In this document: positions 1 to 64,000 of the stretch, piece after piece
Layout of the letters: each line of letters opens with the position of its first letter
How positions within the stretch are numbered: position 1 is the stretch's first letter
Origin: Dictyostelium discoideum
Taxonomy: Eukaryota
Direction: 5' to 3'
Assembly (NCBI GenBank): GCA_000004695.1
Contig: CM000152.2
Coordinates: 1,184,001 to 1,248,000 of the forward strand
DNA length: 64,000 nt
Notes under the pieces: generated by a model
Databases searched by the model: none
What the model saw: the letters and a program-made list of their open reading frames with translations, nothing else
What the model was told of the DNA's origin: nothing
Made by a program: the position numbers and the translations under genes

Positions 1-8
1 ATAAATAA

Positions 9-1447
<1,439 letters not shown>

Positions 1448-2076
1448 TCTTTTTTTTTTTTTAAACTAAAAAAGAAAAAAAAAAGTTGTTATGTTTTAAC
1501 GATTTCAAAAAAAAAAAAAAAAAAAAATAAAAAAAAAAATAAATTAAAAAAAATAAAAATCGAAAAAAATAACAGGGGTTAAATAATAAAATAATAAAAA
1601 TTCTAATATCATATTGTAACAACATTTTTTAGATATAATTTTATCTTTTTTAATTTTATTTAATTTTTTTTTTTTACTTTTTGGATTGATCTTCCTTTCA
1701 TATTGAAGGCAATATGAGAACGAATACCAGAAACAAAAAAAAAATAAAAAAAAAAAGAAAATAAAATAAAAAATAAAAAATAAAAAAAACAAGTAATCAA
1801 AAAAATTTAAATAACAATCATTTTTGGTTTATAAATAAAAAAAAAAAAATCTATAAAATAAAATAATTTTCATAATAAATCTGAACTGTGCTTTTAAATA
1901 AATATCTTTTTTTTTTTTTTTTATTTTTTTTTTGGAATAAAATTTAAATTAAATTTTATTTTATTTTAATTTTTTTTATTTTTTTTTTCATTTAAAAAAA
2001 GAAAAGTTTTTTTAATTTTTCTTTTTCCTTTTTTTTTTTTTTTTTTTCATAGTGTTAATTAAATAAAAAAAAAAAG

Positions 2077-2599
2077 ATGTCAAGTGCTCAAAAAATTGTT
2101 GATAAAGTAGACCAACTTCACCTCGAACGTGAGTTTGTAAAGATTTCAGAATTATTAACTGAAGGTCACAAACAATATCCAGAAGATGTCGAGATAATGT
2201 GGAGACTTGCCAGATCATACTTTGACAAGAATGAAGAAGTCGCTAATAAAGATGAAAAGAAAAAACTCATTGAACAAGCTTTAGAACTTACCAACAAAGC
2301 CTCAACTATTAACCCAAATCATTGGGCTGTTCATAAAGTAATGATTAATCATTATTATTTTATTTTTTTTAAAAAAAAAATACATATTTTACTAATTTTT
2401 TTTTTTTTTTTTTTTTTTTTTCTATTCTAAAAGTGGTTAGCAATTTTAATTTCAGCTTTAGGTGATCATATTTCATCAAAAGAAAAGATTGCAAATGCAT
2501 TCAAAATCAAAGATCATGCAGTCAAAGCAAATGAATTAAAACCAAATGATGCAACCACATTACATTTATTAGGTCGTTGGTGGTATGTTTTATAACAAT

Positions 2600-2689
<90 letters not shown>

Positions 2690-3040
2690 AATAACAATTA
2701 AAACAAATATTATTTAGCAATTTAAAATTTTACTAATTCCTTTTATATTTTTTCCAATAGTTTCTCAATTTCCTCAATTGGTTGGATTGAAAGAACTGCC
2801 GCCAGCGCTTTGTTTGGAACCCCACCAACATCAACTTATGATGAAGCTTTGACTTACTTTTTAGAAGCATACAAATGTGACCCAACCAACATTCGTAACG
2901 CCCTCTTCACTGGTGACACCTATGCTGCCCTTAAAGATAATGCCAAAGCTAAAGAGTTTTACAAAATTGCTGCTGCAATCGAACCAAAATCAGAATTTGA
3001 TAAAAATTTAGTCAAAGAAGCCCAAAATAAAGCTAAATAA
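2077..3040 (+). CDS. Regulator-of-microtubule-dynamics (RMD/FAM82, TPR-like) family protein. Exons 2077..2337, 2434..2582, 2761..3040.
   Basis: The spliced product reads '...HWAVHK|WLAILISALGDH...LLGRW|CFSISSIGWIERTAASALFGTPPTSTYDEALTYFLEAYKCDP...', which aligns with the human RMD1 segment 'LLGIWCYTFAEMPWYQRRIAKMLFATPPSSTYEKALGYF'. Donors are GTAATG at 2338 and GTATGT at 2583; acceptors are aaaAG at 2433 and ccaatAG at 2760. Phases are consistent (0, 2, then 1). Intron 2 holds a (CAA)31 microsatellite. Confidence 0.75.
2596..2688. repeat. (CAA)31 microsatellite inside intron 2 of the RMD-like gene.
   Basis: A perfect CAA trinucleotide run, visible directly in the sequence. Confidence 0.95.
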
Positions 3041-3327
3041 ATAAATATTTAAATTTTATTATTTGTATAAAAAAAAAAAAAAAAAAAAAAAAAAATATTA
3101 TGTAGCCCACCAAAGTTTTAAAAAATTTATATATTTGTTAAACAAATCAATAAAGCAATTTTTTTTATACAACAATAATTTTATTATATGTTTCTTTTTT
3201 TTTATTAAACTTTTTTTTTTTTTATTTATTTATTTTTTTTATTTGTTTTTTTTTTTTTTTATTTGGAATTGAATCTACAAAGGCTTTGTACAAGTTGAAC
3301 TATTATTTAATTAGTGATATATTTTTT

Positions 3328-5572
<2,245 letters not shown>

Positions 5573-6165
5573 TGATTATGATTTTTATAAAATAAAAAAA
5601 ATTGTAATATAGATTTTAAATTGGAAAATAAAAATAAATATAAAGGAAAAAAGGAATTTTTTTAAAAAAAAACAAATAAATAAATAATATTATTATTGTG
5701 TGTTTGAGTATAACCTATTTTTTTATTTTTTTTATTTATTTATTTTTTTTTTTTTTTTAAAAAAAAAAAAATTATATTTAAAAATATATAATAATAGTAA
5801 TGATAATAATAATAATAATGATAAAAATAATAATTGATAATAAATAAATATTTAAATAATAATAATTGTTAGTTATTTTGATAGAGATGATAAATAATTA
5901 TATTATTTTTTTTTTTTTTTATTTGTTTTTTTATTTTTTTTTTTTTTTTTTTTTTTTTAATTAAAAAATTTTTAAAAATTAAAAACAAAATAATAAATTT
6001 TTAAAATATAAAAAAAAAAAATAAAAAATAAAAAAAAAAAAGGGTTAAAAGAGTGGTGAGTGTGGGTGGATTGAGTATGACTAATTTGTGTTTAATTATC
6101 TGTTTTTTATTTATGAATTACTTTTTTGGATTCGCCTTATGTGAGAATGTGAAAAAAAAAAAATT

Positions 6166-6213
<48 letters not shown>

Positions 6214-6388
6214 AAGAGTGATGCTTTTGATTAATTAAAAAAAAAATGCAAATTTACAACAGTTTTCACAAAAAATTTTTTTTTTATGCACCCACCAAAG
6301 TATGAAAGTTTTAAAGTCATCAAAATTTTTTAATTTGAAGAATTAAAAAAAAAAAAAGAAAAAAAAAAAAATTGGTGAAAAAAAAATA

Positions 6389-6449
<61 letters not shown>

Positions 6450-6539
6450 AAAATTACACAAATTTTAAAATTAAATATAAAAATATTAATGATGACGGAT
6501 ATCCGATTGAGTGTGTGGTTGTGAATTGCATAAATAAAA

Positions 6540-6580
<41 letters not shown>

Positions 6581-6859
6581 GTGGGTGTGGTGTGGTATTT
6601 ATTTAAACAATTGCCAAATTATTATTTATTATTGAAAAGTATTGGTTTCCAAAATGAATTAAAAATCTATTGATTCGCTAATGCAATATATCTACATACA
6701 ATGTAGCATATGTATTGTTTTATTTTTGGTGGTATATATTTGTGTGTGTGTATATATGTGTGTGTGCATATGAGTGAAAATGAGTGGAAATGAGTTGTTT
6801 TTAAACATTGTGATATATATTTATTTCTAAAATTAAAATTTAGTCCTTACTTTTTTATT

Positions 6860-6891
<32 letters not shown>

Positions 6892-7006
6892 TTTTTCTTC
6901 TTTTATTTGTATTAAATAAATTAATTTGTTTATCTGATTCTAATTAAAAGAAAAATGAAAAAAAAAAAAAAAAAAAAAACTTTTAATTTTAAAAATTTAA
7001 TTTAAA

Positions 7007-7057
<51 letters not shown>

Positions 7058-7520
7058 TGATTTTTTTTTTATTTTTTTTATTTTATTTTTTTTATTTTAT
7101 TTTATTTTTTTTTACTTTTTTTATTTTTTTTTTTCCAAAAAAAGAATCATGGAATTTTTATTTTTTTTTTGACATCCAATTATTCCTTTTCAAATTTAAA
7201 AGTACTCTCTCATCAAAAAATCTTTACAAAATTGGAATGAATTTAAATTTGAATATTCCCATATTTAAATAAAAAATCAATAAAATCCATCACCTGTAAT
7301 TATCAAAAAATGATAATTTTTTTATAAAAATCAGTAAATTTTATTCTATTTATTTGGTTATTTTTATTTTATTTTATTTTATTTTATTTATTTTTAATTT
7401 AATTTTTTTTTTTTTTTTTTTATTTTTTTATTTTTTATTTTTTTTTTTTTTTTTTTTTTTATTTTTTATTTTTTTATTTTTTTATTATTTTTTTGGGGAA
7501 ATTAATTAAATTAATTAATA

Positions 7521-8327
7521 ATGTCAGATCCATTAATAGTTTCATACAATGATTCAGCAATTTATCAAAGTGATATCAATATACTCAAATCAAATCAATG
7601 GTTAAATGATTCAATTATATCATTTTATTTAGAATGGTTAAAAGATGGAGGAGAAGACAATAAAAATAAAATACCAAACCAAGTATTATTGTTAAGTCCA
7701 AGTGTTGTATTTTGTTGTAGTTTTGTTGAATCAGAACAAGAGATTCAATTAATGTTTGAACAACCACTTTCATTAAAGACCAAAGAGGTAATATTCTTTC
7801 CATTAACTAATAATAGAGATCCAAATGTAATTGGTGGTGGTACTCATTGGTCATTATTAATCTTTATAAAAAGTTTAAATAAATTCATTTACTATGATTC
7901 AATAAATAGTTTTAATTCTAGTGATGCAATATTTATAATTTCAAAATTTAAATTTCTATTATCATCACCACCACCAAAAACTAATTTAAAAGGTAAATAT
8001 TTTTTTTTTTTTTTTTAATTTTCTTATTATTTCACAACATAATTAACCCTTTTTTTTTTTTATTTAGAATTTTTAATAAATCAAAAAACACCACAACAAC
8101 AAAATGGATATGATTGTGGATTATATGTTTTATCAATTATTGAAGAACTATTAAAATTAATTATTAAAGAAAATGAAAATAATAAGGGTGAAGAAAATAA
8201 AATTTCATATAAAGATTTATTATTATCAGAATTTACAAATGAATTATTATTTAAAGAGATTACACCAAATTATATTAAAGATAAAAGAGTTGAAATTTTA
8301 AATACAATTTTAAAATTAAAAAAATAA
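7521..8327 (+). CDS. DEN1/SENP8-like NEDD8-specific cysteine protease (Ulp1 C48 family). Exons 7521..7992 and 8068..8327.
   Basis: The N-terminus 'MSDPLIVSYNDSAIYQSDINILKSNQWLNDSIISFYLEWL' parallels human SENP8 'MDPVVLSYMDSLLRQSDVSLLDPPSWLNDHIIGF'. The catalytic His is in 'GGGTHWSLL' and the catalytic Cys in 'QQQNGYDCGLYVLS' (exon 2). The donor AAAAG|GTAAAT is at 7993 (phase 1) and the acceptor tatttAG at 8067. The stop is at 8325-8327. Confidence 0.8.
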
Positions 8328-8385
8328 TAATAAAAAAAAAATAAAAAAAAAAAATAAACATTATCATTGATAATTTTATTTGTTT

Positions 8386-9519
8386 TTATAATAGATTTCT
8401 TTGTTTTAACCATTGAATATTTTCATTAATCATATATTCTAAAGTTTGAGATTTAAAATTTAATTGGTTATTTGCTTTGGTTGAATCGATTACAAAATTA
8501 ACACTTTGAATACAAGAGAGGAAGAAAGATTGATAAGGTGTTGGACGTGGTTTTGATTTCGATGCTTTTGTAGTTTTAAAATCATCATCCGCTAAAGAAT
8601 CGGTTGCTTCTGATGAAATTGGTTTAATAGTGGTTGAAGTGGTTGTGGTTGAAGTTCTGCCAAACCATTTGGCCATTAAATCATTCATTTTACCTGTTAG
8701 AATATATTTCAATGGGGAAACGGCAACAACAGGTTTTTCAATCGAGAGTTGAAATAAAACTTGTTCATAAAGTTCCTTCCAACTGATCAATGTACCACCT
8801 ATACAATAGTCACTTCCATTTGGTGCAACCTGTGCTGCTGTTATATGAGCCTTGGCAACCTCGTCCGCTGATGAAAAGTTGGTTTTACCTACGCCCACTG
8901 ACACAGTTTGAGAAGCTTGATGAGCGACCATTAATATAAACGAGCCAACACTATTTTCATCATATTTTCCAATGATAAAGCCCGGTGAGATGATCACCGC
9001 CTCCAATCCCCTACGTATGGCATCCTCCACATATAGCTCGCCAATTCTCTTTGTACGCGAATAACCAGACCTTGGTAGATTCTCTTTTGGGCATTGTTCA
9101 TTGATGATTCTATCTTTTACATCGTAGCATGCTATTGTGCTTGTGTAAATCAATCTTTTTACACCCTTTTTGAAACATGCCTCTACAACATTGGCAGTGC
9201 CATTTACATTGGTTTCGTATTGTTGAATTTGTTGTTCCTTCATTGATTGTTGTGATTCACTTGCATCTAAATCAATGAGAGCTGCAGCATGAAAACAGTA
9301 AAGACATTCATCTGGTATACCTTTTAACAATGATTTATAATTTGTAACATCACCTTTAACCAATATCAATTGATCTTGTTTATTCAATCTCTTTGCTATT
9401 GAATTTAATTCTAATACTTTATTCTTATTTCTATATAATGCATAAACTTGATATCCTTGAATTAATAATTGTTCAACTATATTACATCCTAAAAATCCAG
9501 TTGACCCTGTTACAAAACA

Positions 9520-9591
<72 letters not shown>

Positions 9592-9618
9592 GTTATTTAT
9601 ATTTATATTTTCACTCAT
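8386..9618 (-). CDS. NAD(P)-dependent epimerase/dehydratase (extended SDR) family protein, single exon.
   Basis: The Rossmann motif 'CFVTGSTGFLGCNIVEQL' follows an N-terminal poly-Asn tract. 'YSRTK' is the YxxxK active-site motif. The product is about 410 aa with no in-frame interruption. Confidence 0.7.
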
Positions 9619-9763
9619 TCTTTTTATTTTTTTTTATTACTTTTTATTTTTTATTTTAAAATAAATTAAAAAAAAAATAAAAAAAAATTTAATTTAAAAA
9701 TTAAAAAAAAAATTAAATAAAAAATAAAAAGATTTTTTTTTATGGGAACACACAAAAGGCGGG

Positions 9764-9807
<44 letters not shown>

Positions 9808-9823
9808 TCCGTTTTGCAACCAA

Positions 9824-11937
<2,114 letters not shown>

Positions 11938-12416
11938 ATAATATTTTTTTGGAATAAAAAAAAAAAAAAAAACACATCGATTTCATAAATATTTTTTTTA
12001 TTTTTGTTTTTTTTTTATTTATTTATTAATATAAATTTATTTATTTTATTTATTTATTTATTTTTTTAAAAAAAAAAAAGTCCTAAATTGGGGTTTTTAA
12101 GTTTCATTTATTTTTATTTATTCATTTTATTTTATTCAATTATTTTAAATTATAATTTTTTATTTTTATTTTTTTTTTTACTTAATTATATGATATTTTA
12201 CAAAAATTGTGGGAATTTGTGTTTTTAATTATTAATTCATTAAAAAAGGTAAAAACAAGCAATATGTTTTGAAAAGTTAAAAAAAAAAAATTTAAAAAGG
12301 AATTTAATAATTTTTTTTTTTTTTTTGTCCCACAGAGGAATTGTTCAAACCAAGAGTACTAATAGTTCCTTTTTTTATTTTTTTATTATTAAAAAATTTA
12401 AAAAATTATTTGTTGA

Positions 12417-12450
<34 letters not shown>

Positions 12451-13001
12451 ATTAAAAAATCATTTGTGTTTAGAAAAAAAAAAAAAAAAAAAAACACATA
12501 CTACAGCTTATTTATTATTTGTATAAAAAAAAAATAAAAAAATAAACAAATTTATTTGTCCATATTGTTATGTGAGTACAAACAAATAATTAAATAAATT
12601 ATATTCACACACTCACACTTCACACATAACACCACAAACAAATTAATATCATTCACTACTCATTTATTTTCCCACTCTTTTTCATTATTATTTCTTCTCA
12701 CACTAATTTCAAAGTACCACTACCATTTTTTTTTTTTTTTTTTTTTTTTTTATTATTATAATAATAATTAACAAAATTTTTTAATTGTAAAAACACTCAA
12801 CTAATACTATTATTATTGAGATATTATTGTTTTTTTGTATTGTTTTTTTTTTTTTTTTATATTGAACACACTTTACAAAAAAAAAAAAATAATAATAAAT
12901 TACTAATAATCTTACCTTCAAACTATATTATAGTTATTTATTTATTTTTTTTTTTTCGAAAAAAATATTATTATTAGTTTCTATATGATTTAATATTAAA
13001 A

Positions 13002-13064
13002 ATGCTAAATTTTATAGTTTTATTTATTTTATTTTTATTATGTTCACCCTCTTTACAAATTAGT

Positions 13065-13095
<31 letters not shown>

Positions 13096-16000
13096 TTATT
13101 AAATCAATACTAACAAAAAAAAAAAAAATTAATAAAAAAAGATATAGAAACAGGAGAAAAACAACCAAATATTTATAAAAATTATGATATATCAATACTT
13201 AAAAAAGAATATGAATCAATAATTAAGTAAATATTTCCAAAAAAAAAATAAAAAAAAAACTTTTCCAAAAAAAAAAAAAAAAATTAAAAATTTTCTAATC
13301 AACTTTTTTTTAAAAAAAAAAAAAAATAGAGATCATAATATAAATGATGTTGATTATGAAAAAGATTTATCAAATATATATACTCAATTAAACAATATAC
13401 AGTTTTCAAATATTACAAATTTTAATAATTTAGGTTAGTATATTTTTATTTTTTTTTTTTAATTTTTTTTTAATTTTTTTTTTTTATTTTATTAACTCTA
13501 TTTTTTTTTTTAGATTGGTTTTTAAATTTAATTAATAATCAAACAAATATTAATAATGGTATCGAAAACAATAGTAATAATAATGAAAATATTAATGAAA
13601 AATTAAATATTGGTATAATTGTTTCAAGTTTTGAAGGAATGTATTCAACATCTGGTATTGGTACAGTTTATTCTATACTTTCAGATTTTTTAGTAAAGAC
13701 TGGTAAATATAATGTTACAGTAATATATACAAGAGATGATCCACCCGAGAAAAAGAGTTTTTATAATTGGAAAGTCGATCTTAAAGAGAGAGGTATCAAT
13801 TTAGTTCATTTACCATCATCTGTGATTAGAGTTGATAATCCATTGTTTGTTAGAAAATCCTATCAAGTTTATCAATATCTCAAGACTCAATCATTTGATG
13901 TTTTACATTTCCCAGATTTTGAAGGTATGGCATATTATAGTTGTTTGGCCAAAATCAATGGTGTAGAGAAACAATTTCAAAATGTTACCATTGTAATTGG
14001 TCTTCATGGTCCATCTTCTTGGGTTAGTAAATCAAATACAAAAAAGGTCTCACTGGATCACGATCAAGTTGAATTGGATTTTATGGAAAGAAAATCAGTT
14101 GAAATGGCCGATATCATTTGGACACCAAGTAATTATATCGTTAGTTGGTTAATAAAAGAGGTTGGTTGGACAATTCCACAAGAGAATCTTTATCTATTAC
14201 CTTTTCTTCCACCTCCATCTCCATCAACTGCAATCACCAACAATAAGAAAACTTCAAGTTCAATTAAAGAAATTGTATTTTTCGGTCGTTTAGAACAAAG
14301 AAAAGGTATAGTTTTATTTTGTGATGCTTTAGATCAATTGGTTTCAAATTCAAATTATAAATCATTATCAAATTTAAAGATTACATTTTTGGGTCGTTCT
14401 TCTGATATCATCGTTACTGAACCAAATGGTGGTGGTGGAAAGGTTGATGCAATTTATTATATTAGAGATCGTTCAATTAATTGGCCATTTGAAATTAAAT
14501 ATTTAGATGAAAAATCATCAAGTCAAGCAATCGAATATTTAACTGATGATTTACATAAATTGGTAGTTATTCCATCATTAGAAGATAATGCACCTTATAC
14601 TCTCTATGAATGTCTTTACAATAGAATACCATTCATTGCTTCACATCAACTTTCAATGGTACCACTTATTGAATTAAATGATCAATCTACAGTACTCTTT
14701 GAAATTGATTCTAAATCATTATCAGAGAAATTAGATCAAATTTTATTAAATGGTAAACATTTAATTGGTCATCCAATCATTTCAAAAGAAAAATCAGAAT
14801 CTGCTTGGTTAAAATTTTATTCAACTACAATTTTTACAAATTCAATTAAAAATAGAAAACAATTTATTTTAAAATCAACACAACAACAACAACAACAACA
14901 ACCATTAGTAACAATATGTTTAACTCATTTTAATAGACCAAACTTTTTAAAACAATCAATTGAATCAATTGAAAATCAAGATTATAAAAATTTTGAAGTA
15001 ATTTTAGTTGATGATGGTTCAACTTCAATTGAATCAATTGATTATCTTTATTCATTAAAAGATAAATTCAAAGAGAAAGGTTGGAAAATTATTATGACTG
15101 AAAATAAATATTTAGGTGCTGCTCGTAATACTGCTGCCTCTCAAGCCAAAGGTAAATATTTAATGTTTTTAGATGATGATAATTATATGTATCCAAATGC
15201 AATTTCAACCTATGTTTCAATCGCTACAAATACAAATGCCAATGTTGTTAGTTCACCACATTCAATATTTAATTCAACCAATACTCCAATATCAAATGAT
15301 GTTATTATTCAAAGACAATGGGTACCATTAGGTCCATCACTTTCCGTTGGTCTCTTCAAGAATTGTTTTGGTGATGCAAATTTCTTTATTGAAAAGTCAT
15401 CATTTAATTCAATTGGTGGTTTCACTGAGGAAGTTGGTGTTGGTTTAGAAGATCATGAAATTTTGGCAAAACTTGTTATTCAAGGATTTAAACTTTCCGT
15501 TTCAACTGAACCATTATTATACTATAGATTCCATGATTCAGTCAATCAAATGATTTTTACAACCGATTCAAAATCAAATCAAATGCGTTATATTCGTCCA
15601 TTCTCTGAAATCCTAAGTAATGGTCATGTTCCAGTACTCAAGGTTTTAGCAAACAATGCAATTCATGCTCAAAGTAAACGTGTTTTGGTAAACACTTGTA
15701 ATATCACGCTTTCATCGATCCATCCAAATTATGGTCCAACTTCTGGTGGTTCATTGGTATCTATTAGTGGTTCTGGTTTTAATTGTGGCATTAGTAATGT
15801 ATTGTTTGGTGGTGCTGCATGCTCAAATCCAAAGGTTAAAACAGATGGACTCTTAACTTGTACAACTCCTTCCTCTGATAATAATGGTCCAGCTGATATT
15901 GTTGTCAAAGGTTCTGATGGTAGTACCGTTACATTAACTGAAGCCTATAACTATGTTTCAACCATTGCAATTACTTCATGTGCACTCGGTGCAAACAATG

Positions 16001-19000
16001 GTAATTTCTTTAGTTGTGATATCTCTTCTCCAGTTGATACTTCAAATAGGCCTTCATGTAGTTCTCTTTTCTCTTCTGCAACTTTACAAACTTTGGGTAG
16101 TTCTCCAAGATGTGAATATACTGCTTCAAACATTCTAATGGTTACATTGGGTAGTGGTGAAAGTGTATCAGTTGGCCAACAATTGGAATTTTCTCAAGGT
16201 GGAATCACTTCAAAAGATGGTAGTAAGAATAATTATCAAACTATAACATTGGAACCACCACAAGATTCAACTCCAGTGGTAGATATTAAAGCTCCAAATG
16301 TTTTAGATTCATGTAGTCCATTGGTATTAGATGCTAGTCATTCAAAAGGTGGTAATGGAAAAGCATTAACCTATGATTGGTCGGTTAGTGGGGCAGATAC
16401 AAACACTCAATTAAATAATCTATTGGATCAAAATAATGCAACCATAACAATTCCAAATGATCTTTTGTCATCTGGTCAAACTTATACTTTTACACTTAAA
16501 ATCACAAATTGGTTAAAGAAATCTGATAGCGCAAGTGTTTCAGTAACAAAGAAAGAGGGTGAAGTTTTAGATGTAACAATTCAAGGTCCAAGTATTCATC
16601 GTATGGGTGCAATTGATCTAACTCTTAAAGGTAATGCTTCAGTTTCAAGTTGTTCAGTTGATGGCGCTTCACAAAACACCAACACAATCAAATATAAATG
16701 GTCAATTGTTCCAGAGATTCAATTGGCAAGTTCAAAAGATTATACAGGTCCAACTTTAAATATTCCTTCAAGTAAATGGGTTTATGATACAACTTATGTT
16801 ATTACATTAACTGCAACCTCTGGTAAAGAGACAAACTACGATAATGTTACAGTTATCATTTCAAAGAAACCAATCACTGCAGTAATTGATGGAGCCGATA
16901 AAGAATTCCCATTAAATACTTTAATAACTTTAGATGCTTCAAAATCTTTTGATCCAACAACTACTTCAACAGTTTCCAAAGAACTTGATGATTCAACCTC
17001 TACACAACAACAATCATTTACTTATGCATGGAGATGTATCAATAAAAGTGGCAAAGATTGCGGATTAAATTTAGAATCTGAACCAATTATTACATTTAAC
17101 TCTTCAAGATTGAATGTTGGTGTTTTCCATTTCTCTGTTGATGTTACCCCAAATGGTGATGCCACAAGAAGTGGTTCTGCTAGTGCCACTGTTACCATTG
17201 TAAATACTCCAGTAATTGATGTTATTATCTCACCATTACCAACAACCATTGATCCAACTCAAAAATTGGTACTCTATACAGTAGTTAGTGGTAATGATGC
17301 ATCTTCATCAAATTTAACCTATGAATGGAATATGCTCGAAGGTACTCTTGAACTTCCATTAAAACAAGCCTATAGTACCCCAATGAATAGTAGAAATTTG
17401 GTATTAAAGGCTGGTGCACTCGGTTCAAAAGTTGTCTATAGATTTTCAGTAGATGTTAAAAATAAGAAAACTGGTGCCACTGGTAAAGCAATGGTAACAT
17501 TCACCACTGAAGCAATCCCCCAAGGTGGTGATATCACTTGTTTAACAACAAGTGGTGATGTTACCGATACCTATTCAATTACAATGGGCGATCAATGGAC
17601 TGATAATTCTGGTATTAAATCCTACAATTTCCGTTATCGTGTAGGTAGTGGCCCAGCAATCGCACTAAGTGAATCCTCCTCTGATAATTCTATCTCTACA
17701 ATTCTTCCACCAGGTCAAATTACAATAATTGGTTATGTAACTTCAAATGATGGTATCACTGCAAGTAAATCATGTAAAATTCAAGTAAAAGAAGCAAGCA
17801 ACATTGAGGAAGCAATCAACTTTTTAAGTACAACTATAACCAATCCAGATGTTTCACTTTATCAACTTAGTGTAGCATTGAAAATTGCCAATTCATTGGT
17901 TCCTGAAACTTTGAGATTAGCCAAGGCATCATCAAAGAATGTTGTTTCAGAAACTGATGAACAATTCCAAGTTATAATGCCAGAAACTCCACAATCTGCA
18001 AATAAAGTTGTATTTTCAAAGAAACCAACCAATCCATACCTTGAACAACAAGAAGAAACAAAACAATTTGATCAACCAACAGTAAATAAGAAGATGTCAG
18101 CAGCTGCAGTTGCCACTCAAATATCTCAATTTAAAGCCAATGGTATTCGTCAAGTAATGGACCAGGTTGTTAAACAAAAAAAACAACTCTCAAACTATGG
18201 TATTTCAACAGTTGTCGATTTGATATCAACCTCTACAGATACTTCAGCAGTTGTTCATCCATCAACTCTTAAAGAATCAATGAATATTATGAAAGTAGTT
18301 AGTCCAATGATGGTTAAATCACAAGTTTTACCAAGTGATTTCATTTTATCTGTTAACTATTTAAGTAATGTCAATCAACAAGTCATTGGTCAACAATCAA
18401 ATATCACTCAAGGTAAAACTGCACCAACCTATGCTGATATGGTTTATAATGTTTCTTCAGACATTTTAGTGGTATCCAATTCATTGGCAGATGGTATTCT
18501 TCAAAGAACTGCAATTGGTGAAGAACCATTTACAGTTGCAAGTGATAAAGGTTTCTCGATTACAACATTTAAAACTCTACATATGGAATTAAGTAAGAGT
18601 GGTCAATCGATTGGTTTCAAAAAGGATGATGAAGGTCAATCTCTTGATGGTGAAAAACTTGCTTTCACTCCAAAATTCAGTATTCCATCAAGTGTTTTAT
18701 CAAAGAATAAATTAAAACAAACCTCTGAAATCACTGGTAAACTAATTACAGTTCCATCAAATATTCATTTCAATCATAAATCTGATCAAACCATTTTCCC
18801 AAAAACTGTTTCACTTGAACTTTTCAATGGTGGCTCTCAATTATCAATCAATGGCCTTAAAGATCAAATTATCATTGATATGGGAAAACATTCACCACCA
18901 AAAGATAAAGAATTTAAATGTGGTTGGTGGAGCTCCAATAAAAAAGAATGGTTAACAGATGGTTGTTCAACCCATAAAGTAGATGGTAATATTCAATGTA

Positions 19001-19965
19001 AATGTAACCATCTTACAGAGTTTGGTTTAATTGAATTTGCAAAATCCTCTCAAAACATTTGGATCATTATTGGACCAGTAGTTGGTGGTGTTGTATTTGC
19101 AGCTGCAATGGTTGGTACTGTTGTATTGGTAAAGAGAAAGAAAAACAAAAACAAAAAGAACAAATCAAAGAAAACCAAAGAACAAATCAACAAAGAAAAA
19201 GAAGACAAAAAGAAACAAGCAAAAGAAAAGAAAGAAGCTGATAAATTGGAAAAAGAAAATAAAAAGAAAGAAAAAAAAGACTCCAAAAAACAACAAAATG
19301 ATAATGCTGAAGCCTCAGGATCTGGTGATCTTCCAATACCAAAGAATAAAAAAGATAAATCCTTTGGTGATGAAAATGATGTTCAATATATTCTTCAAGA
19401 GTTTAAAGATATCTTTGCTGAAGCTAAAAAGAGAGAACAACTTAAACTCTTGAAAAATCATCAACCAATTTCACCTGTAACTTCAATTGGTAATGTATCA
19501 AGTACAACTTCAACTCCAATAACTTCTACAATTCAACCAGTTATTGATGAATCTTCAAGTAGTAATAATAATAATGATAACAGTAATACAACAACTACTA
19601 CAACAACTACAACTACTACAACAATAAATGATAGAGATAAAGCAGCCAAGACAATTCAAAAGGCATGGAAAAATTATTGTAGTATCAAACAACTTAAAAA
19701 AGAAGCTGAAGTTGAAGAATTACTTGAAAATATTGGTGAATTGTTATCTGATAATGAAAGAGATCCATTTGAAAATTATCAAACATTAGATACTCAAATC
19801 GATGATGATGAAGATAATGATCAACCACAAGACGATAACAATAATGAATCAAACGAACAAATTGAATCAAATGAAGATATTGAAAATAAAGATGAAGATG
19901 TTGAAAATAAAGATGAAGATGTTGAAAATAAAGATGAAGATGAAGAAGATCAAATCGAAAATTAA
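13002..19965 (+). CDS. Large type-I membrane protein: signal peptide, GT4-like glycosyltransferase, GT2 (GT-A, DxD) glycosyltransferase, IPT/TIG, PKD/REJ-like repeats, GPS motif, one TM helix, Lys-rich tail with an IQ motif. Exons 13002..13062, 13142..13226, 13330..13433, 13514..19965.
   Basis: The main ORF (track 13639..19965) is open upstream to 13474. Three short 5' exons can be joined in frame: 'ATG...MLNFIVLFILFLLCSPSLQI' (a signal peptide; donor A|GTAAGT at 13063; the intron holds 'tactaac'), then 13142..13226 (donor AA|GTAAAT), then 13330..13433 (donor G|GTTAGT), then acceptor tttAG at 13513. Domain motifs: 'FFGRLEQRKGIVLFCDALDQL' (GT-B C-terminal), 'VTICLTHFNRPNFLKQSIESIENQDYKNFEVILVDDGS...FLDDDN' (GT2), 'ITLSSIHPNYGPTSGGSLVSISGSGFN' (IPT/TIG), repeated 'LDASHSKGGNGKALTYDWSV'-type modules, 'CKCNHLTEFGLI' (GPS HL|T site), 'IWIIIGPVVGGVVFAAAMVGTVVLV' (TM) and 'AAKTIQKAWKNY' (IQ). 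Confidence 0.8.
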
Positions 19966-20280
19966 ATATATAAAAAATTTTAAATAAAAATAAAAATAAA
20001 GAAATAATAAAAAAAATATTATTTTTTTAATTTTAAAATAATTTCTTTTTATTTTTATTTTTTTTTTTGATTATTTGTTCGAAAATATAAATTGTTTAAA
20101 TAAAATATCTTTTATTTAATTTTTTTATAAGGAATAATAAAAAAAAAGAACAATAGAAAAAAAAAAAAAAAAAAAAAGTAAAAAAGATTATTAATAATAA
20201 AAAAAGATATAATATAAATGGAGTTACCGGATTTTATTTTGCCAAAGTTGAAATTCTATATTATTAATTTGACTTTTTAC

Positions 20281-20401
<121 letters not shown>

Positions 20402-20492
20402 GTTATTGTTTTTATTTTTATTACTATTAGTAGTATTATTATTATTTATTATTATTATTTATTATTATTATTTATTATTATAAAAATATGAT

Positions 20493-22040
<1,548 letters not shown>

Positions 22041-22108
22041 TATTTATTTAAATTGTTAATGTGTTGAAAATTAAAAAAACTGAAATAAAAAAAAAAAACC
22101 AAAAAAAA

Positions 22109-22139
<31 letters not shown>

Positions 22140-22395
22140 ATAAAAAAAAAAAAAAAAAAAAAATTTATTTATTTTTATTCTTGGTCAGTTCCAAACTTTC
22201 CAGTTACATAAATCCAAACAAAAAAATAAAAAATAAAAAAAAAAATATAAAAAAATAAAAAAAATAAAAAAAAAAAAAATAAAAAAAATAAAAAAATAAT
22301 AAAAAAAAAAAAACAAATAATTAAAAAGTTAAATTAATTTTTAAACATTAAAAGAAATGGTTTATTTTTTCTTTTGCCTTTATTTTTCATTTTTT

Positions 22396-23886
<1,491 letters not shown>

Positions 23887-23983
23887 TATTTGTTGGGGAA
23901 AAAATAAAAAAAAAAACTGAAAAAATAACAATAATAAAAACTAAAAAATTAAATAAAAGAGCAAACGTTTTTTTGAAATTTCT

Positions 23984-24019
<36 letters not shown>

Positions 24020-24251
24020 AAATCCTTTTTTTTTTTTTTTATTTTTTTTTTTTTTTTTTTTATTTTTAAACCGACTTTATCGATAATTTTTTTTTTTATA
24101 TTATTTGTTCTTTCTTTTTTTTTTAAATCCCAATTCAATATAAATTAATTAAATAATTAATTAATTAAATTTTTTTATTTTTTTAATTAAAAAAAAAAAA
24201 TAATATAATAAATAATAATAATAAATTAATAAATAAATAAATTAATAAATA

Positions 24252-25409
24252 ATGTCAATATCATCAAGTGAAATTTTAGATAGTTCAAAAAATTATAATC
24301 CAGACGAAGAAGAAGAAATTGAAGAAAAAAAAGATAATATTATAATGAATCCAGTTATTTCAAAATTAGGTGGTTATGAATTTTTTAGAAATGTATTAAA
24401 ATCACCAAAAAAGACAGTAGCACCAATGGTTGATCATACATTTTTAGCATTTCGTATGTTATGTAGAAAGTATGGTGCAGATATGGTTTATACACCAATG
24501 TTTCATAGTAAGAATTTTGCAACATGTAAAACCTATCGTAGAGATTACTGGTCAACCTGTCCAGAAGACAGACCCTTGGTAGTGCAATTTTGCGGCAACG
24601 AGCCAGAGTGGGTGGTAAAGGCCGCAAAATACATCGAGGATCATTGCGATGCCATAGACTTGAATTTGGGTTGTCCACAGCAAATTGCACGTCGTGGTAA
24701 CTATGGCAGCTTCCTCTTGGACAAGCCTCATATCATTTTACCAATAGTCCAAGAGTTGCACAAACACATCAAGGTGCCAATATTTTGCAAGATCAGGTTA
24801 CTACCAAACCTTGACGATACCATAAAGTTGGCATTGCAATTACAAGAAGCCGGTTGCCAATTATTGACAATCCATGGCAGAACAAAGGAGCAGAAAGGCC
24901 ATAACTCTGGTATCGCAAATTGGAAAGCAATTCGTACAATTAGGGAACAGCTTTCAATACCTGTCATTGCCAATGGCAGTGTTGTACAATACGAGGATAT
25001 CGATAGATGTTTGGAGGAGACCGGTGCCGACGGCGTTATGTCGGCAGAGGGTATCTTGGCCAACCCATCATTCTTTTCTGGTTTAAAAGTACCAATTTAC
25101 CAAGTCGCTCGTGAATACATTGACTTTACAGAAATCTATAAAACTTCAATTCATGTCACTCGTAGTCATATCTTTAAAATGTTAAAAGAGAAACTCGATG
25201 TCTACAGTGATCTCAGAGAAACAATGGGAGCAACACATACCAATGATGGTTTCAGAGATATCATAACCGATTTAGAAACTCGTGAAAAAAATAATTTACC
25301 ACCTGTCAAAATTTTAACAAATAAACAAAAAAGAGAATTAAAACAAAAAGAAAATAATGATATCGATTCTTTAAAAAAACAAAAACTAGATGATAATAAT
25401 AATAATGAA

Positions 25410-25470
<61 letters not shown>

Positions 25471-25559
25471 TAAATGAAAATAATAATAATAATAATAATA
25501 ATACGGAAATTAAAAATGAAGATGAAAAAGAAAAAGTTTTAATAAATAATTCAAATTAA
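24252..25559 (+). CDS. tRNA-dihydrouridine synthase (DUS1-like), single exon.
   Basis: 'ADMVYTPMFHSKNF...CPEDRPLVVQFCGNEPEWVVKAAKYIEDHCDAIDLNLGCPQQIARRGNYGSFLLD...IFCKIRLLPNLDDTIKLALQLQEAGCQLLTIHGRTKEQKG' is near-collinear with the human DUS1L catalytic core. There is an Asn-rich C-terminal tail. Confidence 0.85.
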
Positions 25560-25710
25560 ATTTTAATTTAAATTTTAATACCTATACCAAAAAAACTTTT
25601 TTGCCAAGCGACCAATTTTTTTTTTTTTTTTTTTTTTGACTTTTTTTTTTTTTTTTTTTTTTTATTTGTGATTTGTTTTGATTCATTCCTCAATTTCTTT
25701 TAAAAAAAAA

Positions 25711-26757
25711 ATGAAAGATTATTTACAAATTGTTGCAGAAGAAATTCATTATCCCTCATTTCCAGGACCATATCATGAACTTACAAAAGATGCACAAAGT
25801 AAATATCTTAAAAAATAAAAATGAAATTTAAATTGATTAAAAATCTAATAATTATTTATTTTAAAAATATTAGTTAGAATTGATTTTATTGAAGAAGTTC
25901 AAACTGGTATTAGTTTAAGTTTAGATAAAAAAAAAGGTGGTAATAATTTTTCAGCAGATTGTGGTTTAATGCCAATGTTTTATAGATTAGAAGTTGGTAG
26001 AGATATAAATGATAATCAAAAATTAGGTGCAATTATTCAACCAGAGAAACTTGAACTTAATTATAACTTTTCACCAAGTAAATTATTATTTGGTGGAATT
26101 TTAGGTGGAAAATCATCAAGAATTGGTGGTGACATTTATGTTGGTGTACCAATGACACCTCAAATTAATTTTGAAAAATTGGTTAAAAAAATATCAACAG
26201 TTGGTACAATTACACATGAAACTAATAAAACATCAACTGAATTCAAAGTATCAAGGATCTATATGGGAGATATTGATCATCGTTTGGCAGGATTGACATT
26301 TTGTTATGGATTAAAACCATCACTATCATTAGGATTTGAATTGTATTGTAAATTCATTCAAGGTAGTGGTGCATCGATTGGAGGTGCCTCACTTGGCGCT
26401 AGACATCGTGGTAGAGCAATGGGTATTCAATATGATTTAGCAGGTACTTGTAATATTTTTGGTGATCTTCAATTAACAAGTTCAATTGGTATCATACCAA
26501 ATAGATTATCTTTTTCAACTAGGTTCAATTTAAATACAAGTAATATCATTAGTAATATACAATTTGGTACTCGTATAAATGGTAATCCTATAATTGGTAA
26601 TCATGAAATTCCAATTTGTCTTAAACTTCGTACTGATACTAATTTTGAAAATGCAATTGCTTTAGATATTGATACTCCTTTCACTAGTATTAGTATTGGT
26701 TGTTTTGGTAAAAAATTAGATTTATTTAAAAATTATGGTATTAATTTTTCATTTTAA
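25711..26757 (+). CDS. Mitochondrial outer-membrane beta-barrel protein, most likely Tom40. Exons 25711..25798 and 25874..26757.
   Basis: Exon 1 is 'MKDYLQIVAEEIHYPSFPGPYHELTKDAQ' (compare the Tom40 N-terminal 'NPGTFEEL' motif) with donor A|GTAAAT at 25799 (phase 1) and acceptor tatTAG at 25873. Exon 2 is a Gly/Ser-rich sequence of about 295 aa with alternating hydrophobic residues. The product ends 'KNYGINFSF', a beta-signal-like Po-x-G-x-x-Hy-x-Hy. The porin-versus-Tom40 assignment was not resolved. Confidence 0.6.
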
Positions 26758-27911
26758 TCAATAAAAAAATAATAAAAATAATAAAAAAAAAAAAAAAAAA
26801 AAATAATAATAATAATAATAATAATAGTTTATATTTATATTTAAAATAATAACACCTTTTTTTATTATTTATTTTTTTTTATTTTTATTTTTTTTTTAAA
26901 AAACACTTTTTTCTAAACTTTTCAAAAATGTATTAAAGTAATTTAAAAAAAATTTTTTAATTGTCATAAATATAACTCATATTATCTTTAAAAAATTTAG
27001 TAAACAGATTTGAGTGAATATTCTTTGACACTTTTGATGTGGTTTATTTAAATCTCATTTTAATATGATAAAAAAAATAAAAAAAATAAAAATTATAAAA
27101 TTTATTAATAAATATTTATTATTATTTATTATAATTTGCATTTACCCCTTTTATCAATAAATTTGTAATTATAGTAAAAAAAAAAAATAAATAAAAAAAA
27201 AAAAACAATCTGATTTAAATCAAATTATTATAATAATAAAAAAATATAAAAATCAGTTTCATAAAAAATATGTAAACTAAAATCTATTAATTTTTTAATA
27301 ACCAATCATTAAATATTAGAATTAAATTAATTATATTAATAATAATAATAACAACTATTTATATAAATTTAGAGATTTGAAACAATGATTGGTTTTTTTT
27401 TTTTTTTTCAAAAATAAAATATATTTTAATAATAATATTTTATTACATTGAAATTAAAAAAAAAAAAAAAAAAAAACAATGAAAATTAAATATTATTATA
27501 ATATTATTATTTATTTAATAATAAATAAACCTCATATTCAATAATTCTTAATACTATATATCCTAATCTATCTTTGGTATGGACTTCAAAAAATCTTTTT
27601 TTAAAATGACCATAGGAAGATTCTACAATAAAATTATTTATTTATTTTTAAAAATGCATGATATTTCTCGTTTAGTTTGCAAAAGCAAATAAAAAAAAAA
27701 TAACAATTTATTTGAAAGTGAATTTTAGGTGTGGGTGTTTCATACATTTTTGTATGCATATGTTGACAAAATAGAAATAATTTTTATTTTAATTTTAGTT
27801 TTTTAAATTATTTTATTTTTTTATTTTTTATTTTAATTTTAATAATATTTCGAAAATAGCATCATCTTCTGAAACTGTTTCAAATAATTATTTATTATTG
27901 TATTTTTATTT

Positions 27912-27944
<33 letters not shown>

Positions 27945-29733
27945 TTTATTTTATTTTATTTTTTATTTTATTTTTTTTTTTTTTATTTTATTTTTATTTT
28001 TTATTTTTATTTTTATTTTTTTTGACATGGTTTGTCATGTTTGCGCATTTTTGATAATAAAAAAAAAAAAAAATCTTAAGTTTTTCAAATAAAAATAAAG
28101 ATTTTTTTTTTTTATTTTTTTTTTATTTTTTTTTATTTTTTTTTTTATTTTTTTTTTTTATTTTTTTTTTTGGCAGTATAAATTTTTTTATTTATTTTTT
28201 ATTTCCAATTAAAAAAAAAACAAAAAAAAAAAAAAAAACTTTATAGCCTTTAAAGTATGTACATGATTTGATTATCTTTTTTTATTTATTTTTTTTTTTC
28301 ATTTTTTATTTTTTTTAGATTATTTTTATTGTTAAAACTTCTTAAAAATAAGCAACCAACAAGGTGTTTGCACACACATGCCCCATTATTTTTTGTGAAA
28401 ATGAAACAACAACGGTTTCTTTTCCTAATTTGGTTGTTTTTTTTTTTTAAATTTTTTTTTTTATTTTTTTTTTTTTAAAATTTTTTTTTTTAAAATTTTT
28501 TTTTTTTAATGTTTTTATTTTTTTATTTTTGTTAAAAATTTTTGTCTTAGCCAGCACCCCAACAATATTCATTTTCATTCCAAAGGTTTATTAATAAAAT
28601 AAAAAAAATAAATAAATAAAAATAATAATAAAAATTTATAATTAAAGTAACTAAAAAATAAAAAAATAAATAATAAAACATAAAAAAATAAATAATAATA
28701 ATAAAATTTCAAAAATCAAAAGAAAATCAAAAAAAAAAAACAAAATAATTATATTTTTTCAAGTAAGAGAATAAATTATTGTTAATATCAATATTTCACC
28801 AAAGCTTTCTTTAATTAGCAGCTTTGATTTTTTTTTTTTTCTTTTTTTTTTTTTTATTTTTTATTTTTTTTTTTTTTTATTATCAATTGCAGATACACAA
28901 TAAAAACATAACCACCACCACTACTACCACTACCACTACCAAAATCAAATACATTTACATCATATATTATCAAATTCAGATTGTTGGAAAAACTCACAAA
29001 AAAAAAATCAAAATTATCATTTTCTTCTTGGGGGTTTGTTAAATTTATTTTTTATTTTTATTTTTTTTTTTTTTTACTTTTATTTGCTTACTTGTGTGGT
29101 ATTGTGTTGAATTCAACACATCAAAAGCGTTTATCATAATGCCACACTAAATTTAGTGGCAATAAAAATAAATATCCATGATTGCAACAGTAATAAAAAA
29201 AGGAAAAATAAAAAAAAATAAACCACTTTTTTTTTTTATTTTTTATTTTTTTTTATTATTTTTTTTTTTTTTTGCCCATTATTAGATATAAAAAAAATTA
29301 ATAAAATTAATAAAATTAAAAAAAAAAAAAAAAAAAAAAATGGGGGTGGATAGTTTAATTTGATATATCAAATTTGACAATCGCCCCCACTTCATTAAAA
29401 AAAAAAAAAATAATAATAATTTTTTCTACCCCCTCCTCACACGCACTTTATTGTTTTTTTTTTCAATAATTATATTTTTAATTTAATTTAATTTAATTTT
29501 TATTTTTATTTTTTTTATTTTCATTTTTTTTATTATTATTTTTTTCTTTATTAATTGAGTTTTTTTTTTTTTTTATTTTTTTAATTTCATTTGATTTCAT
29601 ACTTTTTATTATTATAAATTTTTTTTTTAGATTCTCTCTAACATTTTTTTTTAATTAAATTTTCAAAAACAAATAAATAAAATATTAATACAAAAAGTAG
29701 TAAAAAACTTTCAAACAACATCAAAAATAAAAA

Positions 29734-30120
29734 ATGAACTCTTTCTTTGGTAAGTTATAATATTAAATTTTTTTTTTTTTTTATAATTATACTAATTAAT
29801 ATATATATATATATATATATTTTTTTTTTTTTTCTTCTTCTCTCATTTAAAATAGACCTTTTCAAATCACCATCAAAAAATACCAAAACTGGTTTATCAA
29901 GTTCAATGGACTCAATAACTGAACCAAAATCAAATATGTCTTCACCATCTTTAAATTCATCCACATCAAGTTTATCTTCACCATCTTTAAATTCATCTCC
30001 ATCATTAAGCTCATCAACTGATGGTGCTTTCATAATGAGAACAACATCTTCTCCATCAATTGATATTCCAAATAGAGAATCCTCTTACTTTAGAATGCTC
30101 CAAGTTGTTGAAGCTGGTTC

Positions 30121-30127
<7 letters not shown>
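29734..30127 (+). CDS. Small Ser-rich protein of about 120 aa, function unknown. Exons 29734..29749 and 29856..30127.
   Basis: The 16-nt first exon 'ATGAACTCTTTCTTTG' is followed by a GTAAGT donor. The acceptor aatAG at 29855 joins in frame: 'MNSFF-D-LFKSPSKNTKTGLSS...RMLQVVEAGSF'. No recognisable domain. Confidence 0.4.
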
Positions 30128-30172
<45 letters not shown>

Positions 30173-30578
30173 AACTTTGTACATATCGAAGAAAATAATA
30201 ATAATAATAATAACTTTACCAATTCAATTTTTTGTTGTAAATATTTCATAAAACAAAAACAAAAAGACAAAAAAAAAAAAATAATAATAATCATAATAAT
30301 TAAGCAAGAGGTATAAGTAAATTCTTGTATTTCTTGAAAAATGTGCATTTTTTTTATTGTAAATAATTAATATCAAACAATACATCCAATGATAAGGGAT
30401 TTATAATTTCTATCGCTTGTAAATAATTTTTTAAAAATAAAAAATAAAAAAAAAAATAAAAAAATAAAAAAATAAAAAAATAAAAAAAAAATAAACAATA
30501 CTCCCATCAAACGTACTTTAAAACTTCTTTTTCTTTTTTTTTTTTTTTTTTTATTTTTTTATTTTATCGTTTTAATTT

Positions 30579-30626
<48 letters not shown>

Positions 30627-30677
30627 TCGGGGTGATTTAATTTCATTTTTTTATTTTTTTCATTATGTTTTTCAAAA

Positions 30678-33558
<2,881 letters not shown>

Positions 33559-33951
33559 AATATTCTAAATAAAGTAAAAATGGAAAAAATAAATTTTAAA
33601 ATTTCACATCTTTTTTTTTTTTTTTTTTTTTTTCCTTTTTTTATTTTTTTATTTTTTTATTTTTTTTTTATTTTTTTATTTTTTTATTTATTTTTTTATT
33701 TTTTTATTTTTTTTTTGATGAAACAATACAACACCATATGGGTTGATATTGTCACATTTTTTTTTTTTTTTTGTAAAACACCACTTCAATTTTTTTTAAA
33801 TTTTTTTTTTAATTTAATTTTTTAATTAATTTTTTTTTTTTTTTTTAATTTTTTAATTTTTTTTTTTTTTTTTTATTATTATTATTATTATTTTTTTTGT
33901 AATAAATTATTTATTTATTTTATTTATTTAAATTCACTCATTAATATTCAA

Positions 33952-33998
<47 letters not shown>

Positions 33999-34242
33999 TA
34001 ATATTTTAATATTTTAATATTAAAATATTTATATATATATACAACACTTAGCACAAAAAAAGTAATTTTTTTTTTTTTTTTTACACCCATACGCAAAACA
34101 TCCATATATAAAAACAAACATATATTTATTTTTAATTAACACACTCATACACCACTTAAATTATTTGATTTTTTTATTTTTATTTTTATTTTTATTTTTA
34201 TTTTTTATTTTTTTATTATTGTTTTTTTTATTTTGTTTTTTT

Positions 34243-34274
<32 letters not shown>

Positions 34275-34804
34275 CCTTTCTATCCAATATCAAAAAATTT
34301 ATAATAATTAAAATAATTATAATAATAATTTAATCACAAATATTAATATATAATAATAAAAATAATAAAAATAATAATTATTATAAAAATAGCCATAATC
34401 AATACCCAAAAAAAAAAAAATAAAAATAAAAATAAAAAAAAACAAAATAAAATAAAATAAAATAAATACATATAAAAATAATAGTAATAAAATCAATCAT
34501 TAATTATTCTTTTTTTATTTTTTTTTTCACATATTTTTTCTTTAAGCTTCCAATAATAATAATAATATTAACCACCTAATTTTTTTAATTTTTAATATTT
34601 TTTTTTTTCAAAAAAATAAAAAATAAAAAATAATAATAACATAATCAAATAATACACAAATATCAATAATAGAAATTTTAAAACAATTTCCTATTATTTA
34701 TTTTTTTTTATAAATTTCTTTAAAGTAAATTCTTATGTAATAATTCTTTTATTATTTTGAATAATTTTTTTTTTTTTTTATTTCTGTTTATAATTTAGAA
34801 TCTA

Positions 34805-34837
<33 letters not shown>

Positions 34838-34918
34838 AAAGAAAAGAAAATAAAATAAAAACACCTAAATATATTTGTAAACATATACATATATATATAT
34901 ATATATAAATTTTTTGAA

Positions 34919-34954
34919 ATGAAAACATCAAAGGATAGTAGTAATAGCAATTCA

Positions 34955-35009
<55 letters not shown>

Positions 35010-35825
35010 GTTTAAATGGAACATACTCATCAAAATCATTATCACCACCAACATCACCAAAACAAATGAGTGGAAATAGTATAATAAGTAATAGTACTGG
35101 CAATTTAAGTAGTGGCAGTGGTAGTGGTAGTAGTAGTGGTGGAAATAAAAAATTTATAAATAGATCATTCAATACATTTATTGATTTTATAAAGAAACCA
35201 GCAAGAAGGAATTCAAAAGCACATAATACACCTCCACCTTATCCTGAAGTTGATACTGGTTTTGGATATTTTTTAGAATTAGATAGTAAACCACCAAAAC
35301 CATTTGATGAAAAGGATGATCCCATACATAATAGTACTGGTTCAACTGATAGCTGGGAAGGTGATTTAAATTCAAGTGGTGGTGGTGGTAAACAACCCCA
35401 ACAAACACAACAACAATCAAGTGGTGAAAATTTAAATAATTCTTCAGATAGAAATAACAACAGTAATGAAAATAATCAAATAGTGGACGATAATAGTAAT
35501 GTATTTAATAAAGGAGTGGTTGTACAAACAGTTCCAATGACAGAGATTGGCTTGTTTCCAGTATCTTTAATGATGGCACAACAAAGGGCTGAACATCCAA
35601 TTAATGTTGAAGATATTGAATCGGATGTCCAAACTTGTTCAATACCAAATAGTAAACCATTATATAGTTCATTAGGTTGTTCAACAAACTCTTCAAATTC
35701 TGGTTCTTCAATTTCCGCTCCAAATATTACTTTCCAATCTTTTGGAATTTCCCCTGTAAATAACAACAACAATAATAATAATAATAGTAATAATAATAGT
35801 AATAGTAATAGTAATAGTAATAGTA

Positions 35826-35906
<81 letters not shown>

Positions 35907-36792
35907 GTACTGTAAATAGTAATAATAGTAGTTTAAATAATAGCCCAAGATATCTTAATTCTTCTTCATCTCCGAGATCTATGCAACATCTATCTTCTAA
36001 AATTACAACTACTACCACCACAACAACTACTACTACCACCACAACTTCTGATGATAATAATGGTAATACTAATAATAATATAAGTAATAATAATAATATC
36101 ATTAATAATAGCAATAATAATAGTAATAGTAATAATAATAACAATAATAATATTAATAATACAAATCATAAATTTAAAACAATGGAAAAATATTTTTCAT
36201 CAAAAGAAAATTTCCCAATACCATTTCCAAAGTTAAAAGATGAATTAGGTGTAATAATTGAAAATTCAAGTAATAAAGGATATGTTGGAGGAAATAAAGG
36301 TAGTGAAGATAGAAGAAAAAAGATTGAACAAAAAAAGAAACAAGTACCAGCACCAGAAATGAAAGCAACCAAAGAGAAATTTATAGAAACCATTACTGAT
36401 CCAACCACTTTAAATTCATTTAGATCATTCATGGAGAATACACAAAGTAATGAAAATTTAGAATTCTTTTTAGAGGTTAAACGATTTAATACAATACAAG
36501 ATCAAGTCTTATTAAAACATACTTGTGATGACATTTGGAGAAGATTCTTTGATGATCTTGCAGTTACACAATTATGTGTTGAATCATCACTTAAAAAATT
36601 AATTAATAATCGTAGAGAGAATCCAACTCATTCAATGTTTAATGAGGTTTTAGATCTTTTATTAGATGATATTGTTTGTGATGCTTTTAGAAATTATATA
36701 TCATCACCTTTTAATCCAGAATGGAAAAGTGAATTTAAAAAGAAATTTACAAATAATACATATAGTACAACAACTCAACCAATTAATAATTT

Positions 36793-36824
<32 letters not shown>

Positions 36825-38296
36825 GTTCTACTCCTCCCAATAATTATAGTAGTAGTCCAATAAAACAAAGTAATATAAATAACAATAATAATAATGCTAG
36901 CAGTAGTAATATTGCAAGCAGTAGTAATGTAAATAATAATAATAATAATAGTAATGGTAGTAACACTAGTAGTTCACATCATAGAGAAAGATTAGATAAT
37001 ATAAAAGGAAATAGAGAAAGAGTAGATAGTAATGGTAAAGAAAGATCAATTGATAATAAAGATATTTTATCATTATTAGAAAGTAATTTAAGTAACCATA
37101 GTAATAGTAGTTCAAATAGTAATGGAAAAGATAAAGATAAAGACAAAGATAAAAATGAAAACACTACTGACAATTCAAATAATAATAATAATTCAAATAA
37201 TAATTTAAATAATTTAATTATAAAAAATAATTTTAATAATATTCTTCAATCACCACAAATTGTATCAAAAATTAATGAAATTTTTAAAGATTCAAATAAT
37301 TCACAATTATCAATTTCAATAACATTAGATAATGATGAAGATCCAACAATATTTCATTTGGATGAAAGTGATATGGAAAGTTTAATTGAGGAGGTTGTAA
37401 AGGATAATATATCAGTTCATACAGAGATTAGTTATAGTGATGTTTCAATTCATAAATGGATTGCTTCGGGTTCATCTGGTAGAGTTTATAATGGACAATA
37501 TAAAGGTAAGGATGTTGCAATCAAAGTACTTGGTCCTGAAGTTTGTGTACATTTCGATTTGAATGAATTCAAGAGAGAAGTTGCTTTAATGTCAATTTTT
37601 AAACATGATAATTTAGCAAGGTGTTTGGGTGCTGGTCAATATGATGACAAATATTTTCATTTGACAGAGTATTGTCACAATGGTTCTTTGTTTAGTTATT
37701 TAAGGGATCAGCGTAATAATATTAGTTTTGGTCAAAGATTACATTTTGCATTGGGTATTGCAAGAGGAATGCGTTATCTTCATTCAATGTCAATCATTCA
37801 TAGGGATTTGAAATCAATGAATATCCTATTGACAAAGAGATTAAAAATAAAGATTGTAGATTTTGGTACCTCTAGAGTAGCAAATAAATATAATATGACA
37901 ACCCATGTTGGCACCCAAGCTTGGATGGCTCCTGAGATTTTCACTTCAAGAACCTATACGAATAAAGTTGACGTTTATTCATATGCAATCATTTTATTTG
38001 AAATTTTCACTAGAAAATCTGCATACGATGAAAATGCAAATATTAACATTCCAAATATGGTGATGAAAGGTGAAAGACCAGAACTTCCAAAAGATATGCA
38101 AACTTCAATTTCAAATATAATTAAAAAATGTTGGCAACAAAAACCTTCAAATAGACCTTCATTCATTAAAATAGTTGCATATTTAGAAAGTATAATTTAT
38201 CCATCAGTTTCAAATAGTTTAGGTTTAGTTGCCTCAACTTCTTTCTCTTCTTCTGCACTTTGGTCTGGTCAAATTTTAGCACAGCCAAAAAATTAA
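34919..38296 (+). CDS. rckA: RGS-domain-containing Ser/Thr protein kinase (TKL group), single 1125-aa ORF.
   Basis: The RGS domain is 'FRSFMENTQSNENLEFFLEVKRFN...WRRFF'. The C-terminal kinase shows 'GSSGRVYNGQYKGKDVAIKVL', 'HRDLKSMNILL', 'DFGTSR' and 'GTQAWMAPE'. The N-terminal half is long Asn/Ser-rich low complexity. Length and architecture match the Dictyostelium RGS-kinase RckA as I remember it; this was not verified. Confidence 0.75.
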
Positions 38297-38620
38297 ATAA
38301 TAATAATAATATTTATATATACAATTATTCATATTTATATATATATATATATTCATATTATATATATACTTTAACCTTTCAATAATCCATTGTATTATCA
38401 TTAATTTTAGTCTTTTTTTTTGTTTTTTTTTTTTTAAAGAAAAAAAAAAAAAAAAAAAAAAACATAAAGTTTAAATAATAAAATAAAAAGGTACACATTT
38501 TATATAGTTCGAAATTTAATTATTATTTTATTATTATTTTAATTATTATTTTATATTATGTTTATTAATTTATTCTCATCACCCATCATCATTTTTTTTT
38601 CTTTCTTTTTCAGTAACTTA

Positions 38621-40267
38621 TTAATTTTTTGAAATTAAAATTGCAGAAAACATCTTAATTGATGATTCATAGTTATCACTTTTATCTTGAAATATCTTTA
38701 AATCTTCCATATAATTTTCACATGCATAAAAAATTGTATGACAATTTGAAGAACTTTTTGAACCAAAATGAACTGTACGATGATTTAAAATTTCAATTTT
38801 TGGTGGAATGAAACTTTCAATTATAAATGTTGAAATTGATAATCTCTTTATATCATATATCTCTTTTAAAGCATTCCAAATTGTTAAATCTATTCCTTTT
38901 AATTCTTTTCCACTACCAGATGATTCTAATTCGGTAGTAGTGGTATTAGTGGATGAATAAGAATTTTTTAAAATTAATCCAACATTATATAATTTTAAAT
39001 CATCTTTAATTCTATTACTAATATCTTTTATAATTGAATAATTATATCTTTTGATATTATTATAAATATTGTTTTCTTCATTTTCTTCATTTAAATATTT
39101 ATAATAGTTATAATAATCAATTGATTTAATACCTTGAGAAAATTCAATTTCACTTATTGATGGGTTGAAATTCTCTTCACAATAGCCAGTATAAATAGTT
39201 GGATTGATGAATACATTGAATTTTGAAATAAATACTACACCTTTTTCAACTGGATTTATCTTTGAAATACTTTCATTTAAAAAGAATATCCAATTTGAAT
39301 AGTTTGAGTGATATATTTCATGTGAGAAATTATTATTAAATAATAATTTTAATTTATTATTATTATTATTATATTCATTATCTTCTCTTTTTCCACCCCA
39401 AATTGGTAATAATAAAACACCAATTTGAAAATTATTAATTTGATTTTCATTTCTTTCTTTTAAATGATTTACATCATATTCAACACCTTCTTGATAAATT
39501 AAAATCTTATCAAATTCAATTTTGTAATGATCTGAAAAACTTTTTAAAGGTTTATAAATTGGTTCTTTATGATAATCATTTATTCTATTTTTATTAATTT
39601 CATTTGGAAGTTGTTGTTGTTGTTGATTATTATTATTATATGGAGTTGATAATTTTAAAATTAAATTATAATTTGGACTATTTTCATCACCACATGAAAT
39701 ATTGTCAATTAAAATTTGAGATCTTTTAGATCCAAATTTTGATTTAGAATAGGATTCATATTCAATTGGTTTTGTTATTAATAGTGATAATAATTTAGAA
39801 ATTGGTATACATTGTTGATATTGGCCAATGTTTGAATTTGTGAGAACGTATCCTCTATTTCTTCCTAAACCTTCAATAAGATTTGAAATATTATTAAATA
39901 TTTTAAAATAGTCATTACACTTTGTTAAATATTTACCAAGGTTTAATTTATTAACAATGAATAAGTTCCAGCTTTTGCATACTATTTGAATAGAGTTTAC
40001 AAAATCATATAATTCATTATGTGATAATGATTTTAATCTATAATCTAGTATTTTAATTATTAAAATATTTGCTAGTTGAATATTTTCACCTTTTAAATTA
40101 ACAATTGGTAATAAATCTTCATTTTCTTCTTGATCAAATTTTCTTGTCATTGCTGTTATATACTCTGATGATACTTGTCGATTGATTGGATGTGATGGCA
40201 TTTCAAACTGTGTTGAATGGTTTTGAGGAACTATTAATATCGGTTGTAGAGTTTGAAGTAGGTGTGG

Positions 40268-40329
<62 letters not shown>

Positions 40330-40697
40330 GAGATTGTAGTATTTGTGGATGATATTGATTTTGTAGATGATATTGATTTTGTAGATGATATTGGTTTTGT
40401 AGATGATATTGGTTTTGTAGATGATTTTGGTTTTGTATAGGTATATTGGTTTTGTATATGATATTGGTTTTGGATTAAGTTTTGTTGTGGTTGAGGATTG
40501 GGAAGTGCTGGTAGGTATTGTGACGTTTGAAATGATTCAAACATAAAGTTCTGTTCGTTTATTGCTGATGGAAATTGATAAGTTGAGCTTTGGATTTGAT
40601 TATTATTATTATTATTATTATTTCTACTATATGGATGGTAGGAATGATAACCCGTTTCTACTGTATTATTATTGTTTTTATTGTTATTTATACCCAT
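38621..40697 (-). CDS. Hypothetical protein encoded by two abutting minus-strand ORFs (40697..40203 and 40201..38621), probably one gene interrupted by a +1 frameshift or stop.
   Basis: The upstream ORF is Asn/Thr-rich low complexity and ends '...SSKPFNTV' with TGA at 40205-40203. The ATG of the downstream globular ORF ('MPSHPINRQVSSEYITAMTRKFDQEENEDLLP...', 526 aa) lies at 40201-40199. The minus strand therefore reads GTT TGA A ATG CCA. No canonical donor-acceptor pair that would make an intron of at least 60 nt is available. Confidence 0.4.
40263..40327. repeat. (GTT)21 on the plus strand, encoding a poly-Thr (ACA/ACC) tract in the upstream low-complexity ORF on the minus strand.
   Basis: A perfect GTT run, followed by degenerate 'gttttgtagatgatattg' repeats of about 20 nt (5 copies) at 40340-40440. 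Confidence 0.9.
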
Positions 40698-41450
40698 CTG
40701 GGTTGGGGAAAATAAAAAGAATTTGACGATTTTTTTTAAAAAAAAAAAGATATTTTTAAAAAAAAAAAAAAAAAAAGTAAAAAATGATTTATTTTAAATT
40801 TTTTTTTAATATGGATTTAGAATATAAATATAGAATATCAAAAATACCCAAAATGATATAAAATATAAAAAAAATGAATGAAACCATAATGATTTTCCAA
40901 TTATTTGATTTTTAGAATTTAAATATTTACTTTTCATTTTTTGTAATTGTTTTTTTTATTTTGAAGGACAATGATTAGGGAATAAATTTTAGATTTTTAT
41001 GGAAAAAAATTTTTTAATTTGATTTGTTTATTGAATTTATTTATTTTTGATTTTTAAATTAAATCTGGATTATTTTATTTGTTTTTTTTTTCAATACATT
41101 TTATTTTCTTTTTTTTTTTTTTTCATTTTATTTTCATTTTTTAATATTCATCTATTTTATTTTATATTTATTCTTTTTTTATTTTTTTAAAATGCTATAA
41201 AGGGATGATTAAATAAAAAATAAAAATAGAAATAAAATTAAAATAAAATTAAAAAGATTTGGTTTCCTTTTTTTTTTTTTTTTTTTTTTTTTTCCACTTT
41301 TTATTTTTTTTTAAATTTGTTTTTTTAATTTTTTTTTTTTTAATTTTTAAATTTTTTTTTTTTTTTTTGCTCTAAAAAAAAAGATGTTATTATTATAAAT
41401 TGAAACACTATAAAATAAAAAAAAATTAAAATAAAAATAAAATAAAAACA

Positions 41451-42525
41451 ATGTTACCGAATAATAGTCCATTTTCACCTTCATACATAAGTGGTAATAA
41501 TAATAATAATAATAATAATAGCAAAAATGAAAGATCACCACCGCCACCATTACCACCAAAACCACAACAACTCCATATAAATGATTTAGGTAGTACACCC
41601 ATTAAAAAACCAATCAATAATTCATCTATAAACACACCAGATAATAAAAATAAAAATAACAATAATAATAATAATAATAATGAACAAAAACAACAACAAC
41701 AATTTAGTTATAATTCAACACCAGTGTCAACACAAAAAAATAATACTACTACTACCACCTCAACAACAGCGACACCATCACCATCTGGATCGAAACCTTC
41801 TCTAATTAAACCACGTACTCCATCATCTATTTTTAATAATTCTAGTATTAATAGCATGAATGGTAGTAAATACAATAATTTAAATTTTAATAATAATAAT
41901 AATAATAATATACCTTCATCAGCGCAACCAAGTAATATTGGTGAAGTTATACTTGAAGAATTAGTTCCAACTAATGATTCTGACTATAGCAATAAGAATA
42001 ATTTTCCTTCTTCACCATTAACACCTGCTAATGGAATGAGAAGTACTTCTAAAACACCTCGTAGGTGGAGGTTAGTACCTGCAAATTGCACTTGTTTACT
42101 GGTATGTAATTTTAATTTTAATCAATTATTGTACATAGTATATTCTTTACCATATACCAATCTTTGTAACTACTAACAATTATTATTATTATTATTTATA
42201 ATAATAGCATGAAAATAATTTAAATAGTAGTGCAAATACTAATGCAAACAACAACAACAACAACAGCAGCAGCAATAATAATAACAACAACAACAGCAAT
42301 AATAACAACAATTCATCAAGCTTTTGTCCTAGATGTAGTCAACAAATAAATAGTGATGATAATAATAATAACAATTCAAATTTTGGTAATTTAGATGAAG
42401 CATTTAAATCAAATTATAGCGTTAATAGTAGAAATAATTCAAATATAAATAATAATAATAATAACTTTAATAACAGTGGTGGTACAGGTTTGAATGGACT
42501 TAATAATAGTAGTAGTAGTAAAAAC

Positions 42526-42573
<48 letters not shown>

Positions 42574-43075
42574 TTGAATGGTGGATTTAATAGGTCATCA
42601 TCAACAACAACAACTACCACAGCCAATAATTTTTCATATCATACCCCATTAAAAAAGGTAACGTATAAAGTTGAATGTACTGGTGATTTTGAAAGAGAAC
42701 TTGATCTTTTAAAGAATGAAGTTAGTGAATTGGAAGATGAATTTGGTTTATTAAAATTAAACTCTTCATTAAATAAAAGTCATGGTCCAATTACTACAAA
42801 TTCAACTTCAATTTTAAATGATTATAATAATCTACACAACCATCAACAACAACAACAACAACACCACCACAATAATCAAAATAATCATAATAATAATAAT
42901 AATAATAGTCATAGTGGTATTAATACTAATAGTACTGATAATAGTACTAATATACCATTTAATAGAACATCATCTACTTCTTCCACTTCAAAATCACCAT
43001 TTTTTTCAAATTATACCTCATCATATTCAATTCCAAATAATAAACTACAACAACAACAACAACAACAAAAAGGTG

Positions 43076-43154
<79 letters not shown>

Positions 43155-44665
43155 TGAAGATAAAGTTCAAGAAGTTGAAAAAGATGATGAAAATAAAATT
43201 AAAAAATTTACAATAAATAAACCATATCAATATGAATTTAAAAGTAATGGAACATCAAGTAAAAATAATTTATTAGAACAAATTAGTAATTTAATTGATG
43301 ATTTAGAAAAGGAAAAGAATGAATCAGCAACTATTAAACAAGAGAGGAATGAATTTGAAAGATTAATGAAAGAACTTGAGAAAACTTTAGCATTAAAAGA
43401 GAGAGACATTACTTCTATCAAACAATTGAATCTACAAATTGAACAACAATTGATAGAGAAAGAGAAAAGTACAATTCAACTATTGAATCAATTGAAACAG
43501 TATCAAAATGAATTGATAGAGAAAGCAGTGGATTTAGAGACATTGAAAGAATTGGAGGTTGAAATTTACTCTATTAAAAATCAATACAATGAAAAGATTA
43601 ATGAACTATCTGAAAAGAATCAGCTATTACATCAAAATGAAAAGGAGATTCAACAATTGAATAATAACATCCAAAGGATGAGACTAGAGTTAACCAATCA
43701 AGAGAAAGCCGAGCAATTACTATTGGAAATTGGCAAACTAAAGAAATACATCACCGATTTAGAACATTCCTCAAAAACACTTTTAGAAAATGAATTTTTA
43801 AAATACCAATCACTAAAACAGCAATCAGACTCTGAGAAACAAAGATCAAATGATACAATCAGTCGATTGGAGCTAACAGTCGCTCAAAGGGAGAAACAAA
43901 TTCAACTATTAGAGAATGAAAAAATTGGTAAGATTTTAATTGATAAATTAGAATTTGATCAATTGAATCAAGAGATGACTTTAGCATTACAACATCTCTC
44001 TGAATTGGATATTGATCATAATCAATTGAAACATGATTATAATACTTCACAAGAACAACTTAATCAATTACATTTAGATAATCAACAAATTAATCAACAA
44101 TTATTAGATCAAAAGAAATTAATTAATCGTTTAAAATCTGAAAATGATGATATGAAGGAAAGATTATCAAAAGTTCATTTCATAGTTCAAGATTCTCCAA
44201 AAAAACAATTATCACAACATCAATTAAATCAAATTTATCAAACTCCTTATAGATCTTTAAATTTTTCAAATTCACCTTTAAATAATAATTCTAATAATAG
44301 TAATATTGATAATAAAATAAATCAATTATCTTCCTCTTCTTCCTCCTCATCACCAACAAATATTAATACTAATAGTAATAGTGGTAATAGTGGTGTTAGT
44401 GGTGGTATTAATAATTTAGATAATACCAATAACAATACCAATAATAATACCAATAATAATAGTATTAAAGTATTAAATTTTAAAGAATCACAATCAACTT
44501 CTGAAAGTATTTTCAATTCAGTATTATCAGAACATTCTACTATTTCAAATGATGATAATAATAATAATAATAGTAGTAATAATAATGATAGTAATAATTC
44601 AATTAACCAATCATTAACTCCAATTACTCCAATGTCTTTACCAAAATTAAATGGATTTTTAAATC

Positions 44666-44741
<76 letters not shown>

Positions 44742-45450
44742 TAAAAATAATAATAATAGTATCACTTTTAATATTCAAAATGATGTAAATAAAACTCAAA
44801 AACAAAATGAAGATTCAATCGTCAAAAATACAGAATATCAAATTCAACATGATGTAGATCAAAATGGTATTCATGAAAATGATAACAATCATAACAATCA
44901 TGATAATGATAACAATGATGACAATGATAACAATGATGACAATGATGATCATTTTGTTTCTGAAGAAGACTATCGTAAATATATAAATAGTGATTCAAAT
45001 CAACAAGATGAAGAATATGAACAAGAATATGACCAACAACTTTATCAACAAGATTATCAACAAGAATATGAACAAGAATATGACCAACAACAAGAAGGAG
45101 AAGAACAAGAAGAACAAGAAGAACAAGAACAAGAAGAACAACAAGAAGAAGAACAAGAACAAGAGGAGGAACAATTAGAATATAATCACAATCATGATGG
45201 TAATGAAGAACAGGAAAATTATCACAATAACCAAGATGATGAAGATGATTATATCAGTGAAGAACAAGATGATTGGAATAATAGCCTCAATTCAAAAAGT
45301 AGTAGTAGATTAAATGGTATACGAAGAAGAGATGATGATGATGATAAAGATAATGATAAAACTCTTGATGATGAATATTTTAATGACAAAGATTTTGAAA
45401 TTAATGTTGACGAGGAAAAAGATGAAGAAAAAGACGACCGAGGTTTATAA
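41451..45450 (+). CDS. Large Asn/Gln-rich coiled-coil protein with an acidic C-terminus, function unknown. Exons 41451..42101 and 42208..45450.
   Basis: Exon 1 is 'MLPNNSPFSP...SPPPPLPPKPQQ...ANCTCLL' with donor CTG|GTATGT at 42102. The intron holds 'aactactaacaa' and the acceptor aatAG at 42207. Exon 2 is in phase 0 and stays in frame through the track ORF 42490..45450, whose listed start is a TTG codon. Residues encoded around 43200-44200 are heptad-rich ('LLEQISNLIDDLEKEKNESATIKQERNEFERLMKELEK...'). Confidence 0.55.
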
Positions 45451-45631
45451 ATTATTTTTTTTTTTTTAAAAGGAAAAAAAAACCCTCAAAGAAAACCTCT
45501 AAAAAAAAAAATATATCAAAAAAAAAATATAAAAAATAAAAAAAAAAAACAGTTTTGTTGTACAATTAATATCTCCAATCAATCACGAAATTTCTCACCA
45601 AACGAGATTTTTATTAAAGTCGGTTGGACAA

Positions 45632-45663
<32 letters not shown>

Positions 45664-45697
45664 TCATATCCATATCTTGGCCAAAAATTTAGGGAAA

Positions 45698-45917
45698 AAT
45701 GATTGGTTTGAAAAAAATCCACACATGGTTTAAAAAAAAAAAAAAAATAAAAAATAAATAAAAAATAAAAAAAAATAACAAAATAAAATATCCTAATCAA
45801 ATGATTGGTTTGAAAAAAGTCCACACATGGTTTTAAAAAAAAAAATAATTTTTAATGTCTAAAGTAGGTACATAATACTTTTTTTCTTTTTTTTTTAAAC
45901 CATGTGTGGACTTTAAT
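45698..45917. repeat. Direct plus inverted repeat cluster of the element 'AATGATTGGTTTGAAAAAA(A/G)TCCACACATGGTTT'.
   Basis: Copy A lies at about 45698-45733 and copy B at about 45791-45826 (direct orientation, one A/G difference). Its reverse complement 'AAACCATGTGTGGACTTT' lies at 45897-45914. Copy B and the inverted copy are separated by about 70 nt of A/T-rich spacer, so they could form an 18-bp perfect stem. Confidence 0.85.
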
Positions 45918-46142
45918 AAAAAAGGCTTTTTAGTTTAATTTTTTTTATTTTTTTTTTAATTTAAATTTTATTTTTATTATCCTTTTTTATAAAAAAAAAA
46001 AAAAAAAAAAAGTAAAGAAAGTAAAAAAAGTATTTTTTAGTAAAGAAACTTTTTTTTACTTTTTTTACTTTTTTTACTTTTTTTTTTACTTTTTTTTTTT
46101 ATTTTAAAATAAATACTTAAATAAATATAAATAATTTTAAAA

Positions 46143-46578
46143 ATGGTTAATAATGATAGAGAGTTATTTTTAAATATAGTTTGGAAAAGAGTAAGAGAAA
46201 AAAAAAAGAAAAAAAATAATAATAAAAAAAAAGAAAAAAAAAAATAATAATTTAACAATTAAACTCAAATTTATTTTTTTATTTATTTTCTTTTATTTTT
46301 TGTCTCTCCCTTATTTTTGTTTTTTTTAGATACATGAAATAACAAAAGAAATATCTATAATTGCTGATAATTTAAGTAAAACAGAAATTTCAAAAGAGGA
46401 AAGGGATTTTTTAAAAAATAATATAACAGAATATGCAAATCAATTAAACAACTACTTAAAAATGGTTGATATTTTAATTAATAATTCAAATGAAAATAAT
46501 TTTCCAAACGAATTATATCAAGAAATTTCATTCAACAAAATTTGCCAAGAAAAGAGTGAATATCGAGTTGGGGAATAA
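46143..46578 (+). CDS. Small hypothetical protein of about 98 aa. Exons 46143..46190 and 46330..46578.
   Basis: 'MVNNDRELFLNIVWKR' is followed by donor GTAAGA at 46191 and acceptor tttAG at 46329. It continues 'IHEITKEISIIADNLSKTEISKEERDFLKNNITEYANQLNNYLKMVDILINNSNENNFPNELYQEISFNKICQEKSEYRVGE'. No recognisable domain. Confidence 0.4.
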
Positions 46579-46873
46579 TAATATTTTATTGTTTAAAAAG
46601 TGAGAATTCCAATAATTTGGGAAAAAAAAAAATTATTTGTGAAAAAAAATCAAGCAAAAAAAAAAAAAAAAAAAAAAAAATATATATATATAAAATATAT
46701 TATATTTTAATTAATATAATAGTAATAGTAATTTGTATCATTAGTCTAAAAAAAAAAGAAAAAAAAAAGAAAATAAAAATAAAAATAAATTATTTTCGTT
46801 GTTATCCCGAAAAAATAAGACTTTTATTTTTTTTTTTTACTTTTTAGCCAAGAGTCTTTTTTTTCATTAATTT

Positions 46874-46904
<31 letters not shown>

Positions 46905-46924
46905 CAATCAAAACCAATTAATAA

Positions 46925-47362
46925 ATGAAACCAAATGTATTCTTATTTTTAGCTTTAATTTCAATATTATTATTCTTTAAAATTGCTTCATCTTTAGAGA
47001 TGGAGATGCAGATCACATGTAACCCAAATTGCTCTGGTACCACAGCATCTTTTAATACGACCACAGGTATGAATCTTCTTTTAAAAATTTTTTTTTTTTT
47101 TTCTTTTTTTTTAGTTTTTTATTTTTTATTTCTTTTTCATTATTAATTAATTATTTGAATAAAAAAAGGTTGCACATCTGCATCTGATTTTTGTACAAGA
47201 TTACCTCTTTACAACTATATCCATGCATATACATCATCAATTTCTGTTCAATTATTTACAGATATGAATTGTCAACAACCAGCATCAACCGCCTTTACTA
47301 TTCAATGTAATCAATGTACGATCATTGGACCAATGCATTATACATTATTAACATGTATTTAA
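46925..47362 (+). CDS. Small secreted cysteine-rich protein of about 112 aa with 8 Cys. Exons 46925..47066 and 47169..47362.
   Basis: The signal peptide is 'MKPNVFLFLALISILLFFKIASS'. The mature part reads 'LEMEMQITCNPNCSGTTASFNTTTG|CTSASDFCTRLPLYNYIHAYTSSISVQLFTDMNCQQPASTAFTIQCNQCTIIGPMHYTLLTCI'. Donor ACAG|GTATGA is at 47067 (phase 1) and acceptor aaaAG at 47168. Confidence 0.5.
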
Positions 47363-48002
47363 AAAAAAAAAAAAAAAGTTGTATTTCTATATATAAAATT
47401 TTTTTTTTTTTTATCAAATAAAAAATTAAATTGGATTTTCATAGTTTCAATTATCAAAACCAATATATAAATAAATTTTGTTAAAATTTTAATGGTTTTT
47501 TTTATTATTTTAAATGTGGAAAGTTCTTATTTAATGGAAAATAATAAATAAATAAATGAATCATTTTTTTACTTTTTTTTATTCTCCACAAGTATTCAAA
47601 AAACTCTATATTTTAAAATTTCTAAAGAAAAAGCAAAAGAAAATAATTTTTTTGGACAGTTAAGGAATTTTAACTCCCCAAATTTCAAATTGGAAGCTCA
47701 AAAGCTGAATTAAAATAAAAAATGATAAAATTTTTCAACTTGCCACTTTTTAAATTTCATAAATTCTCAAGACTATTTTCAAGACTGAAAAATATTCCCA
47801 AATAAGGACTAACACAAAGGAAATGAATATTTAGGAATATTAATATCATTAAAAAAACAATGATTATACTGAAAGTGATAAACAATGAATTAAAAAATCT
47901 TATAAATTGAAAAACAGTAAGATTATGGTTTACCAAATGGTTTTTTTTTTTACTAAGTTTTTTTTTTTTTTTTTTTATTATTTCTTTTTTAAAAAAATTT
48001 GT

Positions 48003-51000
48003 TTATTGAATTTTATAAACTGTTTTCATGAATTTTAATAATTGAATATCTTGTTTTGTTAAATCTTCAGACCAACCTTCTTTAAGAGCATCCAAAGATT
48101 CACGAGTGATTTTAGACATCCATTGTTTTTTATCATCAAAGTGTCTGTAAATTGTAGTTTTAGTGTTGTTATCATCGATGGCAACAGAGACGACATCATC
48201 TTTTTTGGCGAGGGTAACATCTTTTTCGTTGAGTTTAATACCAATGACTTTACCAACATCAGCGCAATTTGATTCTGGTACACAAATTGGAGTACCAATA
48301 CGAAGAGTACCTTCTTTAACACGAACACCAACAAGAATTGGATTTGAATTTCTGAAAACGTTAGTAACCTCCAAAATACATGGCCAAACACAGATACTAG
48401 CGGTTTCAGCACGAAGTTTCTCTTTGATAGCACCGAAATGTTTCTTTAATTTCTCCTCGAATAAATAGATTGTCTCATCAGAGAGAACTTGAACTTTCAT
48501 TTCATTGGCGGCTTGAATGGCAGATTCTTCAATCTTTACATCGAAAGCCAAGAGAATTGCGTATTTTGGATCCTTATCTAACATGATACTTGCGTTCATA
48601 ATGTGTTTCTTGTGAACTGGACCAATGGCGACATTGGCGACTGGAATCTTGATCTTTTTGAGGAAATTTAAAAAGGCTTCCAAAGAACCAAGAGTAGAGG
48701 CTTGAACAGACACACCAATACCAGAGGTTTCGACATCATTGAGTACAGAATCGACTTCACGTTTAGCTTCGGCTCTAATCTTTTCGATATCGTCATTTGG
48801 ACCAACGACATGAAGTGAAGTACCTGGAACAGCTTTTTCAAGGCCTGGTGCAACGATTTTAATACCCATGGCAGCACGAATACTCTTATGATTGATGAAT
48901 TGTGATTTAACACGAGATTCACGAAGTGGTGGTGGAGTGAGTAAAGAACGAATAGAAGTTTCAATTGGACCATTGAAACCGGATACTACAATCTTATCAC
49001 CTTCATTCAAAGTACCATTTACCAAGACAACATCAATGGTTGTACCAAAACCTTCGATGACTTTAACTTCCAAGAGTGTACATTGGAGTTGATTTGTGAA
49101 TTCTACTTTATCAAGCATTAACTTTTGCATCAATTGAATGACTACCAACATTAAATCTGAAATACCTTCACCAGTGTTGGCAGAGGTTGGTACGAGAGAA
49201 ACGTATTTTCTATGATCTTTATTACGCCAGTAGAGTTCAGCATTCAATTCTTGACCGGCCAAAGCTGCAATGATATCCTTAACTTTGTAATCAAATTCTT
49301 GAGCAGCAGATTTTGATTGAATCTTGTAGGCTTCTTTAAAGTCTGTATTTACACATGGCTTCCAATCGTAAATTCTATCGACTTTATTTAAGGCAACAAT
49401 GAATGGTGTTTTTCTCATACGTAAGAGATTGATGGACTCTAAGGTTTGAGCTTGTAAACCATGCATAATATCAATGACTAAAATTGCCAAATCACAAAGA
49501 CCTGAACCTCTTGAACGTAAATTGTTGAAAGATTCATGACCTGGTGTATCAATGAGTAAGAGACCTGGTAATTTAAAGTCCATTTTAATCTTTTCAGCAA
49601 ATGATTTGGTTTGTTCTTTAATTGCATCGACTGGAATAAAAGAGGCACCAATTTGTTGGGTGATACCACGTGCTTCACCACCTTGAACGTTGGTATTACG
49701 AATTTTATCCAAAAGACTTGTCTTACCTGTATCGACATGACCTAAAATACAAATGATTGGTGAACGATATGATTTATCTGCAAAGGTTGTAGTTGGATCT
49801 GTAGTTGGAATGAGTGCTGCTGCGGCTGCTGCTGCGGCTGCTTTTGCTTTCTTCTTTTCCTCTTTTGCTGCTAATCTCTGTGCTTCCTCTTCCTCCTCTT
49901 TTCTCTTGGCCTCCTCTTCCTTCTTCTTTTGAATCTCTTCAACGGTTTCATAATCATCATTATCCCAACTATCCATAACCTCAACTACGTCGTCCTTTGG
50001 TGCTGATGTTGGTTCTTCAATCTTTAATTTTTCGACTGATTCTGTAATACTTGAGACTTGATTTTGTTTTTTACCTCCACTCTTTGTTTTATTTGTTGAT
50101 TTTTCTTTCTTTTCACCGACTGCTGAAATGTTTACACCCAATTTTGCTAATTTTGCCATTCTATCAGCTTCGGCGGCTGCGCCAGCTTGTTTCTCTTTCT
50201 TTTCTGCTCTCTTTTTAGAGTTTTCAATTGACTTTAATCTTGCTTTTTCATCATCAATAATCTTTTGTTCAGCAGCACGTTTCTTCTCTTCCTCTTCTCT
50301 TATACGTTTTTCCTCCTTTTCACGTGCAATTCTTTCTTCTTCTTGTCTTTGTTTTAATAAAAATCCACTCAATACCTCTGGTTCCTCTGGTTTCTTTGGT
50401 GCTGGTTTTTTAGCTTGTTGTTTTGCTGCTGATGGTTTTGCTGCTGGTGGTTTTTTGGCATTATTTTTTTTATTATTATTATTTTGTGTTGGTTTGGTTG
50501 GTTTCTCTTCTTCCTCTGATGATGATGATTCTTCTTCACTTTCAGAAGATGATTCAACAGCTGCTGCTTTTTTAGCTGGTGCTTTTTTATTTTGTTTTGC
50601 AGCTGGTTTTGATGGTTTCTTTTTTGTGTCCTCTTCAGATGATGATTCTTCAGATTCTGATTCACTCTCTTCTGATGATGATTCTACAACTGGTTTCTTT
50701 TTATTATTATTATTATTGGTTGGTGCTACTTTCTTTGATTGTTTTGCAGCTGGTTTTGATGGTTTCTTTTTAGTATCTTCTTCAGATGATTCTTCAGATT
50801 CTGATTCACTCTCTTCTTCTTCTGATGATGATGATTCTACAACTGGTTTCTTTTTATTATTGGTTGGTGCTACCTTTTTTGATTGTTTAGCAGCTGGTTT
50901 TGATGGTTTCTTTTGAACTTCTTCTTCAGATGATGATTCTTCAGATTCTGATGATGATTCATCTACTGGTGCAAATTTAGAAGTTGGTTTTTTTTTTGAA

Positions 51001-51140
51001 ATTGGAATATCATCACTATCACTATCACTATCTGATTGTTGTTGACCTTTTTTATGAAGTTTTTCTGCTTCTTCACGATCTTTATCAGCTTCACCACTAT
51101 CCCAATAATTATCTTTTCTAACTCTTTGTTTTGGACCCAT
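48003..51140 (-). CDS. eif5b: Translation initiation factor eIF5B (IF2 homolog), single exon, 1045 aa.
   Basis: The GTPase domain shows '[39 protein letters not shown]', '[11 protein letters not shown]' and 'IVALNKVDR'. The beta-barrel domains II to IV follow. The N-terminal 450 aa are acidic, Ser/Lys-rich tandem repeats. Confidence 0.9.
   Translation of the reverse strand: [1045 protein letters not shown]
50560..50960. repeat. Intragenic tandem repeat of about 142 bp in roughly 2.7 copies within the eIF5B N-terminal region.
   Basis: The unit 'gcagctggttttgatggtttcttttt..tcttcagatgat..tcttcagattctgattcactctcttc..tgatgatgat..tctacaactggtttctttttattatt..ggttggtgctac.tt.tttgattgttt' recurs at about 50601, 50746 and 50891. 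It encodes the repeated '[43 protein letters not shown]' units of eIF5B. Confidence 0.85.
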
Positions 51141-51717
51141 TTTTATTATTTATTTCTTAATTAATTCTAATTTCAATTTGAATTTTAATTTAAATTTTTG
51201 AGGAAAAAAAAAAAAAAAAATTTAATAAATATATATTTATTATTATTATTATTATTATTACTACTATTATTATTTAATTTTTTTATTGTGTGTGAATTAT
51301 ATTTATATGATTACATGAATATAATAATAATAATAATAATAATAAAAACTTTACACTTTATTACTTTATTAATTATTTATTTTATTTAGGTGTTTTAATT
51401 TTCTTTTTTCTTATTGTTTTATTTATGGATAATAAAAACATATATGAATTGTTATAAAATTAAAATTATTTTTATATAAATTATAAAAATATTTGTTTTT
51501 TTTGAAACTTTAGTATTAATTGATTGAAGGTTTTTAAAAAAAAAAAAAAATATAAAATAACTTTTAAACTCTTTTTTTTTTTTATTTATCTTTTTTTTCA
51601 CACTAAAAACAACACACAAAAATTAAAAAAGAAAAAAAAAAAAAAAAATTGAAAATTTAAAAATTTTTTCGTTTTTTTTTCTCAAACCCGAACAAAATGA
51701 AAACAAATTTTGAGCTT

Positions 51718-51752
<35 letters not shown>

Positions 51753-51983
51753 AAAAAAAAAACTGGAATTTGAATTTTAAATTAAATATATGAATTAATA
51801 ACAGTAATTTTATTTATATTTTATTTAAATAAAAATTAAAAAAATTAAAAATTAATTTTTTTAATTAAAAAAATAAAATAAAATAAATATAAAAACTACT
51901 AGTAGTTTTTTTTTCTTTTTTTAAAATTTAATTTCTTTTTTTTTTATTTTTTTTTTTTAATTTAAAAAATAAATACAACATAA

Positions 51984-53920
<1,937 letters not shown>

Positions 53921-54099
53921 AATGAAAAATAAAAAAATAAAAAAAATAAAAAAAAAAGATAAAAATAGAATAATAAAAAAAAAAGATTTATTTTTTCAAA
54001 TTGTTGAAATTAACACAGATATCTATGTTAATTTTCCTAATTTTTCTTTTTCATAATTTTTTTTTTTTTTATTTTTTCATTTTTTCATTTTTTCATTTT

Positions 54100-54137
<38 letters not shown>

Positions 54138-54182
54138 CCAAAAGTTATAGCAAATACTATAATAATAAAAATTTAAATAAAG

Positions 54183-56456
54183 ATGAATCAAAATAGAACG
54201 GGTGGAGTATCAAAAGTTAAAAATAAATCGGCAGCACCAGTTCAAATTACAGCAGAACAAATTTTAAGGGTAGCACATGAAAATCAACAAACTTTACCAA
54301 AAGCACCACCAAAACAAGTTATAACGGACCAAGAAGAATTAGAAGATTATAGATTAAGAAAAAGACAACAATATGAATCATTACTTGGTAGAAATCGAAA
54401 GACAGCAGCAATCTATATAAAATATGCGGCATGGGAAGAATCACAAAAGGATTTAACACGTGCAAGATCAGTATTTGAACGTTTCTTAGATATTGATCAC
54501 CGTATTCCAACGGTTTGGATTAAATATGCAGAGATGGAAATGAAAAATAAAAATATAAATTTAGCTAGAAATATTTGGGATAGAGCAGTTTGTTTATTAC
54601 CAAGAGTTTCACAACTTTGGTTTAAATATACTTTTATGGAAGATATGTTGGGTAATTATCCAGCTGCTCGTGCAATCTTTGAACGTTGGATGCAATGGAA
54701 ACCTGAACCACAAGCTTGGAATTCTTATTTAAAATTTGAACAAAGATTAAAATTATTTGAAAATACAAGATTAATTTTTGAAAAATGTAAGTTATATATA
54801 ATAATAATAAACCAATAACAACAAATAATAGTTCAAATTATTTATTTTCTTTTATTTTTAAAAAAATTATATAGATATATTAGTACATCCATATATTAAA
54901 ACTTGGATAAAATATACAAAATTTGAAGAAAGATTAGGTAATATTGAAAATGCAAGAACTATATTTCAAAGAGCAATTGAATTTTTAGGTGAAGATGGTA
55001 ACGATGAACAATTATTTATTGCATTTGCAAAGTTTGAAGAGAAATATAAAGAGATTGAAAGAGCAAGAGTCATTTATAAATATGCAATTGATCATGTACC
55101 AAAGAGTAGAGCAAAAGATTTATTTGATACTTTTACAAATTTTGAAAAACAACATGGTGATAGAATTGGTATTGAAGATGTTGTTTTAGGTAAAAAAAGA
55201 TTTCAATATGAAGAAGTAAGTAATAATTTAAATTTAAAATTATTATTATTATAAATTATTAATTATTAATTATTATTATATAGGAAATTAAAAAAAATTC
55301 AAAAAATTATGATATTTGGTTCGATTATTTAAAGATGGAAGAAATTAATGGTGAAATTGAAAAAACTAGAGAAATTTATGAGAGATCAATTGGAAATTTA
55401 CCACCAACTAATGAAAAGAAACATTGGAAACGTTATATTTATTTATGGATAAATTATGCATTATTTGAAGAGTTAATATCAAAGGATATGGAACGTGCAA
55501 GATCGGTCTATAGTGAATGTATTAAATTGATACCACATAAAGAGTTTTCATTCTCAAAGATTTGGATTCTATATGCAAATTTTGAAATTCGTCAATTGAA
55601 TTTAGATAAAGCACGTCTAATATATGGTCAAGCGATTGGTAGAAATCCAAAGAGTAAAATATTCGATCAATATATTCATTTAGAGATTGAATTGGGTAAT
55701 TTCGATCGTGTACGTACATTATATGAAAAGTATTTAGAAATTATGCCTGATAATTGTGATGCTTGGTGTAAATTTGCTCAATTGGAAACAGAGTTGGGCG
55801 AAACTGTTCGTGCTAGAGCAATCTTTGAATTGGCAATTCAACAACCAAATTTAGATAGACCTGAAGTGGTTTGGAAAGATTTTATAGATTCAGAAATTCA
55901 ATTAAAACAATTTGATTTCGTTAAACAATTATATCGTAAATTATTAGAGAAAACTAATCATGTTAAAGTTTGGATTGGTTTCATTAAATTTGTACATTCA
56001 ATAAAAGATAAACAACAACAAAAACAACGACAACAACAACAAGAGGAAGATGGTGATTCAAATACTACTAAAAAAGATGGTGGTGATGATGATAATAATG
56101 ATGATATTAATAAACCAACTAGGGAAATTTTCATTGAAGCTCATAAATCATTATCAAACTCTGATAAAGAGGAGAGATTATTATTATTGGAAAGTTGGAA
56201 AGAATTTGAACAAACATTTGGTAATCAAGAAACTTTGAATCAAGTCCTTAAAAAGATTCCACAAAGAGTTATCAAAAGAAGAAGTGATGGTAATGGTGGT
56301 ATTGAAGAATATTTCGATTATATCTTCCCTGAAGAAGAAAAATCAACTCAAACCTCTTTGAAATTATTAGAAGCTGCTCAAAGATGGAAGAAATTAAAAC
56401 AGCAACAAGAATTACAAAAACAACAAGAATTACAAAAACAACAACAAGATTCTTAA
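54183..56456 (+). CDS. crnkl1: Crooked neck-like pre-mRNA splicing factor (CRNKL1/Clf1/Syf3, HAT repeats). Exons 54183..54786, 54875..55215, 55284..56456.
   Basis: HAT repeats are collinear with human CRNKL1: 'AWEESQKDLTRARSVFERFLD', 'WIKYAEMEMKNKNINLARNIWDRA', '...YILVHPYIKTWIKYTKFEE...LFIAFAKFEEKYKEIERARVIYKYA', 'HWKRYIYLWINYALFEEL' and 'EEYFDYIFPEE'. Donors are T|GTAAGT at 54787 and GAA|GTAAGT at 55216. Acceptors are atAG at 54874 and tatAG at 55283. Phases are 1, 0, 0. Confidence 0.85.
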
Positions 56457-56477
56457 AAAAAAAAAAAAAATTAAAAT

Positions 56478-56508
<31 letters not shown>

Positions 56509-56642
56509 AAGTTTTAAAATTCTTTATCTGGAAATAATTAAAATCCAATCCAATTTTTTTATTATTTTTTTTTTAAATTATTATTAGAAATGTTTATCTT
56601 TAGACCAAAAGAAAAAAAAAGCTTTTTAAGTTTTGTTGGACG

Positions 56643-56682
<40 letters not shown>

Positions 56683-56716
56683 CAATGACATTAATAATTA
56701 GTTTTGAAAAAAAAAA

Positions 56717-58542
<1,826 letters not shown>

Positions 58543-58781
58543 ACAGTTGGAAATAACAAAAGTGGAATTGAAAAAAATAAAAAAAAAAAACCCTTTTTCT
58601 TCTTCTCCCAACATTACCTTTGAAATAATCACGTCTTTCACTCAAAATATATTTTATTTTCCCTTCCGCAATATAACATTTAAAATCCTTTCAAAATATT
58701 AAAAAAATTATTAAAATATTAAATAAAATTTATTTTATTAAAAGTTTATCTCTTCATCAGGATAAATAAAGGATAAAGGGG

Positions 58782-58816
<35 letters not shown>

Positions 58817-59061
58817 GAAATTAAAAATAAGACACTGTTGTGAAAAAAAAAAAAATTATTTCGAAAATTTTTTATATTTATAAAATTTCATCACTTCCAT
58901 TGTGGATCATTTGATAAAAATAATTAATCGAAATAATCACCCGTTTTTTTTTGTACATATAATTCCAACACCCAAAATAATATAAATATATATAAATTAA
59001 ATTAGATTAAATCAAATCAAATCAAAATCAAATATAATAAAATAAAATAAAATAAAATAAA

Positions 59062-59559
59062 ATGGTAAATTATCTTATGTATATTTTTTTTTTTTTTTTT
59101 TACATAGAATAAAATAGAAGCATTAGTACCAAAAGCTTTTTATATAAAAAGTGGGATCAATAAAACTAATCTTTTTTTTTTTTATTTACATAGAGCAAAA
59201 TAGAAGCATTAGCACCAAAACCTTTTTTATATGATTTAAAAGGTAAAAAGATAGCAGTTCGTTTAAAGTGGGGTGGTATGGAATATCGTGGTATTTTAGC
59301 ATCAGTTGATAGTTATATGAATTTACAAGTATGATTCAAACTTTATTTATTCATTTTTTCAATATTATTATAATATCTATATAATACTAATTTAATTTCT
59401 ATTTTTAATTTTAATTTTTAGTTAGCAGCAACAGAAGAATGGATAGATGGCGCAAATAAAGGTCCATTAGGTGAAGTTTTAATTAGATGTAATAATGTTT
59501 TATTTGTTAGAGGAATTGATGACGAGCAACAACAATCACAACAACAACAACAAGAATAA
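59062..59559 (+). CDS. snrpF: Small nuclear ribonucleoprotein SmF. Exons 59062..59064 (ATG only), 59194..59328, 59422..59559.
   Basis: The spliced product '[46 protein letters not shown]|[38 protein letters not shown]...' is near-identical in register to human SmF '[70 protein letters not shown]'. Donors are ATG|GTAAAT and CAA|GTATGA. Acceptors are catAG at 59193 and tttAG at 59421. Confidence 0.75.
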
Positions 59560-59678
59560 ATTTAAATAATATCAATAATAATAGATAGTAATACTTTAAT
59601 GGGTTTTTTTATTTATTTTATTTTATTTCATTTCATTTCATTTCATTTTATTTTTTATTTATTTTATTTTATTTTATT

Positions 59679-60853
59679 TTATTTATCTCTTTTATAAATT
59701 TTTGATAATATTTTTAAAAATACGCTTGGAGGTAAATAAATACAAGTGGTTTTAATTTTATCTATTAAAAAATTGTAACTTGTATTTTCATAATCTTTGA
59801 AAATTTTTTCAAGATTAATTTCTTTATAAATCTTTTTTACAATTTCAACATCAGTTGGATTATCGAAACCATAATGTTTTTTTAATAAATTGATTTGGTC
59901 TGGAGTACCATTGAGAATTGCTTGACAAATCATCCATGAACATTTATTCTCTTCAATATCTCTACCGATTTTACCAAATACTTCTGGTGAACCATAACAA
60001 TCTAAGAAATCATCTTGAACTTGAAAATATACACCCATTGGTAATAAAATATCTTTTGCTGTTGTAAATGCTTGTTCATGGTTTATTTTGGACATTAACA
60101 TTGCTAGTGCAACTGGAAAAAAAAATGAATAATATGCTGTTTTATATTCAGTAATTCTAGTATGACTATAAAAAATAAAATTAATTAATCACACAGACAC
60201 ACATATGTTAATTAAATCTAAAACATATTAATAATAATAAAAATAATAATAATAATTATAAATACAAACTTTTTTAAATTAATTGATGAGAAATCACCTC
60301 TAATTGGTTGAGTTGTTAAATCTAATAATTGACCTAATTGAGTTTGAAATCCGGTTTTATGGAATAATTCTACAATATTTAAATAGTAGGATTCATTTTT
60401 AAAGTATTTTTCAAGTAAAATAAAAACACATGATTCAATTATAAAGGAATCATTAATTGCAGCTAAACCAACTTCTTGATCAGAGTTTGGTCTCTTTTGT
60501 TTATACCAACATGGTTTACCCCTTCTTTTTAGTGACTGATCCATTATATCATCAGAGACCAAATAGCATGCTTGAAATATTTCAACACACCAACCCAATG
60601 TTTGGGCTTGGAAAATTTCATGTCTTGTTAGAGCTCTACCTTCATTTAATGATTCCAATGATTCAAGTACACTAATTCCTCTATTCATTTTTCCACCTGT
60701 TGAATTTGCTTTTATCACGGTTTCAATCCAGTGGATTGATTCTTTTGGAAAATCAATCTTTTCCAATTCCTTTTTAATTTCATTTAATAAAATTGGGAAC
60801 AAATTAGCAAATTCTTCCAAAACTTCTTTATCATTCTTTTTCAAATTATTCAT
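59679..60853 (-). CDS. Farnesyl diphosphate synthase (polyprenyl synthetase), paralog A. Exons on the minus strand: 60853..60270 and 60165..59679.
   Basis: The first Asp-rich motif is 'LGWCVEIFQACYLVSDDIMDQSLKRRGKPCWY' and the second is 'FQVQDDFLDCYG'. 'GKIGRDIEENKCSW' and the C-terminus 'KIYKRDK' fit the FPPS consensus. Donor AA|GTTTGT is at 60269 (phase 2) and acceptor tatAG at 60166. The junction reads '...[33 protein letters not shown]...'. Confidence 0.8.
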
Positions 60854-60920
60854 TTCTTTTTTAAAAAGATAATCTATAAAAAATAAAAAATAAAAAATAA
60901 TAATGATAATTATTATAAAT

Positions 60921-60923
60921 AAA

Positions 60924-60966
<43 letters not shown>

Positions 60967-60980
60967 TAATAATAATAATG

Positions 60981-61041
<61 letters not shown>

Positions 61042-61050
61042 AAATAGAAA
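60921..61050. repeat. (AAT)n intergenic microsatellite between the two FPPS paralogs.
   Basis: A near-perfect AAT run of about 43 units. Confidence 0.9.
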
Positions 61051-61342
61051 TGATAAAAAAAAATAAGAAATTTAAAGAAAATGAAAATAAATAATTTTTA
61101 ATGCAATTGTAAAAAAAATAATTAAATGTGGATTTAATATTTTATTTTTTTATTTTTTTTATTAGGTGGTATTAATATATAATTAATATTATCCGATAAT
61201 TATTTTTTTAAAAAAAATCTTAATGTGGTTAAAAAGGTTTGTTGTATATAATAATAAGTTTTATTATTATTTGGTAGTTATTGTAATTGAGAATTACTGA
61301 CAGGACTTACTTGTGGGATGACAATATAACCTTTAACAGACT

Positions 61343-61377
<35 letters not shown>

Positions 61378-61548
61378 TCAGTCAAAAAAATTTGGAAATA
61401 ATCACAACAGTTTAAAATTTAATTTTTGTAATTATTATTTTTTTTTTAATTATTTTTTAATTTTATTGTATTGTTATTATTATTATTATTATTTTTTTTT
61501 TTTAAAAAAAAAATTTAAATATTTTTAAAATAGAAAATAAAAAAAAAT

Positions 61549-62725
61549 TTATAAATCTCTTTTATAAATCTTTGATAATAATTTAATGAAAACTTCTTGT
61601 GGCATAATTCTAACTGATTTGATCTTACTGATAAGGAAAGCATAGGATTCATCTTCATAATCTTTGAAGATCTTTTTGAGACCAATTTCACCATAAATCT
61701 TTTTAACTAATTCTACATCAGTTGGATTATCGAGACCATAATGTTTTTTTAATAAATTGATTTGTTCTGGTGTACCATTGAGAATTGCTTGACAAATCAT
61801 CCATGAACATTTATTCTCTTCAATATCTCTACCAATTTTACCAATAACAGCTGGTGAACCATAACAATCTAAGAAATCATCTTGAACTTGGAAGAATTCA
61901 CCCATTGGTAATAAAATATCTTTTGCTGTTGAAAATGCTGGTGTACTAGTAATACCTGCCATTAACATTGCTAATGCAACTGGTAAATAAAATGAATAAT
62001 ATGCAGTTTTATATTTAACAATACGACGATAACTTTTAAATAAAAAAAAAAATATATTAGTATTTTGTATATATAATAAATATTTAATATATATATATAT
62101 ATATATATAATCTAAAAATATATATTTACGTATTTAAAGTGAATAATGAGAAATCACCTCTATTTGGTTGAGTTGTTAAATCTAATAATTGACCTAATTC
62201 AGTTTGATAAGATGTTTCATGGAAAATATCTAAGATATCAGCATAGTATGGTTCATTTCTAAAGTATTTTTTAATGAGGATATAGATGCAAGATTCCAAG
62301 ATGAAAGAATCATTAATTGCAATTGAACCAATGGTACCATTGTTTGAGATTGGATTTGCTTGTCTATACCAACATGGTTGACCTCTACGAGTGATCGATT
62401 GATCCATAATATCATCAGCAACTAAAAAGAATGCTTGAAGCCATTCGACACACCAACCTAAAACATTTGCTAAAAAGATTTCGCTACGTGATAATTGACG
62501 ACCTTCAACTAATAATTGAAGTGAGTGGAGTACGGTGAGACCACGATTCATTTTACCACCTGAAACATTAACATTGATCATCTTTTCAACCCATGCAATT
62601 GTTTGTGGTGGCATGTCCATACCTGGTAATTCCTTTAAGATTTCATTGGTTAAAATTGGGAAAATCTCCACAAAATCTGCTAATTCTTCTTTTGCTGTCT
62701 TTATTGGTGCTGATGTTTGGTTCAT
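61549..62725 (-). CDS. Farnesyl diphosphate synthase, paralog B, the second member of the tandem pair. Exons on the minus strand: 62725..62130 and 62032..61549.
   Basis: 'MNQTSAPIKTAKEELADFVEIFP...' aligns with the mature N-terminus of human FPPS ('MNGDQNSDVYAQEKQDFVQHF'). It carries 'LGWCVEWLQAFFLVADDIMDQSITRRGQPCWY' and 'FQVQDDFLDCYG'. Donor AC|GTAAAT is at 62129 and acceptor aaAG at 62033. The junction reads '...[34 protein letters not shown]...', collinear with human 'RYKSIVKYKTAFYSFYLP'. The intron position matches paralog A. Confidence 0.8.
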
Positions 62726-63145
62726 GTTTAATTCTAAATATAAAAACAAATATAAAAATATAGAATAAAAAAATAAAAAATAAAAAAAAATAAAAAAATA
62801 AAAAATTGTTTTTTTTTTTTTTAAACAATTAAACAATTTAAAAAAAGAAGGGGTTTTTAAATGGGATAAAAAAAAAAAAAATAAAAAAAAAAATAAAAAT
62901 TTATAAAAAAAAAAATGGGTTAATATTTTTGAGTTAAGGCACAACACAATACAAATAAGGTTATGTAAGTAACATAATAAAAAAAATAAATAAATAAAAA
63001 AAAACAATAAATTTTTTTTTTAACAAAAGAAAATAAAAATAAAAAAATTAAAAATAAAAATTTTATGATTATTAATTTTTTTTTTTTTTTTTTTTTTATA
63101 ATTTAATTAAAAATAGAAAATCTATTAATAGTTTATAATACAAAC

Positions 63146-63206
63146 CTGAAGTTGGAGCTAAGTGTTCAGATATCATAGCAGCTCTTTGGAGTGATTGGTT
63201 GTTCAT
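63146..63206 (-). CDS. Candidate alternative or upstream coding exon (20 codons plus 1 nt), possibly an N-terminal extension of FPPS paralog B.
   Basis: A roughly 45% GC island in the AT desert reads 'ATGAACAACCAATCACTCCAAAGAGCTGCTATGATATCTGAACACTTAGCTCCAACTTCAG' (MNNQSLQRAAMISEHLAPTS) and is followed by a GTTTGT donor. An acceptor tatttAG at 62735-62734 would join it in frame (G+AA) to '...LNMNQTSAPIK' of FPPS-B. There is no other downstream exon candidate before FPPS-B. Confidence 0.3.
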
Positions 63207-63274
63207 TTGTTATTTATGACAATCGTCTATTTTTTCAAAACGTGATAAAAACAAAAATAAAAAAAAAAAAATCA

Positions 63275-63318
<44 letters not shown>

Positions 63319-63335
63319 AAAAAATGAAAAAAAAT

Positions 63336-63367
<32 letters not shown>

Positions 63368-64000
63368 TAAAATAAAATAAAGGTTTCCCACTTATCAATG
63401 ATTGAAAGTTATTTGTTCTATTTTTATTTATTTTTATTCATTTTTTTATTTTTTATTTTTTATTTTTTTATGTTCTGTTTTAAATTTAATTTAAAAAATA
63501 AACCAATTATGATAATTGTAGACTCCAATTTTATTTTGAATTAATTTTTTAATTTTTTTTTTTGAAAACACACAATTTTGAATTTCCCGCTTTTTTTTCA
63601 CAGTTATAATTTGAAAAAAATGTTTTTATTTTTTTCTTTTTTTTTTTAATTAAATTAATTTTTTTCTTTTTTTTTTTTAATATTTTTTTTTCTTATTCTA
63701 ATTTTTTTTTTTTTTTTTTTTTTTTTTTCTCTATAATTAATTAAACTGAATATCAATCTATATATTAATTTTTAACAAACAAATAAACAAAAAAAAAATA
63801 AAAATAAAAATAAAAAAAAAAAAAAAATAATAAATTAATAAATTAATTGGAAAAAAAAAAAAAAAAAAAAAAAGAAATAATAAATCGGAACATGTAAGTT
63901 ATACAACACTTTATCAATTTTAATTTTTTTTTTTTTTTTTCCTATATAAACATATAAATACATAGATGGGATTCGAAGTTAACTTTTTTTTTTTTTTTTT

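Follow-up and report, generated by a model that had tools for sequence, protein, structure and literature searches.

To our knowledge, GAIN and REJ have been described almost exclusively in adhesion GPCRs and polycystins, where they lie next to the membrane, and their ancestral role is debated. The sea-urchin protein suREJ1, of the receptor for egg jelly family, reportedly combines a large REJ and GPS ectodomain with a single C-terminal TM helix and a short tail, a description attributed to Moy et al. 1996. A GAIN domain of D. discoideum was already described in 2012 (PMC3321182) and is uncharacterised; gi66815909 is a candidate for the protein considered here. Family-2 GPCRs of Amoebozoa lack a GAIN domain (PMC10445921), and PKD1 has been described as absent from Dictyostelium (Lima et al. 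2014). The equally uncharacterised DDB_G0289409 was named a putative homologue of polycystin-1 (PC1, PKD1) and a possible partner of Pkd2 (Allan et al. 2024). The gene analysed here is probably DDB_G0289409. NE81 (DDB_G0289429, ending in CLIM) was tried as a neighbour, and no such ORF occurs within the 64-kb window, that is, the whole stretch of Dictyostelium discoideum DNA that was analysed. The encoded protein joins a polycystin-type stalk to two glycosyltransferase (GT) domains. It is rather likely to be a lumenal bifunctional glycosyltransferase that is anchored by this stalk and possibly shed through it, with a GT cassette of probably bacterial origin.

The gene lies at positions 13002-19965 of the window on the + strand, as do all of the features given below. 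Its four joined exons form a CDS of 6,702 nt (2,233 codons) with 0 internal stops, in agreement with the single frame of about 2,200 codons seen in the sequence-only reading, and the ORF at 13639..19965 was confirmed as genuine. Exon 1 (13002..13062) contains the ATG and the signal peptide (MLNFIVLFILFLLCSPSLQ...), with a hydropathy peak at residues 1-23; cleavage probably follows SPS (residue 17), as judged from the sequence. Behind intron 1 (13063..13141, 79 nt, 8% GC), exon 2 (13142..13226) encodes the linker motif NYDISILKKEYESII, which is conserved in orthologues, and the open frame requires exactly this join. Intron 2 (13227..13329, 103 nt) is followed by exon 3 (13330..13433), a linker containing VDYEKDLSNIYTQLN, and intron 3 (13434..13513, 80 nt) by exon 4 (13514..19965), which holds the remaining CDS and the TAA stop at 19963-19965. 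All three introns are canonical GT..AG introns (starting with GTAAGT, GTAAAT and GTTAGT, respectively) with a GC content of 6-10%. Three short signal-peptide exons had been proposed. Three short 5' exons do exist, but the signal peptide comes from exon 1 alone, and exons 2 and 3 belong to a conserved linker of about 95 aa between the signal peptide and the GT cassette.

Hydropathy analysis of the whole protein revealed only two hydrophobic segments, at residues 1-23 and 1930-1958. The N-terminal one recurs in nearly all orthologues, including transcript-derived ones. The gene encodes one type I single-pass membrane protein, and its domain order, based on Pfam and two confident AlphaFold models, is signal peptide, GT-B/GT4, GT-A/GT2, IPT/TIG, PKD-like, REJ, GAIN, TM and tail. 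In the Pfam search, Glycos_transf_1, Glycos_transf_2, TIG, REJ and GPS were above their cut-offs and the PKD-like modules were recognised too, and all of the sequence strings quoted earlier were found where they had been placed. The closest entry in the protein collection is the D. discoideum NCBI model P0031 (97% identical), and the exact 2,233-aa sequence is absent there. The modules had been described as not normally found together. The design is indeed unusual, but it is no one-off: it is conserved in slime moulds, and the protein is already annotated in databases. The search for the same architecture in other amoebozoans was positive, with the whole arrangement conserved in dictyostelids, Clastostelium and Echinostelium. 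Two candidates for a GT-REJ architecture outside the family, P0060 and P0061, proved to belong to it as truncated sequences.

The first enzyme domain is a GT-B, GT4-like glycosyltransferase (residues 116-500, 13609..14763). It contains the Gly loop SSFEGMYSTSGIGT (13624-13668), the motif GRLEQRKG (14284-14307) and a D-x7-E motif (14584-14610) that replaces the canonical E-x7-E. A GT4-like C-terminal fold had been noted here. It is there, and so is the N-terminal half of the GT-B fold. Pfam Glycos_transf_1 matches the C-terminal half with 31.9 bits (cut-off 26.4), Glyco_transf_4 matches the N-terminal half with 27.0 bits, just under its cut-off of 28.5, and structure prediction with a fold search gave a two-Rossmann GT-B fold nearest to GT4 enzymes. 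The second domain is a GT-A, GT2 glycosyltransferase (residues 550-800, 14911..15663) with the motifs VDDGS (15007-15021), DxD in the form DDD (15172-15180) and GLEDHE. The same approach returned a GT-A Rossmann-like fold and, together with Glycos_transf_2 (PF00535, 87.8 bits, cut-off 23.3), upheld the proposed GT2 domain with its DxD motif.

The catalytic motifs of both domains are strictly kept. In 18 orthologues, FLDDDN and VDDGS do not vary, and bacterial homologues keep them too; GRLExRKG in the GT4 domain is invariant across both groups. In the E-x7-E motif, the second Glu is invariant in orthologues and bacterial homologues, as is the Asp that occupies the first position, a conservative variant. 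In the deepest comparisons, identity amounts to 51-56% for GT2, 42-47% for GT4, 24-27% for REJ and 12-23% for GAIN; by this measure, no other region of the protein is as well conserved as the GT cassette. For this reason, catalysis fits better than mere binding. None of the NCBIfam equivalogs passed its cut-off, which leaves the GT domains with no donor or acceptor prediction. Two GT domains per chain also occur in K4CP (E. coli K4 chondroitin polymerase) and PmHS2 (Pasteurella heparosan synthase), whose GT domains match the GT2 domain of the Dictyostelium protein. However, both of their domains are GT-A, while the Dictyostelium protein combines GT-B with GT-A, and a polymerase role is a candidate function.

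The GT4-GT2 cassette (residues 111-804, about 690 residues) aligns collinearly, at 33-39% identity, with the N-terminal portion of giant bacterial GT-TPR proteins. Among species-representative genomes, only 3, belonging to Verrucomicrobiota and Acidobacteriota, contain the full cassette. In 4 of the 5 loci examined, the bacterial gene adjoins genes for flagellin, FliD, FliS, FliW, CsrA and a methyltransferase; the Acidobacteriota locus lacks a flagellar context. These uncharacterised GT4-GT2(-GT2)-TPR proteins (P0018-P0027, L001-L005) share the invariant GT residues with the Dictyostelium protein, but they are cytoplasmic, carry extra GT2 copies and TPR, and have no signal peptide, TIG, REJ, GAIN or TM. 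Their collinearity and their usual position beside flagellin genes suggest that the cassette is of bacterial origin; judged by distribution and similarity, it would have entered an ancestor of the Eumycetozoa by horizontal gene transfer (HGT). Modular flagellin glycosyltransferases have been described in Caulobacter, where FlmG combines a flagellin-binding TPR with a GT module (PMC7591256), and in Listeria, where GmaR is a flagellin O-glycosyltransferase (PMC9638930). The likeness is one of modular logic, namely a catalytic GT with a non-catalytic targeting module; FlmG and GmaR are cytoplasmic and have a single GT domain, unlike the two-GT Dictyostelium protein.

The cassette is followed by an IPT/TIG domain (residues 816-890, 15709..15933), which had been predicted and is now supported by Pfam (41.4 bits, cut-off 20.9) and by PDB sequence matches to the IPT domains of Met and plexin. 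A Cys-containing spacer and the first PKD-like modules of the K319L type occupy residues 891-1128 (15934..16647). At least four PKD/REJ-like modules with a shared signature had been proposed; Pfam recognises K319L-like_PKD in four stretches and YxW occurs four times (residues 1037, 1144, 1254 and 1353), but LDASxS only twice (residues 1022 and 1223). The REJ region (residues 1129-1537, 16648..17874) covers positions 2-451 of the 452 of profile PF02010 with 273 bits (cut-off 25). An exhaustive HMMER scan yielded 453 relatives, most of them aligned over the REJ part.

The GAIN domain (residues 1538-1926, 17875..19041) consists of helical subdomain A and beta-sandwich subdomain B, and includes the Pfam GPS motif (18916-19029; PF01825, 33.7 bits, cut-off 22.5). 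Its structural model (pLDDT 78.4, pTM 0.79) agrees with the expected GAIN fold around HL/T: all six significant Foldseek matches in the PDB were GAIN domains, from BAI3 (1.4e-11) to ADGRL3 (6.6e-8), with alignments of about 320-350 columns, and the next match reached only E = 0.02. The GPS pattern C..WW..W..C..CxC.HLT is present. The predicted autoproteolysis triad H1916-L1917/T1918 (19009..19017) sits in a four-residue turn between the final beta strands of the model (385-390 and 395-402). A single TM helix (residues 1932-1956, 19057..19131), the sole internal hydrophobic segment, is conserved in all orthologues and lies directly behind the GPS motif, as had been claimed. Dictyostelids and Clastostelium retain the triad, and Echinostelium and four related sequences have lost it. 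Throughout dictyostelids and Clastostelium, the Cys/Trp pattern around it and the T-x-F-x-(L/V)-(L/I) strand are strict as well. The second and fourth GPS cysteines disappeared jointly in two lineages, as two disulfide-linked residues should. Autoproteolysis at HL/T is predicted for dictyostelids; an intact triad is necessary yet not sufficient for GAIN cleavage (PMC3321182).

Several other explanations of the locus were weighed. That the design is an artefact, with adjacent GT and REJ/GPS receptor genes read as one ORF or foreign 5' exons attached, has hardly any probability and, on sequence grounds, is effectively refuted. The stop-free run of about 2,150 codons has a chance probability of P ~1e-78 at the local base composition (the remaining two frames of the gene region contain 113 and 281 stops), and the N-terminus and exon joins are identical in P0031, an independent annotation. 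Moreover, the full-length architecture is collinear in the 18 eukaryotic orthologues, among them sequences from Trinity transcript assemblies of Clastostelium and Echinostelium, and a TIG/REJ/GAIN ectodomain requires a signal peptide, which exon 1 provides. It is also possible, although unlikely, that the protein is simply a glycosyltransferase anchored in a Golgi or post-Golgi membrane, in which TIG-PKD-REJ-GAIN would be a rigid spacer or oligomerisation stalk and GAIN would stay uncleaved in vivo. The relatives without HLT retain the other architecture, the stalk changes much faster than the enzyme part, and uncleaved GAIN domains are known, with BAI3 and BAI2 structures among the best Foldseek matches. 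Two observations speak against such a stalk: the strict retention of the triad, the Cys/Trp pattern and the following strand in all dictyostelids and Clastostelium, and the canonical tight turn in which the model places the triad.

A PC1-like adhesion or mechanosensory receptor is somewhat less probable still. In such a receptor, REJ-GAIN and the tail would signal, perhaps with a Pkd2 channel and calmodulin, and the GT domains would be lectin-like heads; these heads would bind the acceptor sugars of matrix, prey or adjacent cells. Like PC1, the Dictyostelium protein has PKD-type Ig repeats, REJ and GAIN/GPS directly before the first TM, an arrangement also shared with suREJ, and the tails of both contain a helical segment, which binds partners in PC1 (PMC4999191). 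The IQ-like helix of the Dictyostelium tail is conserved, and the PC1 tail binds calmodulin (PMC4999191). The possible Pkd2 partnership of DDB_G0289409 (Allan et al. 2024), probably the same gene, points the same way, and the best GAIN-only relatives are GPS-TM-kinase receptors, i.e., single-pass signalling receptors do make use of this module. However, PC1 has 11 TM helices and the Dictyostelium protein one, and the latter lacks the PLAT/LH2, TOP/channel-like, C-type lectin, LRR and WSC domains of PC1; PLAT and PKD_channel gave no Pfam match at E <= 1, and 7tm_2 gave none either. No polycystin carries glycosyltransferase domains, and here two are present, with invariant DxD, VDDGS, GRLExRKG and D-x7-E in the most constrained part of the protein. 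The IQ match is under the Pfam threshold, and the reported absence of PKD1 from Dictyostelium (Lima et al. 2014) also argues against a receptor of this kind.

Adhesion GPCRs (latrophilin, BAI, CELSR) share the GAIN fold, HL/T and the following T-x-F-x-L/V-L/I strand, but they have 7TM and HormR, which the Dictyostelium protein lacks, and here there is no receptor on which a tethered agonist of their kind could act. The sequence-only reading had equated REJ followed by GPS with the ectodomain of polycystin-1 and adhesion GPCRs; the ectodomain does match that of PC1, but PLAT and the 11-TM/channel or 7TM part are missing. A PC1 orthologue and an adhesion GPCR were both ruled out, the former by the lack of PLAT and the 11-TM/channel block despite the matching PKD, REJ and GPS, and the latter by a single TM helix with no 7TM after GAIN. 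For the C-terminal half, the nearest overall topology is that reported for suREJ1. The heads of suREJ1 are EGF and C-type lectin domains, not enzymes, and the mammalian family member PKDREJ has 11 TM helices.

In the preferred reading, a bifunctional glycosyltransferase on a polycystin-type stalk, the bacterial cassette would have entered the Eumycetozoa ancestor, where a eukaryotic TIG-PKD-REJ-GAIN-TM stalk replaced the TPR substrate-recognition module. Both GT domains would be catalytically active on the lumenal side of the secretory pathway, which offers nucleotide sugars and Mn2+. Nucleotide-sugar donors are located in the lumen, so activity in the secretory pathway is more likely than action on a cell-surface or ECM glycan. 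Golgi glycosyltransferases are mostly type II proteins, which makes a type I anchor atypical. The retaining GT4 and the inverting GT2 domain could add two different linkages to a glycoconjugate that is secreted or displayed at the surface, or could assemble an alternating polymer. If the dictyostelid GAIN domain self-cleaves at HL/T, the enzyme-bearing ectodomain of about 1,900 residues would stay non-covalently on the TM/tail fragment and could be shed. The loss of HLT in five deep-branching relatives indicates that cleavage or shedding is not essential to the core function of the family. A stronger version, in which a bacterial flagellin-glycosylation pair, captured by a forebear of the fruiting amoebae, sits on an ancestral polycystin-type REJ-GAIN stalk and its release is controlled by GAIN autoproteolysis and dissociation, is doubtful. 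Dissociation of the N-terminal fragment might be driven by force or ligand, with release into secretory vesicles, the spore or stalk wall or the slime sheath. If this version is true, the original job of REJ-GAIN would have been the regulated release of ectodomain cargo, not GPCR or channel activation, and Dictyostelium would offer a tractable system for polycystin-type ectodomain function.

Here, a REJ-GAIN stalk bears an enzyme cassette under apparently strong catalytic constraint, with one TM, in a genetically easy organism. If GAIN cleaves, the protein would be the first glycosyltransferase in which GAIN autoproteolysis governs attachment to the membrane, and GAIN function could be tested cleanly, with neither a 7TM nor a channel partner involved. 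Its apparent origin from a flagellin-locus GT would be a concrete case of HGT in which the acquired domains were then fused into a protein of the eukaryotic secretory pathway, and the protein may be a lead to an unassigned step in the synthesis of eumycetozoan glycans of the matrix, spore coat or stalk. For work on Dictyostelium polycystins, caution is needed in taking a “putative PC1 homologue” as a PC1 orthologue.

The cytoplasmic tail (277 aa, 19132..19962) comprises a Lys/Glu-rich juxtamembrane part, poly-Thr/Asn and a terminal acidic NKDEDVE repeat. A Lys/Glu-rich tail with an IQ motif had been claimed. The charged tail was found, but IQ (PF00612) scores 12.7 bits, under its cut-off of 20.3, and only the first half of the profile is matched (positions 2-14 of 21), although the motif is conserved. 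A conserved but incomplete IQ-like motif is the most fitting label for it, and Ca2+/calmodulin regulation via the tail is speculation. The motif belongs to a tail module, AAxxIQ+xW+ ... E(V/I)ExLL ... LL(S/A)D ... DPF (residues 2121-2176, 19624..19791), whose IQ-like helix, Leu-Leu pairs in an acidic context and DPF may govern partner binding or trafficking. The module has 12 invariant columns across the 9 orthologues aligned, and a sub-threshold IQ match, the most recurrent Pfam match in it, appears in 7 of the 9 (best E = 0.0015).

The window averages about 20% GC and contains richer islands of about 30–35%, as is typical for a dictyostelid genome. The glycosyltransferase (GT) gene on its forward strand (13002–19965) is dominated by a long ORF at 13639–19965 (+), which counts 2,108 codons from its first ATG and whose frame is open back to 13514. 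Splice-join tests gave three short exons, at 13002–13062, 13142–13226 and 13330–13433 (all +), and, together with the open frame, a fourth at 13514–19965 (+). The introns measure 79, 103 and 80 nt, contain 6–10% GC, start with GTAAGT, GTAAAT and GTTAGT donors, respectively, and end in AG acceptors. The spliced coding sequence of 6,702 nt is stop-free and yields 2,233 aa. At the regional base composition, a stop is expected every 12–13 codons, and about 2,150 open codons would occur by chance with P ~1e-78; the remaining two frames across the region hold 113 and 281 stops. An independent NCBI annotation of another D. discoideum assembly (KAM9963093.1, P0031 in our searches) shares the N-terminus and is 97% identical over an end-to-end alignment with 33 gap positions, and repeat tracts explain most of the length differences between strains. 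The gene carries a poly-Gln tract in the linker between the GT4 and GT2 domains (14878–14898, +), and a poly-Thr tract (~19570–19610, +) and a threefold NKDEDVE repeat (~19880–19960, +) in the tail. The predicted joining of the short 5' exons to the main ORF, proposed in the sequence-only reading, is supported by the open spliced sequence and by the N-termini of P0031 and of the orthologues.

Pfam was run on the long ORF, whose residue numbers are those of the full-length protein minus 125. Glyco_transf_4 (residues 5–184) scored 27.0 bits, below its cut-off of 28.5, and was followed by Glycos_transf_1 (210–373; 31.9 bits, cut-off 26.4), Glycos_transf_2 (425–549; 87.8 bits, cut-off 23.3), TIG (691–765; 41.4 bits, cut-off 20.9), K319L-like PKD in four stretches (47 bits, cut-off 27), a practically full-length REJ match (1004–1412; 273 bits, cut-off 25) and GPS (1760–1797; 33.7 bits, cut-off 22.5). 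No PLAT, polycystin-channel or 7TM family was matched in this ORF at E <= 1. Hydrophobic segments occur only at residues 1–23 and 1930–1958 of the full-length protein, which makes it a type I protein that opens with a signal peptide, crosses the membrane once and ends in a cytoplasmic tail of 277 residues. Between the signal peptide and GT4 lies a eukaryote-specific linker (window 13142–13610, residues 21–115), whose motif, NYDISILKKEYESII ... DYE.DL, is found in all orthologues; the bacterial homologues, which align from residue ~111 onward, lack it.

The tail contains a ~55-residue block (2121–2176) that is conserved from Dictyostelium to Clastostelium, with 12 invariant columns and the order AA..IQ(K/R).W(K/R), E(V/I)E.LL, an invariant LL(S/A)D and DP(F/L). 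The calmodulin-binding IQ motif claimed earlier survives only in part: IQ is the family most often matched in orthologue tails (7/9, best E = 0.0015), but always below threshold, and in this protein it reaches 12.7 of the 20.3 bits required, over only the first half of the profile. The motif may be described as a conserved, incomplete IQ-like helix. EVEELL matches the acidic dileucine sorting pattern [DE]xxxL[LI], and DPF is a motif of the adaptor-ear type, which hints that the block may serve trafficking no less than regulation by calmodulin.

The sequence-only reading had called for the same architecture to be sought in other amoebozoans, and a search of 5.8 billion proteins recovered it. 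Full-length collinear orthologues were found in D. cf. discoideum, D. citrinum, D. firmibasis, D. dimigraforme and D. purpureum, as well as in Polysphondylium violaceum, Synstelium, Cavenderia, Acytostelium (partial) and Heterostelium. Others came from the Trinity transcriptomes of Clastostelium recurvatum and Echinostelium bisporum and from several EukProt and JGI sequences. Because several of these are transcript assemblies, the signal peptide and the GT cassette (the GT4–GT2 pair) lie on one message in the species concerned; a hydrophobic, signal-like segment opens nearly all orthologues. The GT4 motifs (Gly loop, GRLExRKG, PSLxDNAPYTxxEC) and the GT2 motifs (VDDGS, FLDDDN, GLE(D/E)) are invariant or nearly so in 18/18 orthologues, and most are invariant in the bacterial homologues too. 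In the canonical E-x7-E of GT4, the first Glu is replaced by an invariant Asp. At the deepest comparisons, identity is 51–56% for GT2, 42–47% for GT4, 24–27% for REJ and 12–23% for GAIN; as judged from these alignments, the enzyme cassette is the most constrained region. Two orthologues are unusual. P0011 (Heterostelium album) has a TPR-like start in place of the signal peptide and lacks the N-terminal part of GT4 and the HLT stretch, and the tail of P0005 (D. purpureum) departs abruptly past KQLRKEAEL; both oddities are probably gene-model errors rather than biology. A word-indexed protein search with window 16408–19140 returned zero matches despite the existence of 96%-identical entries, and nulls for such Ser/Thr/Asn-rich queries are unreliable.

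Past the orthologues, the next matches are bacterial proteins of 2,000–2,700 aa in which GT4 is joined by two or three copies of GT2 and by TPR repeats. They are collinear with residues 111–804, i.e., the whole cassette, at 33–39% identity, nearly as close as the deepest eukaryotic orthologues, and the N-terminal third of the GT protein groups with this bacterial family. The full cassette was recovered from only three of 185,579 species-representative prokaryotic genomes: two are Verrucomicrobiota MAGs, of which one is an Opitutus, and the third is an Acidobacteriota MAG. The remaining matches there covered GT2 alone. In 4/5 loci examined, the giant gene lies within a flagellar cluster, next to flagellin, FliD, FliS, FliW, CsrA and large methyltransferases. 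GT4-GT2-GT2-TPR genes were located at 10001–16360 (L001), 10001–16288 (L002) and 8001–~9970 (L003 and L004). These four loci, with giants of 2,000–2,700 aa, come from Verrucomicrobiota MAGs and metagenome contigs, and the neighbouring multi-methyltransferases are 480–1,000 aa long. The flagellar setting is that expected for flagellin glycosylation, and the giants probably represent a putative flagellin glycan assembly system. Flagellin glycosyltransferases that have been characterised, FlmG among them, likewise combine a TPR flagellin-binding module with a GT module (PMC7591256). From these comparisons, we infer that the cassette may have been acquired from bacteria by an ancestor of Eumycetozoa and its TPR targeting module swapped for a eukaryotic stalk.

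The TIG-PKD-REJ-GAIN stalk has a different set of relatives. When residues 1049–1959 were run exhaustively with HMMER against 1.84 billion representatives, 453 relatives emerged, most of them matching the REJ part only. P0060 and P0061, among the best non-orthologue matches, are truncated members of the same family, and REJ(+GPS) proteins with other heads were also matched, e.g., the filamin/GEX2-N protein P0064. The best non-orthologue matches to the GAIN part (P0097, P0114, P0186) are GPS-TM-protein-kinase receptors with LRR or TIG ectodomains. These three and P0162 are single-pass receptors in which an LRR or TIG ectodomain is combined with one or two GPS motifs carrying HLT/HLS, a TM helix and, on the cytoplasmic side, a protein kinase of TKL type. 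The occurrence of REJ and GAIN under varied heads and with kinase tails indicates that protists reuse them as membrane-proximal modules; the searches revealed no glycosyltransferase head on a REJ/GAIN stalk outside the GT protein family.

An AlphaFold2 model of residues 1525–1934, built from 15 orthologue segments (pLDDT 78.4, pTM 0.79), has six helices and then a beta sandwich, with H1916-L1917-T1918 in a four-residue turn linking the last two strands. All six significant Foldseek matches in the PDB are GAIN domains aligned over about 320–350 columns, led by BAI3 (1.4e-11) and followed by BAI2, CELSR1, latrophilin-1 and latrophilin-3; the next match has E = 0.02. The GPS pattern C..W..W..C..CxC.HL|T.F is retained in dictyostelids and Clastostelium. 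P. violaceum and Clastostelium both lack its second and fourth cysteines, a joint loss of the kind that a disulfide pair predicts. GAIN autoproteolysis in Dictyostelium is thus a plausible prediction, although an intact triad is no guarantee of cleavage (Arac et al. 2012, PMC3321182). H-L-T is wholly gone in Echinostelium and four relatives that retain the remainder of the protein, so the family does not universally depend on cleavage. A purely structural, uncleaved stalk appears unlikely.

The C-terminal half presumably shares the REJ-GPS-one TM topology of sea-urchin suREJ1, and the protein would work like the polycystin-1 family and adhesion GPCRs, but it belongs to neither, because the defining 11-TM/PLAT/channel and 7TM blocks are missing. 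A PC1-like sensory or adhesion receptor using its GT domains as glycan binders is quite improbable. A gene-fusion artefact is effectively excluded; the chimeric architecture noted earlier was confirmed by the Pfam domain set on one stop-free ORF. Both GT folds and the GAIN fold, on which the sequence-only interpretation hung, are likewise supported, while its IQ motif fared less well; as a whole, that interpretation is partly upheld. The anatomy is firmly established, and we infer the mechanism: the protein is most likely a lumenal bifunctional glycosyltransferase on a long TIG-PKD-REJ-GAIN stalk. With one domain of GT4 type and one of GT2 type, it would join sugars to a secretory or surface glycoconjugate in two distinct linkages or else assemble an alternating polymer. 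In dictyostelids, self-cleavage at HL|T would probably leave the enzyme-bearing fragment attached non-covalently and open to shedding, and the tail block might govern trafficking or partner binding.

The sequence is already in databases and is not new as such; UniRef names the orthologues "GAIN-B domain-containing protein". A D. discoideum GAIN domain, gi66815909, has been reported, its partner domains not being discussed in the text (Arac et al. 2012, PMC3321182), DDB_G0289409 was mentioned as an uncharacterised "putative PC1 homologue" (Allan et al. 2024), and PKD1 was stated to be absent (Lima et al. 2014). Since D. discoideum gave only one such protein cluster, these statements most probably concern this gene. 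No functional study of the protein was found in the literature. The gene encodes a real, conserved REJ-GAIN architecture with an enzymatic head of apparently bacterial origin, which would surprise glycobiologists and be useful for the GAIN and polycystin field.

Several neighbouring ORFs could be assigned. On the strand opposite to the GT gene and about 3.4 kb upstream of it, an ORF (8386–9618, -) has an NAD-dependent epimerase/dehydratase domain of the sugar-nucleotide-modifying type (PF01370, 1e-31); the proximity of the two may be coincidence. A SAP-domain ORF (10636–11937) is located between them. The ORF at 10275–10592 (-), which ends in about 26 cysteines derived from a trinucleotide simple repeat, most likely encodes no protein or is an artefact of low complexity. 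Downstream are a LUC7 C-terminal exon (20493–20963, -), Dus (24252–25559, +), Suv3 helicase (31597–33558, +), a 1,125-aa ORF resembling the Dictyostelium RGS-domain kinase RckA, its RGS domain preceding a protein kinase domain (34919–38296, +), and an eIF5B/IF2-type GTPase (48003–51140, -).

Follow-up and report, generated by a model that had tools for sequence, protein, structure and literature searches.

The two open reading frames (ORFs) that abut on the minus strand of the 64,000-nucleotide stretch of Dictyostelium discoideum DNA analysed here (the window) are one intronless gene with a 691-aa product. The split in this copy, which agrees with the AX4 reference, is most likely a reference error, a single extra base due to low read quality or to a cloning artefact. 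The extra base, an A at 40442, shifts the reading frame so that the 85 N-terminal codons continue out of frame for 79 more codons to a chance TGA at 40205-40203. One base past this TGA the true frame, read on from the repeat around the extra base, has by chance an internal Met codon, and the abutting ORFs are a by-product of the A at 40442. Most likely they represent no real biological feature, and the gene is an ordinary one.

The preliminary description of this DNA reported two same-strand ORFs meeting as TGA-A-ATG with a 1-nt gap, and both the letters of the minus strand and the ORF listing agree with it. Across the junction the minus strand reads ...AAC ACA GTT TGA A ATG CCA TCA..., and the lone A at 40202 is all that separates the 164-aa ORF from the 526-aa ORF. 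The composition of the window is of the Dictyostelium type (GC 0.16-0.37). In the fine composition profile the GC content is coding-like (0.26-0.36) without interruption from about 40100 to 40700, intergenic values (0.07-0.15) are found only above 40700 and at 38300-38600, and there is no AT-rich spacer at the junction of the two ORFs.

These data bear on the possibility that the locus holds two separate genes at 1-nt spacing, or that the two frames are bridged by an intron. Both ORFs are ATG-initiated, the AX4 annotation has the downstream part alone as a gene, and 49 GT..AG pairs formally restore the frame. The absence of an AT-rich spacer argues against either arrangement, as does the annotation of a single gene (691, 679 or 710 aa) in other assemblies; the 164-aa ORF, for its part, is neither annotated nor present in any protein collection. 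The 49 frame-restoring pairs have an AT content of 0.60-0.77, which is coding-like, and a GTAAGT-type donor is found in 0 of the 49, so that an intron bridge was rejected. The earlier statement that no intron joins the frames holds, none of the pairs being AT-rich or having a consensus donor. Two genes, or one gene with an intron, is a very improbable reading.

Features of the DDB_G0278939 locus (positions are those of the window)
Feature	Positions	Strand	Remarks
Complete single-exon gene, DDB_G0278939 locus	38621..40697	-	691 codons and stop after removal of 40442
164-aa ORF	40697..40203	-	ORF listing; terminator TGA at 40205-40203
526-aa ORF	40201..38621	-	ORF listing; opens at ATG 40201-40199
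True start codon	40695..40697	-	ATG kept in four of four assemblies; AT-rich intergenic DNA upstream; the L003, L004 and L005 models start here
Substitution	40848	-	5' flank; G in the window, T in all other assemblies
Substitution	40693	-	G in the window, A in all others; codon 2 GGT (Gly) vs GAT (Asp)
18-nt tandem repeat	40342..40472	-	Tandem Repeats Finder; 7.2 copies of CAAAACCAATATCATCTA (Gln-Asn-Gln-Tyr-His-Leu)
Extra A (T on the plus strand)	40442	-	CAATAT[A]CCTATA; lengthens repeat unit 2 from 18 to 19 nt
(CAA)n tract	40263..40330	-	Tandem Repeats Finder; period 3, 22.7 copies; poly-Gln in the true frame (L003 translation)
Flagged TGA	40203..40205	-	Reads as an out-of-frame triplet spanning TT-T/GA-A of Phe-Glu; CGA in L004 and L005
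Flagged ATG	40199..40201	-	Internal Met166 of the 691-aa protein; L003 translation ...HSTQFEMPSHPINRQ...
Start codon of the AX4 annotation	40148..40150	-	P0001 begins MTRKFDQ, at residue 18 of the 526-aa ORF
F-box-like motif	39920..40084	-	NIQLANILIIKILDYR...IQIVCKSWNLFIVNKLNLGKYLTK; all homologues share it at their start
Degenerate 2OG-Fe(II) oxygenase (prolyl-hydroxylase-like) beta-sheet core	39197..39520, approximate	-	Putative; PF13640 match of homologue P0003 and alignment A4

The break in the reading frame, placed by the preliminary description at GTT-TGA-A-ATG (40202), lies instead about 240 nt upstream, within the 18-nt repeat. The three-frame translation shows no stop in the frame of the 526-aa ORF as far upstream as 40474, which gives the two reading frames 272 nt in common. 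Tandem Repeats Finder gives 1% indels for the 18-nt array and reports one indel. The repeat units start at 40472, 40454, 40435, 40417, 40399, 40381 and 40363, with spacings of 18, 19, 18, 18, 18 and 18 nt, so that the second unit is the irregular one. Units 1 and 2 are in the frame of the upstream ORF (QNQYHI-QNQY), and units 3 to 7 are in the frame of the downstream ORF (QNQNHL, three copies of QNQYHL, and QNQYHP, followed by polyQ). The extra base can be placed at 40442 unambiguously because it is flanked by T and C. With this A deleted a single 691-codon ORF is obtained (...QNQYPIQNQNHL...), and any single-base deletion nearby gives the same result; openness of a frame is weak evidence here, the G-free repeats being open in all three frames. 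Codon usage, trained on 11 ORFs of the window, leaves the two frames inseparable in the overlap (log-likelihood -336.0 vs -339.3).

The overlap region is of low complexity and nearly devoid of G, with all three frames open through the repeats, and the 1-nt abutment of the ORFs is therefore incidental. The 164-codon ORF, which had been described as Asn/Thr-rich, is in part an out-of-frame reading: its STKPISS repeats are the later repeat units, which are QNQYHL in the correct frame, and its poly-Thr (ACA) is the misread (CAA)n tract, which is poly-Gln in the correct frame. An 84-aa ORF with a long poly-Val stretch on the plus strand (window 40186-40440) is the antisense of the (CAA)n tract and the 18-nt repeats and is no gene.

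The corresponding loci in three other D. discoideum assemblies were reached via the protein cluster of the neighbouring eIF5B gene (window 48003-51140), and 10 kb around each was fetched. They are L003 (GCA_054883475.1, a 6.43-Mb chromosome), L004 (GCA_054859355.1, a 2.93-Mb contig) and L005 (GCA_054859385.1, a 4.87-Mb contig). The locus-tag series of all three match the Nanopore and Illumina genomes of PRJNA1300491 (Holland et al. 2025, PMC12745789), a project that covers the laboratory strain AX2-214 and wild isolates, for example CR116C and OT3A (PMC12745789). L003, being nearly identical to the window, may well be AX2-214.

In each of the three assemblies the locus is annotated as a single gene, with products of 691 aa (L003), 679 aa (L004) and 710 aa (L005). 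Positions 20434-22509 of L003 form an uninterrupted 691-aa ORF that equals the predicted fusion except at codon 2, which is Asp in L003 and Gly in the window. L005 has one 710-aa ORF, and the first ORF of L004, which begins at the same ATG, crosses the repeats and the 'junction' and reaches the F-box region. The low-complexity N-terminus and the globular C-terminal part thus belong to one gene with a 1-nt frame discrepancy, as first proposed. A comparison with other isolates, which had been suggested as a check, returned a continuous reading frame in all three assemblies and no A at 40442: they read CAATAT-CCTATA or CAATAT-CTTATA where the window has CAATATACCTATA (DNA alignments A1 and A2). 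Here CAATATACCTATA is the form with the extra A and CAATATCCTATA the alternative form without it. The first and the internal ATG of the window lie 496 nt apart, one more than a multiple of 3; in the other assemblies the spacing is 495, 441 and 528 nt, in each case a multiple of 3. All 7 indels between isolates are multiples of 3, a regularity that repeat units of 3 and 18 nt would in part produce anyway.

Two substitutions within the overlap distinguish the frames. The position of the TGA is CGA in L004 and L005; this change is synonymous in the fused frame (TTT>TTC, Phe) and replaces the stop by Arg in the 164-aa frame. A CCG>CCA change after the polyQ in L005 is synonymous in the fused frame only, and turns Asp into Asn in the frame of the 164-aa ORF. 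Because the other assemblies and the alignment read so, the two ORFs are assigned to one gene, the ATG at 40201 is identified as Met166, and the flagged TGA is an out-of-frame triplet and no true stop.

Stop-codon-stimulated +1 shifts are known elsewhere, for example in antizyme. A programmed +1 ribosomal frameshift, or termination followed by reinitiation, at GTT-TGA-A-ATG had been offered as one explanation of the junction; it would join or couple the two ORFs, and a +1 shift at the TGA would, formally, lead into the frame of the downstream ORF. It is contradicted by the replacement of the TGA by CGA in L004 and L005 and by the plain continuous ORF of all three assemblies, which follows the downstream frame from repeat unit 2 on. 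The frame discrepancy, moreover, maps to the window-private base 240 nt upstream, and the pattern of substitutions favours the downstream frame over the whole overlap. Recoding at the TGA is therefore extremely improbable, and the single gene with an extra base in the repeat is the reading followed below.

The comparison assemblies are not free of error, L004 having a 1-nt irregularity in the middle of the gene. At L004:21430-21710 (about window 39560-39620) an (AAT)4 tract is expanded to more than 100 nt. The expanded tract holds one extra A (TAATAAATAAT), which breaks the ORF into pieces of 341 and 291 aa, and the deposited 679-aa model would span the break by a 124-nt 'intron', judging from its span and the length of its product. 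The break reflects either an error of long-read sequencing or a true frameshift of the isolate.

The surroundings of the extra A at 40442 bear on whether it is an error of the reference or a mutation of AX4. The comparison of the window with L003 covered about 3 kb and gave 3 differences over about 2,990 aligned nt. The T19, T23 and A13 homopolymers are identical in the two, and every long homopolymer matches. All three differences (40848, 40693 and 40442) are confined to 406 nt, and in each the window stands alone, L004 and L005 agreeing with L003. By our own calculation the clustering of 3 differences in 406 of 2,990 nt corresponds to about p=0.05 when taken alone, which is modest. The comparison suggests that 40442-40848 may be a locally low-quality stretch of the reference. 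The G of the window at 40693 and that at 40848 each create a GGGTAT string.

Nitrosoguanidine mutagenesis, which belongs to the history of Ax3, the parent of AX4, is expected to give G:C>A:T changes. The three differences observed here are T>G, A>G and +A, none of them of this type. The mutation rate of D. discoideum is 2.9e-11 substitutions per site per generation (Saxer et al., PMC3466296), which makes three genuine mutations within 406 nt since the divergence of the laboratory strains very unlikely. The same study listed 1,916 discrepancies from the reference that AX4-derived lines had in common and attributed them to reference errors or to stock differences (PMC3466296).

On these grounds a real frameshift of the AX4 lineage is rather unlikely. 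It would require that the extra A be genuine in AX4 or in the sequenced clone, with truncation after 85 native residues and a downstream product made by initiation at Met166 or Met183. The A is present in the window, and the AX4 annotation is built on it. The gene may also be dispensable or fast-evolving, as the few homologues, the lack of a syntenic D. purpureum orthologue and the degenerate catalytic site would allow; there are many nonsynonymous differences between isolates, and L004 may have a frame break in the gene as well. Against these points stand the two further window-private substitutions in 406 nt of a region that is otherwise identical over 3 kb, the implausibility of three true mutations at the published rate, the type of the changes, and the detection of the protein with Skp1 in Ax3-derived cells (PMC9485057). 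Given a frameshift at codon 86 in the Ax3 lineage, its recovery from such cells would be unexpected, although initiation at the internal Met166 or Met183 would also agree with the Skp1 proteomics. If AX4 acquired the A privately after Ax3, the most widely used reference strain would carry a natural null or an N-terminally truncated allele of an F-box protein whose binding to Skp1 depends on PhyA, and any residual product would come from internal initiation or from an unconserved +1 shift at the TGA; this is decidedly unlikely. A sequencing or assembly indel, one of the causes named in the preliminary description, is the best explanation, since the A is missing from three assemblies and the private differences cluster.

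The sole database protein of the locus is DDB_G0278939 (Q54XQ1, P0001; strain AX4, 509 aa), which is 100% identical to the window over its 509 aa. The ATG at 40150, the start Met of the AX4 annotation, is ATA (Ile) in L004 and L005, two wild isolates. The deposited 509-aa model therefore starts at a non-conserved internal Met. As annotated in AX4, DDB_G0278939 lacks 182 N-terminal residues, namely the Q/N-rich repeat region and the 17 residues that precede the annotated Met. The 164-aa and the 526-aa ORF were both missing from the deposited proteins of the collection, and exact-product look-ups of the 509-, 526- and 164-aa proteins gave no match. Only one assembly, GCA_054883475.1 of 2025, has the intact 691-aa form in its annotation. 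Homologue searches with the fused 691-aa protein, the 526-aa ORF and the neighbouring kinase as queries returned only the AX4 protein or distant kinases among the 8,000 best word-sharing candidates, and these searches are taken to have been swamped by low-complexity matches. The orthologues of the new assemblies (L003 to L005) are absent from the protein collection that was searched.

The 691-aa protein, a candidate F-box protein, combines an N-terminus rich in Gln and Asn with an F-box-like motif and a degenerate prolyl-hydroxylase-like domain. The Q/N-rich N-terminus, (QNQYHL)7 followed by polyQ, would be disordered. The F-box-like motif would bind Skp1, which would make the protein a putative SCF substrate receptor, and the C-terminal P4H-like domain, which has lost most of the iron and 2OG ligands, probably binds rather than catalyses. 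The conserved part begins near residue 39 of the 526-aa ORF, where the motif reads LANILIIKILDY...CKSWNLFI, and passes into a beta-rich domain (alignment A4), and the LxxILxxIL...CKxW motif is conserved across the homologues. A search of both ORFs gave no Pfam F-box match at E<=1. The sequence of DDB_G0278939 has been scored as predicted F-box-like (PMC9485057 Fig. S3), and the protein is listed among the Skp1 interactors from Ax3-derived cells, with PhyA-enhanced association in vegetative cells (PMC9485057 supplement). The gene ID has 0 matches in the main texts of the literature and is present only in that supplement.

The assignment of the C-terminal domain comes from homologues and from structure prediction. 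The aligned region of homologue P0003 matches Pfam PF13640 (2OG-FeII_Oxy_3) with E=3.6e-8. Pfam searches of both window ORFs gave nothing meaningful, P0002 was likewise without a match, and a profile search of PDB sequences found no matches. The AF2 model is of low confidence (pLDDT 52.6), so that the fold search is no more than suggestive; its top 50 Foldseek matches in the PDB are all 2OG oxygenases, the best being prolyl hydroxylases or 2OG dioxygenases, at weak scores (E>=0.008, TM 0.13-0.20). In alignment A4 the HID of the catalytic site is HL(K) in the window protein, the distal H is S and the R is V, and the protein is probably a pseudo-enzyme.

An exhaustive HMMER search found five distant homologue clusters only, all but one of them labelled dictyostelid. 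They are represented by P0002 (32% identity) and P0003 of D. purpureum, P0004 of D. citrinum, P0006 of D. dimigraforme, and P0005 from a 'Thecamoeba' transcriptome. The HxD...H...R residues are kept in P0003, P0004 and P0005 and lost in the D. discoideum protein and in D. purpureum P0002 (alignment A4). Because the catalytic residues are kept in some members only, the family would include likely enzymes as well as likely pseudo-enzymes, each joined to an F-box. The entries P0005, P0011 and P0012 of the EukProt 'Thecamoeba quadrilineata' transcriptome align closely with dictyostelid paralogues (HIDT...GGEF...FSAIIIS); they could be a dictyostelid contaminant or reflect a wider amoebozoan distribution.

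The N-terminal extension is found in all D. discoideum isolates examined and not in the homologues of other species. The N-termini of orthologues, which had been proposed as a check, gave a mixed and uninformative answer: the best D. purpureum homologue, P0002, has an N-terminus of only 43 aa behind a normal AT-rich promoter, but its locus (L001, next to aconitase) is not syntenic. The syntenic position in D. purpureum (L002:12786-13328, GL871061.1), between an rckA-like RGS kinase and the next large gene, is occupied by an unrelated Cys-rich gene with a signal-peptide-like product. This product is annotated as 164 aa by coincidence; read from its first ATG, the gene gives a 180-aa ORF. Since P0002 lies elsewhere and the syntenic slot holds an unrelated gene, the family has moved or turned over between the species. 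The Q/N-rich N-terminus is probably fast-evolving.

The convergent neighbour of the gene, at window 34919-38296 on the plus strand, encodes a 1,125-aa RGS-domain protein kinase (Pfam RGS and kinase). The orthologous models in two wild isolates are 1,157 and 1,170 aa long, presumably owing to repeat-length polymorphism. The 1,125-aa ORF is not found exactly in the protein collection, and L003 annotates the same length.

The value of these results lies mostly in annotation. The split-ORF problem is an annotation and sequence-quality matter that is already resolved in the 2025 assemblies. The 509-aa AX4 model is to be replaced by the 691-aa protein starting at 40697, and the reference base at 40442 is doubtful, as are probably those at 40693 and 40848. 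Studies of the Skp1/SCF interactome that search the AX4 proteome miss the first 182 residues, and constructs for knock-in, tagging or CRISPR aimed at the annotated 'N-terminus' would hit an internal site. The readings differ in the peptides they predict. Initiation at 40697 should yield the tryptic peptide NNNNTVETGYHSYHPYSR, translation upstream of the annotated Met the peptide QVSSEYITAMTR, and a true +1 shift at the TGA the junction peptide ...PFNTVEMPSHPINR (...KPFNTV-EMPSHP...). For genome scans, the real frame break of abutting ORFs in low-complexity DNA may be far from the apparent junction.

The locus can be set beside four known systems. It encodes exactly the DDB_G0278939 protein of Boland et al. 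2022 (PMC9485057), with the F-box-like sequence and the 'beta sheet' domain as published; the deposited model differs in lacking the first 182 residues of the 691-aa form. The likeness to 2OG-Fe(II) oxygenases of the P4H type (PF13640; PHD2, vCPH, PhyA) consists in the PF13640 match of P0003, a homologue at the paralogue level, and in the weak structural matches of the window model, all of them to the 2OG-oxygenase fold. The window protein differs from these enzymes in having no Pfam match of its own and in the loss of the Asp of HxD, the distal His and the 2OG-binding Arg. With antizyme-type +1 frameshifting the junction shares surface geometry only, a UGA-ended ORF with a continuation in the +1 frame, whereas the stop is not conserved, the relatives need no shift and the break lies elsewhere. 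In pattern the locus also resembles Sanger-era reference indel errors that split one gene into two abutting ORFs: there is a one-base discrepancy in a coding repeat through which independent assemblies read, further private discrepancies lie nearby, and the annotated protein is truncated N-terminally to an internal Met. The locus differs from them in that here we infer the error.

Follow-up and report, generated by a model that had tools for sequence, protein, structure and literature searches.

Correction of quasi-palindromes, a short template-switch mutation of the Ripley strand-switching type, offers one point of comparison for the locus reported here. Clusters of NF-Y-type CCAAT boxes in eukaryotic promoters offer another; these consist of CCAATCA-type boxes in either orientation, several per upstream region, and their usual position is -60 to -100 from the start site. 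In D. discoideum, MITEs and small DNA elements of the thug-S type are characterized by short inverted termini and a lack of coding capacity. In the developmental promoters of Dictyostelium, G-box or CA-rich elements belong to GBF, whose response element reads (T/G)G(T/G)G(T/G)G(T/G) (PMC2257962), and the known GBF targets have closely spaced site pairs. Young dictyostelid miRNA hairpins are intergenic, long, perfect or nearly perfect, and lineage-specific, with a T-tract upstream (PMC6161686, PMC11014262), and long near-perfect hairpins are regarded as typical of newly evolved amoebozoan miRNAs (PMC11014262). The repeat described here shares traits with these systems. As judged from the sequences compared, it is probably a young, lineage-specific DNA repeat in the 5' spacer of DDB_G0278811 that acts, if at all, at the DNA level, possibly by adding transcription-factor sites, and its recent origin is most likely attributable to a copying accident during replication.

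The window, by which we mean the whole 64-kb stretch of DNA that was analysed, belongs to chromosome 3 of D. discoideum AX4, and its composition is typical for the genome (13-38% G+C, with peaks in coding parts). The spliced ORF beginning at 46143 is 100% identical to DDB_G0278811, and a neighbouring ORF of 1045 aa is eIF5B. The repeat resides in a 692-bp spacer between two + strand genes, namely a large Asn/Gln-rich coiled-coil gene whose stop codon is at 45448-45450 and DDB_G0278811, whose ATG is at 46143; it starts ~250 bp 3' of the stop codon and lies 230-430 bp upstream of the ATG. The A+T content is 84.6% in the spacer and 81.8% in the interval originally flagged, slightly below the more than 85% quoted in the preliminary description. 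The features, with positions counted from the first nucleotide of the window, are as follows.

42490-45450, + strand: final long ORF of the Asn/Gln-rich coiled-coil gene that precedes the spacer; the stop codon occupies 45448-45450.
45551-45632, no strand assigned: conserved block 1, for which all six Dictyostelium species could be aligned; context, outside the repeat.
45632-45658, + strand: run of 27 T, separating block 1 from the repeat region.
45697-45746, + strand: c1 block, the first direct-repeat unit, composed of AAATGATTGGTTTG with ATTGG at 45702-45706, the core and an A-run.
45714-45731, + strand: 18-mer core of c1, AAAATCCACACATGGTTT, with one mismatch to c2.
45799-45848, + strand: c2 block, the second direct-repeat unit, laid out as the first, with ATTGG at 45804-45808.
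45816-45833, + strand: 18-mer core of c2, AAAGTCCACACATGGTTT, the left arm of an 18-nt perfect inverted repeat.
45834-45896, no strand assigned: the 63 nt between c2 and c3, composed of an A-run, AATGTCTAAAGTAGGTACATAATAC and a T-run.
45887-45914, - strand: c3, the inverted copy, which reads T10 plus AAACCATGTGTGGACTTT on the + strand.
45903-45909, + strand: TGTGTGG heptamer matching the GBF consensus; two further copies, at 45719-45725 and 45821-45827, are on the - strand.
46028-46046, + strand: AAGTATTTTTTAGTAAAGA, ~100 nt upstream of the DDB_G0278811 ATG and followed by T-tracts.
46143-46578, + strand: DDB_G0278811, an orphan gene of 98 aa (exon 1 46143-46190, intron, exon 2 46330-46578).

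The feature is a real three-copy DNA repeat, two copies direct and one inverted, and lies far beyond chance: the 18-mer occurred three times at up to 3 mismatches vs 0.06 times in shuffled sequence, which excludes chance for the three copies. In first-order Markov randomisations of the window, the number of inverted repeats whose arms reached 12 nt was 0-1. When perfect arms had to be 14 nt or longer, to include a 12-mer with four or more G/C and to be no more than 300 nt apart, c1, c2 and c3 formed the only inverted repeats in the 64 kb. The core of c2 and the segment 45897-45914 of c3 are exact reverse complements over 18 nt. This pair had been recognized correctly, and the inverted arm had been placed where we find it, but the c2 arm had been located at 45809-45826, 7 nt too low, and the loop estimated at about 70 nt is in fact the 63-nt stretch listed above. 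The third, direct copy with its single A/G change was likewise real, although c1 and c2 are 102 bp rather than about 90 bp apart, and the longer block that they were said to share spans 34 nt (45698-45731 vs 45800-45833; 33/34 identity), with the A/G change as the sole difference. Extended further, the direct repeat of c1 and c2 measures 50 nt at 94% identity (45697-45746 vs 45799-45848). What had been missed is that c1 and c3 make up a longer perfect inverted repeat of 24 nt with a 145-nt spacer (45718-45741 with 45887-45910); it exceeds the c2/c3 pair because an extra T of c2 is absent from c1, so that c3 pairs with c2 through 45897-45914 and with c1 through 45887-45910. No further copy of the core motif was found within the 64-kb window, and a full-text literature search for the motif strings returned unrelated primers only.

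Several elements flank the repeat within the spacer. Block 1 contains a forward CCAAT box (CCAATCA, 45575-45581) that is kept in 5/6 genomes, a palindrome, GAAATTTC, and the two near-palindromes TTGTACAA and TTGGACAA; we rejected it as a structured RNA on account of its weak consensus fold (-5 kcal/mol, one covarying pair) and as coding sequence on account of a 2-nt indel between species. T-tracts stand before transcription start sites in D. discoideum (PMC6161686), so the T27 run may mark the site of a transcription start. The repeat lies ~115-315 bp upstream of the AAGTATTTTTTAGTAAAGA element, which was unchanged in four genomes, differed by 1-2 changes in three others, and is central in a 45-nt, 91% inverted repeat (45988-46032 with 46057-46101). 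From its position alone, the AAGTATTTTTTAGTAAAGA region is probably the core promoter of DDB_G0278811. The gene itself was found only in close relatives, with two relatives among 1.8 billion representative proteins in a remote homology search, and no Pfam domain was detected in its product. Because of this small number of relatives and the missing domain, the idea of a cell-cycle CCAAT/CHR promoter for DDB_G0278811 had no anchor and was dropped.

The orthologous spacers were retrieved from six assemblies, namely a second D. discoideum, two 'D. cf. discoideum' genomes (FIY and FIZ), D. citrinum, D. dimigraforme and D. firmibasis. Gene order was the same in five further genomes of Dictyostelium; the additional D. 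discoideum assembly was 99.75% identical to the window and hence uninformative, and the D. purpureum locus that was examined exhibited neither synteny nor block 1. The divergence from AX4 at 4-fold sites of eIF5B amounted to 7.2% for FIY, 9.2% for FIZ, 19% for D. citrinum, 21% for D. dimigraforme and 26% for D. firmibasis, and the tree (AX4,FIY),FIZ was backed by shared derived states at ratios of 15:4:4 in eIF5B and 14:4:2 in the spacer. All three copies were present in FIY, c1 and c3 but not the c2 core in FIZ, and c3 only in D. citrinum and D. dimigraforme, where it had diverged at about the neutral rate. In these two species the c1 and c2 cores were absent, with a mismatch of 43-63% at the corresponding places vs 19% at 4-fold sites. 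The c3 of D. citrinum reads AAACCATTTAAGAACTTT (14/18) and that of D. dimigraforme AAACCATCAAGAGTCTTT, the recognisable parts being AAACCAT...CTTT plus the flank. D. firmibasis lacked c3 and carried a different small palindrome, TACCACCTGT-AAAC-ACAGTGGTA.

The FIZ genome shows how the arms correspond. Its c1 reads TTTAAATAAAGTCC[C]CACATGGTTTAAAAAAAAA and the reverse complement of its c3 plus flank reads TTTAAATAAAGTCC[T]CACATGGTTTAAAAAAAAA, that is, a 34-nt inverted repeat with one mismatch, whereas D. citrinum displayed only a 17-nt inverted repeat, GGTTT-A12 / T12-AAACC, at these places. The flank of c3, CTTTATTTAAATA, was common to FIZ, D. citrinum and, nearly, D. dimigraforme, which indicates that it is the ancestral state, and the flank of AX4 and FIY is derived. 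At the c2 position, the FIZ sequence ATGATTGTTTTTAAATG resembled ATGATTCTTATTAAATG of D. citrinum. Taken as a historical sequence, these distributions suggest that c3 is the oldest copy, that c1 followed and that c2 is the youngest; a deletion of c2 from FIZ is a less likely alternative. In D. citrinum, FIY and FIZ, the orthologous site aligned with the 63-nt stretch between c2 and c3, which is therefore ancestral sequence rather than an inserted cargo.

These observations can be accommodated by a stepwise scheme. An old quasi-palindrome of the form GGTTT-A(n)...T(n)-AAACC would have been present at the outset, with c3 and its flank as ancestral sequence, as the six-genome comparison suggests. 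The next event, before the D. discoideum complex diversified, would have been the copying of c3 and its flank in inverted orientation beside an existing reverse CCAAT box, giving rise to c1 and to the 34-nt inverted repeat; the sequence patterns point to strand or template switching at the quasi-palindrome as the likely event. In the clade of AX4 and FIY, the c1 block may subsequently have been copied directly to a site 102 bp downstream to yield c2, for which a pre-existing partial similarity, ATGATTG...ATGGTTT, could have provided the anchors. Finally, in D. discoideum proper, a change from T to A at position 8 of c3 would have rendered both inverted repeats perfect; this position is T in D. 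citrinum, FIY and FIZ and A in AX4. The scheme is reminiscent of quasi-palindrome correction in that the imperfect inverted repeat of D. citrinum corresponds to a much longer, near-perfect one in FIZ (34 nt, 1 mismatch), in that one arm complements the other arm plus the ancestral flank, and in that several adjacent bases appear to have been replaced together. It differs in that the process is deduced here from six genomes and would have been followed by the direct copy c2 and by single-base perfecting in AX4. The effect of these events, if any, would be exerted at the DNA level, through a changed number and arrangement of candidate protein-binding sites upstream of DDB_G0278811, with two NF-Y-type reverse CCAAT boxes and three GBF-type TGTGTGG heptamers as the putative additions.

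Position 8 of the 18-mer was also peculiar in being hypervariable. All four bases occurred there among eight copies, implying at least 3 independent changes vs ~0.3 expected, and the other 17 positions together accounted for one change in total. This hypervariability is a point against the explanation favoured here.

The arrangement of two perfect arms had also been likened to a TIR-like footprint, and the 18-nt arms, which flank 63 nt devoid of an ORF, would on this reading be the TIRs of a DNA transposon that is small and non-autonomous, as in MITE-like or thug-S type elements with their short inverted termini and absent coding capacity. We nevertheless consider such an element very improbable. 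The outer flanks (...TTTGAAA and AATAAAA...) form no target-site duplication, there being no common direct repeat in ...GGTTTGAAA | AAAGTCC... and ...GGACTTT | AATAAAAAAGG, and no other copy was found in the 64-kb window or, outside the orthologous site, in ~87 kb of related loci (six loci). A search of JGI metagenome contigs with a 23-nt pattern returned 0 exact matches, a result that is uninformative on the AX4 genome. More importantly, the relatives do not present an empty site: D. citrinum and FIZ hold c3 and the internal sequence without c2, D. citrinum also without the c1 core. Species without the left arm carry the right arm and the internal sequence at the orthologous site, so the structure was not inserted as a unit; the different ages of the arms, which were acquired separately, the ancestral inter-arm sequence, the missing target-site duplication and the lack of another copy in the window and related loci jointly argue strongly against a MITE, and the TIR-like interpretation is rejected. 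Even less probable is a micro-ORF. The ATG at 45699 and 45801 opens a short frame that runs through the conserved block and could encode MIGLKK[I/V]HTWF..., but short ORFs are common in A-rich sequence, the inverted copy contains no such frame, the ORF length is not kept, and all but one of the seven changes that separate the c1 and c2 copies in AX4, FIY and FIZ are non-synonymous, namely I/V, G>D, H>R, H>P, K>N and a lost stop codon. This predominance of non-synonymous change led us to reject the coding reading of the direct repeat; a mobile element and a peptide remain very improbable even when taken jointly. A structured RNA was also considered. A transcript through 45700-45920 would fold c3 onto c2 or c1 and could thereby serve as the precursor of a young or proto-miRNA or of another hairpin RNA. 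The folding that had been proposed as a check did return a strong hairpin. For the c2/c3 fold the predicted energy was -38.6 kcal/mol over 136 nt (z = -6.4), with the 18-bp perfect stem and an A/U extension, which lies inside the limits applied to D. discoideum miRNAs, namely less than -0.2 kcal/mol per nt and at least 60% duplex pairing (PMC6161686). The fold persisted in FIY (-35.9 kcal/mol, z = -4.3) and, between c1 and c3, in FIZ (-61.5 kcal/mol, z = -7.6), the T27 run resembles the tracts that precede the start sites of pri-miRNAs, and the change in c3 of AX4 restored perfect pairing. However, the opposite strand folded equally well (-37.5 kcal/mol, z = -6.7), as is a property of any inverted repeat, and the high hairpin potential of FIY and FIZ reflects the small number of substitutions that have occurred. 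The three-genome alignment contained 0 pairs changed on both sides; both FIY and FIZ carry a mispair at position 8, the sole variable pair, FIZ has no c2 arm, and the orthologous region of D. citrinum folded no better than shuffles (z = -0.1). Searches for known RNA genes pointed in the same direction. Rfam 15 gave no match in the 64 kb at the gathering level and, at E <= 10 in 45300-46300, only chance-level matches (E >= 0.24), none of them on the repeat; ARAGORN reported no tRNA; the nearest copies of the DUSE ([AT]CCCA[ACT]AA, ~60 nt upstream of dictyostelid ncRNAs) were at 40846 and 58970, with none within several kb; and the Class I TGTG box (AAATGTG) was not matched at the repeat. The only chromosome-3 loci of one miRNA catalogue are those at 3.66 and 3.74 Mb (PMC6161686), and the stem strings were absent from the supplements of both miRNA studies (PMC6161686 and PMC11014262). 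The locus thus resembles young dictyostelid miRNA hairpins in its intergenic location, its length and (near-)perfect pairing, its restriction to one lineage and its upstream T-tract, but differs from them in being absent from the catalogues searched and in showing no structure-preserving evolution. With equal folding of both strands, no compensatory change and no Rfam or catalogue match, the small-RNA precursor that had been suggested found no support, and we judge a hairpin RNA of any kind to be unlikely. A more specific version, a hairpin-RNA gene at birth, would have its 34-nt stem created by templated inverted duplication in the common ancestor of the complex, perfected in D. discoideum, and transcribed from the T-tract at 45632-45658 as a very young source of DrnB-pathway miRNA or siRNA, expressed too weakly to have entered the catalogues; we find it slightly more doubtful still, although it would, if true, offer a concrete and datable mechanism for the rapid gain of miRNAs reported in dictyostelids.

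The remaining interpretations retain the templated DNA repeat that we favour and differ as to whether it has been selected. If the repeat works at all, the most likely way would be a cis-regulatory effect, which is plausible because each copy carries TGTGTGG and a reverse CCAAT box forms part of an over-represented 11-mer. In its explicit form, this reading posits a selected module on which an NF-Y-type CCAAT factor and a factor for GTCCNCACATGG / TGTGTGG, possibly GBF, control DDB_G0278811; we advance it tentatively, as a possibility well short of even. The position of the repeat, 230-430 bp ahead of the ATG and within the 5' spacer, speaks for such a module, as does the presence of the motif in either orientation, which is possible for binding sites. 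Each direct unit opens with AATGATTGGTT, in which a reverse CCAAT box has flanks of NF-Y-like type, and this 11-mer appeared 5 times vs 0.17 expected in the window, an independent inverted pair at 27300/27384 included. The CCAAT pentamer has favourable flanks in TGATTGG at 45700 and 45802 and in CCAATCA at 45575. In AX4, FIY, FIZ, D. citrinum and D. firmibasis the boxes were retained, although where they stand and how they are oriented has turned over: these 5/6 genomes all keep the ATTGG of the c1 position, and D. citrinum and D. firmibasis carry a forward CCAAT at the c2 position instead. Like NF-Y clusters in eukaryotic promoters, the locus therefore combines several CCAATCA-type boxes in either orientation that are kept with turnover in five species; unlike them, the boxes lie inside a duplicated block and are candidate sites by sequence alone. 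At least 2 core copies were present in each of the three genomes of the D. discoideum complex, and D. citrinum and D. firmibasis had small palindromes with CCACCTG at equivalent sites. We did not retain CACATG/CACCTG as E-boxes for bHLH proteins, because bHLH factors are not known from Dictyostelium. The resemblance to GBF elements extends to the TGTGTGG in all three AX4 copies, an exact consensus match, but heptamers of this type are common (47 in 64 kb), and the sites are 82 and 102 bp apart, in contrast to the closely spaced half-sites of known targets. Moreover, the variable position 8 falls inside TGTGTGG, and the GBF pattern is broken in 3/5 copies of FIY and FIZ (TGTGCGG in c2 of FIY, TGTGAGG in c3 of FIY and FIZ). 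The core motif has no second locus in the 64 kb and is absent from the next relatives, so that any function would be very young.

The substitution counts also argue against selection on the copies. Their overall divergence from FIY, 4/88 (the raw count of 6/88 includes two alignment artefacts at the end of c2), was comparable to the 46/590 of the rest of the spacer and to the 7.2% of 4-fold sites; the copies change about as fast as 4-fold sites, constraint was not detected in them, and selection is not demonstrable. G/C positions were slightly better kept in the copies than elsewhere in the spacer, with 27/28 vs 43/53 for FIY (p = 0.09) and, for c1 plus c3 in FIZ, leaving out the missing c2, 16/17 vs 33/53 (p = 0.014), which may hint at some constraint. 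For the repeat as a whole, we would put effective neutrality just short of an even chance and a selected regulatory effect somewhat below even, with the reservation that the share assigned to neutrality may be too high in view of the G/C counts just given. The paired transcription-factor sites envisaged in the preliminary description therefore persist in part: the 5' spacer, the CCAAT 11-mer and the GBF-type heptamers make them plausible, whereas the selection that they would entail is not discernible.

In itself, a single repeat confined to one lineage and lying ahead of a rapidly evolving orphan gene is of little importance. Its value lies in being a worked example of how a GC-containing perfect inverted repeat in an AT-rich spacer, neither an RNA gene nor a transposon, may be generated by templated copying at a quasi-palindrome that was already present, with steps of origin that are datable on a six-genome tree. 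Scans of AT-rich genomes should accordingly expect templated copying as a source of 'striking' inverted repeats. Such events would yield new hairpins, the raw material for the fast turnover of dictyostelid miRNAs, as well as new arrangements of transcription-factor sites.

At position 8 of the 18-mer that makes up the repeat 5' of DDB_G0278811 (45714-45731, 45816-45833 and 45897-45914), all four bases (A, G, C and T) were seen among eight copies from three genomes, a spread that takes three or more independent changes at this one site. The changes there amount to about 10 times the expectation from 4-fold sites, and none of them is compensatory. This variability may mark a hot spot, or it may reflect a single arm mismatch that has been repaired repeatedly. 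Where AX4 has the repeat, D. firmibasis carries at the equivalent position a small palindrome of its own, AATACCACCTGT-AAAC-ACAGTGGTATT (L006, ~11445-11475, minus strand), and the D. citrinum sequence reads AAACC-ACCTGATA-GGTTT. The CCACCTG core common to both palindromes may represent an older element related to CCACACATG.

Features of the spacer, its neighboring genes, and the rest of the window
6061-6069, 6582-6595 and 6741-6765: GBF-type heptamers, (T/G)G(T/G)G(T/G)G(T/G), densely clustered
27300-27310 (-) and 27384-27394 (+): inverted pair of the extended CCAAT 11-mer AATGATTGGTT, 84 bp apart
45551-45632: conserved block, 80 nt, alignable in all six Dictyostelium species
45988-46032 with 46057-46101: inverted repeat, 45 nt, 91%, within 45988-46101
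46143-46578: DDB_G0278811, 98 aa, one intron
46925-47146: DDB_G0278813, the gene after DDB_G0278811, signal peptide, named by primer match to PMC7078664
~59750-60560 and 61651-62458: two ~800-bp stretches, 79% identical, ~1.9 kb apart

The conserved block lies directly past the probable poly(A) region of the upstream gene, is followed 3' by a T27 run, and showed mismatches of 4.9%, 2.4%, 12%, 19%, and 22% between species in the six-species alignment. It contains a CCAAT box and the palindrome GAAATTTC, along with two near-palindromes of the form TTGTACAA/TTGGACAA. A coding reading was ruled out by a 2-nt indel, and the consensus RNA fold was weak (-5 kcal/mol). A conserved element, regulatory or belonging to the 3' end, is the probable reading of this block.

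Closer to the gene, the inverted repeat lies 5' of DDB_G0278811, an orphan matched only in the closest Dictyostelium relatives (79% and 68% identity). One arm of the inverted repeat is A-rich with GTAAA motifs, the other T-rich with TTTAC motifs, and its center is occupied by the near-invariant AAGTATTTTTTAGTAAAGA (46028-46046), about 100 nt 5' of the ATG of DDB_G0278811. Rfam yielded only chance-level matches across 45988-46101, and the arrangement around AAGTATTTTTTAGTAAAGA looks like core-promoter architecture.

Elsewhere in the window, the two similar ~800-bp stretches have the appearance of a gene duplicated locally in tandem. The spacer with the GBF-type cluster is strongly G-skewed (GC skew +0.38, 6001-7000), and its G-box arrangement is more canonical than that of the 18-mer repeat. 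The inverted 11-mer pair, located in another long AT-rich spacer, is independent of that repeat, whose direct units carry this 11-mer too. With five occurrences in the window versus 0.17 expected, AATGATTGGTT is suggested to be a recurrent D. discoideum promoter motif.

Follow-up and report, generated by a model that had tools for sequence, protein, structure and literature searches.

The start-codon intron of Dictyostelium discoideum snrpF contains a copy of its own acceptor and exon start, probably a young relic bypassed in splicing

The window analysed, a 64-kb stretch of D. discoideum DNA with a G+C content of ~22%, contains on its plus strand the gene snrpF, the coding part of which begins with an exon of three bases. 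The ATG (59062-59064, in the context aataaaATG followed by gtaaat) is directly abutted by the donor GTAAAT (59065-59070) of intron 1, a phase 0 start-codon intron of 129 nt (59065-59193) that runs from GTAAAT to ACATAG. Its acceptor, TTTACATAG, has its last base at 59193, and exon 2 (59194-59328, codons 2-46, confirmed by the protein match) opens with AGCAAAATAGAAGC. Intron 2 (59329-59421, 93 nt, GTATGA to TTTTAG) has a TACTAAT upstream of its acceptor, and exon 3 (59422-59559) encodes codons 47-91 and the stop TAA; both lie on the plus strand, as do exon 2 and intron 1. The spliced product has 91 aa and is 100% identical to the D. discoideum AX4 SmF protein (XP_641988.1 / EAL68012.1 / Q54XP2), the annotated gene of which sits on a 6.36-Mb contig. 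The LSM/Sm fold PF01423, precomputed for the identical protein, covers most of SmF, and the predicted protein aligns with residues 5-84 of human SmF. Among solved structures the SmF chains match best (6e-31 to 7e-21), compared to 1e-15 to 4e-14 for the chains of the paralogue LSm6, and the homologues are named SmF in the databases. The protein is thus SmF rather than LSm6, and the gene is D. discoideum snrpF, the model of which is already present in the AX4 annotation.

The bare ATG is the sole start that completes the Sm fold and the conserved N-terminus (PKPFLY...), since no ATG occurs at 58940-59061, the first ATG of exon 2 encodes Met30, and the exon 2 reading frame is stopped just upstream by the TAG of the genuine acceptor. 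The initial annotation had proposed the ATG-only first coding exon and had allowed for a different first exon with an ATG further upstream; the former equals the annotated AX4 protein and is kept in five dictyostelids, and the scan of 58940-59061 gave no candidate for the latter. When intron 1 is read through, translation stops after 16 codons. A scan of the window for ATGGTAWRT gave three further matches; the two that were read are internal coding sequence and the third lies at 13816 on the minus strand. The ATG-only exon is correct, already annotated and unsurprising.

The surroundings of snrpF have several features of their own. Upstream, at 56717-58541 on the plus strand, lies a gene with motifs of the A_deamin (tRNA/RNA-editing) type, e.g. 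DSHAEI, which is split into at least two ORFs. An A_deamin gene (PF02137) is also found upstream of SmF in Heterostelium album, the pair being syntenic across distant dictyostelids. A run of ~40 A occupies 58766-58815, between the end of the A_deamin-like gene and the promoter region of SmF. Pairwise alignment with Dictyostelium dimigraforme showed a conserved upstream region (58868-58968, plus strand) with two shared blocks, ~58868-58912 and 58931-58968, that are near-identical between the two species despite their diverged introns (...ATTTCATCACTTCCATTGTGGATCATTT... and AATAATCACCC..TTTTTTGTACATATAATTCCAA). Judged from this sequence conservation, the blocks 58868-58912 and 58931-58968 are probably the snrpF promoter or the start of its 5' UTR. 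Downstream, on the minus strand, two tandem paralogous genes resembling polyprenyl/farnesyl-diphosphate synthases are located at 59679-60853 and 61549-63007; their C-terminal ORFs are identical at 109 of 139 aa, and each gene is apparently split by an intron of ~100 nt. In D. purpureum and D. dimigraforme one polyprenyl synthase gene is seen beside SmF, within loci too short to show a second copy.

The SmF loci of five dictyostelids were compared: D. discoideum, D. dimigraforme (L004), D. purpureum (L001), H. album (L002) and Tieghemostelium lacteum (L003). The position of the start-codon intron is common to all five SmF genes. In the four other species the ATG is followed directly by GTAAAT, GTAAGA or GTAAGT, and exon 2 continues the frame, its first residues being N/S-K/R-I/V-E/D. 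Intron 1 has a length of 109 nt in D. dimigraforme, 117 nt in D. purpureum, 84 nt in H. album and 56 nt in T. lacteum. The start-codon intron of snrpF is ancient and common to all Dictyostelia examined. ATG-only exons are thus conserved in this group, and gene predictors may miss such exons. As a separate observation, SmF of D. dimigraforme exceeds that of D. discoideum by 17 residues in its C-terminal poly-Q/SQ tail (108 compared to 91 aa; positions 2440-2520 of L004, in exon 3), and the SmF proteins of D. purpureum, H. album and T. lacteum have no such tail, which points to a fast-evolving expansion of CAA repeats.

Intron 1 of D. discoideum contains a near-copy of its own acceptor and of the start of exon 2, as noticed in the initial annotation. 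The inserted copy (59083-59145, plus strand) comprises a T-run (59084-59101), a pseudo-acceptor ACATAG (59102-59107) and a pseudo-exon (59108-59145) that matches the exon 2 start. Its source (59169-59232, plus strand) consists of the polypyrimidine tract, the genuine acceptor ending at 59193 and the initial 39 nt of exon 2. The ungapped repeat pairs 59083-59141 with 59169-59227 over 59 nt, with 90% identity and a spacing of 86; 6 of the 59 positions differ and there is one indel in addition. When one indel in the T-run is allowed, the repeat reaches the TATAT at 59145 and 59232, respectively. The local alignment score of 36 is far above that of shuffled controls (10.3 ± 1.8, maximum 17). A DUST-masked self-BLAST of the window gave four non-simple local direct repeats, of which just the one in snrpF spans an intron-exon junction, the other three falling in repetitive coding sequence. 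One repeat of the window, with a period of 144 nt, is found at 50650-50950 on the minus strand (50718-50762 and 50862-50906 are 93% identical) in a coding region; in its translation, acidic Ser/Glu runs alternate with KKKP...AAKQSKK blocks, and the protein looks like one of the Nopp140/SRP40 type. A short repeat of 58944-58963 and 59091-59110, consisting of a T-run and ACATA, was taken as a chance match. Intron 1 gave no sign of a functional RNA: searches of the entire window gave neither Rfam matches nor tRNAs, and the fold was no better than that of shuffles (z = +0.86).

The pseudo-acceptor (TTTACATAG) is intact, and its run of 18 T is longer than that of the real acceptor. The pseudo-exon retains AAT at codon 2 and carries the changes GCA>GTA and CC>GC and a frameshifting deletion of one T. 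In the initial annotation the string quoted for 59088-59140 is ~6-8 nt off, and the pseudo-exon start was set at 59141; the actual start is 59108, so the alternative junction is 59064^59108. The early stop proposed for splicing to the upstream copy agrees with our translation, in which use of the acceptor at 59107 leads to a product of 32 aa followed by TAG.

Spliceosomes generally splice to the AG that comes first after the branch point, and they require a minimum distance from donor to branch. In intron 1 of snrpF a scan for branch-point motifs and AGs found a single branch-point consensus, ACTAAT at 59165-59170 (plus strand, intron positions 101-106), which is presumably the one used; its branch A, 59169, would precede the genuine 3' splice site by 24 nt. 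All six other AGs of the intron, the pseudo-acceptor included, are upstream of ACTAAT, and the first AG after it is the genuine acceptor (59192-59193). The pseudo-acceptor is separated from the 5' splice site by 43 nt, and ACTAAT lies 62 nt downstream of it. Within the 43 nt upstream of the pseudo-exon neither ACTAAT nor CTAAY is found, and the single yTnAy motif (CTTAT) is 12 nt from the donor. D. dimigraforme has the block TCAA..TAAAACTAAT around the branch point as well. Among the branch-point hexamers of D. discoideum introns, ACTAAT ranks first (18.7%, PMC2483917); the median length of these introns is 103-104 nt (PMC2483917; PMC4683709). The shortest dictyostelid intron seen here has 56 nt, with 43 nt between its donor and the branch A. 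When introns in the window were crudely surveyed by ORF bridging, with lengths from 25 nt allowed and ~9 donors, no candidate below 70 nt emerged; this survey stands in for the minimum intron length of D. discoideum, for which a literature search gave no figure. [quoted passage not shown]

The copy is absent from the four other dictyostelids, all of which have the start-codon intron. When intron 1 of D. dimigraforme, D. purpureum, H. album and T. lacteum was aligned with its own acceptor and exon 2 start, the scores were 7-9, at or below the shuffle means. D. dimigraforme is a close relative, with only 5 differences from D. discoideum in the 135 positions of exon 2, and it is the only species in the 90% identity cluster of the SmF protein. 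Its exon 2 opens with AATAAAATAGAAGCATTAGCACCAAAACCTTTTTTATATG. Codon 2 is AAT in D. dimigraforme, D. purpureum and H. album as well as in the intronic copy of D. discoideum, whereas the functional exon of D. discoideum has AGC. As the copy keeps the ancestral AAT and is absent from the relatives, it appears to have been inserted recently and in the D. discoideum lineage only. The divergence between the two copies is ~10%, which is less than the difference between D. discoideum and D. dimigraforme in intron 2 (67 of 107 aligned columns identical), suggesting that the insertion is younger than the split of these species. A metagenome scan with a 26-nt exon 2 word conserved in three Dictyostelium species gave 0 matches. 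The age of the copy and the constraint on it are only roughly bounded, as the comparison left out the closest relatives, D. firmibasis, D. citrinum and D. intermedium, and natural isolates. Among the species compared, the copy occurs in D. discoideum alone, and codon 2 shows in which direction the changes went.

We consider it likely that the ancient start-codon intron was enlarged by a young duplicative insertion and that the copy is bypassed, being a neutral relic. After the split of D. discoideum and D. dimigraforme, ~63 nt (the T-run, ACATAG and ~38-39 nt of exon 2) would have been copied into the 5' half of intron 1. The segment would have entered a T-run close to the intron's 5' end, ahead of the ancestral branch point, approximately doubling the intron length (~65 to 129 nt). 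The copy would have been made while codon 2 was still AAT, the functional exon subsequently changing from AAT to AGC (N to S); the copy then may have picked up GCA>GTA, CC>GC and the one-T frameshifting deletion. Template switching or unequal exchange between T-runs are candidate mutational mechanisms.

A pure tandem duplication with a unit of 86 nt does not fit the locus. Removing one unit leaves an ancestral intron of 43 nt that has no branch point, and the spacer at 59146-59168 matches the exon, by eye, at ~8 of 22 positions, but matches the branch-point block of D. dimigraforme. The spacer contains TCAATAAAACTAAT, corresponding to TCAAATTAAAACTAAT in the D. dimigraforme intron, and 8 of 1000 shuffles reach the score of this match. 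The initial annotation had proposed a local tandem duplication that created a competing acceptor; a local duplication did make a second acceptor-like site, but the 43-nt ancestral intron and the shared branch-point block speak against the simple tandem form. Creation of intron 1 itself by a tandem duplication was also rejected, the intron being present at the same position in all the species that have no copy.

The copy would probably not be spliced, as 43 nt from the 5' splice site would leave too little room for a branch point and the spliceosome would choose the first AG past ACTAAT, the genuine acceptor at 59192-59193. Bypassed in this way, the copy would drift as a neutral relic. We infer both the lack of splicing and the neutrality from the sequence and its geometry.

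The opposite view, that the copy is a young, species-specific decoy or poison 3' splice site that would lower the amount of productive SmF mRNA, by NMD or by retention, when spliceosome capacity is high, appears quite improbable. Decoy exons that cause intron retention have been described in mammals. In its non-productive form the T-run and AG of the copy would bind 3' splice site factors and remain unspliced, thereby slowing the removal of intron 1 or promoting its retention and damping SmF. The intact 18-T tract and ACATAG are as expected for such a decoy, and a transcript retaining intron 1 would end translation at the stop after 16 codons. The copy is, however, not conserved and has no branch point of its own. 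Furthermore, T-runs are found everywhere in D. discoideum introns (~89% A+T, PMC2483917), and one more is unlikely to be special. We therefore give such a non-productive decoy a rather low probability.

It is highly improbable that the copy is a true poison 3' splice site, the use of which would lead to the stop after 32 codons and to NMD, and so to homeostatic or autoregulatory control of a snRNP core protein, which was the role suggested in the initial annotation. The early stop brought by the acceptor at 59107 and the intact acceptor and T-run of the copy are consistent with such a role. D. discoideum also retains UPF1 and SMG1, i.e. NMD machinery as known from the literature (PMC5709506), and human SNRPB, self-regulated via a poison exon, offers a precedent (PMC7764535). 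Splicing to the copy would, however, need a 43-nt intron in which the only branch-like motif is CTTAT, 12 nt from the 5' splice site, the sole ACTAAT being downstream of the pseudo-acceptor. The copy is moreover frameshifted, and four other dictyostelids, even the close D. dimigraforme, lack it, while the known poison exons of splicing factors lie in highly conserved sequence (PMC7764535). Alternative splicing is rare in D. discoideum ESTs, with 107 events in 4,246 genes (PMC2397502). The exact 32-aa product is absent from a collection of 15 billion proteins, which is weak evidence, since normal SmF lacks a transcript-assembly record there too. The copy thus has the premature stop of an AS-NMD poison site, but neither a spliceable site nor conservation across species was found.

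There is a very slight chance that the segment was falsely doubled in the reference by an assembly or sequencing error. The region is AT-rich, filled with homopolymers and hard to assemble, but a collapsed or doubled read would yield identical copies, whereas these differ at 6 of 59 positions and by an indel, and the differences have a clear evolutionary polarity, the copy having retained the ancestral AAT. An in-frame micro-exon of 18 nt at 59108-59125 (AATAAAATAGAAGCATTA), which would use the weak donor GTACCA and add NKIEAL to the N-terminus, is arithmetically in frame when read from the sequence but has a negligible probability, requiring the same 43-nt first intron and a non-consensus donor, and its predicted 97-aa product is absent from the protein collection. 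Exact look-ups of two N-terminally truncated ORFs in this collection found neither of them.

As it stands, the locus matters little, the gene model being annotated and start-codon introns being a described class. The snrpF copy nevertheless offers a clean, dated case of an intron doubled by copying its own acceptor and exon start, with the direction given by the ancestral AAT. If the copy is a relic, as we consider likely, it would be a natural illustration of how a perfect-looking acceptor is passed over if the branch point comes after it and the donor is too near. If it were used after all, AS-NMD control of an Sm protein would have originated very recently here: a duplication of 63 nt would have given an amoebozoan Sm core gene a new feedback loop, with bearing on how feedback loops arise.

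Several known systems can be compared with snrpF. Start-codon introns, i.e. phase 0 introns between codons 1 and 2, are a described class (Nielsen & Wernersson 2006, PMC1626468) that is enriched in short, conserved, lysine-rich proteins (PMC1626468). In snrpF, likewise, the ATG forms the final three bases of exon 1, a GT donor follows directly and an AG acceptor precedes the in-frame codon 2, and SmF has the small size, conservation and lysine richness typical of these proteins. Dictyostelium was not among the organisms surveyed there (0 mentions in PMC1626468), and snrpF is otherwise ordinary for the class. In human SNRPB (SmB/B') a poison cassette exon is coupled to NMD, has highly conserved intron flanks and has been shown experimentally to be used (Saltzman 2008/2011, as cited in PMC7764535). 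Like SNRPB, snrpF is an Sm core protein gene with an intronic element, inclusion of which would add a premature stop. Unlike that of SNRPB, the snrpF element occurs in a single lineage and sits at a position where it would hardly be spliced, and any use of it is hypothetical.

Tandem duplication of AGGT is a model of intron gain. As in that model, a short local duplication of an intron-exon boundary altered the structure and length of the snrpF intron (~65 to 129 nt). The snrpF intron, in contrast, predates the duplication, as seen in five species; it was enlarged and not created, and the repeat is not cleanly tandem. Cryptic or pseudo 3' splice sites are ignored when they lie upstream of the branch point, as described by the scanning model, and the snrpF copy resembles them in being an AG with a good pyrimidine tract upstream of the sole branch-point consensus. 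Unlike pseudo-sites that are chance matches, however, the snrpF pseudo-acceptor is a recognisable copy of the real acceptor together with exon sequence.

What the first reader, a model, noticed from the sequence alone, without database searches (positions are those of the whole stretch)
59679..62725. Tandem duplicated farnesyl diphosphate synthase genes with conserved intron position
Two complete FPPS genes lie head-to-tail on the minus strand about 700 bp apart. Each has the two Asp-rich motifs and a single intron at the identical codon position, so the duplication post-dates intron gain. The proteins have diverged substantially: paralog A has 'FQACYLVSDD' where paralog B has the canonical 'LQAFFLVADD'. 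The aromatic residues at the fourth and fifth positions upstream of the first DDxxD determine chain length in prenyl synthases, so A (Cys-Tyr) may make a different-length product than B (Phe-Phe). FPPS is the target of nitrogen-containing bisphosphonates, and copy number or paralog divergence is directly relevant to drug sensitivity.
Basis: partly seen in the sequence, partly recalled or inferred. Interest (0 to 1): 0.65.

Follow-up and report, generated by a model that had tools for sequence, protein, structure and literature searches.

The report
Tandem FPP synthase genes, diverged copy
These are the known peroxisomal farnesyl diphosphate synthase gene (fps) of Dictyostelium discoideum and its annotated but unstudied neighbour DDB_G0278823, an intact duplicate that lacks the peroxisome-targeting exon and has an altered chain-length pocket, so it may make a longer product in a different compartment.

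Summary
Two intact FPPS-type genes lie head to tail on the minus strand, 695 bp apart, and are 68% identical in protein. Exact protein look-ups identify D. discoideum AX4 fps (Q9NH03) and DDB_G0278823 (Q54XP1, "Probable FPPS"), so the pair is already annotated.

Corrections and additions:
It encodes the experimentally proven PTS2 peroxisomal signal. fps therefore has two introns and 382 aa.
- The paralog has no such exon.
- The shared phase-2 intron is also present in the single-copy D. purpureum gene, so it predates the duplication.
- Synteny places the duplication in the D. discoideum/citrinum/firmibasis/dimigraforme clade.
- The paralog is intact in 8 genomes and keeps all 56 invariant FPPS residues. 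Its dN/dS is 0.14-0.51, against 0.00-0.12 for fps.
- It is listed as developmentally up-regulated in RNA-seq and was detected once by proteomics, in fruiting bodies.
- The Phe-Phe to Cys-Tyr change occurs only in D. discoideum and D. cf. discoideum. It matches the rare arrangement of the bifunctional Toxoplasma FPPS/GGPPS.
- The 3' third of the paralogs shows gene conversion.

The product shift and the cytosolic location are inferences and were not tested. Interest is moderate.

The parts
It encodes MNNQSLQRAAMISEHLAPTS plus 1 nt. The PTS2 nonapeptide RAAMISEHL is at 63159..63185.
   Evidence: The spliced model translates exactly to Q9NH03/XP_641990. PTS2 function was shown experimentally in PMC3465988.
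62734..63145 (-). fps intron 1 (412 nt, GT..AG, phase 1)
   Evidence: It is conserved in all fps orthologues examined, at 389-710 nt.
62130..62733 (-). fps exon 2.
62033..62129 (-). fps intron 2 (97 nt, phase 2, after ...FTLN). This is the intron shared with the paralog.
   Evidence: The same position and phase occur in the single-copy D. purpureum gene.
61549..62032 (-). fps exon 3, with SARM DDFLD (61867..61881) and the stop codon. The stretch 61738..61932 is the part with low synonymous divergence from the paralog.
60854..61548 (-). 695-bp intergenic spacer (10% G+C) containing an (AAT)48 microsatellite at 60896..61039. It holds no relic of the PTS2 exon.
60270..60853 (-). DDB_G0278823 (gene A) exon 1. 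Its start Met is homologous to fps Met24. It contains the chain-length pair Cys96 (60566..60568) and Tyr97 (60563..60565) and FARM D101-D105 (down to 60539).
   Evidence: The translation is identical to Q54XP1/XP_641989.
60166..60269 (-). Gene A intron (104 nt, GT..AG, phase 2), homologous in position to fps intron 2. Its sequence is not similar beyond chance.
59679..60165 (-). Gene A exon 2, with SARM DDFLD (60000..60014) and the stop codon. The stretch 59871..60065 is the part kept close to fps (dS about 0.1-0.25; a 62-nt identical run).

Best explanation
The locus is the D. discoideum AX4 pair fps -> DDB_G0278823.

Origin. A tandem duplication of the ancestral three-exon fps gene arose in the lineage leading to D. 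discoideum, D. citrinum, D. firmibasis and D. dimigraforme. It most likely happened after that lineage split from D. purpureum. The copy lies between fps and snrpF. It starts at the codon homologous to fps Met24, so it lacks the exon that encodes the PTS2 peroxisomal import signal.

fps remains the strongly constrained, peroxisomal housekeeping FPP synthase and the bisphosphonate target.

The copy is a catalytically competent short-chain trans-prenyl diphosphate synthase under roughly ten-fold weaker purifying selection. It is switched on during multicellular development. It is predicted (inference) to act in the cytosol unless it is carried into peroxisomes as a heterodimer with fps.

In the D. 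discoideum / D. cf. discoideum lineage only, the two aromatic residues that floor the product pocket changed from Phe-Phe to Cys-Tyr. This is the arrangement of the bifunctional Toxoplasma FPPS/GGPPS. The predicted consequence (inference, untested) is elongation beyond C15, giving FPP plus GGPP.

Recurrent gene conversion from the neighbour keeps the SARM-containing 3' third nearly identical to fps. The FARM and chain-length half diverges freely.
For: Identity: exact protein matches to Q54XP1 and Q9NH03.

Family:
- PF00348 at E = 1e-73 to 1e-77.
- Avian and human FPPS at E = 1e-90.
- AF2 model with pLDDT 91 and TM 0.91-0.95 to human FPPS.
- All 56 columns invariant in 45 FPPS homologues are retained in all A proteins checked.

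PTS2:
- The signal in exon 1 of fps is proven by mutagenesis (PMC3465988).
- A and its orthologues in 8 genomes lack it, and the spacer holds no relic.

Timing:
- fps->A->LSM gene synteny is seen in 7 genomes of the clade.
- D. purpureum and P. violaceum have fps->LSM.
- In the 3' tree partitions, A plus B of the clade exclude D. purpureum with 91-93% bootstrap.

Selection:
- Pairwise dN/dS is 0.14-0.51 for A and 0.00-0.12 for B.
- Bootstrap upper bounds for A are below 0.6.
- The McDonald-Kreitman test gives Dn/Ds 97/47 against Pn/Ps 15/17, p = 0.04 and 0.014.

Chain-length residues:
- C96/Y97 align with avian F112/F113.
- CY is found only in the 5 D. discoideum-complex A proteins among 124 homologues. 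Other A orthologues have FF.
- Cys at -5 with Phe or Tyr at -4 is the rare Toxoplasma arrangement, and the Cys is needed for GGPP formation there (PMC3679732; PMC11048977; PMC3030337).

Expression:
- A is listed among up-regulated genes in filter and suspension development (PMC4403905, Additional file 7).
- The protein was detected in one fruiting-body sample (PMC12821622, S1).

Gene conversion:
- dS is about 1 in the 5' half and about 0.2 in fps (B) codons 206-340.
- Identical runs are 62, 156 and 164 nt, with permutation p = 0.007 to 2e-4.
- Species-specific variants are shared between A and B in D. citrinum and D. firmibasis.
Against: - No enzymology or localisation exists for this protein. 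The product shift rests only on analogy.
- Chain length is not set by these two residues alone. PMC3679732 notes FF (maize) and FS (Methanobacterium) enzymes that also make GGPP.
- Tyr at -4 and other pocket changes (Y210F, S168G, Y144F) could compensate.
- Raised dN/dS, 3-4% amino-acid polymorphism among D. discoideum strains, and detection in only 1 of 10 proteome samples also fit a weakly constrained, nearly redundant copy.
- The McDonald-Kreitman signal is marginal. It is confounded by synonymous saturation and by gene conversion.
- 5' dS between A and B is as large as between fps of D. discoideum and D. purpureum. An older duplication with loss in D. purpureum is therefore not excluded.
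- RNA-seq reads and peptides from the converted region could be mis-assigned between the paralogs.
- Wild-type amoebae are fully growth-inhibited by alendronate (PMC3465988), so the copy does not substitute for fps during growth.
Confidence: 0.6

Rival explanations
1. Redundant duplicate drifting under relaxed constraint. DDB_G0278823 is an ordinary FPP synthase copy with little or no distinct role. The Cys-Tyr change and other replacements are tolerated, nearly neutral changes, and the gene is slowly decaying.
For: - dN/dS is about ten-fold higher than for fps, and a three-taxon decomposition of the values puts the D. discoideum branch at about 0.58.
- There are 12-14 amino-acid differences among three D. 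discoideum strains, against 0-1 for fps.
- Protein was seen in only one of ten proteome samples.
- One D. cf. discoideum allele changes the nearly invariant Gln just before SARM (QVQDD to QATDD).
- Alendronate blocks growth despite the copy (PMC3465988).
Against: - The ORF and splice sites are intact in 8 genomes spanning dS of about 0.4.
- All 56 invariant FPPS positions are kept.
- The upper confidence bounds of dN/dS lie well below 1.
- The gene is developmentally regulated at the RNA level.
- The McDonald-Kreitman test shows an excess of fixed replacements rather than an excess of replacement polymorphism.
Confidence: 0.25
2. Pure subfunctionalisation by compartment and timing. The copy is a cytosolic, development-specific FPP synthase that still makes only FPP, for example to feed the cytosolic terpene synthases. 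The Cys-Tyr change is functionally silent.
For: - A orthologues in D. citrinum, D. firmibasis and D. dimigraforme keep Phe-Phe yet have been retained without PTS2. The ancestral reason for retention therefore cannot be the chain-length change.
- D. discoideum terpene synthases act during multicellular development and mostly use FPP (PMC6156593).
- A is up-regulated in development.
Against: - Both pocket-floor residues are among only 11 sites where the D. discoideum complex replaced a residue otherwise invariant in all A and B sequences of the clade.
- Cys at -5 is what confers GGPP synthesis in the Toxoplasma enzyme, and a small residue at -5 converts a yeast FPPS into an FPP/GGPP enzyme.
Confidence: 0.3
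3. Neofunctionalised FPPS-like protein that is no longer a prenyl-chain elongase. It could be an IDS-like terpene synthase, as in leaf beetles, stink bugs and some fungi. Alternatively it could be a non-catalytic partner that heterodimerises with fps and is carried into peroxisomes.
For: - The IDS-like terpene synthases I recall from the literature (my knowledge; PMC7484799 is listed but was not read) also derive from FPPS duplicates that lost the aromatic pair.
- PMC3465988 suggests that PTS2-less FDPS can enter peroxisomes by dimerising with PTS2-bearing monomers.
Against: - The residues corresponding by alignment to the IPP- and allylic-substrate-binding residues of human FPPS are all retained. 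These are K55, R58, Q94, R110/R111, K203, T204, Y207, Q243 and K260, plus the basic C-terminal tail KRDK. The functional assignment of these residues is from my knowledge.
- Both Asp-rich motifs are canonical.
- The heterodimer idea is compatible with catalysis, so it is not a separate function.
Confidence: 0.07

Closest known systems
Dictyostelium discoideum FDPS (fps, UniProt Q9NH03), the peroxisomal bisphosphonate target
   Same: The upstream gene is this protein exactly. The downstream gene is its tandem paralog. It is 68% identical, has the same fold, the same FARM and SARM motifs, the same phase-2 intron, and a nearly identical C-terminal third.
   Different: - The paralog lacks the PTS2 exon.
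- It has Cys-Tyr instead of Phe-Phe at the chain-length positions.
- It evolves about ten times faster at the protein level.
- It appears to be expressed in development rather than as a housekeeping enzyme.
Toxoplasma gondii bifunctional FPPS/GGPPS (TgFPPS; Ling et al. 2007, Li et al. 2012, as cited in PMC3679732, PMC3030337 and PMC11048977)
   Same: It is an FPPS-type sequence, not a GGPPS-type one. It has Cys at position -5 and an aromatic residue at -4 before FARM. PMC3679732 found that arrangement in only 6 of 452 FPPS sequences and ties it to GGPP formation.
   Different: - TgFPPS has Phe, not Tyr, at -4.
- It carries parasite-specific insertions.
- It is not a recent tandem duplicate. 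The Dictyostelium change arose independently within one species complex.
- The product of the Dictyostelium enzyme is unknown.
Avian FPPS chain-length mutants F112A/F113S (PDB 1UBV-1UBY; Tarshis et al. 1996, from my knowledge)
   Same: Cys96/Tyr97 align exactly with F112/F113. Shrinking these residues lengthens the product in the engineered enzyme.
   Different: Those are laboratory mutants with Ala and Ser. Here the change is natural, only position -5 is small, and -4 stays aromatic.
Plasmodium FPPS/GGPPS (PvGGPPS, PfFPPS/GGPPS)
   Same: It is an FPPS-like enzyme with a mixed pair, a small residue at -5 and an aromatic at -4. [quoted passage not shown]
   Different: It has Ser-Phe rather than Cys-Tyr. 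It is the only such enzyme in the parasite, whereas D. discoideum keeps a canonical FPPS alongside.
IDS-like terpene synthases derived from FPPS duplicates (beetles, stink bugs, fungi; PMC7484799, listed but not read, so the properties given here are from my knowledge)
   Same: They originate by duplication of an FPPS gene and lose the aromatic pair before FARM.
   Different: Those enzymes lose IPP-binding residues. DDB_G0278823 keeps all of them.

Membership tests
Polyprenyl synthetase superfamily (Pfam PF00348), FPPS-type subfamily | Full-length match to PF00348 above the gathering score, with closest solved relatives being FPPS rather than GGPPS or long-chain synthases | tested here: met
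   - A scores 245.6 bits and B 259.1 bits, against a cut-off of 27.
- A matches avian and human FPPS at E = 1e-89 to 1e-90.
- Chains named geranylgeranyl diphosphate synthase match at E = 1e-10 or weaker.
Polyprenyl synthetase superfamily (Pfam PF00348), FPPS-type subfamily | All-alpha isoprenoid synthase fold | tested here: met
   The AF2 model of A has pLDDT 91.4 and pTM 0.90. Foldseek top hits are human FPPS at TM 0.91-0.95 and rmsd 1.6-1.9 A.
Polyprenyl synthetase superfamily (Pfam PF00348), FPPS-type subfamily | Two Asp-rich motifs (FARM DDxxD, SARM DDxxD) and the conserved substrate-binding Lys/Arg/Gln/Thr/Tyr residues | tested here: met
   - A has DDIMD at 101-105 and DDFLD at 246-250. 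B has them at 127-131 and 273-277.
- A retains all 56 columns invariant in 45 homologues.
Type I (eukaryotic) FPPS as defined by the chain-length-determination rule (Wang and Ohnuma 1999, as summarised in PMC3679732) | Aromatic residues at both the 5th and the 4th position before FARM | tested here: not met
   B (fps) has Phe122-Phe123 and meets the rule. A has Cys96-Tyr97, so position -5 is not aromatic. By this rule A is not a canonical type I FPPS, although its orthologues in three sister species are.
Type I (eukaryotic) FPPS | FPP (C15) as the final product in enzyme assays | not testable with these tools
   No biochemical data exist for DDB_G0278823. No paper in the searched library mentions it.
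Bifunctional FPPS/GGPPS of the Toxoplasma type | FPPS-like sequence with Cys at -5 and Phe or Tyr at -4 before FARM | tested here: met
   The sequence is FQACYLVSDD. PMC3679732 describes exactly this arrangement as that of the Toxoplasma enzyme and as rare, at 6 of 452 sequences.
Bifunctional FPPS/GGPPS of the Toxoplasma type | Formation of both FPP and GGPP, dependent on the Cys | not testable with these tools
   This needs recombinant enzyme assays of the wild type and the C96F mutant.
PTS2-targeted peroxisomal FDPS of dictyostelids | N-terminal nonapeptide R-[LIVQA]-x5-H-L within the first ~20 residues | tested here: not met
   - fps has RAAMISEHL at residues 8-16, encoded by exon 1.
- A starts at the residue homologous to fps Met24 and has no such motif.
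- None occurs in the 695-bp spacer.
- All A orthologues also lack it.
   Tyr is retained at -4. Homology to GGPPS chains is about 80 orders of magnitude weaker than to FPPS.
Pseudogene | Frameshifts, premature stops, lost splice sites, or dN/dS not different from 1 | tested here: not met
   The ORF and GT..AG intron are intact in 8 genomes. Bootstrap intervals for dN/dS are 0.07-0.57.
IDS-like terpene synthases | Loss of IPP-binding residues in an FPPS-derived protein | tested here: not met
   The positions aligning with the IPP-binding residues of human FPPS (K55, R58, R111, Q94, and the basic C-terminal tail) are retained. Their assignment as IPP-binding residues is from my knowledge.

The most novel reading that the evidence does not exclude
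Within the D. discoideum species complex, a young PTS2-less FPPS duplicate has convergently acquired the Toxoplasma-type Cys/aromatic pocket floor, possibly under positive selection. It now works as a cytosolic, development-specific bifunctional FPP/GGPP (or longer) synthase. In that role it would supply late-stage terpenoid synthesis or protein prenylation outside the peroxisome. Gene conversion from fps would keep its catalytic C-terminal half intact. Sister species that still have Phe-Phe would serve as built-in controls for a change of product specificity caught in progress.
Probability: 0.25. Interest if true: 0.55.

Novelty: new member of a known kind. Interest (0 to 1): 0.35.

Why it matters
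D. discoideum is the organism in which FPP synthase was first shown to be the target of nitrogen-containing bisphosphonates (stated in PMC3465988). Its FDPS is one of the clearest cases of a peroxisomal FPP synthase.

A second, intact, PTS2-less FPPS gene next door has not been considered in that work; PMC3465988 does not mention it. It bears on several questions:
- where FPP and GGPP are made in the cell;
- how PTS2-deleted FDPS still reaches peroxisomes, since heterodimers are possible;
- how drug-resistance experiments should be interpreted.

The natural Phe-Phe to Cys-Tyr switch has close relatives that retain Phe-Phe. This gives a clean comparative system for testing the chain-length rule in a eukaryotic FPPS.

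The practical importance is modest. The gene is already annotated, FPPS duplicates with altered product length are a known phenomenon, and D. discoideum, as far as I recall, has a separate GGPPS gene.

Tried and rejected
- A full-text search for DDB_G0278823 found no paper.
- Li et al. 2012 (PMC4618988), the primary source for the Toxoplasma Cys mutant, is not held. I relied on three papers that cite it.
- An NCBIfam scan gave only sub-threshold matches to prokaryotic models and was uninformative.
- The cell-type RNA-seq supplement (PMC6198379) does not list the gene.
- Searches for a relic of the PTS2 exon or a PTS2-like motif in the spacer found none.
- Intron, 5' flank and 3' flank similarity between the paralogs is not above shuffled controls. 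The duplication boundaries cannot be mapped.
- Strict concerted evolution, with A and B grouping by species, was tested with partitioned NJ trees and rejected. A and B form separate clades in every partition. Conversion is therefore patchy, not homogenising.
- The GGPPS/coq1 identity, the pseudogene reading and the IDS-like terpene synthase reading were considered and rejected (see the membership tests).
- I could not establish the exact filter-development time point at which the gene is up-regulated. Only the sheet (filter_UP) and, for suspension, the column (UP_Hr10_rapid) could be read from the stored text.
Full report
**1. What is in the sequence**

The window is AT-rich (22% G+C). On the minus strand between 63206 and 59679 there are two polyprenyl-synthase genes.

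I spliced the downstream gene ("A") as 60853..60270 + 60165..59679. Its intron is 104 nt, GT..AG, phase 2. The product is a 356-aa protein.

It gives 359 aa. Orthologues found are 382-384 aa and begin MNNQSLQRAAMISEHL. That peptide is encoded by a 61-nt exon at 63206..63146, which is joined over a 412-nt GT..AG intron to 62733.

An exact-sequence look-up shows what the two proteins are:
- The 382-aa three-exon product is identical to D. discoideum AX4 farnesyl diphosphate synthase (XP_641990, UniProt Q9NH03, FPS_DICDI).

**2. Check of the observation**

- The two proteins are 68% identical over 351 residues.
- Both match Pfam PF00348 at E = 1e-73 to 1e-77.
- FARM is DDIMD (A 101-105, B 127-131) and SARM is DDFLD (A 246-250, B 273-277).
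- The residues five and four positions before FARM are Cys96-Tyr97 in A and Phe122-Phe123 in B.
- The shared intron interrupts the homologous codon in phase 2...FTLN|T in B and ...INLK|N in A.
- The spacer is 695 bp.

The exceptions are that fps has a second intron and a further exon, and that the locus extends to 63206.

**3. The missed exon is functionally important**

Residues 8-16 of fps (RAAMISEHL) form a PTS2 peroxisomal import signal. In PMC3465988:
- FDPS-GFP is peroxisomal.
- Residues 1-22 suffice to target GFP.
- The R8A and H15A mutations impair import.
- Import in yeast needs Pex7p.

Gene A begins at the codon homologous to fps Met24 and has no such sequence. The 695-bp spacer contains no relic of the exon and no PTS2-like motif in any forward frame. 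A ends in KRDK, which is not a PTS1-like tripeptide. The clearest difference between the paralogs is therefore targeting information. The default prediction for A is cytosolic.

PMC3465988 also reports residual import of PTS2-less FDPS. The authors suggest dimerisation with PTS2-bearing monomers, so piggy-back import of A with fps cannot be excluded.

**4. Origin and age**

One search found A-type proteins of 356-359 aa without PTS2 in D. cf. discoideum, D. dimigraforme, D. citrinum and D. firmibasis. Each of these species also has a 382-383-aa fps.

Genomic loci show the same order, fps -> A -> (convergent) LSM-domain gene, in these assemblies:
- two D. cf. discoideum assemblies;
- two further D. 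discoideum assemblies;
- D. citrinum, D. firmibasis and D. dimigraforme.

In D. dimigraforme the fps gene is mis-modelled in the annotation but is intact.

In D. purpureum and Polysphondylium violaceum a single fps is followed directly by the LSM gene. In D. discoideum the LSM gene is snrpF, DDB_G0278821. Synteny thus places the duplication in the D. discoideum clade after the split from D. purpureum.

The phase-2 intron is present at the same codon in the single-copy D. purpureum gene and absent in P. violaceum. Intron sequences and flanks of A and B are no more similar than shuffled controls.

**5. Mosaic divergence and gene conversion**

Synonymous divergence between A and B is not uniform:
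- In fps (B) codons 30-205 it is about 0.8-1.5, as large as between fps of D. discoideum and D. purpureum (0.8-1.1).
- In fps (B) codons 206-340 it is only about 0.15-0.5. This is below the D. discoideum-D. purpureum value for the same segments (0.53-0.64).

The longest runs of identical nucleotides between A and B are:
- 62 nt in AX4;
- 156 nt in D. citrinum;
- 164 nt in D. firmibasis.

A Sawyer-type permutation of polymorphic sites gives p = 0.007, 2e-4 and 2e-4 respectively.

In the variable-site table, A of D. firmibasis and A of D. citrinum each share species-specific variants with the fps of the same species. Partitioned NJ trees nevertheless keep A and B as separate clades in all three partitions. 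In the 3' partitions, A plus B of the clade exclude D. purpureum with 91-93% bootstrap. In the 5' partition the position of A relative to D. purpureum is unresolved, at 47%.

My reading is patchy, recurrent gene conversion in the segment that carries SARM and the following helices. The half with FARM and the chain-length residues diverges freely.

Part of the high 5' dS may reflect weaker codon-usage constraint in a weakly expressed gene. An older duplication with loss in D. purpureum is not strictly excluded.

**6. Is the copy functional?**

- Its ORF and splice sites are intact in all 8 genomes.
- In an alignment of 45 FPPS homologues down to 45% identity, 56 columns are invariant, and A has the consensus residue at all of them. 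These include the Lys, Arg, Gln, Thr and Tyr positions that align with the substrate-binding residues of human FPPS (that assignment is from my knowledge) and both Asp-rich motifs. The two D. discoideum alleles not in the alignment also keep them.
- An AlphaFold2 model has pLDDT 91.4 and pTM 0.90, and superposes on human FPPS with TM 0.91-0.95.
- Pairwise dN/dS is 0.14-0.51 for A and 0.00-0.12 for fps.
- Bootstrap intervals for A stay below 0.6. This indicates purifying selection, but roughly ten-fold relaxed.
- Decomposing the distances over D. discoideum, D. citrinum and D. firmibasis gives branch dN/dS of about 0.58, 0.13 and 0.32. The acceleration is strongest on the D. discoideum branch.
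- A McDonald-Kreitman table for A gives fixed 97 replacement / 47 silent against polymorphic 15 / 17 with D. citrinum as outgroup, p = 0.04, and p = 0.014 with D. firmibasis. This suggests some adaptive replacement. fps shows nothing. I treat this as suggestive only, because silent sites are partly saturated and conversion blurs the classes.

*Expression.* Additional file 7 of Rosengarten et al. 2015 (PMC4403905) lists DDB_G0278823 six times among differentially expressed genes. The two occurrences I could place are in the filter_UP sheet and in column UP_Hr10_rapid of the suspension_UP sheet. In the 2026 life-cycle proteome (PMC12821622, spreadsheet S1), Q54XP1 has one abundance value, in replicate 1 of the fruiting-body stage, and NA in the other nine samples. 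The gene is therefore transcribed and developmentally regulated. Evidence for the protein is thin.

**7. The chain-length residues**

In the HMMER alignment to avian FPPS, Cys96 and Tyr97 fall exactly on F112 and F113. The mutant chain 1UBX carries Ala-Ser there.

From the literature:
- The residues at -5 and -4 floor the product pocket and define type I FPPS as having two aromatics (PMC3679732).
- The bifunctional Toxoplasma FPPS/GGPPS has Cys at -5 with an aromatic at -4. That arrangement was found in only 6 of 452 FPPS sequences, and the Cys is essential for GGPP formation (PMC3679732, citing Li et al. 2012).
- Changing that Cys to Tyr gives a pure FPPS. Conversely, Y90A at -5 turns a yeast FPPS into an FPP+GGPP enzyme (PMC11048977).
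- The GGPP-forming Plasmodium enzymes also have a small/large pair (PMC3030337).

Among 124 FPPS homologues retrieved here the pairs are:

| Pair at -5/-4 | Count |
|---|---|
| FF | 102 |
| YF | 8 |
| CY | 5 |
| CF | 1 |
| other single variants | 8 in all |

The CY pair occurs only in the five A proteins of D. discoideum and D. cf. discoideum. The A orthologues of D. citrinum, D. firmibasis and D. dimigraforme still have FF.

F96C and F97Y are two of only eleven positions at which the D. discoideum complex replaced a residue that is otherwise invariant in every other A and every fps of the clade. Others are Y144F, S168G and Y210F.

It applies only to the D. discoideum lineage, it is not why the duplicate was originally kept, and it is untested. 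PMC3679732 also notes that FF and FS enzymes can make GGPP, so these two residues are not the whole story.

**8. Bisphosphonates**

The positions in A that align with the bisphosphonate-contacting residues of human FPPS are conserved. These are the FARM and SARM aspartates, Lys203, Thr204, Tyr207, Gln243 and Lys260. Which residues contact the drug is from my knowledge. I therefore expect A to be sensitive (inference).

Wild-type amoebae do not grow in 80 uM alendronate, and extra FDPS confers resistance (PMC3465988). A therefore does not cover for fps during growth. That fits low or development-restricted expression, or co-inhibition.

**9. Verdict**

The finding is real, and it concerns an annotated gene pair in a model organism. 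None of the added value appears in the literature I could search:
- the paralog lacks the PTS2 exon;
- it is a retained, developmentally regulated, fast-evolving but constrained enzyme gene;
- its Cys-Tyr pocket floor is a recent, lineage-specific change that copies the Toxoplasma bifunctional arrangement;
- the paralogs exchange sequence in their 3' third.

The mechanism I consider most likely is a cytosolic, development-specific FPPS-type enzyme with extended product range. The identity, structure and evolutionary history are shown. The compartment and product length are inferred. Interest is moderate.

Noticed in passing
window ~59000..59556 (+ strand): A small intron-containing gene converges on the 3' end of DDB_G0278823, about 120 bp away, and ends ...[11 protein letters not shown]. 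From conserved synteny (an LSM-domain gene, PF01423, in L002, L004, L008 and L009) and a gene list in PMC6198379, it is snrpF (DDB_G0278821). I did not derive its exon structure.
   Followed up: partly
window 60896..61039: An (AAT)48 microsatellite (91% matches) lies in the spacer just upstream of the DDB_G0278823 start codon. Long homopolymer A/T tracts occur at 61345..61375, 63247..63381, 63623..63728 and 63777..63877. These are typical Dictyostelium intergenic DNA. Any possible effect on expression of the paralog was not examined.
   Followed up: no
L006 6001-7204 (D. cf. discoideum, protein P0123) and L001 6001-7218 (P0001): The two D. cf. discoideum alleles of the paralog differ from each other by 12% of residues. 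P0123 changes the nearly invariant Gln directly before SARM (QVQDD to QATDD) and the following CYGSPEV to CYGKIGV. P0001 has QAQDD. This could reflect relaxed constraint or further functional change in those strains.
   Followed up: partly
L001 693-1997 (D. cf. discoideum GCA_054859235.1): Upstream of fps this assembly has a 434-aa DDE_Tnp_4 (PF13359) transposase gene. The other assemblies have an ~840-865-aa gene on the opposite strand there. This indicates a strain-specific transposon insertion or rearrangement next to the locus.
   Followed up: no
L004 2884-5135 (D. dimigraforme): The public annotation models the fps orthologue as a 447-aa protein with no Pfam hit on record. Six-frame translation shows an intact three-exon fps, with PTS2 exon 1 starting at 3404 and the pocket/FARM motif LQAFFLVSDD. 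The deposited gene model is probably wrong.
   Followed up: partly
Proteins P0013 and P0033 (Acytostelium subglobosum): Acytostelium also has two FPPS-type proteins. One carries a PTS2 (RVAIISSHL, 400 aa). The other lacks it (348 aa, flagged as partial, with Phe-Phe). This may be an independent duplication giving a PTS2-less copy. The N-terminus of the second protein may be incomplete.
   Followed up: no
Cluster 2: The 90%-identity cluster of fps contains four 47-52-aa JGI metagenome fragments. Two of them are named 'transposase-like protein'. This is probably a naming or clustering artefact on short fragments.
   Followed up: no
PMC4403905 Additional file 7: DDB_G0278825 appears directly next to DDB_G0278823 in the same up-regulated gene list of the filter-development experiment. 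If DDB_G0278825 is the fps identifier, both paralogs rise together at that time point. I could not confirm the identifier.
   Followed up: no

Follow-up and report, generated by a model that had tools for sequence, protein, structure and literature searches.

The 61-nt island at positions 63206-63146 on the minus strand is, with a probability of roughly 0.9, the first coding exon of fps, the gene for farnesyl diphosphate synthase (FPPS) in Dictyostelium discoideum: a mini-exon that acts as an 'address label', encodes a PTS2 that is bound by Pex7 and is most likely used constitutively. It lies in a window (the whole stretch of DNA that was analysed, 64 kb) that is very AT-rich, with short GT..AG introns and exons of normal GC content, a composition that is typical for Dictyostelium. 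The exon has the sequence ATGAACAACCAATCACTCCAAAGAGCTGCTATGATATCTGAACACTTAGCTCCAACTTCAG; it runs from the start codon (ATG, 63206-63204, minus strand) to codon 20 and base 1 of codon 21, and encodes the peptide MNNQSLQRAAMISEHLAPTS followed by the first base of the next codon. A GTTTGT donor follows at 63145, directly after the exon end at 63146, and opens intron 1 (63145-62734, minus strand), which is 412 nt long, in phase 1 and closed by the acceptor ...TATTTAG, with its AG at 62735-62734 and exon 2 starting at 62733. Joining 63146 to 62733 gives ...TCA G|AA TTA AAC ATG AAC..., which is read in frame and in phase 1 as ...S-E-L-N-M-N-Q-T-S-A-P-I-K. Without splicing, read-through from the exon 1 ATG reaches a stop after 36 codons. 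An earlier note on this DNA had described an ATG-initiated island of 61 nt and normal GC content that ends at a GTTTGT donor and would be spliced in frame to 62733 by a tatttAG acceptor at 62735-62734. The borders proved exact to the base on the minus strand, the GC content is 41% against 9.7% in intron 1 and 13% in the 200 nt upstream, and the splice is correct, its product being the reference protein.

The remainder of the gene consists of exon 2 (62733-62130, minus strand), which holds the codon for Met24 (62725-62723) and the first Asp-rich motif, LVADDIMD; intron 2 (62129-62033, minus strand; 97 nt, phase 2, GTAAAT...AAAAG); and exon 3 (62032-61549, minus strand), which contains the second Asp-rich motif, VQDDFLD, and includes the TAA stop. 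Joined, the segments 63206-63146, 62733-62130 and 62032-61549 form a CDS of 1149 nt that encodes 382 aa. In a sequence look-up this product matched exactly EAL67969.1 (recorded as 'farnesyl diphosphate synthase [Dictyostelium discoideum AX4]'), XP_641990.1 and UniRef100_Q9NH03 (FPS_DICDI). It carries the precomputed domain PF00348 (polyprenyl_synt) and both DDxxD motifs, DDIMD and DDFLD, which characterise it as a farnesyl diphosphate synthase; the activity of the enzyme and its targeting by bisphosphonates have been published (PMC3465988). Because the spliced product is identical to Q9NH03 and XP_641990.1, the exon is the one annotated as first coding exon in the reference model and not the new candidate that had been proposed, and its function was shown in 2012 (PMC3465988). 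Four 'transposase-like' JGI proteins of 47-52 aa (P0003, P0004, P0007 and P0008) share the 90%-identity cluster of Fps (P0001) and were considered as short Fps isoforms. They were rejected, having no similarity to Fps, and their presence in the cluster is an artefact of clustering.

The structures of orthologous genes were solved from six dictyostelid genomic loci that represent five species, D. citrinum with two assemblies. All dictyostelid loci examined have a mini-exon of 49-64 nt that bears the PTS2 and is followed, at the same position, by a phase-1 intron; the island is thus kept upstream of fps orthologues in related species, a point that the earlier note had named as a check. Exon 1 and intron 1 measure 61 and 412 nt in the window, 61 and 410 nt in another D. 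discoideum assembly (L001), 61 and 393 nt in D. firmibasis (L004), 61 and 524 nt (L010) or 61 and 618 nt (L009) in D. citrinum, 64 and 580 nt in D. purpureum (L002), 49 and 710 nt in P. violaceum (L003), and 64 and 97 nt in A. subglobosum (L005). Identity to D. discoideum is 83-95% over exon 1, 56-61% over the 400 nt upstream and 37-55% over intron 1. The codon changes in exon 1 relative to D. discoideum amount to 14 synonymous and 2 non-synonymous ones, distributed as three and none in D. citrinum, seven and one in D. firmibasis, and four and one in D. purpureum. Judged by these substitutions, exon 1 is under purifying selection.

In its Petriv-type form the PTS2 consensus is (R/K)(L/V/I/Q)XX(L/V/I/H/Q)(L/S/G/A/K)X(H/Q)(L/A/F). 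It is printed without the (H/Q) position in the paper that describes the signal of the D. discoideum enzyme (PMC3465988). A motif scan placed the nonapeptide RAAMISEHL at codons 8-16 of exon 1 (63185-63159, minus strand), where its function is known from the same work (PMC3465988). A regular-expression scan showed agreement at the key positions R1, I5, S6, H8 and L9; the strict form of position 2 (L/V/I/Q) is replaced by Ala in D. discoideum, D. citrinum and D. firmibasis. The strict consensus is followed by RVAMISEHL in D. purpureum, RISVISEHL in P. violaceum and RVAIISSHL in A. subglobosum. As the Ala variant works in the published experiments, RAAMISEHL is best called an 'atypical PTS2' (PMC3465988); the consensus merely describes the signal, whose definition depends on targeting and on the need for Pex7. 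The signal is N-terminal and precedes the folded domain, occupying residues 8-16 of 382, with the conserved FPPS core starting at about residue 35. When the 64-kb window is translated in six frames, the loose PTS2 pattern is matched 11 times, so that the motif alone is insufficient as evidence.

Direct evidence comes from the study of DdFDPS (Q9NH03), which is identical, as gene and as protein, to fps in the window (Nuttall, Hettema & Watts 2012, Biochem J 447:353; PMC3465988). DdFDPS-GFP colocalised with mRFP-PTS1 in peroxisomes, and residues 1-22 were able to carry GFP to the same mRFP-PTS1-labelled compartment, whereas 11-22-GFP was cytosolic; the substitutions R8A and H15A impaired import and shifted the protein to the cytosol (PMC3465988). 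In the gene, residues 1-22 are encoded by the whole of exon 1 and bases 1-5 of exon 2. In the heterologous host S. cerevisiae, import of DdFDPS-GFP was lost in pex7-delta and kept in pex5-delta cells (PMC3465988). Some residual import of full-length mutants without the PTS2 was explained by the authors as piggy-backing on the endogenous enzyme (PMC3465988). With canonical PTS2 proteins such as thiolase the signal shares its N-terminal nonapeptide, R1, I5, S6, the H-L pair at positions 8-9 and the dependence on Pex7, and thiolase and Fps have in common that the enzyme is imported as a dimer and that piggy-backing is possible (PMC3465988). It differs from the canonical signal by the Ala at position 2, which is found in D. 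discoideum, D. citrinum, D. firmibasis and Planoprotostelium (RAQMLTGHL).

The published constructs also contain the splice. The oligonucleotide 'FDP 1 coding' reads ...GCTCCAACTTCAGAATTA..., in which exon 1 is followed directly by AATTA, i.e. the junction of 63146 and 62733 (PMC3465988). For the full-length ORF, the over-expression plasmid of Sugden et al. 2005 was the PCR template and one primer lay on the exon 1 ATG; with a C-terminal GFP this ORF was functional in amoebae and in yeast (PMC3465988). Since the unspliced sequence stops after 36 codons, the template of these constructs is taken to have been spliced, intron-free cDNA. Of the two outcomes that the earlier note had named as refuting, neither came about: the junction TCAG|AATTA is present in published constructs, and the island is not part of a separate transcript. 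Transcription would start just upstream of 63206; removal of the 412-nt intron 1 joins 63146 to 62733 and adds 22-23 residues before the conserved FPPS core. In the cytosol the receptor Pex7 binds RAAMISEHL and brings the folded, dimeric Fps into the peroxisomal matrix. The use of exon 1 would be constitutive rather than alternative.

That exon 1 is most likely constitutive is based on the annotation, on the published cDNA-derived constructs and on the lack of a short form in the databases. The 359-aa form starting at Met24 was absent, by exact look-up, from a collection of about 15 billion protein sequences, and a literature search yielded no relevant report of fps isoforms or intron retention in D. 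discoideum. Directly upstream of the exon 1 ATG lies a segment of 37 nt, ATCACGTTTTGAAAAAATAGACGATTGTCATAAATAA (63246-63210, minus strand), that shows no differences in D. citrinum and hardly any in D. firmibasis; it sits inside longer blastn-short matches of 85-91% identity, and the remaining upstream region is about 56-61% identical. This conserved segment is located just downstream of an oligo-dT tract of roughly 90 nt, and it is probably 5' UTR, initiator or TSS region, or else part of the core promoter. Such a leader fits a transcript that begins with exon 1. The proposal that exon 1 is an alternative 5' exon is thus unsupported: the long form is the only one on record and the conserved leader stands directly upstream of its ATG.

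There is a second in-frame start at the untargeted core, Met24 (62725-62723), three codons into exon 2. We consider it rather improbable that a PTS2-less, cytosolic FPPS of 359 aa is also made from this codon as a functional isoform, by transcripts that start in intron 1 or retain it. One gene would then serve two compartments, as with FPS1L and FPS1S of Arabidopsis. Several observations point indirectly in that direction. D. citrinum, D. firmibasis, D. purpureum and P. violaceum likewise have a Met at the Met24 position, and in the species that conserve it intron 1 is 393-710 nt long, compared with 60-112 nt for the other introns of the same genes. Intron 1 of D. discoideum contains a block of 30 nt, CCTTAACTCAAAAATATTAACCCATTTTTT (62939-62910, minus strand), that is identical at 28 of 30 positions in both D. 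citrinum assemblies and at 23 of 24 in D. firmibasis (93-96%, against 37-55% for the whole intron) and is followed by TATAAA and a long oligo-dT tract. A role as an internal promoter, or in regulation from within the intron, is conceivable for the block. A regulated switch at intron 1 of dictyostelid fps, working through splicing or the choice of promoter and having as its parts the 62939-62910 block, the long intron and the intron-retaining RNAs described below, is similarly improbable.

These RNAs come from a P. violaceum-like species, whose FPPS protein shares 97% identity with the P. violaceum one. Three contigs, L006, L007 and L008, were found in two JGI samples (3300028164 and 3300028160) and one Logan run (SRR8446436), respectively, and they are RNA-derived because the 60-nt intron 2 has been removed. 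The stretches concerned are 1-656 of L006, 1-359 of L007 and 1-380 of L008. L006 keeps the complete intron 1; L008 has lost no more than the final 265 nt of it, by a splice between an internal GTTTGT donor and the canonical acceptor, and the two contigs are otherwise identical (1161/1161). All RNA contigs on record for this relative keep all or part of intron 1. In them the PTS2 ORF terminates, and the ORF from the Met24 equivalent (P0013) alone is intact. The JGI metagenome and metatranscriptome contigs held no match to the junction that correct splicing would give in the P. violaceum-like species. The junction of the D. discoideum complex, CCAACTTCWGAATTAAAYATGAA, likewise had no match in these contigs, which apparently are without D. 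discoideum RNA.

Several points stand against the alternative use of exon 1. FDPS-GFP was confined to peroxisomes even when it was highly over-expressed (PMC3465988), which implies that Met24 is not appreciably used on the spliced mRNA. The short D. discoideum form is missing from the protein collection, and the reference annotation has the long form only. The intron-retaining contigs have many ATGs upstream of the intact ORF as well as the terminated PTS2 ORF, and they could represent unprocessed or unproductive RNA. Strings of TATAAA and oligo-dT are ubiquitous in the non-coding DNA of Dictyostelium, and A. subglobosum has no Met at the Met24 position. Besides, the adjoining tandem paralogue lacks a PTS2 and could cover any cytosolic need. 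Constitutive inclusion of exon 1 therefore remains the preferred reading.

Other eukaryotes have long mitochondrial FPPS isoforms. In the long isoform of mammalian FDPS, including the human one, the extension is a mitochondrial presequence that is added via alternative 5' ends, and Arabidopsis FPS1 provides a mitochondrial FPS1L and a cytosolic FPS1S, for which two transcript classes are documented. What fps shares with Arabidopsis FPS1 and human FDPS is an N-terminal extension and, where the core begins, another in-frame Met from which a shorter enzyme without targeting could in principle be made; these genes, however, have two transcript classes and a mitochondrial presequence, whereas D. 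discoideum fps has one documented product with a peroxisomal PTS2. It is highly improbable that the extension of Fps is itself a mitochondrial or other presequence, as in mammalian, insect and plant FPPS isoforms. Its location before the conserved FPPS core would be in agreement with this, but the peptide of 20 residues has just one Arg and one Glu, residue 21 being another Glu, and fits a PTS2 and not a basic amphipathic presequence. Nor can a presequence be reconciled with the colocalisation of FDPS-GFP and 1-22-GFP with mRFP-PTS1 or with Pex7-dependent import (PMC3465988). The organelle-targeting extension that the earlier note had suggested is consequently real as a targeting peptide (1-22-GFP, Pex7 dependence; PMC3465988), but it does not lead to the mitochondrion, since its target is the peroxisome. 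The analogy with mammalian FDPS applies to an extension before the FPPS core; the organelle, the type of signal (PTS2, Pex7) and, so far as is known, the constitutive use differ, and the resemblance is superficial. Finally, the idea that the island is a chance ORF or a piece of a separate transcript unrelated to fps can draw on the chance occurrence of short ORFs that begin with ATG and of loose PTS2 matches (the 11 in the six-frame translation of the window), but its likelihood is practically negligible in view of the identity of the spliced product to the reference protein, the exon and intron phase kept in six loci, the ratio of 14 synonymous to 2 non-synonymous substitutions, the zero Rfam matches in the region and the published functional constructs that start at the exon 1 ATG.

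Downstream of fps, on the same strand, lies a tandem FPPS paralogue (about 59682-60853, minus strand) of about 356 aa with its start at 60853. Its identity to Fps is about 59-61% in the first exon and 74-76% in the second. The only intron lies where fps has intron 2 and begins with the GTTTGT donor that the earlier note had also ascribed to the paralogue. The N-terminus is not extended, nothing PTS2-like is found anywhere upstream, and the group of paralogues to which it belongs is likewise without an extension; the tandem paralogue is presumably not peroxisomal, as far as its sequence can tell. The tandem arrangement is also found in D. citrinum and D. firmibasis, and at the fps loci of D. 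purpureum and P. violaceum a gene with an LSM domain is found downstream instead of the paralogue.

Between the two FPPS genes a second GC-normal island, TTAGTCTGTTAAAGGTTATATTGTCATCCCACAAGTAAGTCCTGTCAGTAATTCTCAATTAC (61345-61285, minus strand), is present with a GTAAGT donor-like site. It contains no ATG-initiated ORF and has no Rfam match; a scan of 61300-64000 and 60800-61600 at E<=1 revealed no RNA family in this intergenic island or in intron 1. It was considered as an upstream exon of the paralogue, either of the PTS2 type or non-coding, and set aside, given that there is no PTS2 in any frame and that it is unconserved in related species; a non-coding 5' exon is at most a tentative reading of it. 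Just upstream of the paralogue start, at about 60930-61050, a long microsatellite, (ATT)n/(TTA)n, extends over about 120 nt, simple-sequence DNA that is typical for Dictyostelium.

PTS2-like cores are not confined to the dictyostelids. Among the FPPS homologues with a long N-terminus (at least 70 residues before the GGKxNRG motif; drawn from proteins P0009-P0067), 41 of 44 have an R-x3-[LVIHQ]-x2-[HQ]-[LAFI] core near the N-terminus; homologues with a short N-terminus have no room for the motif. The 41 sequences with the core are mostly unnamed metatranscriptome sequences, many from soil, and the labelled ones are amoebozoan. Examples are RAQMLTGHL in Planoprotostelium and RTTAIQQHL in a transcriptome sequence with the truncated label 'Filamo...'. 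Thr is the commonest residue at position 2 of these cores; Ala occurs there, apart from D. discoideum, in D. citrinum, D. firmibasis, Planoprotostelium and P0055 (RAQALSAHL).

Compared with the published work, in which gene structure is not discussed (PMC3465988), the small additions made here are that the signal has its own mini-exon with a conserved phase-1 intron and that most FPPS homologues with a long N-terminus have a PTS2 core. A coding mini-exon of 61 nt and its splice junction could be recovered from raw, AT-rich sequence alone. What was rediscovered in this way is that the FPPS of D. discoideum, the target of nitrogen-containing bisphosphonates, reaches the peroxisomes via an N-terminal PTS2. 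If exon 1 were truly alternative, one gene could supply both peroxisomal and cytosolic isoprenoid synthesis. The distribution of PTS2-like cores among the homologues suggests that a peroxisomal FPPS is widespread, and perhaps ancestral, in the Amoebozoa.
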